From Legionellales bacterium (GTDB lineage: Bacteria > Pseudomonadota > Gammaproteobacteria > JAGOUN01): a stretch of 64,000 nucleotides of DNA. This document shows positions 1 through 64,000 of this stretch, piece after piece (position 1 is the stretch's first letter; each line of letters starts with the position of its first letter). Both the position numbers and the translations under genes were made by a program. The notes beneath the pieces were generated by a model. That model did not search any database and had not been told where the DNA came from. It worked only from the letters and a program-made list of their open reading frames with translations. The stretch lies in contig JAIXPZ010000067.1 in assembly GCA_027486005.1 (NCBI GenBank), positions 2,119 through 66,118 of the forward strand. Direction: 5' to 3'.

Positions 1-1523
1 TTACCTTCCTGGTAAACCGGTTTCATTTGCGCTTTAGAGACACCTAAAATCGCTACTTCAGGTGCGTTCACAATAGGCGTAAACCAGGTGCCGCCTATGC
101 CACCTAAACTGGAAATTGTAAAACATCCACCTTGCATATCTTTCGGTAATAATTTTTGCTGGCGCGCTTTTTCACTAATAACCGCCAATTCCTGAGCAAG
201 CTCATAAACACCTTTACGATCAACGTCACGCACCACTGGAACCACTAAACCATCAGGAGTATCCACCGCAACACCAATATTAAAATATTTTTTCAAAATT
301 AATGATTGAACATCAGCAGACAAAGAAGCATTAAACCGTGGAAATTGTTTAAGCGCGGATACCACAGCTTTCATAATAAAGGCTAATGGGGTTAATTTTA
401 TTCCTTTAGCTTCTGACTCAGCTTTATTTTCTTTTCGGAAAGCCTCTAAACCCGTAATATCTGCTTCATCAAATTGCGTCACGTGCGGAACCACAATCCA
501 GTTACGCCCAAGATTCGTTCCAGTTAAGCGTTTAATTTTACTGAGCGCTTGGGTTTCAATTTCGCCAAATTTACTGAAATCTACTGCTGGCATTTCAGGT
601 AATGTGAAGCCGCTTTTTCCGCCACTTTGTGCAATGACTAATTGTTGCTTCACATAAGTTTGGACGTCTTCTTTAAGGATGCGTCCCTTGGGTCCGGTGG
701 CTTTAACTCGCGTAAGATCGACACCGAATTCACTGGCAATTCTGCGCACAATAGGCGTTGCATGTAAGCTTGAATTAATTGCACTGGCTTCTGCTGTTTT
801 GGTTAATTGATTCAGGCCAATTTCATTGGCCTGAATCCCTCGGTCGGCGCCGGGGGACGACGAAGATTGTAGGGGCAGGTCTTGTACCTGCCCTCTTTCC
901 TGGGCGGGCACAAGGCCAGCCCCTACATTGGCCAAATTATTTTTTGTGGGTGTCGCAGGTTCAAGAGGACGAGCGCCACTCGCCCCTACTATTTTAATTG
1001 ATGCAACTTTATTGCCTTCGGAAACTTTATCCCCTACTTTTACAGTAATGCTTTCAATCACACCGGCAAAAGGTGCCGGCACTTCCATGGTGGCTTTATC
1101 ACTTTCTAAAGTAATTAATCCAGCATCTATTTCTACGTTGTCACCGGGTTTAACATTGATTTCAATCACATCGACTTTATCTGCGCCGCCTAAATCAGGA
1201 ACGATGACATCAATGATTTGTATCGAAGGCTGTAGGGGCAGGTCTTGTGCCTGCCCTTTTTCCTCGGCAGGCACAAGAGCAGCGCCTACAGTCTCAACAG
1301 AAGCTACCTTATCGCCTTCAGAAATCTTATCGCCCACTTTAATAAAAAATTCTTTTATCACACCAGCAAACGTTGCAGGTACTTCCATAGTGGCTTTGTC
1401 ACTTTCTAAAGTCACAATACCTTCATCCACCTGTACCTGATCACCTGGCTTAACGTTTATCTCAATAACATCGACACTTTCAGCACCACCAAGATCTGGG
1501 ACAAAGATTTCTTTAATAGCCAT
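1..1523 (-). CDS. aceF: Pyruvate dehydrogenase E2, dihydrolipoyllysine acetyltransferase (3' end runs off window)
   Basis: Not in ORF track (no stop in window). Hand translation from ATG 1523: two lipoyl domains (VPDLGGA...TLESDKATMEVP x2), E3-binding domain (HATPIVRRIASEFGVDL...GPKGRILKEDV), catalytic-domain motifs (GGCFTISSLGGIGGTWFTPIVNAPEVAILGVS); directly downstream of aceE. Confidence 0.97.
   Translation of the reverse strand, partial: MAIKEIFVPDLGGAESVDVIEINVKPGDQVQVDEGIVTLESDKATMEVPATFAGVIKEFFIKVGDKISEGDKVASVETVGAALVPAEEKGQAQDLPLQPSIQIIDVIVPDLGGADKVDVIEINVKPGDNVEIDAGLITLESDKATMEVPAPFAGVIESITVKVGDKVSEGNKVASIKIVGASGARPLEPATPTKNNLANVGAGLVPAQERGQVQDLPLQSSSSPGADRGIQANEIGLNQLTKTAEASAINSSLHATPIVRRIASEFGVDLTRVKATGPKGRILKEDVQTYVKQQLVIAQSGGKSGFTLPEMPAVDFSKFGEIETQALSKIKRLTGTNLGRNWIVVPHVTQFDEADITGLEAFRKENKAESEAKGIKLTPLAFIMKAVVSALKQFPRFNASLSADVQSLILKKYFNIGVAVDTPDGLVVPVVRDVDRKGVYELAQELAVISEKARQQKLLPKDMQGGCFTISSLGGIGGTWFTPIVNAPEVAILGVSKAQMKPVYQEG
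831..862 (-). repeat. CGTC-type palindromic repeat inside aceF linker 2
   Basis: Minus strand CGTCGTCCCCCGGCGCCGACCGAGGGATTCAG (stem TCCCCCGG/CCGAGGGA), overlapping a second palindrome gattcaggccaa-tttca-ttggcctgaatc (809-837). Confidence 0.6.
869..926. repeat. GTAG-REP inverted doublet (REPIN), type A, inside aceF linker 2
   Basis: gtaggggcaggtcttgtacctgccc (869-893) and inverted gggcgggcacaaggccagcccctac (902-926). Confidence 0.9.
967..989 (-). repeat. GTAG-REP type B inside aceF
   Basis: Minus strand GTAGGGGCGAGTGGCGCTCGTCC; near-identical to copies at 18911-18933 and 59176-59198. Confidence 0.9.
1232..1289. repeat. GTAG-REP inverted doublet (REPIN), type A, forming aceF linker 1
   Basis: gtaggggcaggtcttgtgcctgccc (1232-1256) and degenerate inverted cggcaggcacaagagcagcgcctac (1265-1289). 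Confidence 0.88.
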
Positions 1524-1534
1524 GTTTTTTTCTC

Positions 1535-4213
1535 CTAGACCGTAATCGGATGCGGTTTTGTTTCGTCAATCGCATATTTCTTTTTCGCTTCCACCGCTTT
1601 TTCCAAAGGTAATTCACCTCTTTGCACTAAAGCGACAATCGCTGTATAGGCAACATAATGCCTATCTACTTCAAAAAAACTTCGTAAAGCTTCTCGAGTA
1701 TCACTACGACCAAAGCCATCTGTGCCTAAAACATGATAATCTGTTGTTTTCACATACGCGCGAATTTGATCGGGATACGCACGAATATAATCCGTTGCTG
1801 CAATAATCGGCCCTTTCATTTGCTCCAAACATTCTGCAAGATAGCTTTTAGAAGAATAATCGAGCGAAAGCATTTGTTTCCGCGCGATTTTTTCCGCATC
1901 ACGTTTTAATTCATTAAAGCTAGTCACGCTCCACACGTCAGCTGCAACACCAAAATCTTGTTCTAACAAATCTGCAGCGGCTTGGGCTTCACGCAAAATG
2001 GCGCCTGAACTTAATAAAGTAATATTTAGTTTTGCAATAGCGTCGCTTTTACGTAATCGGTACATCCCCTTGATAATGCCTTCTTCTACACCTTCTGGCA
2101 TCGCTGGATGAGCATATTTTTCATTCATCACCATCACATAATAAAAAATATCTTCTTGATCGGCAAACATGCGCTTTAAACCGCTGTGCACAATCACTGC
2201 TAATTCATAACCAAAGGTTGGATCATAGGCGACACAGGTAGGAACGGTAGCCGCCATAACGAGACTATGTCCGTCTTGATGTTGCAAACCTTCACCGTCC
2301 AATGTTGTTCTACCTGCAGTCCCTCCAAAGAGAAACCCACGAGTACGCATATCAGCCGCGGCCCAAATAAAATCACCAATACGCTGAAAACCAAACATGG
2401 AATAATACGTAAAAATCGGAATCATCGGTAAATTATTCACGCTATACGATGTACCCGCTGCAATCCAAGAAGAAATACATCCTGCTTCAGTGATACCTTC
2501 CATTAAAATTTGGCCATTCTTAGCTTCTTTATAGTTGGATAGCTGCGCTTTATCTTCAGACGTATACCGTTGACCAAGATGCGAATAAATACCAACTTGT
2601 CGAAATAATCCTTCCATACCGAAAGTGCGCACTTCATCTGAAAACATTGGAACAACAAATTTTCCTATTTCTTTATCTTTTAATAAAGCAGAAAGAATAC
2701 GCGCCAATGCCATAGTAGAAGATATTTCTCTATCGCCAGAACCATTCAACATCGCATCAAATAAACTTAAAGAGGGGGTAGGTAGCTTAGGCGCTTCATT
2801 AAAACGCGCTGGCAAGTAACCGCCTAAAATTTTTCGACGTGCTTGTAAATATCTGACTTCTTCACTCTCTGGGCCAGGATGATAGTATTCTAAATTTTTA
2901 ATCTGCTCGTCAGTCACGGGTACTGCAAAGCGATCTCTAAATTGTTGTAACTCTTCAAATGACATTTCAAGTTGATTATGCGCAACATTCTTACTTTCAG
3001 CAGGTGCCAATCCGAATCCTTTAATCGCTTGCAGTAACACCACCACTGGACCTTGCGTATGCTTCACCGCTTGATCTAAAGCCGCGTAGACTTTTTTAGG
3101 ATCATGACCTGCACGACCTAATTTTGCTAATTGCTCATCCGTCATATCCGCTACTAATGCTGCAAGCTCAGGGTCTTTATTGAAAAAATGCTCTCTAAAA
3201 TAAGCCGGGCCATGCGCTGTAAAATTCTGTAAATCGCCGTCGACGAATCCATCTAAGGCTTTTTGTAAAACGCCTTTTTTGTCTTTGGCAAATAATATAT
3301 CCCACTCACTACTCCATACAGCTTTCACCACATGCCAGTTGCAGCCTTTAAATAAACCTTCAAATTCTTCAATAATTTTACTATTGCCACGCACTAAACC
3401 ATCTAAGCGTTGCAAATTACAATTAATGACAAAAACTAAGTTATTTAATTCTTCATTGGCTGCCTGACAAAGTGCGGCACGTGATTCGGGCTCATCCATT
3501 TCACCATCACCACAAAAGACCCATACACGACGGCCTTGGGTGTTTTGCAATCCACGATTTTCTAAATATTTTAAAAACCTTGCGCTATAAACCCCTTGCA
3601 TTTGCCCTAAGCCTAAAGAGACGGTAGCAAACTGCCAAAAAGTCGGCATTAGCCATGGATGAGGATAAGAAGAAAGACCTTCACCACCGATTTCTTGACG
3701 AAAATTATCCAAATGCTTTTGGTCTAAACGCCCCTCTAAATAAGCTCTAGCATAGTTGATCTCAGAGGAGTGCCCCTGAAAATACACTAAATCGCCCATT
3801 TGATCGCCCACTCTTCCTTTAAAAAAGTGATTCAATCCGGCTTCATAGACCGTAGAAATTGAGTTGCAAGAAGAAATGTGACCACCTAGTCCTCCAGGTA
3901 CTTTTCGACGCGAACGCGCAACAATCATTACTGAATTCCAACGATTAATCGCTTCAATTTTAGCTTCCATAGCCAAATCACCAGGATGCGCCGCTTGTTG
4001 CTCCGGTGTAAACGAACTACGATAACCCGTACGCAAAGAAGAAGTGGCGACAGGAACTCCAGAAATCGATGCTTTCTGTAAGACTTGATCCAAAATGAAT
4101 TTAGCTCTGTCAGCGCCCTCTCGCTCGATTAACGAGTCTAATGCCGCCAACCACTCTTGTGTTTCCAATTGATCAAAATCATTTCCACGATTATTTATTA
4201 CGTCATTCGTCAT
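1535..4213 (-). CDS. aceE: Pyruvate dehydrogenase E1 (homodimeric type)
   Basis: 892 aa; GGHISS, GLSSYPHPWLMP, TPP motif GDGEMDEPES...NCNLQRLDG, GEGLQHQDG, LGTDGFGRSDTR. Confidence 0.98.
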   Translation of the reverse strand: MTNDVINNRGNDFDQLETQEWLAALDSLIEREGADRAKFILDQVLQKASISGVPVATSSLRTGYRSSFTPEQQAAHPGDLAMEAKIEAINRWNSVMIVARSRRKVPGGLGGHISSCNSISTVYEAGLNHFFKGRVGDQMGDLVYFQGHSSEINYARAYLEGRLDQKHLDNFRQEIGGEGLSSYPHPWLMPTFWQFATVSLGLGQMQGVYSARFLKYLENRGLQNTQGRRVWVFCGDGEMDEPESRAALCQAANEELNNLVFVINCNLQRLDGLVRGNSKIIEEFEGLFKGCNWHVVKAVWSSEWDILFAKDKKGVLQKALDGFVDGDLQNFTAHGPAYFREHFFNKDPELAALVADMTDEQLAKLGRAGHDPKKVYAALDQAVKHTQGPVVVLLQAIKGFGLAPAESKNVAHNQLEMSFEELQQFRDRFAVPVTDEQIKNLEYYHPGPESEEVRYLQARRKILGGYLPARFNEAPKLPTPSLSLFDAMLNGSGDREISSTMALARILSALLKDKEIGKFVVPMFSDEVRTFGMEGLFRQVGIYSHLGQRYTSEDKAQLSNYKEAKNGQILMEGITEAGCISSWIAAGTSYSVNNLPMIPIFTYYSMFGFQRIGDFIWAAADMRTRGFLFGGTAGRTTLDGEGLQHQDGHSLVMAATVPTCVAYDPTFGYELAVIVHSGLKRMFADQEDIFYYVMVMNEKYAHPAMPEGVEEGIIKGMYRLRKSDAIAKLNITLLSSGAILREAQAAADLLEQDFGVAADVWSVTSFNELKRDAEKIARKQMLSLDYSSKSYLAECLEQMKGPIIAATDYIRAYPDQIRAYVKTTDYHVLGTDGFGRSDTREALRSFFEVDRHYVAYTAIVALVQRGELPLEKAVEAKKKYAIDETKPHPITV

Positions 4214-4252
4214 GCAATCACCTGCTACAAAAAAATCAAATTACTCTAAATG

Positions 4253-5113
4253 TTAAAACAAGATTACCAATGCTAATGCTACCAACCAAATAAAGAGTGA
4301 GCGGCAGATAAGATGATAAGCTTCATCAATTTGTGCTACAACAGCCGCGTGTGATGGTTGAGAAACGCTATCGCTCTCAATATCTCCGCCAATCGCTTTA
4401 TGCCCACAGTGATATAAAACTTGGTAGGTTTCCTTGATACCCACTTTAAATGTCCTCTGCCATTCGACAAAAACATCCATAAAGTGGCCTGCCAAACAAA
4501 AACTTAATGCTAATAATCTCGCTGGAATCCAATCTAAAACAAACGTGACATTGCTTGATAGCGTCTTCACTTTATCCATTGTTTCTTCAGACTCATAGAC
4601 TGAAAGCTTTTGCATAAAACGATAAAGAACCGCCCCAACCGGGCCTAATACCGTGAACCAAAATAAAATAGAGAATATTCGCTGCAAAGAAGCGCGGTAC
4701 ATCGCTTTCATTAATATTGACGCAAAAATTTCGCCTTCATGCACGACATCAAAATGCTCTAAAAGTAGCGCTCTAGCACTTTCCATGTTACCCAATTCAA
4801 TTTGTTCATAACACTCGCGTACCTGAGCTTTCAAATGGGTCTTACCTAAACAGTAAACTAATACAATTAAATCAAAAATCCAACTTGCCCAACCAAAACC
4901 AATAAAAGTAGGGCCGGCTAGAAAAACATGCACTACAAGCACCACTGCAAGAACAGGAATAAAGCTTAATGGCAAACTTAAGTAAGCATTTTTTCGCATC
5001 ATTACACTTATTTTTTGAGAATAATGCTCAAACCAGTGATGATCTCGAATCGGATGAATAAAACCTGCCACTCTTTCGACCAATAAGGCCAATAGAATAA
5101 TGATTAATGACAT
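4253..5113 (-). CDS. ampE: AmpE/CobD-like inner membrane protein
   Basis: Hydrophobic; FWFTVLGPVGAVLYR and LDWIPARLLALSFCLAGHF; downstream of ampD. Confidence 0.85.
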   Translation of the reverse strand: MSLIIILLALLVERVAGFIHPIRDHHWFEHYSQKISVMMRKNAYLSLPLSFIPVLAVVLVVHVFLAGPTFIGFGWASWIFDLIVLVYCLGKTHLKAQVRECYEQIELGNMESARALLLEHFDVVHEGEIFASILMKAMYRASLQRIFSILFWFTVLGPVGAVLYRFMQKLSVYESEETMDKVKTLSSNVTFVLDWIPARLLALSFCLAGHFMDVFVEWQRTFKVGIKETYQVLYHCGHKAIGGDIESDSVSQPSHAAVVAQIDEAYHLICRSLFIWLVALALVILF

Positions 5114-5129
5114 TGTGCTTCTCCTATTT

Positions 5130-5699
5130 TTAGGCTCCTATTAGACCATAATACCGCGGCCAATCAAAGAGCGGACCGGGGTCAGTTTTACGACCAGGAG
5201 CAATATCTTCATGGCCCACTATGCTTTTGGCGTGAATATTAGGATAAACCTCCATCAGGCAACGCGTAATTTCAGCCAGCTGCTGGTATTGTATATCTTC
5301 ATAGGGGATATCATCCGTTCCTTCAAGCTCAATTCCAATTGAGAAATCATTGCACGCAGAGCGTCCTTGAAAATCGGATTTGCCCGCATGCCAAGCTCGC
5401 AAATGAAAAGGCACGAACTGTACCACTTCGCCATCGCGCCGAATTAAAAGATGTGCCGAGACTTTTAACCCAGCAATCGTCTCAAAATAAGGATGCTCGG
5501 CTGCTGGCAAACGATCTAAAAACAAATCTTCAATATAACTTTCGCCAAATACACCGGGTGGCAAGCTAATACTATGTATTACCAATAAATCTATTGATCC
5601 CCCCTCTGGCCGCGAATCACAATGTGGAGAAAGTGCTAGCCTGACGGGAGATAAAACCCCGTGTGAAACATCAATTTTAAAAGACATCATGGCATCCAA
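5130..5699 (-). CDS. ampD: 1,6-anhydro-N-acetylmuramyl-L-alanine amidase
   Basis: LLVIHSISLPPG, VSAHLLI, RAWHAG, CNDFSIGIELEG, GHEDIAPGRKTDPG. Confidence 0.96.
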   Translation of the reverse strand: MDAMMSFKIDVSHGVLSPVRLALSPHCDSRPEGGSIDLLVIHSISLPPGVFGESYIEDLFLDRLPAAEHPYFETIAGLKVSAHLLIRRDGEVVQFVPFHLRAWHAGKSDFQGRSACNDFSIGIELEGTDDIPYEDIQYQQLAEITRCLMEVYPNIHAKSIVGHEDIAPGRKTDPGPLFDWPRYYGLIGA

Positions 5700-5841
5700 C
5701 TCATTACATATGAGTAATTATGGCAAATTAGAGCCCACAATAACACCCTAGTGCTGGCTGCTGAATTTAGGATAATATAAAAATATATACCCTATTTATA
5801 GCGAAATCTTAAATTCTTGTGCTATATTACTTACATGATGT

Positions 5842-6147
5842 ATGTTTAGTAAGGTGTCGGAAATTATGTTTTTTAATCCAAAATTGAACGCCGAATTAAA
5901 TAACTTATTTGTTGGATGTGCTTCAAAGGAAATCGTACAAACAGAAATCGCCTCAATTAAAGCTTTAGTGAGTGAATTAAGTCAATTTAAAAACATAGCA
6001 CAAGCGGCTATTTCTGCAGTGACCAGCCTTAAGCCTATGCTAACAAATGCTGTTGCTCAACAATCGCCCATTACCTGGGGGCTATTTCCAAAACCTAGCG
6101 CTTCAGCCAACAACTTAAAAATAACAAGACCCGGCCGCGTAATTTAA
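5842..6147 (+). CDS. Hypothetical small protein
   Basis: 101-aa ORF filling the gap between ampD and the CDF gene; no family recognised; start may be a later ATG. Confidence 0.55.
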   Translation: MFSKVSEIMFFNPKLNAELNNLFVGCASKEIVQTEIASIKALVSELSQFKNIAQAAISAVTSLKPMLTNAVAQQSPITWGLFPKPSASANNLKITRPGRVI

Positions 6148-7040
6148 ACACCACACATTGTCGTGCACATCGTGCCACGCTCAACTTGTATTGTGACATG
6201 ACCAATCTCAAATTCTTTTTGTAAAGACTGCGCCAGTAAGAAAAGCTCATTGTCATCAAAATAACGCGATGGAACAATAAGATGCGCCGTCAATGCTATT
6301 TCTGTCGTACTCAAGCCCCAAACATGAAGGTCATGCACCTCAGTCACATCTGGCCAAGCTTTTAAATATCCAGAAATTCGCTTGATATCAAGTTCATGCG
6401 GCACGCCATCTAACATTAAATGCATAGAACGCTTAAACAAAGACCAGGTGCCAAAAATGATTGTGACAACAATTAATAAACTGACCATAGGATCTAACCA
6501 ATACCATTGGGTGAAATACATAGCAACCGCTACGATTACCACCCCAAGGGAAACAAGCGCATCAAACATTAAATGCAAAAACGCACCTTTGACATTCATA
6601 TCACGTTGGCCATGGCGAAACAGTAACGCTGTCCCCATGTTCAAAAATATCCCTATAATTGCCACTATCACGACGACTTTCTCAGCCACTATATGTGGAT
6701 GTAGTAAATGATCAACCGCACTGACCGCAATCATTACCGCAGTTGCAATCAAAATAACCGCGTTTGAAAAGGCCGCTAAAACAGAGGTTCTTTTATAGCC
6801 ATAACTAAAACGATCACTCGGGCGACGCATTTGCAAATAATTAGCAACCCAAGCAAAAACTAATCCTAAGACATCACCTAAGTTATGTCCAGCATCGGCC
6901 AATAGACTTGAGGAATGTGCATAGAGAGCAAAAAAAGCCTCTAGAAGAGTAAAGCCAAGATTTGCGACAATGGCAATTGCGAACGCACGCCCAATTTTCT
7001 GCGCGGCGGAACTGTGATCGTGGGTGTGACAGTAATTCAT
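6144..7040 (-). CDS. Cation diffusion facilitator (CzcD/ZitB-like Zn/Co/Cd exporter)
   Basis: His-rich N-terminus, LLADAGHNLGD, GAFLHLMFD, VHDLHVW, HVTIQVE. Confidence 0.93.
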   Translation of the reverse strand: MNYCHTHDHSSAAQKIGRAFAIAIVANLGFTLLEAFFALYAHSSSLLADAGHNLGDVLGLVFAWVANYLQMRRPSDRFSYGYKRTSVLAAFSNAVILIATAVMIAVSAVDHLLHPHIVAEKVVVIVAIIGIFLNMGTALLFRHGQRDMNVKGAFLHLMFDALVSLGVVIVAVAMYFTQWYWLDPMVSLLIVVTIIFGTWSLFKRSMHLMLDGVPHELDIKRISGYLKAWPDVTEVHDLHVWGLSTTEIALTAHLIVPSRYFDDNELFLLAQSLQKEFEIGHVTIQVERGTMCTTMCGV

Positions 7041-7088
7041 AAAAACTCACTTGTACTATCATAACCATCAAAAAAATAAGCTCTCTAT

Positions 7089-7113
7089 GAAGGGGCGGCC
7101 AGTTGGCCGCCCT
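7089..7113. terminator. GC-rich hairpin (REP-like) after the porin gene; possible terminator/stabiliser
   Basis: gaaggggcggcca-gt-tggccgccct, 9-bp perfect stem just downstream of the stop at 7128; resembles the GTAG-REPs. Confidence 0.5.
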
Positions 7114-7127
7114 GATCATTCCTAAAC

Positions 7128-8648
7128 CTAAAAGAATAAGTCAAAACGTAATGAAACAGTATTATAACTTTCACCTACCGTATCAGTATTAGCAGAAGAC
7201 TGGCCATTCAAGTTAGCAGTTGAATCATTGCTGTACCCAATGTTGTGCATCACTTCAAAACTCAGCGCAGTATTTCTCCAAATAGCAGTGCTATAAACTA
7301 CACCATAGTTCTTTGCAGGAACACCCAGTGCCAATGACTGCCAGCTTTGACCATATGCTGCAGCGACATAGCTTGGGTGCCATAGTTCAAAGGAGTAAGC
7401 AGCTTCAATATCAAGCGCTTTAGGTTGCGCGCCATGACCATTATAGCTCAAATCATTCGCATCAAACTCTTGAGTAGCTTCGACATATTCAGCAAGCAAA
7501 GTGTAATCTTTGTAGCTAACTTGACCATTAACATCCACACCAGGAATACGTTTCGCTAACTCTTCAGAACCAGAGCTTTGTGAAAAGCCAGAACCTTCAG
7601 AACCATCACCTTGAAGACCAGAAGATTCGGCAATATTGGAGGTAAAGCTTGTCGCTAGTACAGCAGAGTAATCTCCATGAGAAAAATGAATCCCAACATT
7701 GCCACCATACGCTTCAACATCATCATTAGACGCTGGATCACCATCAATCTCTGTTGCTCCTTGATAACCATAAACAGCGGCAAAAGGCGCTAGTTCGGCA
7801 TCTGTAGAATAATAACCAAGATTAACCGCGCGCGTTTGAATACGGCCCAAAGTTTTGGTTGAGGGTGATGAAATCATATAACTCGAGTAACGACCAAATG
7901 GAACGTACATTTGTCCCGCTGAACCATAAAAAGGAGTTGTTGAAAAATCACCAATGGTTAAATAGCCTTGTCCAAGCTGAACTTCTGAATTATTGATTCG
8001 ATTAGCTTCGCCGTCACTGCCTGAATTATAAGTGACCGTCATAAATCCGCTGACCCAACGGTTAGCTTCAATAAATGTATCTAACTCTGCATCGGTTAAG
8101 TCAAAATTCGTTCCTGAGGACGTATTCGCATAAGGAGTCGTATAAACCGATGTGGCTTCTAGTTCACCTGAAAAAATCAATTCAGGCGTCGCACCATAAG
8201 TCTGACCCGCTTGTTCATAGGCGGCAGCTTCTGCTTTACGCAACTTTAACAAAGCCACATCGTTGTTAACCCCGGGGTTATTAACAATTAAGTGAGAACC
8301 GTCATAGCGTGGCTCAACTCCTATATAGGATGACACTAAAACATTGGCCATAGAGACATCACTGACACTCGAGGGATGCATCGTATCAGCTGTTGATGAA
8401 GAAGACACATTAGCGACAGAAACTGGCGTAGATTGTGATGGCGCATGAGACGCTTGACTAAGTTGATTAGACTGATTTTTACTCACCTTAGTTTCTAAGG
8501 CCGCAAGTTGCGCTTGTAACGCCTTAATTTCTTGCTGCACAGTAGACTCTGTTGCTGCTGTTGTACCCGCTAAAGCCATTGAACCACAGCCTAAAACTCC
8601 TGCAGCTGCTAAAATCAAAGTAATCTTCTTTATCATTTTATTCCACAC
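7128..8648 (-). CDS. LbtU-family outer-membrane porin-like protein
   Basis: Signal peptide, N-terminal coiled coil (IKALQAQLAALETKV), GQMYVPFGRYSSYMISSP motif, C-terminal RFDLFF; architecture of Legionellales LbtU/DUF3573 porins. Confidence 0.8.
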   Translation of the reverse strand: MWNKMIKKITLILAAAGVLGCGSMALAGTTAATESTVQQEIKALQAQLAALETKVSKNQSNQLSQASHAPSQSTPVSVANVSSSSTADTMHPSSVSDVSMANVLVSSYIGVEPRYDGSHLIVNNPGVNNDVALLKLRKAEAAAYEQAGQTYGATPELIFSGELEATSVYTTPYANTSSGTNFDLTDAELDTFIEANRWVSGFMTVTYNSGSDGEANRINNSEVQLGQGYLTIGDFSTTPFYGSAGQMYVPFGRYSSYMISSPSTKTLGRIQTRAVNLGYYSTDAELAPFAAVYGYQGATEIDGDPASNDDVEAYGGNVGIHFSHGDYSAVLATSFTSNIAESSGLQGDGSEGSGFSQSSGSEELAKRIPGVDVNGQVSYKDYTLLAEYVEATQEFDANDLSYNGHGAQPKALDIEAAYSFELWHPSYVAAAYGQSWQSLALGVPAKNYGVVYSTAIWRNTALSFEVMHNIGYSNDSTANLNGQSSANTDTVGESYNTVSLRFDLFF

Positions 8649-8754
8649 CTCTTAATAGTAAAACTGAGTAAAGGTAAAAACCAGAAGTGACGCAAACTAG
8701 CAGAATATTTTATAAAAAACAACCGCTAAAAAACTACAACTCGCCACACGTAAC

Positions 8755-11595
8755 TTAAGTACCACTGAAGGCAAATACCGACTTCTGATTCTTATCATTT
8801 GTTTTCGGTGACGCTTGAGAGTTATCACCAGCTTTTTGAAATCCTTTTAAAAAAGAAGAGAATACACCCCCTTCGGAAGGAGGGGGTGTCATGCCAGATT
8901 CAACAGTCACAATCCCATTTTTTGTCGATTCGCTGGGCGGCACTTGAACGTAAGAACTAGGAGGCTCTTCTTTTGAGCCCCTAAAGAAATTTATCACCGA
9001 ATCAGTCAGAGAGGGTATCTCAGTCACAGAGGGTATCTTAAGAACAAAGTTTACTTCTTGATTTATTTGTTGAAGAAGCGACTGAATATCAGAGGGCAAT
9101 AATGACGCATCCAGAGTCAACTTACGAAGATCAGGGATTGGATTCTCCTGAGCATTCTCCTCAGCATTCTCCTCAGCATTCTCCTCAGCATTCTCCTGAG
9201 CATTCTTCTGATCCAGCGCTGAAGCGAGGTGATCGTTGATCGCCTGAAACTGGTCCTTGCACGTCTTATCCGCTTTTCCTAAGGGAATGGATGCAAACAA
9301 ACTATAGGTCGCCAAAAGTTTAAAGTCACTGTTAGGATGCTGAATTAAATTATATTGAAGCTGGTCAAAAAAAAGCCCCTGAAATTCCTGGTTCATTTTA
9401 CTTAAATTATAAGGTTGAATTTCTATACGGTTTCCGCCAGGGAAAATCACACTACCATCTGGCAATATTTGTCGAAGTTGCGTCACAAGCCTATGACAAG
9501 CGGAATCATTAATTCCAGCGATCACAGGAATGTTACTCTTCAATGCATCATCCAAAGTTAGCCAACTCAATACAAGAGGATTAGTACCAGCCGCTGAAGT
9601 TTGACTAGGCAAAACTTGCTCGATTTTTCTTGACCAAAACTTTAATTGCTGAGGAAATTTAGAGTTGTTTTTATAAGTCTCAGGATGATGCACTATAAAC
9701 CAATCGATTAAACTTTTTATGTACACGAGATTAAAATTTAGCTTCCATGCGGAATACTTATCGTATACATCAGCAGAGGCTATAATTATTATATTATCGC
9801 TTTTTTTAAAAGAATTTACTTCCTCCCCAATAATTGTCTTGGCCATGTTTTCAATAATGTCAAAAAACGATGTCTGCAGACTGCGCAACTCAGAAGCATC
9901 GCAAGCTTCTTGTAATGGTTTTTTTTCTGGCACTGCAGTGCATATTATTTCCTGAGCGAACATACCCATGCTTTCCAATGCTGCTTTAACAGTCTTCGTC
10001 ACTTGATTCTCAGCAGGCACCACCAACGAACCAGGAAAATATTTTAGCAGCCAAGAAAAGCTAATATTTTCCTCTTTTGGCCATGACTTAAAAGTGCTTA
10101 ACTTTCGCAACCATGCTTCGCCCCCTATAAAGCTACTTTCTAACAACGTTTTTAAAAAATTACTCTCCTCGGCTTTAGTTGAGAAAATCAATGCAATACT
10201 TGTCATAAGCACTGAAAAATATACTTCGGGACTAGAGTTATCTAAAAAATCCTGATCCAATGGCCCTAAAAAACCAGCATAGGAATGCCCTGGAACAAGA
10301 GTTGATTTTAATCCTTGCTGTGGAGTCCAAGAAATGGGAAAAAATACTGGAACAGGAACACCATTATCAGTCGTCACCAATCCTGCAGGAGTCAACTCAA
10401 GGGGGTAATATACCTGAACGTTATCACCACTTTTTTCTTTAATATTATACTGAAAAATAAAATAGACTAACGCCTGCAGCCCATCGACTGTTTTGGGAAG
10501 ATTTTTAGGATTAATTTGAGGGTTACTGTTTAGAAATTCTGTAGTAGAACAGTCTACAATAGTGTTTTGATACTGCTCAAGAGTATTAATACGTTTTTTT
10601 ACAACTCTATTCTTTTCACACTCAGGCTGTTCCCCAGAAACAAATGTTTCTATTGCTTTTAGATGCCGCATTTGTCCAAAAGCAGTGCGAATGTTATCAA
10701 TTTTTTCCTGAGCATTGCGAAACTCTGCATCAGGAAGATGCTTTTTCCTGTATTGGCTAAGACGCTTCAAGCGACGCTCTACGGCGATCATCTCTTGCTC
10801 ATTTAAATCACGCTTGTCCGCTGCTTCTAAAAGTAATTTTACAGTTTTTTGTTCAGAAGATAGGCAAAAAATACTATTCCAGTAACTTGGGATTTTTTTC
10901 TTTATACTGGATAAAAGTTGTTCTGAGGATGCCTGAGAATTACTGGCATCAGTAATATTATAGATACTCTCTATATTCATTCTTATGCTGTCTTGGAGAC
11001 TCTGCCGTGGGGAAACCTCCACATTATCTGTTGGCTTAACTCGTACTCTCTGGGTCGTTTGATTCGTCGTGGACGTGTTTGTCTGCGTGGAAGAAATGGG
11101 CTTTCTTAACAAGCCAGGATATTTTGCGCATAAATATAAACGTTCCCAATATTTTTTACGTTCGGGACTTTCCTCAGACTGAATCATTTCAGAGATATTA
11201 TCTAAACCAAGGTTTTTTTCTAATACCTCTAACTCTTCACGCTTTTTTTTTCTTGCCTGAATCACCTCCAGCTTTGTAGATTCTGCTTGCTTTAACTGAA
11301 AACGACATGCCTGAAAAATAGAATCAGAATCGTCAGCTGGAATGAGTTGGTCAGAATTTACGCCTCCACTCAAATTGTCTAGCTCAACTTGAAAGGGATT
11401 GGACTTCCAAAATTTCTTGGCATATAAGGGCTTACGATTCCATTCGTCAATTTGACATTTTAAACAATATTTTTTCTCTTCGAATCTAATTTGAAGCAGT
11501 ACTTGCTGAAGCTCTTCTGCAATCTTATCTGATTGAGATTCTGCTAACTCTTCAGTACTATCTTTTGACCTACTCGTAGAAAGTTCGCTGAACAT
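8755..11595 (-). CDS. Orphan effector-like protein, paralog family member 1
   Basis: 946 aa; shares LP..L.ALVYFIFQ.NI...FFPISWT...GL and YFS.LM motifs with the ORFs at 29519, 32685 and 33451. Confidence 0.85.
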   Translation of the reverse strand: MFSELSTSRSKDSTEELAESQSDKIAEELQQVLLQIRFEEKKYCLKCQIDEWNRKPLYAKKFWKSNPFQVELDNLSGGVNSDQLIPADDSDSIFQACRFQLKQAESTKLEVIQARKKKREELEVLEKNLGLDNISEMIQSEESPERKKYWERLYLCAKYPGLLRKPISSTQTNTSTTNQTTQRVRVKPTDNVEVSPRQSLQDSIRMNIESIYNITDASNSQASSEQLLSSIKKKIPSYWNSIFCLSSEQKTVKLLLEAADKRDLNEQEMIAVERRLKRLSQYRKKHLPDAEFRNAQEKIDNIRTAFGQMRHLKAIETFVSGEQPECEKNRVVKKRINTLEQYQNTIVDCSTTEFLNSNPQINPKNLPKTVDGLQALVYFIFQYNIKEKSGDNVQVYYPLELTPAGLVTTDNGVPVPVFFPISWTPQQGLKSTLVPGHSYAGFLGPLDQDFLDNSSPEVYFSVLMTSIALIFSTKAEESNFLKTLLESSFIGGEAWLRKLSTFKSWPKEENISFSWLLKYFPGSLVVPAENQVTKTVKAALESMGMFAQEIICTAVPEKKPLQEACDASELRSLQTSFFDIIENMAKTIIGEEVNSFKKSDNIIIIASADVYDKYSAWKLNFNLVYIKSLIDWFIVHHPETYKNNSKFPQQLKFWSRKIEQVLPSQTSAAGTNPLVLSWLTLDDALKSNIPVIAGINDSACHRLVTQLRQILPDGSVIFPGGNRIEIQPYNLSKMNQEFQGLFFDQLQYNLIQHPNSDFKLLATYSLFASIPLGKADKTCKDQFQAINDHLASALDQKNAQENAEENAEENAEENAQENPIPDLRKLTLDASLLPSDIQSLLQQINQEVNFVLKIPSVTEIPSLTDSVINFFRGSKEEPPSSYVQVPPSESTKNGIVTVESGMTPPPSEGGVFSSFLKGFQKAGDNSQASPKTNDKNQKSVFAFSGT
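9142..9205. repeat. 12-bp coding tandem repeat x5 (NAEE/NAQE)
   Basis: attctcct(c/g)agc repeated five times in frame. Confidence 0.95.
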
Positions 11596-11637
11596 GTTAT
11601 TTCACCATCGCGCATAATAAATACACTAAAAGGACAT

Positions 11638-11744
11638 TAATTTCTTAAATCGACCTCTTCCGATGCATCTTGCCGATAACGAATGCCGTTATCATTTCCC
11701 GATTCTGGATTGTACGCATCATTACTTTGCTTGTGAAGAAATTA
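11638..11744. mobile_element. About 105-bp palindromic MITE (RPE-like) abutting the cysS stop codon
   Basis: Terminal inverted repeats taatttctt/aagaaatta (TA at both ends); internal hairpin gataacg-aatgc-cgttatc; one minus-strand frame stays open across it. Confidence 0.55.
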
Positions 11745-13115
11745 TTTCCTGCGCCATCGGGTTCCTTGAATACTATCTTCAATAACAATACCCATCACTT
11801 GTAATTCATCGCGAATCCGGTCAGATTCTTTCCAATTTTTAGCAGCACGCGCTTCTTCTCTTTTTTGTAATAAATTTTCAATCAAAGCCGCATCTGCTCC
11901 ATGGCCTTGCAAAAAGGTTTCAGCAGAAGACGCCAATAAACCCAAACTGTTGGCTAAATAACGCAACGTAGCCGCAAGAATTTCTGCTGAATCAAAATCA
12001 ACTGCCTTCTCAATATTGATATCACGCGCCAACTCAAACAATACAGCCAATGCTTCTGGCGTATTAAAGTCATCATTCATTACTTCAGTAAAACGAGTGA
12101 TGTATCCTTCATGGTATATAGCACCCGTCGCATCTAAACCACGCAACGCAATGTATAATGTTTCCAAAGCACTGTGCGCTTGTGCCAGCATCGTTTCACT
12201 ATAATTTAATGGTTTACGATATTGACTGGATAACATAAAAAAGCGTAATACTTCCGACGAATGCTGACTTAAGACATCTTGAATCGTGAAAAAATTACCT
12301 AAGGATTTTGACATTTTTTCGCCATTAACCTGCAACAAACCCGCATGCATCCAAATATTGGCAAAGTGTTCGCCGGTTGCTGCTTCTGACTGAGCAATCT
12401 CATTTTCATGATGCGGAAATTTCAAATCCATCCCACCTCCATGAATATCGAAATGATTCCCCAAGCATTTTGTCGACATCGCAGAACACTCAATATGCCA
12501 ACCCGGGCGCCCTTCTCCCCAGGGTGATGACCAATGCGGTTCACCGGGTTTAGATAATTTCCACAAAACAAAATCTAGTGGATCGCGTTTGCCTTCATTG
12601 ATAACTACACGCTCACCGACGCGCAATTCATCAATGTTTCGATTCGAAAGTTTTCCATATTCAGGAAAGTGACGAACTTCAAAACATACATCGCCATTGT
12701 CGGCAACATAAGCATGTTGCTTTGTAATGAGCTGTTCAATCATCGCAACAATCTCAGTCATATATTCTGTGGCACGTGGTTCAATATCCGGAGATAATAA
12801 ATCTAATGCTTTTTCATCTTGATGCATAACATCAATAAATCGTTCGGATAACGCGGTGCTATCTTCGCCTAACTCATTGGCACGACGAATAATTTTATCA
12901 TCAACATCAGTAATATTACGTACGTAAATCACGCGGTAACCTAACCAACGCAAATAACGCACCACCATATCAAACGCCACCATTGAACGCGCATGGCCGA
13001 TATGACATAAATCATAAACCGTTATGCCGCAAACGTATAATGTAATCACGCCAGGCGTTAACGGGATTAATAATTCTTTTTTTTCTGTTAACGTATTATA
13101 GATTTTGATATCCAT
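11742..13115 (-). CDS. cysS: Cysteine--tRNA ligase
   Basis: YVCGITVYDLCHIGH, GRPGWHIECSAM, KMSKSLGNF. Confidence 0.98.
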   Translation of the reverse strand: MDIKIYNTLTEKKELLIPLTPGVITLYVCGITVYDLCHIGHARSMVAFDMVVRYLRWLGYRVIYVRNITDVDDKIIRRANELGEDSTALSERFIDVMHQDEKALDLLSPDIEPRATEYMTEIVAMIEQLITKQHAYVADNGDVCFEVRHFPEYGKLSNRNIDELRVGERVVINEGKRDPLDFVLWKLSKPGEPHWSSPWGEGRPGWHIECSAMSTKCLGNHFDIHGGGMDLKFPHHENEIAQSEAATGEHFANIWMHAGLLQVNGEKMSKSLGNFFTIQDVLSQHSSEVLRFFMLSSQYRKPLNYSETMLAQAHSALETLYIALRGLDATGAIYHEGYITRFTEVMNDDFNTPEALAVLFELARDINIEKAVDFDSAEILAATLRYLANSLGLLASSAETFLQGHGADAALIENLLQKREEARAAKNWKESDRIRDELQVMGIVIEDSIQGTRWRRK

Positions 13116-13142
13116 GATTTTCCTTACCGCTCTCTCTACCGT

Positions 13143-13169
13143 GTCATCCCAGCGCAGGCTAGGACCCAG
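13143..13169 (+). repeat. CGTC/TGTC-type palindromic repeat between gltX and cysS
   Basis: gtcatcccagcgcaggctaggacccag; stem tcccagc/gctagga. Confidence 0.6.
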
Positions 13170-13179
13170 TCTTAAATAA

Positions 13180-14589
13180 CTATAAAATATCTTGTATTAG
13201 CTTGAATCTTCGTTTCAAACTTTCTTTCCCCAGCAAATCAAACACCGCCGCCAATTCCGGCCCGTGTTGCGCTTTCGTAAGTGCAATTCTCAATGGCATA
13301 AACAAAGCCTTACCTTTAAGGTTTAATTTTTCTTTCAATCCATCACATAAAGCAGCATAAGTATCTACTTCATTTAATAATTTTTCAGCAGTGATAAAAA
13401 ACTCTTTTCCTGCTGTCATAAGAACTTCACGCTCTCCATCAGAAAAATGTGGTTTCTCAGCAAACATTGCCTCAGCCCAAATATAAACATCGCTAGGAAA
13501 TACACTATTACTTTGAACAAGCTTAAAAAAATCTTCTAGCTTTTCTTGAGGAACATGCAAAACAACTCCGGCACCCGCCCAATCATATAATTCTGTTGGA
13601 GTCAGCTGCATCACCGCTTCTTTTTGCCAATGCAATAACTGCTGCTCATCGTAACGCGCTGAGGCTTTCACCAACTTCTCCACATTAAAATATTTTGCGC
13701 AATCATCAAAACTCATCAAATCATTATGATCGGTATACACATGACCCAAACGCGATAAATAATTCACCACGGCTATCGCTAAAAATCCTTCTTCACGCAA
13801 CTGGCGAATACTGCGACTACCATTTCGTTTAGAAAGCGGACTACCATCTGAACCGGTAATTAATGAAAGATGTCCATACTGCGGCACTGGCAAGCCCAAG
13901 ATCTCAAGAATCAAAATCTGTCTAGGCGTATTAGTTAAATGATCTTCGCCACGTAACGCTAAATTAACCCCCATTAAGGCATCATCAATCGCATTGCAAA
14001 ACATAAACGTCGCCATGCCATCGGTTTTTTTAATAATAAAATCGCCTAAGTCGCTACTTGAAAATTTTTGATGGCCACGCACGAGATCATTGAACCCTAT
14101 TGCACGATCTTCTTGTACACGAAAACGTAAAGCTGCTGGCTGTCCTTGCGCTAATTTCTCTGCCACTTCTGTTGCTGATAAATGCGAACATGTCCCAGCA
14201 TATCGCGGGGGTTTCCCCAACTTACGTTGAATACGTCGCGCAGCTTCTAAGGATTCTTCTGAGCAAAAACACGGATACGCCAAACCTTGATCAATCAACT
14301 GTTGATAATATCGATCATAAACAGCGGTTCGCTGCGACTGCCAATAAGGCCCATGACCTTTATCAACACCAGGACCTTCATTCCATTGACACCCAAGCCA
14401 CTGTAAATCTTCTTGAAGCGCCGTGACATATTCTTCTTCTGAACGCGCTAAATCAGTGTCTTCAATCCGCAATAGAAAACAACCGTCACTTGTTTGACGT
14501 GCGGCTAACGCACTAAATAAAGCGGTTCTGGCATTGCCTAAATGAATATAACCGGTGGGGCTTGGGCAAAATCTGGACTTTACAATCAT
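13180..14589 (-). CDS. gltX: Glutamate--tRNA ligase
   Basis: RFCPSPTGYIHLGNART, LRIEDTD, YPCFCS, RGEDH, PLSKR, LFMPLRIALT. Confidence 0.96.
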   Translation of the reverse strand: MIVKSRFCPSPTGYIHLGNARTALFSALAARQTSDGCFLLRIEDTDLARSEEEYVTALQEDLQWLGCQWNEGPGVDKGHGPYWQSQRTAVYDRYYQQLIDQGLAYPCFCSEESLEAARRIQRKLGKPPRYAGTCSHLSATEVAEKLAQGQPAALRFRVQEDRAIGFNDLVRGHQKFSSSDLGDFIIKKTDGMATFMFCNAIDDALMGVNLALRGEDHLTNTPRQILILEILGLPVPQYGHLSLITGSDGSPLSKRNGSRSIRQLREEGFLAIAVVNYLSRLGHVYTDHNDLMSFDDCAKYFNVEKLVKASARYDEQQLLHWQKEAVMQLTPTELYDWAGAGVVLHVPQEKLEDFFKLVQSNSVFPSDVYIWAEAMFAEKPHFSDGEREVLMTAGKEFFITAEKLLNEVDTYAALCDGLKEKLNLKGKALFMPLRIALTKAQHGPELAAVFDLLGKESLKRRFKLIQDIL

Positions 14590-14726
14590 TTGATTCTCGA
14601 TTTCTATGAAACATATAAAACTAGGAGCTAGAATAACTGATCAGCAAAAAAATGACTAGCTAAAAGCTACCATTAATTAAGGAAATGTACTATCATAACG
14701 GAGTACAAAAAAACAGGAACCTTGTC

Positions 14727-15050
14727 ATGCAAACAGTCGGTATACGCGCTTTACGCATAAACCCTGGATTATTAAGCAGCAACGCTAAAAAAGGCGTGTT
14801 GACACTGGTTACCAATCATTCTGTACCAGTTTCTCTCTCTATACCCTTTGATGACTCACTGCTTTCTTTGGGCATTCACGTATTTTTGGCGATTAAATTA
14901 TTTGAAGAAGGCAACCTTACATTACAACGAGCGGCAAAATTAGCAAACTTACCTACAGAAACATTTTTAAGTCGATTAGCCACGTTAGGAATCACTGTAG
15001 TGGATCAACCAACAAGCGAATTAGACGCGGAACTTAAGCATTTTGAGTAA
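14727..15050 (+). CDS. UPF0175-family putative antitoxin
   Basis: LAIKLFEEGNLTLQRAAKLA...F...L...GI pattern; ATG 14727 preceded by AGGA; overlaps the PIN gene. Confidence 0.8.
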   Translation: MQTVGIRALRINPGLLSSNAKKGVLTLVTNHSVPVSLSIPFDDSLLSLGIHVFLAIKLFEEGNLTLQRAAKLANLPTETFLSRLATLGITVVDQPTSELDAELKHFE

Positions 15051-15540
15051 CATTATTGTTTCTGACACAGGACCATTGATTGCTTTAGCTCTCATCGAAT
15101 TACTGCCGAAACTTAATCAACTTTTTGAAATTGTTTATGTTCCAGATGTTGTTTATGAAGAAGCGACTATCGACCTGACAAAACCTGGCGCTCAGTCCAT
15201 CGAGCAAATTGCCAAAAGCTCATGGTTTAAAATAAAAAAAGTCACTTTGAATGGTGAATTTGAGATACTGGCGGATTTATTAGACCCTGGCGAAGCCGCT
15301 GCAATAGCATTAGCAAAACACAAAAAAGCACTGCTTTTAATCGATGAACGCAAAGGAAGGCGAGTTGCACAGAATCATGATATTGCTGTTATAGGGACAG
15401 CTACTATTTTAATTAAAGCAAAAGAAAACAAGCTGATTTTATCAGCAAAACCCTTACTCGAAAAACTCTTATTGCATGGTTACCGCTTTTCAACAAATCT
15501 TGTCATAGATATATTAGAACGCTGTAATGAAAATGATTAA
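15043..15540 (+). CDS. DUF3368-type PIN-domain (VapC-like) toxin
   Basis: IVSDTGPLIAL, LDPGEAAAIALA, LLIDERKGRRVA, GT..IL. Confidence 0.88.
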   Translation: MSNIIVSDTGPLIALALIELLPKLNQLFEIVYVPDVVYEEATIDLTKPGAQSIEQIAKSSWFKIKKVTLNGEFEILADLLDPGEAAAIALAKHKKALLLIDERKGRRVAQNHDIAVIGTATILIKAKENKLILSAKPLLEKLLLHGYRFSTNLVIDILERCNEND

Positions 15541-16247
15541 GACGACATCATTCCCTTCAATAACTCTCGCGTTTTCAGTGGTTTTCCACCCAACAATGGC
15601 CGAATTGCAAGTCGCATTAAACGTTTTGCTGCTTGTAATGCTTTAGGATTGGCGAATTGGTCATTGGCAATTGCTTGTAAATCTTCGCCTATAAAAATAT
15701 CCACGCCCTCTTTTTTTTCTGCTTGAATAAATCCATGCTCAGGAACGAATTGATAATAGTGATCATAGATAATCGCATGCCTTGAGTTTGCATCATGCGT
15801 TAAAGGTAATTCATACCCCAGGGCTTCTAATAAATTTTTCTCAAAAATTCGTAATGACTTTTCAAGTGGATTGGCATTTTCTAAAGCCAGTAATGTGGCA
15901 TGATAGGTGAAATAAAGATGTGCATTATGTTCTTCTTTAGGAAGCAATCGCATTAACAACTCATTCATGTACCATGCGCTCATCAATGGCACTCCCTTCA
16001 ATAGAATGGGAGACCCCACTGTTTCAGCGAGAGTCAATGTTTTTAACTGGCTCTTGCCGCATGCATTAAAATGCAAAGGTGTGAATGGTTGCAGCAATCC
16101 TTTCAGTGGGGAGCGCTCCGTTCGCACTCCTTTGGCAATTATGGAAATACGACCATGATGCTGCAAAAAACACTCAAGAATAACACTGGTTTCACGATAA
16201 GGATAACGATGTAGAATGAAACCGTCGTCAATGATTTGGTTATTCAT
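15537..16247 (-). CDS. recO: DNA repair protein RecO
   Basis: FILHRYPYRETS, LQPFTPL, YMNELL.RLL, LGGKPLKTREL; follows rnc-era. Confidence 0.96.
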   Translation of the reverse strand: MNNQIIDDGFILHRYPYRETSVILECFLQHHGRISIIAKGVRTERSPLKGLLQPFTPLHFNACGKSQLKTLTLAETVGSPILLKGVPLMSAWYMNELLMRLLPKEEHNAHLYFTYHATLLALENANPLEKSLRIFEKNLLEALGYELPLTHDANSRHAIIYDHYYQFVPEHGFIQAEKKEGVDIFIGEDLQAIANDQFANPKALQAAKRLMRLAIRPLLGGKPLKTRELLKGMMSS

Positions 16248-16256
16248 GACGATACG

Positions 16257-17150
16257 TCAAGATTCATACCCAAATGACTGAATCATTTCGTCATTTTCTG
16301 TCCAACCCTCTTTTACTTTCACCCACAGCTGTAAAAACACTTTCTTTTTGGCAAATTTCTCCATATCTAAACGTGCTTCCATGCCTATGCGCTTCAAAGT
16401 CTCACCCTTGTCGCCAATCACAATCGCTTTTTGACCATCACGCTCTACCCACAATAACCCTGCAACACGAATAAGATTTTCCTCGTGTACGATCTGTTCG
16501 ATTTCAACAGCTACACTATAAGGCACTTCTTCGCCCAAAAATCGCATAATTTTTTCTCGAATCATTTCAGCATACAAAAACGCTTCCGTCCTATCCGTTA
16601 ATTGATTTTCTGCATAAAAAAATTCTTGTGCTGGCAAATACTTTTCAGCAGTTTTTTCTAAATCAGAAACATTGATATTGCTTAAAGCAGAAATGGGGAC
16701 AATTTCTAAAAAATTGTGCATCGCTTGCATCTTTTGAATAATAGGCAACAAATCATATTTTGCTTTTATTTCATCAATTTTATTGAGCACCAATATTGTT
16801 GGGCGATCGACTTTTTTAATGAGGGCTAACACCGCTTCATCATCGCGAGTAAAACGTGTTGCATCTACTACCCACAACAATAAATCAACATCATATGCAG
16901 CATGAACCGCGGAGCGATTTAAATAACGATGTAAAGCACCCGGCGTCACATCACGGTAGCCAGGGGTATCCACATAAATGGCTTGTGTATTTTTTTGGGT
17001 TTTAATTCCCAAAATATTATGTCGAGTAGTTTGAGCTTTTCTGGACGTGCTAACTAATTTTCTTTCCATAATCGCATTGAGTAATGTCGATTTACCAGCA
17101 TTAGGTCTGCCAACAACGGCAACATGCCCACAACGTTTTTCAATGACCAT
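16257..17150 (-). CDS. era: GTPase Era
   Basis: GRPNAGKS, QTTRH, DTPG, NKID, KH domain with LWVKVKEGW. Confidence 0.97.
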   Translation of the reverse strand: MVIEKRCGHVAVVGRPNAGKSTLLNAIMERKLVSTSRKAQTTRHNILGIKTQKNTQAIYVDTPGYRDVTPGALHRYLNRSAVHAAYDVDLLLWVVDATRFTRDDEAVLALIKKVDRPTILVLNKIDEIKAKYDLLPIIQKMQAMHNFLEIVPISALSNINVSDLEKTAEKYLPAQEFFYAENQLTDRTEAFLYAEMIREKIMRFLGEEVPYSVAVEIEQIVHEENLIRVAGLLWVERDGQKAIVIGDKGETLKRIGMEARLDMEKFAKKKVFLQLWVKVKEGWTENDEMIQSFGYES

Positions 17151-17820
17151 TTTGAATCCTCTCTATCATTAGAGCTGCAGCAGTTTGCTCAGCCTGTCGA
17201 CGATTATTGCCCTGCGCCTGGGTACATTCGTTCAATGCCTCGACGTGACATTCTATTGTAAAAAATTGACAATGTGCTTCGCCAGATTTTTCAATGACGA
17301 TATATTTAGGTAAAGCCAAGCGACGCGCTTGCAGTAATTCTTGTAGCTGGGTTTTTGCATCGACATGTTGTTGTTCTAAACTGATCATCGTTAACGTATC
17401 ACCATACCAACGCAGAACACATCGTTGGCACGTTGCAAAATCACTGTCCATATAAACAGCGCCAATTAAGGCCTCCACTGTACCAGCTAAAATTGAATCG
17501 CGATAATTACCTGCAACGCGTATTTCCCCTGGGCCTACAACGATAAATTCAGACAATCTAAACACTTTTGCTAATTCAGCTAAGGCCTCACCCTTAACTA
17601 ACGAGGCCCGCATGCGGCTCAATTGCCCTTCTTGTGCTTCAGGAAATTTATGAAATAGATAATTCCCTACTGCAAAATTTAAAATTGAATCCCCTAAAAA
17701 TTCTAAGCGTTCGTTATTGTTTTTGGACGCACTAGAATGCGTCAATGCTTGCATTAATAATGCTTTATCTAAGAAATCATAGGCTAAAATCCGCTCGACA
17801 TGACCTAGTGCAGAGATCAT
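17140..17820 (-). CDS. rnc: Ribonuclease III
   Basis: NERLEFLGDS signature plus dsRBD (KTQLQELLQ). Confidence 0.97.
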   Translation of the reverse strand: MISALGHVERILAYDFLDKALLMQALTHSSASKNNNERLEFLGDSILNFAVGNYLFHKFPEAQEGQLSRMRASLVKGEALAELAKVFRLSEFIVVGPGEIRVAGNYRDSILAGTVEALIGAVYMDSDFATCQRCVLRWYGDTLTMISLEQQHVDAKTQLQELLQARRLALPKYIVIEKSGEAHCQFFTIECHVEALNECTQAQGNNRRQAEQTAAALMIERIQNGH

Positions 17821-18836
17821 GCGGTTTCCCCTGCTGGTTCATTTTTTACTTGCACCGACAAACCACTGCGTTTCCAACGCAAATTATAGCTATTTTTGTC
17901 CCAACTAATTAAGACATATAAAGGCTTCCCAACAATATAGCTTTCAGGTACAAACCCCCAAGTGCGACTATCGGCGCTATCATCACGATTATCGCCAATC
18001 ATAAAATACATATTATCTGGCACCGTAAGATTGGTAAAATTATCCGCTTCTCTTGATGGAAATTGATAAATTTCATGCTTCACGCCCAACAAATCTTCTT
18101 GTCGTTTCAATGCATCTACTATATTGCCATTTTCAAGGACATACGGCACGTTTTCTAGCGTGTTTTGTTTAGCTTCCACACCATTAATATAAAATACTTT
18201 GTCGACATAACTTATTGTATCCCCAGGCACACCAACAACACGTTTAATGAAATCGACTTTTGGATTCACTGGCCAATGGAAAACAACAATATCACCGCGC
18301 TTTGGTTCGTGCATGGCCACTATTTTTTTATTAATAATCGGTAGTCGGAGACCATAATCAAATTTATTCACTAAAATAAAATCGCCAGGAATTAGCGTAG
18401 GCTCTAATGAGCCTGTGGGGATTCGAAACGGTTCAAATATAAAAGAACGTAGCACTAATACTAATAACAGCACCAAAAAAAATGAACGAGAATAATCAAT
18501 GATAACTGGCATGCCTTTGGATAAATAATCTTCTTCATCGGTATTGAGCACTGCGCGCTTTTCTTTGATTCGGAGATAACGATTTCGACGAAAACGTGCG
18601 AAGAGTATTTTATCTAAAAAATATACGGCGCCAGAAAAAATTGTCGCCAAGGTTAAAACATATTCGAAATTTTCCGTGCTAATGAAATATGCAATCGCAG
18701 AAAAAATAAATATAAATTCTGTGGCAGCAATCACTGGCGCTTTGCGGGTGCGTCTTTTGGCCATAAAGGCAAGATCTAACAATAGCATCACTGTTGATGC
18801 TAACCATAATCCTATTACTATTTGATTAAACGACAT
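17817..18836 (-). CDS. lepB: Signal peptidase I with extended N-terminus
   Basis: RSFIFEPFRIPTGSLEPTL, DFIKRVVG, GDNRDDSADSR. Confidence 0.96.
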   Translation of the reverse strand: MSFNQIVIGLWLASTVMLLLDLAFMAKRRTRKAPVIAATEFIFIFSAIAYFISTENFEYVLTLATIFSGAVYFLDKILFARFRRNRYLRIKEKRAVLNTDEEDYLSKGMPVIIDYSRSFFLVLLLVLVLRSFIFEPFRIPTGSLEPTLIPGDFILVNKFDYGLRLPIINKKIVAMHEPKRGDIVVFHWPVNPKVDFIKRVVGVPGDTISYVDKVFYINGVEAKQNTLENVPYVLENGNIVDALKRQEDLLGVKHEIYQFPSREADNFTNLTVPDNMYFMIGDNRDDSADSRTWGFVPESYIVGKPLYVLISWDKNSYNLRWKRSGLSVQVKNEPAGETA

Positions 18837-18852
18837 AATTCCTCACTTTAAT

Positions 18853-38614: not shown

Positions 38615-39817
38615 TTGAAATCAACTCAATTTTTAAAGAAGACCATGGTATTATTAATTAATAACAAGTATCACGACCAACCTTCCTATTGTTTTGAGCT
38701 GCCTGAGAACGATATTATAGCCTATAATCCTGATGAGCTCGCGCCTGCATTCGCCGCAATCGCTGAAGCACAAAAACACGGTTATTATATTGTCGGCTAT
38801 CTAAGCTATGAGCTGGGGTATTTTCTTGAGCCTGCACTGACTTACCTCATCAAAGATACAACACTATTAACCACGCCTTTATTGCATTTTCGTTGTTATA
38901 AAAACATGAGGTCTTTTAGCTGGGCAGAAGGACTAGGGCCTAACCATCGTTTAGCCCGAACCACGATCCGGGGCTGGGGTGAAAAGTCTTTTTTTTCAAA
39001 CATAAAGCTCGCTATTTCTTTCGAGGAGTATCAACAGAAAATTCTTCGGTTACAAAAACATATTTATGATGGCGAAACTTATCAAACCAATTTAACCAGT
39101 TATTACGAAGGCACTTGGCAAGGAAATCCGTTGGATTTATTTCAGCAATTGTTACAACAACAACGTGTCGAATACGCCGCTTTTTTACCTGATTTCCTGG
39201 ATAAGTCGCTACTTTCAATTTCTCCCGAATTATTTTTCAAAAAAAAAGGTAATGCTATAAAATGCAAACCCATGAAAGGAACCGCAAAACGCCTGTCAGA
39301 AACAGAGGATGATCTGCGACAACAATTTTATTTGAAAACCGACCCTAAAATTCACGCAGAAAACACTATGATCGTGGATTTGTTACGCAATGACCTGGGG
39401 AGAATTTCCGATGCAGGATCAGTTAATGTGAGCCAACTGCTGACGTGCGAACACTATGAAAGCGTGCACCAGATGACCTCAACCATTAACGCCACCCTTC
39501 CCGCTAATAGTAGTTTTGAAACTATTATACAAGGGTTATTTCCATGCGGGTCGATTACTGGCGCACCTAAAATTCGCACAATGGAAATTATTTACGCGCT
39601 AGAAAACCGTCAACGTGGTGTTTATACGGGAGCGATTGGCTATATCACCCCTGATAATGATATGTGTTTTAATGTCGCCATACGCACCGCCGAGCTTTAT
39701 AAAAACAAAATGACACTAGGTGTTGGCGGCGGCATTTTATATGATTCCATTGCACGTGATGAATTTGAAGAAATGCAATTAAAAGCAAAGTTTTTATTGG
39801 GAATAGCAAGACAATGA
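38615..39817 (+). CDS. pabB: Aminodeoxychorismate synthase component I
   Basis: VGYLSYELG, GETYQTN, SISPELFF, PMKGT, AENTMIVDLLRNDL, FPCGSITGAPK, FNVAIRT; start may be ATG 38646. Confidence 0.92.
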   Translation: MKSTQFLKKTMVLLINNKYHDQPSYCFELPENDIIAYNPDELAPAFAAIAEAQKHGYYIVGYLSYELGYFLEPALTYLIKDTTLLTTPLLHFRCYKNMRSFSWAEGLGPNHRLARTTIRGWGEKSFFSNIKLAISFEEYQQKILRLQKHIYDGETYQTNLTSYYEGTWQGNPLDLFQQLLQQQRVEYAAFLPDFLDKSLLSISPELFFKKKGNAIKCKPMKGTAKRLSETEDDLRQQFYLKTDPKIHAENTMIVDLLRNDLGRISDAGSVNVSQLLTCEHYESVHQMTSTINATLPANSSFETIIQGLFPCGSITGAPKIRTMEIIYALENRQRGVYTGAIGYITPDNDMCFNVAIRTAELYKNKMTLGVGGGILYDSIARDEFEEMQLKAKFLLGIARQ

Positions 39818-40392
39818 TTTTACTCATCGATAATTATGACTCTTTCACCTTCAACCTAGTGCAATATCTACAAAAACTTAATCAAAATATTTTGGTAAAA
39901 CGCAACGATCAAATAACGGTAAAAGAGATTGGCGAGCTTAATCCATCACATATCATTTTGTCTCCAGGACCAGGACGCCCAGAAAATGCAGGAAAACTCA
40001 TTGAAATTATTCAATCGTTCTATCAAACATATCCTTTATTGGGCATATGTTTAGGGCATCAAGCGATTGCACATGCATTAGGAGGAAACGTGCAACACGC
40101 GTTAAATGTCGTTCACGGAAAAACCTCGCGCATTTATCACCATCAACAATCAATTTTTCACAGCATCCCTAGCCCATATTATGCAACACGCTACCACTCT
40201 TTGATTGTCGATCACCAAAGCCTACCGCCATGCCTCAATATTACCGCTTGGACGCAACAGCAGAATGATTTTGAAGAAATCATGGGAATTGCACACACGC
40301 ATCTGCCTGTTTACGGCGTGCAATTTCACCCTGAAGCGATTTTGAGTGAGCATGGCATAAAATTATTAGATACTTTTATTCACCTTTGTTAA
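39814..40392 (+). CDS. pabA: Glutamine amidotransferase of ADC/anthranilate synthase
   Basis: [34 protein letters not shown]. Confidence 0.93.
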
Positions 40393-40912
40393 AACGCTCT
40401 ACTGCGTCTTCGATTTCACGATGCGCTGCTGCAGCATTTTCCCAGCCATCGACTTTCACCCATTTTCCAGCTTCTAAATCTTTGTAATGCGTAAAGAAAT
40501 GCTCAATCATTGCTAATAACTGCTGCCCTAGATCTTCTGGGCTTTGTACGCTGTCATAAAGTGCCGTTAGTTTCTTCACTGGAACCGCAAGCAACTTAGC
40601 ATCAGGGCCTGATTCATCAGTGGTGCGCAATAAACCAACAGTACGACACCGAATAATCGATCCAGGGATCAATGGATATGGACATACCACTAACACATCG
40701 ACCGGGTCACCATCACCTGACAAAGTTTCAGGGATATAACCATAGTCACAAGGATAAATCATGCTTGTGCCTAAAAATCTATCGACTTTCAGCTGACCAG
40801 TCTCTTTACATACTTCATATTTCACTGGATTACTGTTTCGAGGAATTTCAATAATCACGTTAAAATCATGAGGAATGTCTTTTCCTGCACTTACTTTACT
40901 AAATAAACTCAT
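40376..40912 (-). CDS. ppa: Inorganic pyrophosphatase (family I)
   Basis: [28 protein letters not shown]. Confidence 0.97.
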
Positions 40913-40927
40913 TAATTTCTCCTTTTA

Positions 40928-41788
40928 TTAAATCCCAACATTTCTATCATACCTTCTTTTATGTGGCATACCATGAATGCATTTCGGGCAAGAAATCTCT
41001 GGAATATATTCCGGAGATTTCAAAGCATCGAGATTCACTGGAAAACCACAAACATGACATTGCGCTGCACCGGTAGGTTCTAATTTTTTATTGAGTGCAA
41101 TACGCTCATCAAATACAAAACAGTCCCCTTCCCAATGCTCACCACCACATTCTTCAAAATACTTTAAAATACCACCTTCAATTTGATAAACATGTTTAAA
41201 TCCGCGTTGCTCCATTAAAATTGAAGCCTTTTCACAACGCACGCCCCCCGTACAAAACATCACGATAGTTTTGTCTTTTAAAGAGGGATCAAGCTTATCA
41301 ACAACCTCGGGAAATTCTTGAAAATTATCAATTTTAGGATCAATCGCGTTTTTAAATGTGCCAAAATCGACTTCATAATCATTGCGAGTATCTAAAATAA
41401 CAACATCGCGACCTTCGTCTAACCATTGCTTAAATTCCTGAGGTTTTACATGCCGACCTGTTTCATGAACTCGATCAACTGATGACACACCCATGGTAAT
41501 AATTTCTGATTTAATGCGAACACGCATACGCTTAAAAGGAACTGTTTCTGAATAAGATTCTTTAAATACAATATCTTCAAAACAGGGATCTTTACGCAAA
41601 TACTTTCCAAAAATATCAATCTGCTCGCGCGTTCCAGCGACCATGATATTTATGCCTTCTTCGCTTAAAAGAATAGTGCCTAACAATCCAATATGGTTAC
41701 ACAGCATTAAAAAATGTTCTTTGTATCTTTCTAAATCCTTTAATGCAACAAACTTATATGTACTAATATTAACGATAGTTTGTGTCAT
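40928..41788 (-). CDS. trhO: tRNA uridine(34) hydroxylase-like rhodanese (UPF0176/YceA)
   Basis: YKF, GTILLSEEGIN, DTRNDYE, MFCTGGVRCEKAS, GGILKY, CFVFDER. Confidence 0.88.
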   Translation of the reverse strand: MTQTIVNISTYKFVALKDLERYKEHFLMLCNHIGLLGTILLSEEGINIMVAGTREQIDIFGKYLRKDPCFEDIVFKESYSETVPFKRMRVRIKSEIITMGVSSVDRVHETGRHVKPQEFKQWLDEGRDVVILDTRNDYEVDFGTFKNAIDPKIDNFQEFPEVVDKLDPSLKDKTIVMFCTGGVRCEKASILMEQRGFKHVYQIEGGILKYFEECGGEHWEGDCFVFDERIALNKKLEPTGAAQCHVCGFPVNLDALKSPEYIPEISCPKCIHGMPHKRRYDRNVGI

Positions 41789-42334
41789 TTATTTATCTCT
41801 GATTAATGATAAAAATTCTGAACGTGTCGCTGAATTTTTTCTGAACGCACCCAACATGACCGAAGTCGTCATTACAGAATTTTGCTTTTCTACTCCACGC
41901 ATCATCATACATAAATGCTTCGCTTCGATCACAACTCCGACACCTTTAGCTTGGGTGATTTCTTGTATTGTTTCTGCAATCTGTTGCGTCAAATTTTCTT
42001 GGATTTGTAAACGCCGTGCAAAATGATCGATAATGCGTGCTACTTTCGACAATCCTAACACACGCCCATTCGGCAAATATCCAACGTGACATCGCCCAAT
42101 AAAAGGCAATAAATGATGTTCACATAATGAATAAAGCTCAATATCACGCACAATCACTACTTCGCTGATATTCGATTCAAACAATGCATTATTCACAATG
42201 TCCGATAAATTTTCGTGGTAGCCCTGCGTCATATAAGTATAAGCACTCGCGGCGCGTTTAGGCGTATCTTTGAGACCTTCTCGTGAAGCGTCTTCGCCGA
42301 TATGTTCGATAAGTTGACGAAATATCTCTTCCAT
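41789..42334 (-). CDS. folE: GTP cyclohydrolase I
   Basis: [39 protein letters not shown]. Confidence 0.97.
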
Positions 42335-42336
42335 TG

Positions 42337-42684
42337 TTAACACCCCGGTGGCCAGCTTAACTGTTTTCCACCAAGAAGATGTAAATGAATATGATAAACC
42401 GCTTGTCCACCATGTTGATTACAATTCATTACAACCCGATAGCCGTTTTCAGCTATATTAAGCGTCGATGCAAGTATACTAGCAACTGTAAAAAGATGCC
42501 CAACCAAAGATTCTTGCTGCGGAATAATGTTATTTATTGTCTCAATATGTAATTTAGGAATAATAAGCGTATGAATAGGTGCTTTGGCATGGAGATCATC
42601 AAAAGCAACAACCAACTCATCTTCGTAAAGAAGATGAGTAGCAGTTTCTTTTTTCGCAATCTTACAGAAAATACAGTCTGTCAT
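42337..42684 (-). CDS. hinT: HIT-family nucleotide hydrolase
   Basis: [19 protein letters not shown]. Confidence 0.93.
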
Positions 42685-42708
42685 TGATACAGATTACCTC
42701 GAGATATT

Positions 42709-44790
42709 TTACAATCCGACCATTGTCAGCTTAATGCGTCCTTGTCGGTCGATTTCCAACACTTTCACCTGAACCATCTGACCTTCTTGCACGTAGTCTT
42801 CAACATTATTCACTCGCTCAGTAGAAATTTGTGAAATATGCACCAAACCATCTTTGCCTGGTTTTAAGTTAACAAACGCTCCAAACTCAACGATACGAAC
42901 TACTTTGCCGTTATAAACTGCATCCACTTCAATATCCATGGTGATTTGACGAATGCGTTCACATGCCGCTTCTCCATCGATTTGATTCATTGCTGCAACT
43001 TTCACCAGCCCAGTTTCAGAGATGTCGATAGTTGTATTCGTAGCTTCAGTGATAGATTTAATTATTTCGCCGCCTTTACCAATAACGTCCTTAATTTGAT
43101 CAGGACGAACTTGTACTGTCATAATCATCGGAGCATGTTGCGAAAGCTTGCCACGTGGGCCTTGGATGGCTGATTCCATTATACCAAGGATATGCATACG
43201 ACCTTGTTGCGCTTGCGACAAAGCTTTATCCATAATTTCAAAGGTAATACCATCAATCTTAATATCCATTTGTAAAGCAGTAACCCCTTGACGTGTTCCT
43301 GCCACTTTAAAATCCATATCGCCAAGATGATCTTCATCGCCCAAAATATCGGTAATAACCGCGTATTGATCACCTTCTTTGATTAATCCCATGGCAATAC
43401 CAGCTACGTGAGCTTTAGTCGGAACGCCAGCATCCATCATCGCTAAGCTTGTACCGCACACTGACGCCATAGAACTGGAGCCATTCGATTCCATAATTTC
43501 AGAAACAGCACGTATTGTGTATGGGAATTGCTCTAAAGACGTAGGAATAATCGCTTGAACGCCACGTTTTGCCAAACGACCATGACCAATTTCACGACGT
43601 TTAGGACCACTCATGAAACCTGTTTCGCCTACGCAATACGGAGGAAAATTATAATGCAACATGAAAGTCTCTCTGTACTCGCCTTGCGGTACATCCATTA
43701 ATTGCCCATCTCTGTCCGTTCCTAAGGTTACGACAACCAACGCTTGTGTTTCACCACGCGTAAATAAGGCTGAACCGTGAGTTCTGGGAAGAACACCAAG
43801 CTCAATAGTAATCGGACGCACGGTTAGAGTGTCCCGGCCATCAATACGAGGCTTACCTTGAATAATACGATGACGAACGATGTCACTTTCTAAATTCGAA
43901 AACACCGCTTCGACTGCTTTTGCGGTTGGCGCATTTTCTTCGCCAGTGGCCAATTCAGCAACTACTTTTTCTTTTAACTCCCCAACTCGGGCATAGCGAA
44001 CCATTTTTTCTTGAATCTGATAAGCAGCTTCTAATTCCACAGATACTGCGGAAGATACTTGTGCTTGCAAGGAATGATTTTTTTCAGAAGGCTTCCAACC
44101 CCATGAAGCTGTACCCACTTCATCAGCAAATGCAGCAATGGCATCAATTGCAACTTGCATATGATTATGGCCAAAACGCAGCGCTTCCAGCATACGTTCT
44201 TCGCTTAACTCTTTAGCTTCCGACTCAACCATCAAGACAGCACTTTTAGTACCTGCAACCACAAGATCAAGATCTGACTTAGCAACATCTGCATAGCTCG
44301 GATTTAAAACCAATTTGTCGTTTAAATAGCCCACTCGTACAGCGCCTACTGGACCAGCAAACGGAACACCTGCAATAGCTAAAGCAGCTGAAGCACCTAG
44401 CATTGCGACAATATCAGGCTGAACAGCAGGGTCAAAAGAAACCACTGTAGCCACAATTTGTATTTCATTGGTAAATTCTTTGGGAAATAATGGTCGTAAT
44501 GCACGATCAATCAAACGACTCGATAAAGTTTCTTGCTCGCTTGGACGCCCTTCACGTTTAAAATGCCCCCCGGGAATTTTTCCTGCCGCGTAAGTTCGTT
44601 CTTGATAATTAACGGTTAAAGGAAAAAAGTCTTGTCCTTCAGTCACGGTTTTTTTCGCTACCACAGAAACCGACACCACAGTATCGCCCATAGAGATCCA
44701 CACTGAAGCAGTCGCCTGTTTAGCAATACGGCCAGTTTCTAATACAACAGCATGATCGCCATACTGAAAGTGCTTCTTGATTATACTCAC
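42709..44790 (-). CDS. pnp: Polyribonucleotide nucleotidyltransferase
   Basis: [44 protein letters not shown] and S1 domains. Confidence 0.98.
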
Positions 44791-44835
44791 TTGGATTCCT
44801 TTAAATAAGATGGGGTTAAAAGTCCCGAAGGCGAA

Positions 44836-44858
44836 GGCGACTCGTCGGTCGCCCCTAC
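44836..44858 (-). repeat. GTAG-REP type C between rpsO and pnp
   Basis: Minus strand GTAGGGGCGACCGACGAGTCGCC, 7 nt after the rpsO stop. Confidence 0.8.
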
Positions 44859-44865
44859 ATATAAC

Positions 44866-45141
44866 TTAATACTTGTCGCGTAAATTTAGCTTTTTGATAA
44901 GAGCGCGGTATCGTTCTAAATAGTTTTTATTGAGATATTTCAATAACTTATTACGACGACTGACTAAATTAAGAAGTCCACGACGAGAATGATAATCAAA
45001 TTTATTCACTTTCATGTGCTCGGTTAGCTCAAGAATGCGTTTAGTCGCTAAGGCAACTTGCACCTCAGGAGAGCCCGTATCTGTCGGGCCTGTTACTTGA
45101 TATTGACTAATTGTTTGTGCTTTTTCTGCTACACTGATCAC
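44866..45141 (-). CDS. rpsO: 30S ribosomal protein S15
   Basis: [20 protein letters not shown]; GTG 45141 with GGAG RBS preferred over TTG 45156. Confidence 0.96.
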
Positions 45142-45214
45142 GTTTTTTGTCTCCAACAGGAATTAAAATCTAGTAACGAGTGAAGCACAGTGTGCAGAAC
45201 TCGTAAAACGAGCT

Positions 45215-45243
45215 ATTGTACTCATGTTCTCGGTCACGAACAA
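45215..45243 (-). promoter_or_regulatory. Putative rpsO-pnp promoter
   Basis: TTGTTC-17 bp-TACAAT on the minus strand. Confidence 0.55.
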
Positions 45244-45253
45244 GCAGATTTTT

Positions 45254-46174
45254 TTATAAAAACAAACCTGATAAAGCCATACTCACCAAGCGTTTATTTG
45301 TCACTTGACCGCTTTGATCAACGTCACCTACACCAAGAAACTTTCCTGCTTCGCTATAAAAACAGGTCGGGGTATTAGGTAGTGGTGAAGCTTTCAAAGT
45401 AATAAGAGCGCCGCGCAATAATTGGCGCCCCAAATCATCATTCAAAGTTTGTCTAGGCCATGCGGCAAGCGCCGCGTCTATAGGTAACAAATAGTGATCG
45501 CGATCAATAGATGATTCTAATTCTTCAAAGGATATCATGGGATAAGCATCAAAAAGCTCAACTAAAGTGCGCCGCAGAGCCGTGACATGTGCGCCACATC
45601 CTAACACTTCCCCAATATCATCAATCAAACTACGGATGTAAGTCCCTTTGCTGCAGTGGACACGAAGGGTTAAGGTTTTTTGAGACGACGACCAATCGGT
45701 CAATTCAAGTGTAAAAATCGTGATAGTTCGCGCAGGTCGATCAATGGTTTCGCCTTTTCTGGCATATTCATATAACGGCCGCCCCTGATGTTTAAGCGCT
45801 GAATGCATCGGAGGAACTTGTTGAATGACGCCAGTGAACTGTGGAAGTATTTGCATCACATCTAAATGGGTAGGGGCAAGCCTTGTACCTGCCCTACAGG
45901 AATCAATAACCTGACCTTCTGCATCCCCAGTATCAGTTCTAACACCTAACATTGCCGTCACTTCATAAGTTTTATTCGCATCTAAAAGATGTTGAGAAAA
46001 TTTTGTCGCTTCACCAAAACATATTGGTAACATGCCTGTCGCTAGCGGATCTAAACTTCCAGTATGCCCTGCTTTAGCAGCATTAAATATACGCTTAACA
46101 CGCTGTAACGCGTGATTGGAAGAGCCACCAAGAGGTTTGTCGAGCAAAAAAATACCGTGAAGTTCGCGCTTCAT
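45254..46174 (-). CDS. truB: tRNA pseudouridine(55) synthase with REP insertion
   Basis: LLDKP, KAGHTGSLDPLATG, QVPPMHSALK, CSKGTYIRSL. Confidence 0.97.
   Translation of the reverse strand: MKRELHGIFLLDKPLGGSSNHALQRVKRIFNAAKAGHTGSLDPLATGMLPICFGEATKFSQHLLDANKTYEVTAMLGVRTDTGDAEGQVIDSCRAGTRLAPTHLDVMQILPQFTGVIQQVPPMHSALKHQGRPLYEYARKGETIDRPARTITIFTLELTDWSSSQKTLTLRVHCSKGTYIRSLIDDIGEVLGCGAHVTALRRTLVELFDAYPMISFEELESSIDRDHYLLPIDAALAAWPRQTLNDDLGRQLLRGALITLKASPLPNTPTCFYSEAGKFLGVGDVDQSGQVTNKRLVSMALSGLFL
45870..45897 (+). repeat. GTAG-REP type A in frame in truB
   Basis: gtaggggcaagccttgtacctgccctac; read on the coding strand as CRAGTRLAPT. Confidence 0.88.
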
Positions 46175-46180
46175 ACACAA

Positions 46181-46561
46181 CTAATCTTCAACGGTATATT
46201 GTTTATCTTCAAGAACAGACTGTTCAATAAGATGCGTCATTTTTAACGCTCGATCTGTCATATCATCATAATAAAATGCCAGAGTAGGCACTTTACGTAG
46301 TTGACTGACTTTGGCTAAATGTGAACGAAAAAAACCAGAAGCATGCTTCAGCCCTTTCATCACATCTCGCAATAATTCAGGAGTGGACTCAAGCAATGTG
46401 AAATAAATTTTTGCATGACCTAAATCATCGCTGACTTTTATCGAAGTAATGGTGAGATTTTGCAAGCGCGGATCTGCAATTTCGCGCTTGATAAAACTGG
46501 CTAATTCTATTTGAAATAGCTCAGCGACTCGGTCGGCTCGTTTGAATTCTTTGATAGGCAT
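46181..46561 (-). CDS. rbfA: Ribosome-binding factor A
   Basis: RADRVAE, DPRL, VSDDLGHAKIY, LRKVPTLAFYYD. Confidence 0.95.
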   Translation of the reverse strand: MPIKEFKRADRVAELFQIELASFIKREIADPRLQNLTITSIKVSDDLGHAKIYFTLLESTPELLRDVMKGLKHASGFFRSHLAKVSQLRKVPTLAFYYDDMTDRALKMTHLIEQSVLEDKQYTVED

Positions 46562-46570
46562 AAAACTTAG

Positions 46571-46720
46571 TTACCGTTTATCTAGTGGTGGTGGTGCTGC
46601 TGCCGGCCACTTAAGACTTGAACTGGTTTTAGGAACTTTGCAAGCACCATCAAACGCAAAACCAGCACGCTCAGGGTATCTTGGGTCCCGTTCCGGCACA
46701 GGGTTAGGTTGCATAGCCAT
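46571..46720 (-). CDS. Unannotated 49-aa proline-rich peptide
   Basis: AGGAG RBS 7 nt before the ATG; MAMQPNPVPERDPRYPERAGFAFDGACKVPKTSSSLKWPAAAPPPLDKR*; fills the gap before rbfA. Confidence 0.7.
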   Translation of the reverse strand: MAMQPNPVPERDPRYPERAGFAFDGACKVPKTSSSLKWPAAAPPPLDKR

Positions 46721-46760
46721 TTTAAATCTCCTACTCTATACTTGGTCGTACAAATTCTAC

Positions 46761-47285
46761 TCAGCGAATATCACTTACATTAATCAACATTTTTTCAACA
46801 TTCTCCACTCGAAGCTCACCTGCCTCTGTCACCCAAGCAGGATAAACAAGCAAAAAATGCCCTTCTTTCGGATCAGAAGGCCAAAGACGCACAAAACCAG
46901 AAAGCCTTCTGCCATCAACAAACTGCAAAGTAATTTTTGTTTCTTTATGCTCGAACGCACCAGACCACTCTGTCGGAAACGAGACTTCTCTGGTCACTCG
47001 ACACTTTCTTAAACAAAAATGGATAATATCCGTATTAACACAAAACGAAAATCCAATCCCAATAATTATAGAAAGTATTAGCGATAAAATCCAGTCAGGT
47101 AGCTCAGACCTACTATGACAACTATACACCAACGCCTGTATAACAAGAGTAAAAATAAGGGCTTGAATAACTCGTTCAAATTGCGAAGGCTTGTGATACG
47201 AAGTTAAACCATAGAATATCCAAGCAGCAATAAATCCTGGTAGCAAATACTGCAATATGGCAATTGTTTGCGCTGATAAATCCAT
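46761..47285 (-). CDS. DUF6338-like membrane protein (possibly extending through an in-frame UGA to 46731)
   Basis: LQYLLPGFIAAWIFYGLT...PSQFERVIQALIFT, EWSGAF, DGRRLSG...WPSDP..GHF; family recognised from memory. Confidence 0.75.
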   Translation of the reverse strand: MDLSAQTIAILQYLLPGFIAAWIFYGLTSYHKPSQFERVIQALIFTLVIQALVYSCHSRSELPDWILSLILSIIIGIGFSFCVNTDIIHFCLRKCRVTREVSFPTEWSGAFEHKETKITLQFVDGRRLSGFVRLWPSDPKEGHFLLVYPAWVTEAGELRVENVEKMLINVSDIR

Positions 47286-47313
47286 GGCTCATCTCTTTAA
47301 AACATTTGCATCA

Positions 47314-49893
47314 CTAATTGTGCTTAGGTGTCACCAAAACTCTTTCGTAAACTTCAATTTGATCTTTAGGTTTAATATCGTTGTAATTCTTCACGCCGAT
47401 ACCACACTCCATGCCATGGCGCACTTCTGCAAGATCATCTTTAAAGCGGCGCAATGATTCTAATGCGCCTTCAAAAACAACTACATGGTTACGCAATACA
47501 CGGATTGGATTATTGCGCTTGACGATACCTTCAAGCACCATACATCCAGCAATTGCTCCAAGTTTTGATGATCGGAATACATCACGCACTTCAGCAAGAC
47601 CAACAATCTTGTCTTCGTATTTAGGTGCAGTTAATCCTGTCACGGCAGCCTTGACTGCATCAATCGCAGCATAAATTACGCTGTAATAATGTAAATCCAC
47701 TTTTTCTTGCTCGATTAACTCACGAGCGGTGTTATCAGCACGAACATTAAAGCCAATCACGATCGCTTCAGAAGCAAGCGCTAAATTAACATCTGACTCG
47801 GTAATTCCACCGACTGCGCCATAAACTACTTTGACTTTTACTTCCGCAGTAGATAGTTGCATTAGTGATTCGCTCAATGCTTCCAACGAACCTTGAACAT
47901 CGGTTTTCAATACGATATTCAGTGAACGCACAACACCCTCTGACAAGTTGGAAAACATATTTTCCAAGTTAACTTTTTGTTGACGACTAATCTGAATGCT
48001 GCGGTACTGGCCTTTTCTAAACTGTGCGACTTCACGCGCTTTGCGCTCATCTGCCACTACCAAGAAATCATCCCCTGCTAATGGGGTGCCAGAAAGACCC
48101 AGTATTTCAACAGGAATAGATGGGCCAGCATGCTGTATTTTTTTACCCAGCTCATCAATCATTGCGCGAACACGACCGTATTGTTGCCCTGCTAAAACAA
48201 TATCACCTTGATTTAAGGTGCCGTTTTGCACAAGTACAGTGGCGACAACGCCACGCCCTTTATCTAATTTTGCCTCAACAACAACGCCGGAAGCCGCACA
48301 ATTTCGTTCAGCCGTGAGTTCTAAAACTTCTGACTGCACAAGAATAGAGTCTAGCAAAGCATCAATACCTTGCCCAGTTTTTGCAGAAACATCGACGAAA
48401 ATGACATCTCCGCCCCACTCTTCGGGCTGGATATCATATTGAGTCAATGCTGTACGCATTTTTTCTGGTTCAGCATCAGGTTTATCGACTTTATTCACGG
48501 CAACAATAACGGGAACACCTGCCGCTTTAGTATGTTGAATTGCCTCAATCGTTTGTGGCATGACTCCATCATCAGCTGCCACCACAAGAATTACAATGTC
48601 TGTAGCCTTAACACCGCGCGCGCGCATTGCAGTAAATGCAGCATGCCCGGGAGTATCTAAAAACGTGATCATGCCCCTATCAGTTTCAACATGATAAGCG
48701 CCGATATGTTGGGTAATACCGCCCGCTTCACCTGCGGTCACCTTGGTACGACGAATATAATCAAGTAACGATGTTTTACCATGATCAACATGCCCCATGA
48801 TAGTTACTACGGGCGCACGAGTAATCGCTTCTGCGGATCCTTTTTTTACACTTTGCATCAATTCTTCTTCTAATGCATTGTCTTTAGTCAACCTGGCAAT
48901 ATGCCCAAACTCTCCTACAACCAATGCCGCTGTTTCTTGATCTAATAGCTGATTAATTGTTGCAACAACATCAAGTGTGAAAAGTTTTTTAATGACGTCT
49001 GTCGTTTTCACTGACATGCGCTGCGCCAAATCAAGCACACTAATAACTTCAGGAACATTAATTTCGCGCGATACTAATTTTGAAGAAGGCTTATTAAATC
49101 CATGTAAATTATCTGATGCATGATCGTACGAACTTATCGCCGTGCGTTGTTTGGGTTTCTTTCTCTTGCGGTCAGAAGCTGATCCAACATAAGGTTCGTT
49201 TTCATCATCATTGATATGCAAACTAATTTTATCTGGTTGCAAATGAAGATTTTTTGTGAGCTTAGGCGTAACGCCTTTTTTAACTTCGCGCTTCTTACTC
49301 GGTCGCTCTTCTGCAACCACGTCATCTTCTTCTGTTTTTTTGCGTTTCTTGTGCGCAGAGCTATCATCTCCAGCAGCTCGCGCTTCAACTAACAACGCAT
49401 CTTGTTTGGTTTTTTCTGCTACTGCTTTTTTAAGCGCCTCGTCTTCTGCTAATTTTTTCGCTCGCTCTTCTACCTTACGTTTTTCTTCTTGTTCTTGAAC
49501 AATTTCGTTTTCAGTTGAAACAGTATTGACTTCTAAAGGAGGTTGGTCAACCAACACTTCTTCTGTGGACGAGAGTAACTGACGTTTAGCTTCTGCCAAT
49601 TCTTCTGGACTACGGGTACGAATTTTTCTTGTCTTACGCACGACAACCTTAACACCCGAGACTTCTTCCGTCTGCTTACGCTCAAACACAAGATCAGAAG
49701 CACCTATTTTGTCACGACTTTGACCATGACGACTTTGCAAATGCTGTAATAATTTTCGCTTTTCTGTTTCAGAAATAACTTGATCCGCAGTCGCTAGCTC
49801 TAAGCCTGCCGCAGATAATTGCGACAACATTCGCTCAAGTGGAACTCCGACTTGGTTCGCAAAATCTCTTACTGTTATATCTGCCATATTCAC
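47314..49893 (-). CDS. infB: Translation initiation factor IF-2
   Basis: [43 protein letters not shown]...ECGI. Confidence 0.98.
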
Positions 49894-49917
49894 ATCCCTC
49901 GACTTTCGAGTGCATTA

Positions 49918-51402
49918 TTATTCGAACCAAATTTTACGCGCTGTCATAATTAACTCGCCAGCGGTTGTCTCATCCATGTCATCCATTTCCATTAAATCAT
50001 CAATTGCCTGCTCTGCCAGATCTTCTCGCGTCACAATACCATGGTTCGCTAAACGGAACGCCATTTCCTTCGTCATACTTTCCATTGTCAACAAATCTTC
50101 AGCAGGCTCATTATTTCCAAGGGCCTCTTCTTTTGCAATCGCTTGCATCAATATATAATCTTTTGCCTTTTCACGTAATGTTTTGAGCACTTCCTCTTCA
50201 ATACTTTCAATTTCCAAAAGCTCTTCTATAGGAATGTACGCCAACTCTTCTGCTGTCGAAAAGCCCTCTTCTACTAATGTCTGCGCGATTTCTTTAGTCA
50301 CCGCTAACTGAGTCACAAACGCAGTGATTAGCTTTTCATCTTCCGCATCATGCTTCTCTAATGCCTGTTCTTCCGACATAATATTCAGTGTCCAACCAGT
50401 CAACTGACTAGCCAAATTAACATTCTGACCGCCTTTACCAATAGCTTGCGACAACTGTGATTCTTTAATGGCTAGGTCCATTGAATGCGTATCTTCATTA
50501 ACAACAATCGACGCAACCTCTGCAGGCTCCATTGCATTAATAACCAACTGCACAGGATTTTCATCCCACATCACCACATCAATACGCTCCCCACCAAGCT
50601 CGCCCGAAACGGCTTGCACACGAGAACCTCGCATACCAATACAAGCGCCTCTAGGGTCAATACGGCCGTCATTTGTTTTAACAGCAATCTTAGAACGAGC
50701 ACCAGGATCACGCGCTGCCGCTTTGATTTGAATAACGTCTTCGCCAATTTCTGGCACTTCAATTCTAAATAATTCAATCAACATGCCTTTATGCGTGCGG
50801 CTCAAAAAAATCTGCGGCCCTTTAGGATCATCTGAAACTTCGTATAAATACGCACGAATTCGCTCACCAACACGTACCATTTCACGTGGTAACATTTGTT
50901 CTCTAGGAATAAAGCCTTCAGCATTCGCACTTAAATCAAGAATAATATAATCACGAGTAAGCTTCTTTACTACACCGTTAATTAAGCTGCCGATGCGTTC
51001 GCGATATTGATTCGCCACTTGCATACGCTCTGCTTCACGCACTTTCTGAATAATAATATGTTTAGCAATTTGCGCTGAAATTCGGCCAAAACCTACAGAC
51101 TCTATTTTTTCTTCAATAAAATCGCCTACTTCTACTCCAGGATACTGCTCTGCCACTTGCTCTAGCGTCATCTCTGCATCTGGATTTTCAACATCATCTT
51201 CACTTTCAACGATGACCCAGCGACGAAATGTTTCATAATCGCCAGTTTTAGCATCAATCGCCACACGTACTTCGATTTCTTCGGTTGCTTTTTTCTTTGT
51301 AGCCACTTCCAAAGCGTTTTCTATCGCTTCAAAAATAACTTTTTGAGGAACGCCTTTTTCGTTGGAAACTGTTTCAGCTACTAATAAAATTTCTTTGTTC
51401 AT
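49918..51402 (-). CDS. nusA: Transcription termination/antitermination factor NusA
   Basis: MNKEILLVAETVSNEK, FGRISAQ, ARDPGARSKIAV, AIGKGGQNV, AR domains. Confidence 0.98.
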   Translation of the reverse strand: MNKEILLVAETVSNEKGVPQKVIFEAIENALEVATKKKATEEIEVRVAIDAKTGDYETFRRWVIVESEDDVENPDAEMTLEQVAEQYPGVEVGDFIEEKIESVGFGRISAQIAKHIIIQKVREAERMQVANQYRERIGSLINGVVKKLTRDYIILDLSANAEGFIPREQMLPREMVRVGERIRAYLYEVSDDPKGPQIFLSRTHKGMLIELFRIEVPEIGEDVIQIKAAARDPGARSKIAVKTNDGRIDPRGACIGMRGSRVQAVSGELGGERIDVVMWDENPVQLVINAMEPAEVASIVVNEDTHSMDLAIKESQLSQAIGKGGQNVNLASQLTGWTLNIMSEEQALEKHDAEDEKLITAFVTQLAVTKEIAQTLVEEGFSTAEELAYIPIEELLEIESIEEEVLKTLREKAKDYILMQAIAKEEALGNNEPAEDLLTMESMTKEMAFRLANHGIVTREDLAEQAIDDLMEMDDMDETTAGELIMTARKIWFE

Positions 51403-51435
51403 TGTATTGCCCTCTCCCCTTGTATTCTAAATTAG

Positions 51436-51888
51436 TCACTCAAAAGGGACCAACTTCGCACGACCGATATTATCGCACTCTAGCGTAACTTCCTGATCTT
51501 CAAGTACCATACTGATTCGGTGGCCTTCTACTGCCTTTAACCTACCAGAAAAATTCCGCCTTCCCGCTTGGGGAACCTTTAAGCGTAGCTTTATATTTTC
51601 ACCAATATATCGCTGGTATTGCTCTATATAAAACAAAGGCCTATCAATCCCTGGAGATGAGACTTCTAACACATATTCTCCAGGTATAGGATCCTCAACA
51701 TCTAAAACCGCGCTAACTTGTCGACTTACCGTCGCACAATCTTCAACGTCAATTCCTTTCTGATTATCAATATAAATACGTAGTTTTTGAGAATTTCCAG
51801 CGCTTAAATGCTCGCAACCCCAAAACTCATAGCCTAAACCACTTACGACTGGCGCAACTATTTTGATTAATGCTTCTACACTACTCAT
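51436..51888 (-). CDS. rimP: Ribosome maturation factor RimP
   Basis: LRIYID, DC..VSRQVSAVLDVEDPI, LEVSSPGIDRPL. Confidence 0.96.
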   Translation of the reverse strand: MSSVEALIKIVAPVVSGLGYEFWGCEHLSAGNSQKLRIYIDNQKGIDVEDCATVSRQVSAVLDVEDPIPGEYVLEVSSPGIDRPLFYIEQYQRYIGENIKLRLKVPQAGRRNFSGRLKAVEGHRISMVLEDQEVTLECDNIGRAKLVPFE

Positions 51889-51937
51889 TCGCCCGTCCTA
51901 AAATCTACGGCTTTAAAAAAACCAAAGTCTAAAAAGC

Positions 51938-51960
51938 AAAAAACCCCAAAAATGGGGTCC
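51938..51960 (-). terminator. Intrinsic terminator-like hairpin after tRNA-fMet
   Basis: Minus strand GGACCCC-ATTTTT-GGGGTT followed by a T tract. Confidence 0.6.
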
Positions 51961-51966
51961 TAAAAC

Positions 51967-52043
<77 letters not shown>

Positions 52044-52049
52044 ACTACA

Positions 52050-52086
52050 GGCCGGAGATTATAGGGGAGAGTCACCGAGATTGCAA
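52050..52086 (-). promoter_or_regulatory. sigma70 promoter of the tRNA-fMet operon with GC-rich discriminator
   Basis: TTGCAA-17 bp-TATAAT followed by CTCCGGCC. Confidence 0.8.
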
Positions 52087-52424
52087 CTAGGATTTTCACT
52101 AATGCCAATAAAATATGAAAATTAGCCAAGCGTTGTTACATAAAAAGGAAATTGTTTGGGCCGAATGTGAAGACGGCTATCTATGACTACTGAGCCAGGC
52201 CTTGTTGCCTGGGAGCAAGGGGTCAGAGAACAACAAACACCAAAAATGGGCAGATAGATATAATACAGCAGCTGCGCCATCATTAGGTGGCGCTACATTA
52301 CAAGCCGCTTTATATCGATCACGAAAACGAAGGGCTCAAGTATTTATTTGACACTTTAAAAAACTTGCATAATAAAAATCACTACCTATAATACGTAATA
52401 TACCTATTTTAGAGAGAACCTATT

Positions 52425-52658
52425 ATGTTGAAAGCAACAGCGACTGAGCTCAATAAGCATCCTGGTAAATACATAGATTATGCAATGAAGGGACCGGTGG
52501 TCGTAGAGCGCTCTGGTCGCCCTGTGACTGTCATGGTTTCCTATGAGCGTTACATACAGCTTGAAGATGCTTACTGGGGCGAACTAGCGACGGCAGCCGA
52601 TCAAGAAGAGTCATTGGGCACACAAGCAACGATGAGTTTTTTGAACGGTAACGACTAA
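52425..52658 (+). CDS. Phd/YefM-family antitoxin
   Basis: TATELNKHPGKYID...PVVVERSGRPVTVMVSYERY..LED. Confidence 0.9.
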   Translation: MLKATATELNKHPGKYIDYAMKGPVVVERSGRPVTVMVSYERYIQLEDAYWGELATAADQEESLGTQATMSFLNGND

Positions 52659-52939
52659 TGCTGGCTATAGATCTTAAGCCTAAAGCTAAAAAATTTATAG
52701 ATGCTTTGCCGCCAAAACACAAAAGGCAGATAAAGGATAGTATTTTATCTTTGCTAGATGTCCCTTTTCCTCATGATTCAAAAAAATTGATGGGGTACGA
52801 AGATTATATTCGAATTGATACTGGTGAGTATCGAATTATCTATCGATATGAAATCAACAAGCAATTAATCACTGTGGTTTTGGTGGGTAAGCGTAATGAT
52901 GATGACATTTATCGGATTGCTAAAAGAGCTTTGAAGTAG
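52658..52939 (+). CDS. RelE/ParE-family toxin
   Basis: AKKFIDALP, PFPHDSKKL.G, RIDTGEYRIIY, VGKRND..IY; translationally coupled (TAATG). Confidence 0.9.
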   Translation: MLAIDLKPKAKKFIDALPPKHKRQIKDSILSLLDVPFPHDSKKLMGYEDYIRIDTGEYRIIYRYEINKQLITVVLVGKRNDDDIYRIAKRALK

Positions 52940-53128
52940 ATGAAACCCAGGGAAGCAGAACGGTCAGATGGATTAGTCTTAACTTGACCTGACAAGCGTC
53001 TTGAAAAAGCGAGTGAAGTGATAGAGTATTTGAAACTTTCCCTATATCGCATCATGATTAAGCACCCCGATCAATAAAAGTGATAGGGGCTATAGTAACC
53101 GTCTATTGTACATGCAGAAACATATACA

Positions 53129-53596
53129 CTATTCTTCATCAAGTAATTGCAATAAATTGAGCATCTTAATGGCTGCTTCAGCGGACTCGATACCCACATG
53201 GCCTTTTTTTCCACCTGCTCTTGCCAATGCTAATTCTCGCGATTGAACGGTTAAGACACCAAAAATAACAGGAATAGATTCATCTAACATGACTCGCTGA
53301 CAACCATTGGTCACGTGCTGACAGACATACTGATAGTGGTCTGTTTCACCATAGATAATCGCTCCTAAGGCGATTATGGCATCAACTTTTTTTTGTCTTG
53401 CAAGATGTTGAGCAGCAAAAGCAATTTCAACTGCGCCTGGAACCCAAATAACACGAATATTTTCTTCATTCAGATATTTTCTTAATGTCAGCAAGGCGCC
53501 ATCAAGTAAGGCTTGTGTAATGTCATGATTAAATTCGCTGACGACAATCGCTATATTTTTTTTAATAGCAGTGACGGCACCTTTGAAAGCTTGCAT
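53129..53596 (-). CDS. ribH: 6,7-dimethyl-8-ribityllumazine synthase
   Basis: IAIVVSEFN, VPGAVEI, IYGETDHY, PVIFGVLT. Confidence 0.95.
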   Translation of the reverse strand: MQAFKGAVTAIKKNIAIVVSEFNHDITQALLDGALLTLRKYLNEENIRVIWVPGAVEIAFAAQHLARQKKVDAIIALGAIIYGETDHYQYVCQHVTNGCQRVMLDESIPVIFGVLTVQSRELALARAGGKKGHVGIESAEAAIKMLNLLQLLDEE

Positions 53597-53611
53597 AGTA
53601 TTCTCCTGAAA

Positions 53612-54805
53612 TTATAAGTGAAGGAAATGTCCAAGCTTTTTTTGCTTGGTTTTTAAATAAACTAAATTTTCTTTTACTGGAGCAATAAGAATAGGCACTC
53701 GTTTAACGATACGAATATCATATTTCTTGAGTTGACTTATTTTATTGGGATTGTTCGTCATAAGTTTTATACTGGAAAGTTTCATTTTTTTTAAAACTTG
53801 CGCAGCAAGCCAATAATCACGTTGATCTTCTTGAAAACCCAGAGCTAGGTTAGCCTCTACTGTATCCAGCCCCTTTTCTTGAAGTGCATAAGCTTCTACT
53901 TTTCTTGCGAGCCCTATGCCTCGCCCCTCTTGATTCATATAAATCAACACGCCATTTTCTTGCACAATAGTGCGTAATGACTGAGCCAGTTGCCCACCAC
54001 AGTCGCAACGTAATGATTGCAATAAATCTCCAGTGAAACAGCTTGAATGTATTCTGACAAGCGTATTTTTTTGAGCAGTAAATTTTTCTGTATAGATAGC
54101 GAGACATTCGCTTTGATCAATTGAGTTAATAAACGCTTGGATAGTCAGTTTTCCAAAAGCCTGAGTCGGAAGCTCTATTGCGCTCAAACAATCCAAATGC
54201 TCTTCATGTTGTTTGCGGCGCAAGACTATTTGTTCAATAGAAATAATAGGGATTTTATGTCGCTTAGAGAATTGCTCTAATTGAGGGCCTCTTGCCATCG
54301 ATCCGTCTTCGTTAAGTATTTCACAGATAACAGCAGGCCCTTGAATACCTGCAAGGCGCATTAAATCAACACTACCTTCCGTGTGGCCTCGCCTCGCTAA
54401 AACACCCAAAGGGTTTGCGACTAAAGAAGAAATATGGCCAGGAGTCACCAAATCATTTGTGGATGCAGTATGCTTTGCTGCTATACGAATACTGTGTGAA
54501 CGCTCTGCCGCAGAAACGCCGGTGGTGATTCCCTGTGCGGCATCGAACGTCATTGCAAAGGGAGTATTAAATAAATGATGGCCTGTTGTGGACAATCGAT
54601 TTAATTGTAACTGTTTTGACTTTTCTTCTGACATACTGAAGCAAACAATACCTCTGGCATAAGTGAGCATAAAATTAATCATTGCAGGCGTAGCATGCTC
54701 TGCTGCAATCACTAAATCACCTTCATTTTCACGATTATGATCGTCGACTAAAATAATCATTTTTCCCTTTATAAGAGCATTGATCGCTTGAATTATTGTG
54801 TGCAT
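53612..54805 (-). CDS. ribBA: Bifunctional DHBP synthase / GTP cyclohydrolase II
   Basis: DD..RENEGD, RRGHTE, RIHSSCFTGD, RCDCG, QEGRGIGL, TNNP.K. Confidence 0.95.
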   Translation of the reverse strand: MHTIIQAINALIKGKMIILVDDHNRENEGDLVIAAEHATPAMINFMLTYARGIVCFSMSEEKSKQLQLNRLSTTGHHLFNTPFAMTFDAAQGITTGVSAAERSHSIRIAAKHTASTNDLVTPGHISSLVANPLGVLARRGHTEGSVDLMRLAGIQGPAVICEILNEDGSMARGPQLEQFSKRHKIPIISIEQIVLRRKQHEEHLDCLSAIELPTQAFGKLTIQAFINSIDQSECLAIYTEKFTAQKNTLVRIHSSCFTGDLLQSLRCDCGGQLAQSLRTIVQENGVLIYMNQEGRGIGLARKVEAYALQEKGLDTVEANLALGFQEDQRDYWLAAQVLKKMKLSSIKLMTNNPNKISQLKKYDIRIVKRVPILIAPVKENLVYLKTKQKKLGHFLHL

Positions 54806-55401
54806 AACGGCACCTCATGTTTTATAAGTTGATCAAGATATTTAGCAAGCATGTCGACTTCCACATTAACTTGAGTTCCCACTTTATATTGGCTGGTGAT
54901 AGTGTTCGCTAAAGTGTAAGGAATCAGGGTAACGGAAAAATGATCATTCAATACATTCACAACGGTAATACTCATTCCATCAATTGTTACTGATCCTTTC
55001 GGAGCAATAAATTTTATTAATGTGCGGGGGATTTTAATCGTGACATTATACGCGCCCTCAACAGGATTGATGGCTATAATTTCACCTGTGCTATCAATAT
55101 GGCCGCTAACAAAATGTCCGCCAATACGATTACCTACTTTTAAACATCGCTCGAGATTAACCAGGCTATTTTTCTCTAATTTCCCTAAATTTGTTTTTTC
55201 AATGGTTTCTTCTACCATGTCTACTAAAATAGCAGTCGATACAAATTTTGTCACCGTCAAACATACGCCATTGACAGAAATGCTATCCCCCATGATCAGA
55301 TCATTGCATTTAAATTCAGGCTCAATGATTAGGCTGATTTTTCTTTCGAATTTTTGCATATCAATAATACGCCCCAACCCTTCAACAATACCCGCGTACA
55401 T
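54793..55401 (-). CDS. ribE: Riboflavin synthase (alpha chain)
   Basis: MYAGIVE start with AGGAG RBS, GDSISVNGVCLTV, VNLER, GGHFVSGHID, VNVEVD. Confidence 0.94.
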   Translation of the reverse strand: MYAGIVEGLGRIIDMQKFERKISLIIEPEFKCNDLIMGDSISVNGVCLTVTKFVSTAILVDMVEETIEKTNLGKLEKNSLVNLERCLKVGNRIGGHFVSGHIDSTGEIIAINPVEGAYNVTIKIPRTLIKFIAPKGSVTIDGMSITVVNVLNDHFSVTLIPYTLANTITSQYKVGTQVNVEVDMLAKYLDQLIKHEVPLCTQ

Positions 55402-56428
55402 AGACATCTCCTGCTGTAGTTGATAAATATTTTTTCTTGTCATGCCCACCAATAATCACGGGAGCAATATAAGTGCGAACTTCATCGACGAAGTCTGCTT
55501 TAAAAAAAGCGGTATGAATTGTTTTTCCACCTTCAACCAAAACACTTAAAATCCTATTTTGATAAAAATGATGCATCAAATCTTTTAAGGAAACATGTTC
55601 ACCCTCATTTTTTAGAATCCATACCTCGATGTTGTTTTTTTTAAATTGATTCCTCCATTCACAAGAAGATTGTTCAGTAGAAACAACAATCGTTTTTCCA
55701 GGAAGCTCCGTTGAAAAAATTTTTAGCGACAAAGGAAGATGTCCTTTGCTATCTAAAATAAATCGCATAGGATGCCGTATCTCCAATCCTTCATTAAAAA
55801 ACCGGGTGGTTAATTGCGGGTTATCCATCAACGCCGTTTTATAACCAATAAGAATCGCGTCCACCTGGTGACGTAGTAAGTGACTATGTTTTTGACTTTC
55901 GAGAGAACTAATTTGTGTTTCATCATGCGGCGAAGTGGTGCAATAACCATCGAGAGACATCGCCCATTTGCAAATAATATAGGGGCGCTGTTTTTTCATA
56001 AAATGAACATAATAACGATTAATTTTTTCAGCTTGCTCAGCTAAAACTCCCTGTGTAACCACAATACCGGAGTTTTCAAGCTCTTTAATCCCTTTGCCGG
56101 AAACGGCAGGATTAGGATCGACTGTCGCCATATAAACACATTTTATTTTTTCACGAATTAATGCGTGTGTGCAGGGCGGAGTGAGTCCGTAGTGACAACA
56201 AGGCTCAAGCGTAACGTATACATCTGCCCCTTCCACTGACTCTTTTGCAGATTTAAGAGCCATAATTTCTGCATGATCGCTTCCCGGGCCATTATGCCAA
56301 CCCTCTCCGATGATGGAGGCGTTTTTAACAATAACACAACCCACACGAGGATTAGGTGACGTATAAAAGGTAGTTCGCTTAGCTAAAGTTAACGCATATT
56401 GCATGTAGTGATTATGGTATTCGCTCAT
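55382..56428 (-). CDS. ribD: Riboflavin deaminase/reductase RibD
   Basis: SPNPRVG, HAE, VTLEPCCHYGLTPPC, KWAMSLDG, VLVEGG. Confidence 0.96.
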   Translation of the reverse strand: MSEYHNHYMQYALTLAKRTTFYTSPNPRVGCVIVKNASIIGEGWHNGPGSDHAEIMALKSAKESVEGADVYVTLEPCCHYGLTPPCTHALIREKIKCVYMATVDPNPAVSGKGIKELENSGIVVTQGVLAEQAEKINRYYVHFMKKQRPYIICKWAMSLDGYCTTSPHDETQISSLESQKHSHLLRHQVDAILIGYKTALMDNPQLTTRFFNEGLEIRHPMRFILDSKGHLPLSLKIFSTELPGKTIVVSTEQSSCEWRNQFKKNNIEVWILKNEGEHVSLKDLMHHFYQNRILSVLVEGGKTIHTAFFKADFVDEVRTYIAPVIIGGHDKKKYLSTTAGDVYVRGYC

Positions 56429-56564
56429 TTTTTTGCCCCTTAAATCTTGTTTTAGGGCAAAAAAAGCCTACGAGAAGTGAGCGATCGAAAAGCGATGCTA
56501 AACTCTTGGTTATAGCGACCAATAGTTCACGCACGCTAAAGCAATCAACGGCTCGCGTAGTATG

Positions 56565-56704
56565 CACCTTCTTTTATCCGGACTTTAACCGTCGGCTTAG
56601 GAATCACACCTAATCTGCTGACCTTTCAATAATGAAAGCGCTCGCGGGCTTGTTAGCAAGTAACTTACCGCCGGTGGGGAATTTCACCCCGCCCTGAAGA
56701 TAGT
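56565..56704 (-). promoter_or_regulatory. FMN riboswitch (RFN element)
   Basis: Minus strand TATCTTCAGGGCGGGGTGAAATTCCCCACCGGCGGT...AGCCCGCGAGCG...GTCAGCAGA...GCCGACGGTTAAAGTCCGGATAAAAGAAG upstream of ribD. Confidence 0.97.
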
Positions 56705-56780
56705 CGCGCAGGTTACTCTAATAAAATAAGATGTCAATACTGTTAAAGGCATTTGTCAAGATTAGTTGCATCCATAATTG

Positions 56781-58403
56781 TCAGAATTGGGATCCAAGTA
56801 GTGCTACTTGATCTTCGGAAACAGCTGGCGTACTGGCAAGTTTAACGAGAAGAGGTTTGTTAAAAAAACCAATACGCGCGGTGTGCTCAGCTGCATTACG
56901 TGCTTCAGAATAGGCTGTTATCGTTCCAGCCAGACAAAGGCAGAGAGCCAGTATGGCTTGCCCTGCGGGGGAAAGAGGCGCACCGGCCAAAGCAGTTAAA
57001 GCAATGATGCTGATTGTTATAGGCTCCGATCGTTCGTTTCCTGTTCCAAATGCACGTGATACAACCAGCTCTTTTCCCAAAAAAGATAATTTTTCCCACG
57101 CGCTTCTTTCGTCATTAATGAGAGCGGGGGTTATTTCAGAAGTATTGGCAAGTTCTTTATGTTGCGATTCACCAATAGCCTGAGTATTCGCATTAATAAA
57201 ATATTGAGTGATAATATTTCCTTTGGTCGCCAGTAATGCCAAGACAAGTCCCGCATAGAAGTTACCAAAACAGATTTGTTGAAATGACAACAGACTGGCG
57301 TAGAATACTGCAGGAAATTTAGCCATAGCCGAAAATTTTGTCTCCCAATTGGCTTTATTGCTTGCACCTGGATTATTAATAATTTTCTTATCTTTAAGTG
57401 AGTTCATAAATATTAAGGTATTCGCGCACGTTGTCACTTCCGGTTGACAAGCCTTGGCTGCAATGAGCAAGCAAAGAGCAGTGAGAGTTAATTGTACTAT
57501 CGGATTTTTTATATTTCGCAGAATGGCAATAATAGATAAGCCAACATATTCATTAAAATGTTGTTCTACATCACCTATAATTTGTATTTTTTGTTTAAAA
57601 GAAAGTGGAGTTGCTTCTGATGGGGGAAGAAGCGTAAATTCATCAATAGCTATTTCTTGACCGCCGACTTTAATTGTGGGCATTGCTAGCAGCGGGGCAT
57701 TTATCTCAAGATTTTTATTAAACCTCCATTTCAATAACTTTTGAGCATATTTTGCCATAATCAGAAAATTATCACGTGTCCGGCTAGCTATTTCTAATTG
57801 TGCATGGCAATGAGGTGCACCATATGCAGCGGGAATGACGAGAGCCAATGAAACAAGAAGAATGGCAGGTGAAACCTGCAAATCAGGATTAATTTTTAAC
57901 CACCATACAGATTCAGAGGCTTTGTGGTCTATCAACATGACAAGTAAATCGAGTACGGGTCCAATGGCAAGAGCGCCGCCAATAGAAGTTATTATTTCAC
58001 CCACTTTTCCTGCTTTAATTGCAAAATCCTCAGCCTCTTCAATCTCAAGACCAGAAAGTGTTGGAAAATTTTGATCTTCTTCATCAATATCTTCCTCGGT
58101 TTTGTGAGTGTGATGAACATGACTACAACCAACGCCCTGGGAACCAAGGGCCTTGATTAGCTCTTCTATATGATGAAGTTTTGAATGAAAAGCGCGTTCC
58201 CTTTCTTGCGCTCTGGCCTGATCCGCAGCCTCCGAAGTTGCGTCATCTTGCTTTTCTTGATTAACACTTTGCTCGATAGAAGAGGCATGGTCATGATCAA
58301 CGCAGCTGGAGCCACAGGCTCTCAAAAGAGATTGGGTTTTTTTCTTACCTGTTATAATATTCCCATTAGAGTCTAGAGGCAAAAAAGATTTTGTAGTCAA
58401 CAT
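56781..58403 (-). CDS. Orphan multi-pass membrane protein with His/acidic N-terminus (effector-like)
   Basis: CSHVHHTH, CVDHDH, acidic tract, about 8 hydrophobic segments; start ATG 58403 preferred. Confidence 0.8.
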   Translation of the reverse strand: MLTTKSFLPLDSNGNIITGKKKTQSLLRACGSSCVDHDHASSIEQSVNQEKQDDATSEAADQARAQERERAFHSKLHHIEELIKALGSQGVGCSHVHHTHKTEEDIDEEDQNFPTLSGLEIEEAEDFAIKAGKVGEIITSIGGALAIGPVLDLLVMLIDHKASESVWWLKINPDLQVSPAILLVSLALVIPAAYGAPHCHAQLEIASRTRDNFLIMAKYAQKLLKWRFNKNLEINAPLLAMPTIKVGGQEIAIDEFTLLPPSEATPLSFKQKIQIIGDVEQHFNEYVGLSIIAILRNIKNPIVQLTLTALCLLIAAKACQPEVTTCANTLIFMNSLKDKKIINNPGASNKANWETKFSAMAKFPAVFYASLLSFQQICFGNFYAGLVLALLATKGNIITQYFINANTQAIGESQHKELANTSEITPALINDERSAWEKLSFLGKELVVSRAFGTGNERSEPITISIIALTALAGAPLSPAGQAILALCLCLAGTITAYSEARNAAEHTARIGFFNKPLLVKLASTPAVSEDQVALLGSQF

Positions 58404-58544
58404 AAATGTCTTATTATTTTTAATATGTAGTTGTGATGTTATAACATGGCAATTTAATGTGCAAATATTTTCACAACCGAAATGAGTCAAGAGTGGAGAT
58501 GAATGAATTTAGAATTATGCGCTTAATGCAATAGTATAGTTTCA

Positions 58545-59603
58545 TTAACTATAATTTAACGAGCTCAATGCCTTAGTCACTACTTGAATATCAGCGCCTG
58601 GGACATGGCAATGCGTACTTAAATGACGTCGCCATAGGCGTGATCCGGGTAATCCATTGAATATTCCCAACATTGGACGAACTAATGTGGATAATCTGAC
58701 GCCTGCGCTGAGTTGCTCTTCAACATAGGGTAAATATCGTTGAACAACAGTTATTGCACCTTGACGCTGATCCCTCTCCCGCGCTAATCGCGCGACCTCT
58801 CCCGCAAGGGGAGAGGTAACCGAAAAAAGCGCTTCTTCTAGTTCTCTAAAAAAATACGGATTCTCATACGCAGGTCGGCCAACCATGACCCCATCGACAT
58901 GTTCAAGATGCATCAGCGCATCGGAGACTGTTTTGATTGCACCGTTAATCACAATGGTCAATTCTGGAAAATCACGTTTTAATTGATAGACCCAAGGATA
59001 ATTGAGTGGCGGAATTTCGCGATTTTCTTTAGGACTTAGGCCGCTCAACCATGCTTTGCGTGCGTGAACGATTATCTGATGACAACCAGCACGCTGTATT
59101 AAGTCTACAAAGTTTTCTAAGTAACTATATTCTTCTTGTTCATCCACGCCGATGCGACACTTGACTGAAACAAGAGGGCGAGCGCCACTCGCCCCTACGG
59201 CCTCTACTGCAGATTTCATCGCAGCAACACATTCTGCGACCAATGCAGGTTCTTTCATTAAACAAGCACCGAAGCGCCCTTTTTGCACACGATCCGATGG
59301 ACAGCCGACATTTAAATTGATTTCGTCATACCCAAATTCTTTTGCCAGTCGAGCACATTGTGCTAACGCTTCTGGATCACTGCCGCCCACTTGAAGTGCA
59401 ATCGGATGCTCTTCTGGAGAAAAAGCTAAAAAACGTTGGGCATCACCACGCAATAAAGCACCGGTAGTAATCATTTCTGTATACAACAAACAATGTGGCG
59501 ATAATAAACGAATAAAATAACGAAAATGTCTATCCGTCCAGTCAAGCATTGGAGCGAGACAGAGTTTGTGGCGCTGAAAAAAACTACCTTCTCTATGGCT
59601 CAC
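58545..59603 (-). CDS. dusA: tRNA-dihydrouridine synthase A with two repeat insertions
   Basis: APMLDWTDRHFR, LYTEM, NLNVGCPSDRVQKGRFGACLM, VHARKAWLSGLSPKENREIPPL, GVMVGR. Confidence 0.97.
   Translation of the reverse strand: MSHREGSFFQRHKLCLAPMLDWTDRHFRYFIRLLSPHCLLYTEMITTGALLRGDAQRFLAFSPEEHPIALQVGGSDPEALAQCARLAKEFGYDEINLNVGCPSDRVQKGRFGACLMKEPALVAECVAAMKSAVEAVGASGARPLVSVKCRIGVDEQEEYSYLENFVDLIQRAGCHQIIVHARKAWLSGLSPKENREIPPLNYPWVYQLKRDFPELTIVINGAIKTVSDALMHLEHVDGVMVGRPAYENPYFFRELEEALFSVTSPLAGEVARLARERDQRQGAITVVQRYLPYVEEQLSAGVRLSTLVRPMLGIFNGLPGSRLWRRHLSTHCHVPGADIQVVTKALSSLNYS
58772..58816. repeat. CCCTCTCCC-type palindromic repeat in frame in dusA
   Basis: ccctctcccgcgctaatcgcgcga-cctctccc-gcaag-gggagagg; encodes TSPLAGEVARLARERD. 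Confidence 0.75.
59176..59198 (-). repeat. GTAG-REP type B in frame in dusA
   Basis: Minus strand GTAGGGGCGAGTGGCGCTCGCCC, read as VGASGARP. Confidence 0.92.
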
Positions 59604-60106
59604 ACTTCATTCATCCCAATGACTTCTGCAACCGCATAAAACACTTCCTTCAATTGCTCTTTACTAAGTGACGTTAATGGTCCAGTGATTAAACGTTTAT
59701 TATCAATTGCTCCTATTTGGTCGATTAATAAATCAGAGCCTTGTTTTAAATCATCTTGTGCCTCAACCCGGATTCTCAAAGGATGAGCATTGTCGATAAG
59801 CTGGGTAGTGAGCGGAATAATTAAGGTGGAGGGATGAAGAATGTCCAGAAGAGCCTGGTCTTGAAAAATTAATACTGGCCTTGTTTTGCCTGGCTCTGTC
59901 CCTCTACTGGGATTCAAATTGGCCAACCAAATCTGCCCTTGTTTAATAGATCTCTTTCGTAACTCTACTTCTGCGGAGAGTTTGTTCGTCGGTTCGGTAC
60001 TCGAATCCTCATGTACCCCCGTGTACACTGCGGTTCTGCGTTCCGATCCTTCTCCAACTTCTCTCACAGAAGCGAGTTTCGAAAGAGATCTAATCTTTAA
60101 GGTCAT
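59600..60106 (-). CDS. MazF/PemK toxin carrying an in-frame RPE1-like insertion
   Basis: KQGQIWLANLNPSRGTEPGKTRPVLIFQ...IIPLTT...SDLLIDQIGAIDNKRL; start ATG 60106 overlaps the antitoxin end. Confidence 0.9.
   Translation of the reverse strand: MTLKIRSLSKLASVREVGEGSERRTAVYTGVHEDSSTEPTNKLSAEVELRKRSIKQGQIWLANLNPSRGTEPGKTRPVLIFQDQALLDILHPSTLIIPLTTQLIDNAHPLRIRVEAQDDLKQGSDLLIDQIGAIDNKRLITGPLTSLSKEQLKEVFYAVAEVIGMNEV
59948..60091. mobile_element. 144-bp RPE1-like MITE with 12-bp TIRs and AAT target-site duplication
   Basis: agatctctttcg ... cgaaagagatct flanked by aat on both sides; peptide RSLSKLASVREVGEGSERRTAVYTGVHEDSSTEPTNKLSAEVELRKRS. Confidence 0.9.
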
Positions 60107-60329
60107 ATTCAATCTCATCAAATTCGGCATTAACTTTCATACTCTCTTTTCTCACCAACAAACTAGCAGCTTTTAACTTTTTCTCGCGTATGCGTTTTGT
60201 TATCTCAGCGTTCATACGTTTAATAGCTTGGCGTATATAATCTGCTTGTGGCACTTCTAAAAAATGCGAACTAGTTTTGACGGCTTTAAACAATTCATCA
60301 CTTACGCGCACAGAAATTAACGACGACAT
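60090..60329 (-). CDS. Ribbon-helix-helix antitoxin
   Basis: ISVRVSDEL...ADYIRQAI...ASLLVRKESMKVNAEF; directly upstream of the MazF gene. Confidence 0.85.
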   Translation of the reverse strand: MSSLISVRVSDELFKAVKTSSHFLEVPQADYIRQAIKRMNAEITKRIREKKLKAASLLVRKESMKVNAEFDEIEYDLKD

Positions 60330-60395
60330 TGCAGACTCCTATTTTAGACCCTTTTTTTACAGCATAGCCTGGCTATCAAAAAAGTCAACAAACAT

Positions 60396-60425
60396 ATATA
60401 CATTTTTGTCTACAAAAATGTATAT
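60396..60425. promoter_or_regulatory. Perfect 14-bp inverted repeat upstream of the antitoxin promoter (operator or terminator)
   Basis: atatacatttttgt-ct-acaaaaatgtatat; a TTGACT-16-TATGCT promoter lies at 60361-60388 (minus). Confidence 0.55.
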
Positions 60426-60985
60426 CACTCTACTTCTGTCACCGCATAGATCCCAGGAAGATTTCTAAAATAACCTTCGTAGTCCAAACCAAATCCAATT
60501 AAAAATAAATCTTCCACTTTCAAGCCTGTAAAGTCCGCATGCGCCAAGCCCCCTTCAGCACGCGGATGATTTTTATCAACGACTACCGCAGTATAAATTT
60601 TTGCAGCGCCTTCTGCTTGACAATATTTAATGATTTCTGCCAAAGTTGTGCCCGCATCTAAAACATCTTCAACAATCAAAATCACTCGATCTTTTAAAGA
60701 TGATCGCGGCTCGGCTAACCAATGTAACTGACTCGCGTGCATTTTTCCTTGGTAGCGCGTTACATGCAGGTAATCTAATTGCAAAGGAAAATGCAATCGA
60801 GTGACTAAGTGGCCCACCGGAATAATAGAACCATTCAACACTGTCATCACGATCGGTTGTTGATCTTGTAACTCTTGCGTGATCTCCACTGCCATGCGAT
60901 CTAGTGCGGCATTAATTGCTTGCATATCATGCAAACATGTTGCTTTTTTTTGCATTATTTGCAAATCATTCATTGATATTGTCAT
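60425..60985 (-). CDS. hpt: Hypoxanthine-guanine phosphoribosyltransferase
   Basis: DYLHVTRY, ILIVEDVLDAGTTL, GFGLDY.G.FRNLPGIY. Confidence 0.92.
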   Translation of the reverse strand: MTISMNDLQIMQKKATCLHDMQAINAALDRMAVEITQELQDQQPIVMTVLNGSIIPVGHLVTRLHFPLQLDYLHVTRYQGKMHASQLHWLAEPRSSLKDRVILIVEDVLDAGTTLAEIIKYCQAEGAAKIYTAVVVDKNHPRAEGGLAHADFTGLKVEDLFLIGFGLDYEGYFRNLPGIYAVTEVE

Positions 60986-62088
60986 GAGCGAAGATCTCCT
61001 CGAATATTTACTCCATCAGGAATATGCGTAGTGACGGTTGGGAAAGCAATTTGCACTTTATGTTCAGCAATAATATCGAGTATTTTGAACAAAATATCCT
61101 GTTGCACGTCGCGCCAATGGGGATTCGCGGTAGCTCGAGTAAAACAATAAATATTAATATCCAAAGAAGAAGCGCCAAATTTAACAAAATGCACCATCAG
61201 AAGTTGACGAGGATCAACATTGGGGTGTTGTCTTAACATTTGATCAATCGCCTGAACCAAACCTTTTAGTAAATGCCCGTCTTTATAACAAACGCCAATC
61301 GTGGCATCAATTCTCCTGTGTGTCATACGCTGTGGATTAACAATAATCACCTGATTGAATAACGCATTCGGGATATACAAGGGTCGATTATCCAGCGCCA
61401 TCACTTTCGTTGTACGCCAACCAATGCGGGTTACAGTACCTTCAATATCGCGATCTGGCGACTGAATCCAATCTCCAAGCTTGAAAGGTTTATCGAGAAA
61501 AATCATCAAGCCACCAAACCAATTCGCCAGTAATTGCTGCGCCGCGATCCCCATGACAATCGCACCACCACCACCAAAAGCTAACAAACCAGTTAACGGA
61601 ATTCCCAGGGATTGTAAAAGAATCAACATCCCCACGACAATCAAACCAATTCGCGTAAAGCGCCCCACTACTGAAACCGTTGTTTCATCCATTTTTTTTC
61701 GTGACTCAGACGGAGTTACTAAACGCTGCTCAATTAGATTAATATAACGCCAAGAGAACCAGACAAAAATCAACACCGAGATTCCAATACGCACCCGAAT
61801 CACTTCCTGCGACCACTCTTTTTGATTCATATCAAGCAAAACATACTCTAAAAATAAGGCGGCGGCACACATCCAAACCAGCAAAGCTAAAGGCAAAGAT
61901 AATGCCTGCAATAAAGTGTCATCCCAAACATGATTGCTTTTTTTCAAGTGTACTAATAAACGCTTAACCAGCTTCCGCTGCAGCCAATAAACAAAAAAAG
62001 CAGCAAGAAAAATAATTATGCCATGCATCATCCAGGCATATTCCGAGTATGCGCCTAATAAAGTAACTAACCAGTTATGCAAATACAT
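60982..62088 (-). CDS. MscS-family mechanosensitive channel
   Basis: LLAFGGGG, LANWFGG...DKPFKLGDWI, EGTV..IGWRTT, IAFPT. Confidence 0.93.
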   Translation of the reverse strand: MYLHNWLVTLLGAYSEYAWMMHGIIIFLAAFFVYWLQRKLVKRLLVHLKKSNHVWDDTLLQALSLPLALLVWMCAAALFLEYVLLDMNQKEWSQEVIRVRIGISVLIFVWFSWRYINLIEQRLVTPSESRKKMDETTVSVVGRFTRIGLIVVGMLILLQSLGIPLTGLLAFGGGGAIVMGIAAQQLLANWFGGLMIFLDKPFKLGDWIQSPDRDIEGTVTRIGWRTTKVMALDNRPLYIPNALFNQVIIVNPQRMTHRRIDATIGVCYKDGHLLKGLVQAIDQMLRQHPNVDPRQLLMVHFVKFGASSLDINIYCFTRATANPHWRDVQQDILFKILDIIAEHKVQIAFPTVTTHIPDGVNIRGDLRS

Positions 62089-63154
62089 GACCTTCCTTTA
62101 GTTTTTCAAGTTCTTGACAAATACGAATATATTGTTCAGAGGATTGTAACTGACCCCATCGCTCTAAACACTCTTTAGTTGATGATGGAATCTCTAAGGT
62201 TGAAGTAAAAGACTTCAATGGTTTTAATGGCGCATGACTGGCAATTTCTTTTTCAACAGTTTCCAGCACATCCCATTGGCTTTCATGGTGATTACACAAC
62301 AATACATAATTACAACCACTTTCTCGCGCTAAGCGAATACGTTTATCCGCAGTTCCAGCAACGTGCGCTGCTTTCATACTTAAACAGTCAGAAAAAACAA
62401 CACCTTTAAACCGCATGCGTTCTCGTAAAATATGTTCTATCCAAAATCGACAATATCCCGCAGGCATCGGTGACACTTCGGGATAAATAATATGCGAACA
62501 CATCACCGCTGAAAGTTGCGATGCAAGATCGCGATACGGGCGCATATCACCCTCCCAAAGCGTATCAAACGAACGATCATCTATGGGCTGGTCGACATGG
62601 CTATCTAAATTAACGCCGCCGTGACCAGGAAAATGTTTCGCCACAGGCAGTACCTGGGTAAAGCGAATACCTTCTAAATAAGCCCCGCCCACTGCAGTCA
62701 CAACACTGGCGCGCTTTCCAAAAGCTCTATCCCCAATGATTTGATTACGCTCCATGTCTATATCGAATACTGGGGCAAAATTAATCTGAATACCAAACGC
62801 TGCTAACTCACTGCCCGCAAGCCATGCACAATTTGCCGCTAATTGCTTGCCTTTTTCTTCATCCAATAAATATACATTGCCCAATTGCTTCATGGCAGGG
62901 AGAATAGTAAAAGGCTCTTTAAAGCGTTGAACTCTCCCACCCTCATGATCGACTGCAAACAGTAATTTTGGGTTAATCGCCCGCGCTTGTTCAAGCAACT
63001 CGGCTAATTGCTGCGGACTTTCATAATTTCTCGCAAATAAGACAACCCCAGCCAATAGTCGATGGGTTAAAAGCTTTAATTCCTCAGGCAAAAGGGTTAT
63101 TGACCGAAGGTCCATAAAAATAAAAGGTGCAGGAGGATAAAGTACTTTTGACAT
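62075..63154 (-). CDS. nagZ: Beta-N-acetylhexosaminidase
   Basis: VDHEGGRVQRF, NFAPV.D, KHFPGHG...DSH, VFSDCLSM. Confidence 0.95.
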   Translation of the reverse strand: MSKVLYPPAPFIFMDLRSITLLPEELKLLTHRLLAGVVLFARNYESPQQLAELLEQARAINPKLLFAVDHEGGRVQRFKEPFTILPAMKQLGNVYLLDEEKGKQLAANCAWLAGSELAAFGIQINFAPVFDIDMERNQIIGDRAFGKRASVVTAVGGAYLEGIRFTQVLPVAKHFPGHGGVNLDSHVDQPIDDRSFDTLWEGDMRPYRDLASQLSAVMCSHIIYPEVSPMPAGYCRFWIEHILRERMRFKGVVFSDCLSMKAAHVAGTADKRIRLARESGCNYVLLCNHHESQWDVLETVEKEIASHAPLKPLKSFTSTLEIPSSTKECLERWGQLQSSEQYIRICQELEKLKEGHVFA

Positions 63155-63236
63155 GATGGAATATTCCTCTCAAGTAGGCGCAATAACTGGAAAAACTCAG
63201 TTCACAAACTAAGGGATGGGCCCAGATTATACGCTT

Positions 63237-64000
63237 TCAGGTTTTAATATCCACTCCTGACGGCGAAATTTCCACAAAAACAGGTCCTGACTCGGTCACC
63301 CAGGGCTCTATTCCGAGCTGACCATATCGATGCATTACTAATCCACTGGGGAAATGAAATCGATTTAAAAAACCATAGGAAAAAACCGCATAATCAGGAT
63401 GTACTGCCGATAAAAACTCTTCAGAGGAAGAAGTTTTGCTACCATGATGAGGGACAGATATTACTGTCGCTGCAAGATCGTCTCTAAAATTTTTGGTTAA
63501 ATATTGCTCTGCAGCTCGCTCAATGTCTCCCACCAACAATACAATTGCCTTGCCGGAGGTAATTTTGAGTACACAAGAACTATTATTACCTTGGTGCTGA
63601 TGACTGGCATCCGGATAAAGCACTTGAAAACTGACCCCATCCCATTGCCAATGCTGACCACGCTGACACAGCATTGCCCCTGGCACTTTATTTAGATCGC
63701 TGGTCAGGACACGTCGTACTGGAAAATTTTTTCTTAACGTATTCGCGCCACCAGAATGATCGGCATCGCCATGACTAACCATCAACATATCAATTTTTTT
63801 CCACCCTTGATGATAAAAATACGGAATAATAACCGACTGCCCTACATCTCCTCCTGTAAAAAATTTCGGCCCAGTATCATAAACCATTAAGTGGCTCTGA
63901 GTTTTCACCAAGACCGATAAGCCCTGGCCCACATTTAAAAAAACCAACTGTGCATTGCCTTGTTTTGGCTCAACTCGCATCAATACAATAGGCATCATGG
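63237..64000 (-). CDS. comEC: ComEC/Rec2 competence protein, C-terminal metallo-beta-lactamase domain (5' part outside window)
   Basis: NVGQG, YDTG, SHGDADHSGG, NNSSCVL, GDIE, PHHGSKTSS, NRFHFP. Confidence 0.92.
   Translation of the reverse strand, partial: MMPIVLMRVEPKQGNAQLVFLNVGQGLSVLVKTQSHLMVYDTGPKFFTGGDVGQSVIIPYFYHQGWKKIDMLMVSHGDADHSGGANTLRKNFPVRRVLTSDLNKVPGAMLCQRGQHWQWDGVSFQVLYPDASHQHQGNNSSCVLKITSGKAIVLLVGDIERAAEQYLTKNFRDDLAATVISVPHHGSKTSSSEEFLSAVHPDYAVFSYGFLNRFHFPSGLVMHRYGQLGIEPWVTESGPVFVEISPSGVDIKT

What the first reader, a model, noticed from the sequence alone, without database searches (positions are those of the whole stretch)
809..1289. The swinging-arm linkers of pyruvate dehydrogenase E2 are built from mobile palindromes
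Seen: linker 1 between the two lipoyl domains (VGAALVPAEEKGQAQDLPLQPS) is almost entirely one REP doublet (1232-1289). Linker 2 stacks a type-B REP, a type-A doublet, a CGTC-type repeat and another palindrome. Established: AceF linkers are normally Ala/Pro-rich flexible hinges. Inference: repeat DNA has replaced rather than merely lengthened the native linker. The doublet in linker 1 is more decayed than that in linker 2, suggesting separate ages or amelioration under protein-level selection.
Basis: partly seen in the sequence, partly recalled or inferred. Interest (0 to 1): 0.8.

Follow-up and report, generated by a model that had tools for sequence, protein, structure and literature searches.

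The report
REP palindromes built into AceF linkers
In an uncultured freshwater bacterium, the flexible hinges of the pyruvate dehydrogenase E2 protein are largely encoded by small repeated DNA palindromes inserted in frame; this is a striking example of a phenomenon already described in other bacteria.

Summary
aceF (minus strand, window 3-1523) encodes two lipoyl domains, an E3-binding domain and a catalytic domain. Linker 1 is about 83% one GTAG-type REP doublet (1232-1289). Linker 2 carries a type-B REP (967-989), a second type-A doublet (869-926), a decayed CGTC-type unit (836-863) and a unique perfect 13-bp palindrome (809-837).

Types A and B are genuine dispersed families: 24 and 48 copies in the 1.86-Mb genome, with 0 expected by chance in the window. 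Type B flanks a RAYT-like transposase gene. The REP-coded residues fall exactly in the two AlphaFold low-confidence interdomain segments.

Close relatives carry different REPs at the same linker sites, and REP-free relatives have unrelated, shorter linkers. Public contigs from other samples reproduce linker 2.

The pattern is genome-wide. 30 of 79 REP copies lie inside long ORFs, and 19 of the 20 such ORFs tested are housekeeping genes. These copies sit mostly outside Pfam domains.

The kind is already published. Di Nocera et al. 2013 describe intragenic GTAG/CGTC REPs and list E2 genes in a supplement, and Rickettsia RPEs behave the same way. This is therefore an extreme new member of a known kind. 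"Replaced rather than lengthened" is only partly supported, and mobility and any function of the hairpins are inferred.

The parts
3..1523 (-). aceF (pyruvate dehydrogenase E2, dihydrolipoamide acetyltransferase). The window holds 507 of its 550 aa; the 3' end lies upstream of the window start.
   Evidence: ORF. Pfam 2x Biotin_lipoyl, E3_binding, 2-oxoacid_dh. Full 550-aa ORF.
1293..1523 (-). Lipoyl domain 1 (aa 1-77)
   Evidence: Pfam. AlphaFold pLDDT 81-89.
1221..1292 (-). Linker 1 (aa 78-101, TVGAALVPAEEKGQAQDLPLQPSI); GC 58% against 40% in the lipoyl domains
   Evidence: AlphaFold pLDDT <50 at residues 80-100. GC.
1232..1289 (.). Type-A GTAG REP doublet in linker 1. Arms are 1232-1256 (GTAG head on the + strand, 1 mismatch) and 1265-1289 (head on the - strand, 5 mismatches to consensus A, 4 to the G-variant). 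Encodes VGAALVPA-EEK-GQAQDLPL.
   Evidence: RNA fold -42.6 kcal/mol, z -6.4.
993..1220 (-). Lipoyl domain 2 (aa 102-177)
   Evidence: Pfam (106-176). pLDDT 79-88.
768..992 (-). Linker 2 (aa 178-252); GC 54%
   Evidence: AlphaFold pLDDT <50 at residues 180-251. GC.
967..989 (-). Type-B GTAG REP (GTAGGGGCGAGTGGCGCTCGTCC, 1 mismatch), encoding VGASGARP. Also present at this site in G002 and, as that genome's own variant, in G004.
869..926 (.). Type-A GTAG REP doublet in linker 2. Arms are 869-893 (perfect consensus, head on +) and 902-926 (head on -, 4 mismatches). Encodes VGAGLVPA-QER-GQVQDLPL.
   Evidence: RNA fold -43.3 kcal/mol, z -5.5.
836..863 (-). Decayed CGTC-type palindromic unit (tcgtcGTCCCcCGGcgccgacCGaGGGAt), encoding SSSPGADRG
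   Evidence: Family of about 8 loci. The name 'CGTC REP' follows PMC3733652.
809..837 (.). Unique perfect palindrome (13-bp stem, 3-nt loop), encoding GIQANEIGLN. Not a member of any repeat family found.
660..764 (-). E3-binding (peripheral subunit-binding) domain, aa 254-288
   Evidence: Pfam PF02817, E 2.1e-15.
3..563 (-). Catalytic acyltransferase domain (aa 321 onwards)
   Evidence: Pfam PF00198, E 1.5e-63. The DHRVVDG motif is seen in the alignment.

Best explanation
Short GTAG-headed REP palindromes have become embedded in frame in the two interdomain linkers of aceF. They belong to two families, A and B, of the kind mobilised by RAYT tyrosine transposases. A decayed CGTC-type unit sits beside them.

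REPs are GC-rich while this genome is 40% GC. Their open frames therefore spell Gly/Ala/Pro/Val/Leu/Gln-rich peptides such as VGAGLVPA, GQVQDLPL and VGASGARP. The lipoyl 'swinging-arm' linkers are disordered and are constrained mainly in length and composition, so such insertions are tolerated there.

Once resident, a REP site is reused. Close relatives carry different REP types at exactly the same junctions. The doublet in one linker is a copy of the doublet in the other. Native linker sequence has largely been lost, while total linker length stays within roughly 1.3-1.8 times that of REP-free relatives.

aceF is the most extreme case of a genome-wide habit. More than a third of the REP copies lie inside housekeeping genes, preferentially between or outside folded domains.

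Shown: the sequence identities, family membership, reading frame, position in disordered segments, and differences between relatives.
Inferred: that RAYT moved the REPs, that the protein is functional, and that selection keeps length and composition.
For: REP families and RAYT
- Family A has 24 copies and family B 48 copies at <=4 mismatches in 1.86 Mb. The B-derived 14-mers are the most frequent in the genome.
- A 174-aa ORF at C8:26125-26649 matches NCBIfam REP_Tyr_transpos (E 2.2e-17) and carries an H-F-H motif. It is flanked by inverted perfect type-B REPs.
- Homologues in G002 and G003 are likewise flanked by their own GTAG REPs. The G003 flanks are type-A-like.

Frame and location
- All aceF REP units are read without stops.
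- They lie in residues 80-100 and 180-251, which are exactly the AlphaFold segments with pLDDT <50 between well-predicted lipoyl domains.

Turnover between relatives
- G000 and G002 are 93.5-96.9% identical in nucleotides in the folded domains. They are only 53% and 73% identical in linkers 1 and 2, with indels.
- In linker 2 both share the type-B REP and the next 40 nt. At the same junction GCCAAT|GTAGGGGCT, G000 then has an A doublet and G002 has a B'-type REP.
- In linker 1, G002 has a single A unit plus a B'-like unit where G000 has the doublet.
- G001 and G005 have no A or B copies and no REP-like linkers.
- The G004 aceF copy is closer to G004's own REP variant (2 mismatches) than to the G000 consensus (4 mismatches) (hand count).

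Not an artefact
- A Logan contig of run X4 covers 700-1249 with 0 differences.
- A contig of another study (X7) covers 823-964 with 4 differences.
- X8 and X5 carry a G002-like allele.

Genome-wide pattern
- 30 of 79 A/B/B' copies are internal to ORFs of >=150 aa.
- 19 of the 20 such ORFs have housekeeping Pfam domains, including SucA, MutL (3 REPs in its linker), NadE, Asd, RsmB, Sua5, TruB and Dus.
- 21 of 29 intragenic units lie outside Pfam envelopes, against 9.4 expected. Per gene the count is 12 of 20, permutation p=0.002.

Composition
- The A+G+P fraction of the linkers is 0.39/0.34 in G000, 0.08/0.18 in REP-free G001, and 0.47 in the classical Ala/Pro linker of G005.

Selection
- aceF REP units differ from family consensus by 6 synonymous and 2 non-synonymous changes (p=0.010). 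All 37 intragenic copies together give 32 to 38, with 0.295 synonymous expected (p=0.003).
Against: - No transposition event was observed. The RAYT-like protein scores below the curated cut-offs: NCBIfam 63 bits against 80, Pfam Y1_Tnp 16.8 against 23. A genome search with PF01797 found nothing.
- No RAYT flanked by type-A REPs exists in this genome, so type A may be immobile here.
- The full doublet (arms plus spacer) occurs only twice in the genome, both times in aceF. The second copy may come from intragenic recombination rather than transposition.
- The centre of the linker-1 doublet (1250-1256) is not bridged by any single contig laid.
- The palindrome 809-837 belongs to no family. The CGTC-type assignment rests on a small family and a decayed copy.
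- The synonymous-excess test assumes the family consensus is the ancestor, uses 8 sites in aceF, and its sites are not independent because some are hairpin partners.
- The Pfam-envelope test used only the best stretch per family. Some N-terminal 'intragenic' copies (for example DapB at aa 29) may lie upstream of the true start.
- No RNA or protein evidence shows that this aceF is expressed.
Confidence: 0.85

Rival explanations
1. Intragenic duplication or gene conversion only. On this view the two linkers resemble each other because the lipoyl-plus-linker module was duplicated in tandem or homogenised. The palindromes would then be a linker feature rather than mobile DNA.
For: The two doublets share a similar spacer and 5 of 7 flanking bases, and they are each other's only 60-nt match in the genome. 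The lipoyl domains are themselves a direct repeat of 226 nt at 71% identity.
Against: - The arms are members of families with 24 and 48 dispersed copies, many of them intergenic or flanking a RAYT-like gene.
- The doublets are 87% identical while the adjacent domains are 71% identical, and they are out of register with them: spacing 363 against 300 nt.
- G002, whose folded-domain DNA is 93.5-96.9% identical, lacks both doublets although it has both lipoyl domains. The doublets are therefore far younger than the domain duplication.
- This rival survives only as the route by which the second doublet copy arose.
Confidence: 0.05
2. Assembly artefact. Repeated REP k-mers made the metagenome assembler stitch REP sequence into aceF.
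For: The genome is a metagenome-type assembly of 83 contigs. Public contigs break inside the linker-1 doublet at 1249/1257.
Against: - The reading frame is intact through both linkers and both lipoyl domains.
- Contigs of another sample cover 700-1249 and 1257-1600 with 0 differences, and a contig of an independent study covers 823-964.
- Independently assembled relatives G002, G003 and G004 carry REPs at the same linker positions.
Confidence: 0.03
3. Co-option. The REP-coded peptides, the mRNA hairpins, or both are now selected parts of AceF. They would act as flexible Gly/Ala/Pro-rich hinge modules in an AT-rich genome, or as translation pause or mRNA-stability sites between domains. This is not exclusive of the best explanation.
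For: - Synonymous excess in the aceF REP units, 6 to 2, p=0.010.
- A type-B unit is retained at the lipoyl-2 boundary in G000, G002 and G004.
- REPs raise the linker A+G+P fraction from 0.08-0.18 (G001) to 0.34-0.39, towards the classical 0.47.
- Very stable hairpins lie exactly between domains.
Against: - REP content turns over quickly between genomes whose folded-domain DNA is 93.5-96.9% identical.
- G001 manages with REP-free linkers.
- The same REPs sit in many unrelated proteins. Di Nocera et al. argue this pattern speaks against a specific function (PMC3733652, passages read).
- There are no expression or ribosome data.
Confidence: 0.12

Closest known systems
Intragenic GTAG- and CGTC-tagged REPs (Di Nocera, De Gregorio, Rocco 2013, BMC Genomics 14:522; PMC3733652). 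Passages and Additional file 3 were searched.
   Same: - Short GTAG-headed palindromes, single or as dimers, read in frame inside genes for known proteins.
- Dimers encode 20-30 aa and clusters encode 43-82 aa.
- The authors suggest that insertions are neutral because they lie in flexible linkers or loops.
- Their supplement lists REPs in E2 genes: Oter_4191, Oter_4192, Sala_1235 and Sala_0526.
- TruB is a recurrent target in their data, and it carries a REP here too.
   Different: - In that paper the E2 cases are single table rows with one unit or dimer each. I could not check whether they lie in linkers.
- Here both linkers of one E2 carry six REP units of three families, making up about 83% and about 48-60% of the linker DNA.
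- REP content is shown here to differ between close relatives at identical junctions.
- The host is an uncultured gammaproteobacterial lineage that is not in that survey.
REPIN-RAYT systems (Bertels and Rainey 2011, PMC3116915, seen in a search listing only; Nunvar 2010 and Ton-Hoang 2012, recalled)
   Same: - Inverted REP doublets occur.
- A single-copy RAYT-like gene is flanked by inverted cognate REPs.
- The families are lineage-specific.
   Different: - Classical REPINs are extragenic and number in the hundreds. Here the families are small (24 and 48 copies) and 38% of copies are intragenic.
- The aceF doublet as a unit has only two copies.
- Type A has no RAYT of its own in this genome.
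Rickettsia palindromic elements (RPEs: Ogata et al. 2000 and 2002, Claverie and Ogata 2003). Recalled, and cited within PMC3733652.
   Same: These are palindromic repeats inserted in frame into many housekeeping genes of a small genome. They are thought to sit on protein surfaces or in loops without destroying function.
   Different: - RPE-1 elements are longer (recalled).
- Sequence relatedness to families A and B was not tested.
- No RAYT link is described for RPE-1 (recalled).
Canonical Ala/Pro-rich lipoyl-domain linkers of E2 proteins (established biochemistry of the 2-oxo acid dehydrogenase complexes, recalled)
   Same: They occupy the same position between lipoyl domains and before the E3-binding domain, are predicted disordered and are enriched in Ala, Pro and Gly.
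   Different: Here the sequence derives from dispersed DNA palindromes, and the DNA and mRNA can form hairpins of -42 to -43 kcal/mol. The family-level relative G005 has the classical Ala/Pro/Gln linker without palindromes.

Membership tests
GTAG-type REP / REPIN-RAYT system | Short (20-40 bp) imperfect palindrome with a GTAG head | tested here: met
   A is GTAG-GGGCAGG-tcttgta-CCTGCCC. B is GTAG-GGGCGAG-tggcg-CTCGCCC.
GTAG-type REP / REPIN-RAYT system | Many dispersed copies in one genome | tested here: met
   24 (A) and 48 (B) copies at <=4 mismatches on many contigs. 0 expected in the window shuffles. These are small families by REP standards.
GTAG-type REP / REPIN-RAYT system | A RAYT (Y1 HUH transposase) gene flanked by inverted cognate REPs | tested here: inconclusive
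   The C8 ORF matches NF047646 at E 2.2e-17 but scores 63 bits, below the 80-bit cut-off. Pfam Y1_Tnp gives E 0.0078, also below cut-off, and the PF01797 genome search was negative. The flanking by perfect inverted type-B REPs is clear. Homologues in G002 and G003 are also REP-flanked. There is no type-A REPtron in G000.
GTAG-type REP / REPIN-RAYT system | Predominantly extragenic location | tested here: not met
   30 of 79 copies are internal to ORFs of >=150 aa, and 19 of the 20 such ORFs have Pfam domains. Di Nocera et al. accept intragenic units as part of the families.
GTAG-type REP / REPIN-RAYT system | Mobilisation of REPs or doublets by RAYT | not testable with these tools
   Only presence/absence differences between relatives were seen: aceF and Dus.
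CGTC-type REP (Di Nocera 2013) | CGTC head, 8-9 bp stem, short loop, repeated family | tested here: inconclusive
   About 8 loci match cgtcGTCCCGCGG-7nt-CCGCGGGA. The loop is 7 nt, against 4-5 in the paper's Table 1. The aceF copy has 2 stem mismatches.
Pyruvate dehydrogenase E2 (AceF) | Lipoyl domain(s), E3-binding domain and catalytic acyltransferase domain with DHRxxDG, next to aceE | tested here: met
   Pfam. DKA lipoyl-lysine motifs and DHRVVDG are seen. The 892-aa ORF directly upstream (1535-4213) is aceE-like and lpdA-like sequence lies downstream; both are named from their sequence and position, with no family search of either.
Rickettsia palindromic elements | Sequence membership in RPE families | not tested
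   There is only a functional resemblance (in-frame palindromes in housekeeping genes). No RPE sequence was compared.

The most novel reading that the evidence does not exclude
In this AT-rich, compact genome, GC-rich REPs may serve as a standing supply of ready-made Gly/Ala/Pro-rich hinge modules. On this reading, disordered linkers (AceF, MutL, NadE, Sua5, RsmB, Asd) are both a safe harbour where the REP population persists and a beneficiary of it. Resident REPs would be swapped for current family variants at fixed junctions by RAYT-mediated REP-for-REP replacement. The -42 kcal/mol hairpins placed exactly between domains would act as translation pause sites that help the lipoyl domains fold one at a time.
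Probability: 0.1. Interest if true: 0.7.

Novelty: new member of a known kind. Interest (0 to 1): 0.4.

Why it matters
This is a clean natural experiment on how much sequence freedom a swinging-arm linker has. An essential central-metabolism enzyme tolerates hinges built mostly from selfish palindromic DNA, and close relatives carry different palindromes at the same junctions.

It also extends the 'protein-coding palindrome' phenomenon, best known from Rickettsia and a few free-living species, to an uncultured freshwater gammaproteobacterial lineage. Here a RAYT-like gene is still present, so the link between REP mobilisation and protein evolution could be tested.

The principle is already published, so the value is as a vivid, well-resolved example and a possible model rather than a new concept.

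Tried and rejected
- PF01797 search of the whole genome found no RAYT. The gene was found instead by inspecting a 745-bp interval between inverted type-B REPs.
- blastn-short and fuzzy searches found no second copy of palindrome 809-837 in the genome or in 5 relatives. It cannot be called a repeat.
- The earlier-findings index held nothing for this genome.
- The search for related loci returned only distant or unnamed relatives (best 67% identity). It gave no taxon name beyond 'Gammaproteobacteria bacterium' MAGs.
- The tandem-duplication origin of the doublets was considered and rejected on register and age.
- A first batch fold failed because one item was over the length limit. It was repeated without that item, so the 201-nt whole-linker-2 fold was not done.
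- Literature searches for lipoyl + linker + palindromic + in-frame and RAYT/REPIN + coding/in-frame found no paper that discusses REPs in lipoyl linkers specifically. The only mention found is the supplement table of PMC3733652.
- In run X4 no single contig bridges 1250-1256, and in X5, X7 and X8 parts of the stretch have no cover. This is not evidence either way.
- A scan of 88 aceF-like ORFs from other genomes for perfect hairpins (stem >=9) found only sporadic 9-11 bp stems. Only this gene has stems of 13 bp. This is a crude screen that misses imperfect REPs.
Full report
THE GENE

The ORF on the minus strand at window 3..1523 runs off the window start. In the full contig it is 550 aa. Pfam finds two Biotin_lipoyl domains, an E3_binding domain (aa 254-288) and the 2-oxoacid_dh catalytic domain from aa 321. 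It follows an 892-aa aceE-like ORF (1535-4213) and precedes an lpdA-like ORF. I named these two neighbours from their sequence and position; no family search was run on either. This is aceF.

The genome (G000) is 1.86 Mb in 83 contigs, 40% GC and 99.7% complete. Its nearest named relatives are only 'Gammaproteobacteria bacterium' MAGs. Runs holding the sequence are freshwater or wastewater metagenomes.

THE OBSERVATION

(i) Type-A doublets. Two 67-nt stretches, 861-927 and 1224-1290, are 87% identical. Each is an inverted repeat whose arms are 85-86% complementary. The arm GTAGGGGCAGGTCTTGTACCTGCCC occurs 5 times in the window at <=3 mismatches, with 0 in 100 shuffles. It occurs 24 times in the genome at <=4 mismatches.

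(ii) Type-B REP. 967-989 is a 1-mismatch copy of GTAGGGGCGAGTGGCGCTCGCCC. That family has 48 copies at <=4 mismatches, and its 14-mers are the most over-represented in the genome.

(iii) CGTC-type unit. 836-863 resembles a small family, cgtcGTCCCGCGG-7nt-CCGCGGGAt, found at about 8 loci. The aceF copy has two stem mismatches. The GTAG/CGTC nomenclature is that of Di Nocera et al. 2013 (PMC3733652).

(iv) Unique palindrome. 809-837 is a perfect 13-bp stem with a 3-nt loop. Perfect stems of >=12 bp are rare: 69 rows genome-wide against 1 in a shuffle. This one has no second copy in the genome or in five relatives, so it is real but is not shown to be a repeat.

Reading frame. On the coding strand the units read:
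- GTA GGG GC. gives V-G-A.
- Type A forward gives VGAGLVPA, and type A reverse gives GQVQDLPL.
- Type B gives VGASGARP.

Share of each linker.
- Linker 1 (aa 78-101, window 1221-1292) is 58-60 nt of doublet out of 72 nt.
- Linker 2 (aa 178-252, window 768-992) holds about 109 nt of family-assigned REP DNA, plus the 29-nt unique palindrome, out of 225 nt.
- The linkers are 58% and 54% GC, against 40% in the lipoyl domains.

ARE THESE REPs IN THE STRICT SENSE?

Both families have the GTAG head followed by an imperfect hairpin. Many copies sit just after stop codons.

Between two perfect inverted type-B copies on contig C8 lies a 174-aa ORF with these properties:
- it matches NCBIfam NF047646, 'REP-associated tyrosine transposase', at E 2.2e-17 (63 bits, below the 80-bit equivalog cut-off);
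- it matches Pfam Y1_Tnp weakly (E 0.0078);
- it has H81-F-H83 and a Tyr at 141.

The direct PF01797 genome search missed this ORF. A remnant with the same flanks lies on C70.

Homologues exist in G002 (two plus a fragment) and in G003 (one). None was found with this query in G001, G004 or G005. Each homologue is flanked by its own inverted GTAG REP, and the G003 flanks are type-A-like.

REP copy numbers track this distribution:

| Genome | Type A copies | Type B copies |
|---|---|---|
| G002 | 12 | 18 |
| G003 | 2 | 1 |
| G004 | 0 | 7 |
| G001 | 0 | 0 |
| G005 | 0 | 0 |

The system therefore has the anatomy of REPtrons. Mobilisation itself is inferred.

WHERE IN THE PROTEIN?

An AlphaFold2 model built on an 11-sequence alignment gives the following:

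| Segment | Residues | pLDDT |
|---|---|---|
| Lipoyl domain 1 | 1-79 | 81-89 |
| Linker 1 | 80-100 | <50 |
| Lipoyl domain 2 | 101-179 | 79-88 |
| Linker 2 | 180-251 | <50 |

All REP-coded residues fall in the two low-confidence segments. The lipoyl-lysine DKA motifs, the E3-binding domain and the DHRVVDG catalytic motif are intact. The protein therefore looks functional, which is an inference.

RELATIVES

Four genomes of the same genus and one of the same family were compared.

G002, whose AceF is 92-93% identical to G000's:
- Folded-domain DNA is 93.5-96.9% identical to G000, but linkers 1 and 2 are only 53% and 73% identical, with indels.
- In linker 2 both genomes share the type-B REP and the following 40 nt. 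At the identical junction GCCAAT|GTAGGGGCT, G000 then has the A doublet and G002 has a B'-type REP (GTAGGGGCTACCGGCGGTCGCCC) plus a repeat of the 'ESATSTKN' tail.
- In linker 1, G002 has a single A unit, followed by a B'-like unit where G000 has the second arm. That A unit, GTAGGGGCTGGCCTTGTGCCCGCCC, is letter-for-letter the left arm of G000's linker-2 doublet.

G004 and G003 carry B-like units at corresponding places. The G004 copy is nearer to G004's own genomic variant (2 mismatches) than to the G000 consensus (4 mismatches) (hand count).

G001 has no A or B copies and has short Ser/Thr/Asn-rich linkers. G005 has one lipoyl domain and a classical Ala/Pro/Gln linker.

'REPLACED RATHER THAN LENGTHENED'

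Linker lengths in aa:

| Genome | Linker 1 | Linker 2 |
|---|---|---|
| G000 | 23 | 74 |
| G002 | 27 | 60 |
| G003 | 21 | 69 |
| G004 | 23 | 56 |
| G001 | 13 | 56 |
| G005 | n/a (one lipoyl domain) | 60 |

G000 carries about 20 REP-coded residues in linker 1 and about 47 REP- or palindrome-coded residues in linker 2. Yet it is only 10 aa and 14-18 aa longer than the REP-free proteins. Both lengthening and loss of other linker sequence have therefore occurred. The claim is partly supported, and the ancestral linker is unknown.

The A+G+P fraction rises from 0.08/0.18 in G001 to 0.39/0.34 in G000, compared with 0.47 in G005.

ORIGIN OF THE SECOND DOUBLET

The two doublets share the spacer (AGGAAAGA and GAGGAAAAA) and are each other's only 60-nt match in the genome. 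One is therefore a copy of the other, or both derive from a lost source.

They are out of register with the lipoyl repeat (363 against 300 nt), more similar to each other than the domains are (87% against 71%), and absent from G002. This excludes an origin in the old domain duplication.

I cannot tell whether the copy arose by REPIN-type transposition or by intragenic recombination.

The linker-1 doublet is a little more diverged from consensus (1+5 mismatches against 0+4). Both still fold as long hairpins of -42.6 and -43.3 kcal/mol (z -6.4 and -5.5).

SELECTION

Relative to family consensus, the aceF units carry 6 synonymous and 2 non-synonymous changes, with 0.295 synonymous expected (p=0.010). 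All 37 intragenic copies at <=5 mismatches give 32 to 38 (p=0.003).

This fits protein-level constraint after insertion. It rests on few, non-independent sites and on the assumption that the family consensus is the ancestor.

NOT AN ARTEFACT

- Contigs of run X4 (same study, another sample) cover 700-1249 and 1257-1600 with 0 differences.
- A contig of an independent study (X7) covers 823-964 with 4 differences.
- X8 and X5 carry a G002-like allele: 118 nt at 800-917 are replaced by 76 others, with many changes in linker 1.
- No single contig laid bridges 1250-1256. That gap remains open.

GENOME-WIDE CONTEXT

30 of 79 A/B/B' copies lie internal to ORFs of >=150 aa. 19 of the 20 such ORFs have housekeeping Pfam domains:
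- SucA (two units near the N-terminus)
- MutL (three units in the linker between the DNA_mis_repair and MutL_C domains)
- NadE (a doublet between the two domains)
- Asd, RsmB and Sua5 (interdomain)
- TruB, Dus, LpxB, MurG, NuoG, a heptosyltransferase, a GHMP kinase, UDG, DapB, chorismate lyase, a PD-(D/E)XK protein, SufD, and a 1169-aa protein

21 of 29 intragenic units lie outside Pfam envelopes, against 9.4 expected. Per gene the count is 12 of 20, permutation p=0.002. This used best-stretch envelopes only, and some N-terminal cases may be upstream of the true start.

In Dus, the perfect type-B unit of G000 is absent from G002, whose Dus is 95% identical. In TruB the unit is shared with G002, while G003 and G004 have other insertions in the same loop.

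Among 88 aceF-like ORFs from other genomes, none has perfect stems as long as the two 13-bp stems here (a crude screen).

WHAT IS KNOWN

Di Nocera et al. 2013 (PMC3733652; abstract, passages and supplement searched) describe the following:
- GTAG and CGTC REPs inside genes of several species.
- Dimers encoding 20-30 aa and clusters encoding 43-82 aa.
- Recurrent TruB targets.
- The idea that insertions are neutral because they lie in flexible linkers or loops.

Their Additional file 3 lists REP-coded residues in E2 genes: Oter_4191 (2-oxoglutarate dehydrogenase E2), Oter_4192 (dihydrolipoamide acetyltransferase), Sala_1235 (PDH E2) and Sala_0526. Rickettsia RPEs are the classical parallel (recalled, and cited there).

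Two further literature searches found no paper that discusses lipoyl linkers built from REPs.

VERDICT

The kind is known, so this is an unusually complete example. It involves both linkers, three families and junction-specific turnover between close relatives, in a genome where over a third of REPs are protein-coding and a RAYT-like gene persists.

Mobility, function of the protein, and any role of the hairpins are inferred.

Interest 0.4.

Noticed in passing
G000 contig C8:25931-26698 (L111); remnant at C70:22278-22573: A REPtron: a 174-aa RAYT-like ORF (NF047646, E 2.2e-17, below cut-off) flanked by perfect inverted type-B REPs. A second locus with the same flanks keeps only the last ~28 codons.
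   Followed up: yes
G000 C12:12605-12758, C27:42244-42397, C53:11931-12084, C30:10507-10658: Units of about 153 nt bounded by inverted type-B REPs with GTAG heads facing inward. The inner sequence is similar between loci. They look like MITEs or long REPINs.
   Followed up: partly
Genome-wide: A second abundant repeat of about 20 copies, unrelated to the REPs. Its 14-mers include CCCAGCCTGCGCTGGGG, GTGTCATTCCTGCGAAGGCAGGAAC and TTATCAATGAGTTAAAAATGCTGAC. It is probably a longer MITE.
   Followed up: no
window 45870-45894 (TruB) and 59176-59198 (Dus): REPs are read in frame inside the TruB_N and Dus domains. The Dus unit is absent from G002, whose Dus is 95% identical. The TruB loop carries different insertions in G003 and G004, so the same loops are hit repeatedly.
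   Followed up: yes
window 21852-25358 (1169-aa ORF with a Pyr_redox_2 domain): This ORF carries a B'-type REP at 24400-24422 and a perfect type-A REP at 24601-24625 in frame. Another perfect type-A unit lies at its very 5' end (21863-21887).
   Followed up: partly
window 18859-18933: Three B-like units lie in tandem with a 26-nt period. Two are AAAGGGGCGACTGGGGCTCGCCC and one is a perfect type B. They are intergenic by the ORF test.
   Followed up: no
G000 C56:13216-13388 (MutL), C33:13630-13687 (NadE), C2:33235-33346 (SucA): MutL has three REPs of three types in its interdomain linker. NadE has a type-A doublet between its CN_hydrolase and NAD_synthase domains. SucA has two inverted type-B units with a duplicated 33-nt tail near its N-terminus.
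   Followed up: partly
L003, L004 (aceF of G003, G004); G004 REP copies: The REP at the lipoyl-2 boundary resembles each genome's own REP variant rather than a shared ancestral sequence. This suggests REP-for-REP replacement or conversion at a fixed junction.
   Followed up: partly
L062 (Legionella maceachernii aceF locus), L024 (G032 aceF): In L062 a GTAG-headed perfect 11-bp palindrome lies just upstream of, or at the start of, the aceF frame. In L024 a 10-bp hairpin lies between the two lipoyl domains. Both are isolated hints that E2 linkers or leaders attract palindromes elsewhere.
   Followed up: no

Follow-up and report, generated by a model that had tools for sequence, protein, structure and literature searches.

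An RPE1-family palindromic MITE at the antitoxin-stop/toxin-start junction of a MazF/PemK-type module in a gammaproteobacterium

Introduction

The RPEs of Rickettsia are a textbook example of selfish DNA inside protein-coding genes, and protein-coding palindromic repeats were reportedly also described in Wolbachia by Ogata, Suhre and Claverie in 2005. The RPE1 family was described in Ogata et al. 2000 and 2002, as summarised in the sections of PMC2229807 and PMC10969869 available to us, and according to the same sections RPEs have been described in Rickettsia only. The number of copies can be large: 526 RPEs are given for R. bellii, 53 of them within genes, in the accessible part of PMC1458961. 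How RPEs move is stated to be unknown in the accessible part of PMC2229807, where the target duplication is entered as '?'.

Other MITEs have been described in Coxiella burnetii, namely QMITE1 and QMITE2, which are about 400 and 190 bp long and have terminal repeats of 21–29 bp and target duplications of 2–4 or 7–9 bp (PMC5896051, accessible part). The accessible text of that paper is without the term RPE, and Rickettsia appears there only in two reference-list entries. In the accessible parts of the RPE literature on Rickettsiella, Legionellales and Gammaproteobacteria, no RPE is reported in a gammaproteobacterium.

In this study, we describe an RPE1-family element that lies in a toxin gene of an uncultured, Legionella-like gammaproteobacterium, within a stretch of DNA of 64,000 nt that was analysed as a whole and is called the window here. 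All coordinates without a prefix refer to this window, and the host genome is designated G000.

The element and its insertion site

An earlier reading of the sequence alone (the sequence-only reading) had described an element of 144 bp with perfect 12-bp terminal inverted repeats (TIRs) and an AAT duplication, 147 bp net, and all of these were found exactly so. The features of the locus are as follows.

59600..60106, minus strand: MazF/PemK-family toxin with insert, 168 aa (P0001), PemK domain at residues 55–162
59711..59713, minus strand: codon of toxin Gly132, a position that is Arg in 88 of 90 aligned homologues (DQIRAID motif)
59945..59947, no strand: target-site duplication AAT, left copy; ATT on the minus strand, encoding toxin Ile54
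59948..60091, minus strand: RPE1-family palindromic MITE, 144 bp, whose minus-strand open frame supplies toxin residues 6–53
59948..59959, no strand: terminal inverted repeat, left arm, AGATCTCTTTCG
60080..60091, no strand: terminal inverted repeat, right arm, the exact reverse complement of the left arm
60092..60094, no strand: target-site duplication AAT, right copy; ATT on the minus strand, encoding toxin Ile5
60090..60329, minus strand: antitoxin gene, 79 aa, probably ribbon-helix-helix, with its TAG stop at 60090–60092

The terminal 12-mer, with at most one mismatch allowed, is found three times in the window, where 0.37 occurrences would be expected; none of 100 shuffles reached three. 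The whole 144-bp element folds as a single hairpin of −69.9 kcal/mol (shuffle mean −35, z = −9.06), a stability reached by none of 200 shuffled elements. This hairpin begins 15 nt past the A of the toxin start codon and holds the antitoxin stop inside its base; the TAG stop itself is built with the last two bases of the element, and base 60092, in the right AAT copy, doubles as its first base. An Rfam scan of 59000–61000 returned nothing but a chance miRNA match (E 0.89).

The in-silico deletion of 59948–60094 (147 bp) yielded a 119-aa toxin beginning MTLKIKQGQIWLANL and turned the antitoxin stop from TAG to TAA at an unchanged codon position, thereby reproducing the stop change that the sequence-only reading had proposed. 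Its claim of 49 aa gained after residue 5 of the toxin also held: the toxin begins with MTLKI, followed by 48 element residues and I-KQGQIWLANL.

The toxin–antitoxin module

The toxin matched PF02452 over residues 55–162 (model 1–108 of 109, 76.8 bits, E 1.8e-21), and its nearest solved structures were those of S. aureus MazF and B. subtilis EndoA. The insertion point corresponds to query residue 5, the first to align with the solved MazF structures, indicating that the element precedes the MazF fold. AlphaFold2 run on a 90-sequence alignment gave a poor model, with a mean pLDDT of 48 and values below 35 in the insert. The antitoxin gene lies upstream of the toxin gene and overlaps it, the layout expected for a type II module; its profile matches were below the respective cut-offs (RHH_3, 18.9 bits against 21.6; CopG_antitoxin, 17 bits against 28).

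The sequence-only reading had held that the insertion preserves both genes. This stands for the reading frames; beyond the frames it does not fully stand, as the G000 toxin has Gly132 in place of the Arg that nearly all homologues carry. Arg is found at this position in the orthologue of the congener G002 and in the proteins P0002 and P0003, and it is the presumed counterpart of a catalytic Arg of Kid. The invariant or near-invariant residues W60, R76, T100, T101, D129, Q130, D135 and N136 are intact in the G000 toxin, which carries three private changes, Gly132 and two others, relative to G002, P0002 and P0003 (positions 70, 83 and 101 of the 119-aa core). The G000 toxin may be weakened or crippled through Gly132, independently of the insert.

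A more distant homologous pair in G005, which belongs to another genus of the same family, has the same layout and an uninterrupted toxin, MSMIKHGEIYLANL. The pair was not found by DNA similarity in the congeners G001, G003 and G004, and the module seems to be accessory in this genus. The DNA similarity of these three congeners to the region 59500–60450 was restricted to the 5′ end of the downstream neighbour gene.

Filled and empty alleles

The search for toxin homologues gave 4628 proteins with E ≤ 0.001, of which the best 120 were listed. Among these best 120 of 4628, the protein P0002 (168 aa) was the sole bearer of the insert, with a query coverage of 99% against 64–74% for the remaining 119. 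A natural uninserted allele, for which the sequence-only reading had proposed a search, was found in the metagenomic protein P0003 (119 aa). It starts MTLKIKQGQIW, has the same N-terminus as the toxin excised in silico and equals that product at 114 of 119 residues, in keeping with the claim that removal of the element restores the uninserted toxin. This natural empty allele shows that translation of the toxin truly begins upstream of the element, and not downstream of it as in the contrary case that the sequence-only reading had raised, and that the insertion adds exactly 49 codons.

The mazF alleles of G000, G002 and P0002 are therefore filled and that of P0003 is empty. In G002, the orthologous toxin–antitoxin locus contains the element and differs from that of G000 at 30 of 951 bases with no indels. 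The differences amount to 5 of 144 bases in the element and 12 of 348 in the rest of the toxin gene, and those outside the element comprise 6 synonymous and 5 non-synonymous codon differences. P0003 differs from G002 at 4 of 119 residues and is as close to it as the filled alleles are to one another, on relationships that one or two amino-acid positions decide. Both junctions, toxin–element and element–antitoxin, are spanned by contigs from three independent metagenome studies, and among the assembled contigs of four metagenome runs no joint skipping the element was observed.

Membership in the RPE1 family

The match of toxin residues 6–53 to the NCBIfam profile TIGR01045 (RPE1), a check that the sequence-only reading had suggested, was full-length (model 1–48 of 48) and reached 30.7 bits (E 2.2e-7), just above the cut-off of 30 bits, which it clears by 0.7. 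In a six-frame search of G000 with the same profile, this copy scored 32.9 bits and the copy on contig C27 scored 21.1 bits, below the cut-off; the copy on contig C56 was missed. By the protein alone, membership in RPE1 would be borderline, and the assignment leans on the DNA alignment. Because of the borderline score, bona fide RPE1 copies of Rickettsiaceae were brought in for comparison. The six-frame TIGR01045 search was run on 61 genomes, a sample of the family to which a 'Rickettsiaceae bacterium' MAG belongs; 13 of these gave a match, 12 with scores above the cut-off, and the best score was 100 bits.

A gap-free DNA alignment over 144 bp was obtained for 21 copies from 17 genomes, consisting of this element, nine Rickettsiaceae copies and eleven others. 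The identity of this element was 61–79% to the nine Rickettsiaceae copies and 77–85% to the other gammaproteobacterial copies and those of the Rickettsiales MAG G405. In one Rickettsiaceae copy (G462), the first arm is exactly the right terminal repeat of this element together with three inner bases. The consensus fold of the family contains 48 pairs, 23 of which show compensatory changes, and the comparison of the element with the family profile by nhmmer gave an E-value of 1.4e-40. The gap-free alignment and the covarying hairpin indicate homology and not convergence. The identity of the insert as an RPE1-like MITE, first proposed from the letters of the sequence, is thus borne out by the TIGR01045 match, the DNA alignment and the common hairpin.

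Copies and mobility

The sequence-only reading had also proposed a search for more copies, and this gave three in G000, on three contigs, and four in G002. The second G000 copy lies just upstream of dnaX (83% identity to the mazF copy by BLAST), and the third is joined in frame to the C-terminal tail of an rRNA adenine dimethylase gene and runs into the next gene (82% by BLAST). Three of the G002 copies are orthologous to those of G000; the fourth, between dapD and pip, is 99% identical to the mazF-borne element. The G000 counterpart of the dapD–pip site (C53:9571-9574) is empty and has a single AAT. This filled/empty pair gives a net insertion of 147 bp with a duplication of 3 bp and indicates that the element moved recently, after the split of the G000 and G002 species. 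The element was not found in G001, G003, G004 or G005.

Identical flanking 3-mers were present in 28 of the 44 full-length copies with both flanks, and all of them were of the form A-N-T (ATT 14, AAT 12, ACT 1, AGT 1); the ends of the family are written AGAYNTCTTTCSAAAC. A 2-bp TA duplication, which the T/A flanks of several copies would fit, was ruled out by the filled/empty pair together with the A-C-T and A-G-T duplications. The features of a MITE are all present, namely TIRs, a target duplication, dispersed copies, filled and empty sites and no transposase gene.

An autonomous element with matching ends 0.5–2.5 kb apart was sought, with no convincing pair in G000 and none in G002, G406, G421, G450 and G462, drafts that may hide one. 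The end-to-end spacings in the latter genomes were 44, 144–147, 270 and 393 bp. Since neither a transposase nor a complete element ending in these repeats turned up in the six genomes, mobilisation in trans is assumed.

Other copies also lie in frame in host genes, which are named here by Pfam: CcmF in G187, a NuoL-type subunit and a tyrosine recombinase in G405, and a LanC-like protein and a PMT_2 glycosyltransferase in G406. Where an open frame of 150 aa or more spans the copy, the RPE1 frame is used in 24 of 30 cases, a count biased towards open RPE1 frames since the loci were found with peptide profiles.

Other palindromic repeats

G000 contains a second palindromic MITE family of about 130–158 bp, whose termini are nearly of the RPE1 type (AGAKCTCTTTCCAAAC) and whose interior is different. 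Its copies are the following.

G000:C37:197-326 (L103:98-227): copy of the second family
G000:C41:267-424 (L104:98-255, upstream of the window): copy of the second family
G000:C66:11390-11519: copy of the second family
G000:C70:21847-21977: copy of the second family
G000:C63:37063-37104: remnant of the second family, ends only, 42 bp

The flanking 3-mers are AAT/AAT at three sites, ATT/ATT at C70 and ATT/AAT at C66. The common termini and the same duplications suggest that one transposase may serve both the RPE1-type and the second family. Two frames of the second family had no match in NCBIfam. The ends of two of these contigs, G000:C37:1-117 and G000:C41:1-117, look alike by eye and probably represent the end of a repeated insertion sequence that breaks the assembly.

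In the Rickettsiaceae genome G450, three units of 393 bp (C1:752782-753174, 1439292-1439684 and 1620372-1620764) have the RPE1 terminal repeat at their ends and may be a longer relative or a composite. The unpublished genome G044 has at least nine repeat copies that match only the central hairpin of the element (L005, L008, L010, L012-L014 and L016-L018; BLAST query 48-98, nhmmer model about 47-133). Judged from this one unpublished genome, the repeat would be a family with an RPE1 core on other arms.

Host and distribution

The G000 assembly is of the metagenome type, with 1.86 Mb in 83 contigs, 99.7% completeness and 0.24% contamination. The host is a gammaproteobacterium of the same class as G187 (loci coincide with 'uncultured Gammaproteobacteria bacterium' records), and its genome includes a gene for DotH/IcmK, a component of type IVB secretion (266.8 bits). 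The stretch was detected in metagenome runs from freshwater and wastewater, runs with a small share of it being left out. The ATP/ADP translocase profile PF03219 had no match in G000, and the control was likewise without a match.

TIGR01045 matched 3 of the 400 genomes in the sample of the host class, G000 included, the others being G096 and G187; G187 has 2 copies. A peptide-pattern scan of one genome per species gave 21 loci, from three 'Gammaproteobacteria' MAGs and one each of a 'Coxiellaceae bacterium', 'uncultured Rickettsiales' and 'Rickettsiaceae bacterium' MAG. The whole-genome matches numbered 25 in G406, 3 in G407, 3 in G405 and 46 in G404. Besides G000 and G002, related copies are present in four more gammaproteobacterial genomes and in one Rickettsiales MAG. 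The NuoL-type protein of this MAG (G405) scored 600 and 544 bits to Rickettsiaceae against 436–443 to gammaproteobacterial genomes, so that the Rickettsiales label fits.

In a tree of 57 copies, the gammaproteobacterial copies (except that of G096) and those of G405 form a group with a support of 98/89 among the Rickettsiaceae copies; as this tree is midpoint-rooted and built on 144 columns, no donor or direction of transfer is claimed. DotH/IcmK was detected in each of the six gammaproteobacterial genomes that carry the element, and the figure for the class sample was 53 of 201. This link is suggestive only, since two of the six, G000 and G002, come from one genus and the element itself is what defines the group. 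In one of these genomes, the DotH/IcmK match at G187:C2:17224-17923 falls into two overlapping pieces, one with an internal TAG, and the gene may be broken or the assembly in error.

The cross-class sharing that the sequence-only reading had put forward is seen at the DNA level, in the gap-free 144 bp shared by the gammaproteobacterial element and Rickettsiaceae RPE1. The RPE1 family is not confined to Rickettsia and lives and moves in a second bacterial class; we therefore take 'Rickettsia-specific' as its historical host range and not as a defining property of RPE1. A transfer among co-infecting intracellular bacteria may have taken place, with only indirect support from the presence of DotH/IcmK in all six genomes.

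Discussion

The insert in the toxin gene of G000 is probably best understood as an RPE1-family MITE that persists as a tolerated selfish passenger, with a reduction of toxin translation as its likeliest side effect. A transposase acting in trans would have inserted the element at an A-N-T target, with duplication of 3 bp (AAT), and the target here is the stretch in which the antitoxin gene, at its end, overlaps the beginning of the mazF-type toxin gene. Between residue 5 and the first β-strand, the toxin thereby gains 49 residues. It stays in frame because the net insertion is 147 bp and the family has one conserved, stop-free, hydrophilic frame, and the length of the antitoxin is kept because the end of the element recreates the stop (TAG for TAA).

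As the element would be a selfish passenger, its effects on the module would be side effects. The insertion would be tolerated because the element lies at the N-terminal edge of the toxin fold. Concerning translation, a stable hairpin near the start codon should lower it, as is generally known of initiation, and reduced translation of the toxin would be the most likely side effect of a hairpin of about −70 kcal/mol placed 15 nt downstream of the A in the start codon. Such attenuation by the hairpin is plausible from the predicted fold; the sequence-only reading had put it forward together with a possible change in toxin activity.

Several other explanations have to be weighed against the tolerated passenger. 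The insertion, or a later mutation, could have inactivated the toxin, leaving a pair that is becoming a pseudogene and an open frame that reflects youth and not selection. We regard such decay as rather unlikely, although part of the data agrees with it: Gly132 of G000 replaces an Arg found in 88 of 90 homologues, the G000 toxin has its three private changes (70, 83 and 101), the 6 synonymous and 5 non-synonymous codons outside the element do not indicate strongly purifying selection, and DNA similarity did not reveal the pair in three other congeners. However, all three filled alleles retain 168 codons without a stop or frameshift, the Arg is kept in G002 and P0002, and the remaining invariant or near-invariant positions are intact even in G000. 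Lower still do we place the chance that the host has co-opted the hairpin as a regulator, which would reduce the translation of the toxin relative to that of the antitoxin or provide an RNase target, and would thus form a built-in attenuator, which an exact excision between the 3-bp repeats might undo. The divergence of the element (5/144) equals that of the rest of the toxin gene (12/348), giving no sign of special constraint on the element, and the other copies lie in unrelated genes and spacers, as expected of a selfish element. A regulatory role would be favoured by the very stable hairpin adjoining the toxin start codon and by the three diverged alleles (G000, G002 and P0002) in which the insert and both frames are intact. 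The empty P0003 is as near to G002 as the filled alleles are to one another, so a loss by precise excision is possible, on allele relationships that hang on one or two amino-acid sites. The case for a regulator is sequence-based, and the metagenome runs consist of contigs, which are silent on RNA level and RNA ends.

A bolder proposal, which we consider very unlikely in its full extent, is that a lineage of RPE1 MITEs, crossing classes among host-associated bacteria (Rickettsiales and Dot/Icm-bearing Gammaproteobacteria) and still transposing in a freshwater genus, acts as a removable attenuator of the module. The hairpin at the antitoxin-stop/toxin-start junction would damp toxin synthesis, and slippage between the 3-bp A-N-T repeats would excise the element precisely and so account for the presence of an empty allele among the filled alleles. 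Scarcely credible, and already largely refuted, is the idea that an unrelated MITE converged on RPE1 or that a Rickettsiales contig was mis-binned. It draws on the HMM score at the threshold and on a metagenome-type assembly of 83 contigs. Convergence is opposed by the gap-free alignment over 144 bp, the common termini, the central hairpin with its compensatory changes and the nhmmer E-value of 1.4e-40. Mis-binning is opposed by the position of the element, 62 kb into a contig of 67.7 kb, by its presence on two more contigs of G000 and in G002, by the contigs of three independent studies that bridge the toxin and antitoxin junctions, and by the contamination of 0.24%.

With the element taken as a tolerated selfish passenger of the RPE1 family, the present locus may advance the study of RPEs in several respects. 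It supplies filled/empty pairs for one coding insertion and one spacer insertion, and the 3-bp A-N-T duplication narrows the search for the RPE transposase. It also places the same family, by DNA evidence, in two bacterial classes with a common host-associated lifestyle. Its special merit is a small toxin gene that occurs naturally in a filled and an empty form and whose activity can be assayed: a comparison of MazF toxicity in E. coli between the two forms makes the effect of an RPE on its host protein or message testable.

Compared with known toxin–antitoxin systems, the module resembles MazEF and PemIK (Kis-Kid) in having the antitoxin gene upstream and overlapping the toxin start, and in the PemK (PF02452) fold family of the toxin. 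It differs from them by the 49-residue, transposon-derived N-terminal insert of the toxin and, in G000, by Gly in place of Arg132. Among MITEs, QMITE1 and QMITE2 are alike in that they belong to a Legionella-related intracellular gammaproteobacterium, overlap or extend ORFs and form stable hairpins, whereas their sizes, terminal repeats and duplications all differ, showing them to be different elements (PMC5896051, accessible part). RPE-2 to RPE-10 of Rickettsia and the Wolbachia repeats are also hairpin elements able to sit in frame.

The closest described system is RPE1 of Rickettsia, which measures 105–146 bp, ends in a 12-bp inverted repeat and folds as a long stem-loop (PMC2229807, accessible part), and the 144-bp element described here agrees with it. 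As in RPE1, one conserved open frame is placed in frame within housekeeping genes, the peptide family is the same and the DNA can be aligned. The differences from the Rickettsia elements concern the host, which is a Dot/Icm-bearing freshwater gammaproteobacterium and not Rickettsia, and the copy number, with 3 RPE1-type copies here against the 526 RPEs of all families in R. bellii (PMC1458961, accessible part). A 3-bp A-N-T duplication is seen here where Table 1 of PMC2229807, in its accessible part, has a question mark. Finally, within the RPE1 family the copies from gammaproteobacteria group with those of one Rickettsiales MAG in a supported subgroup of their own (98/89).
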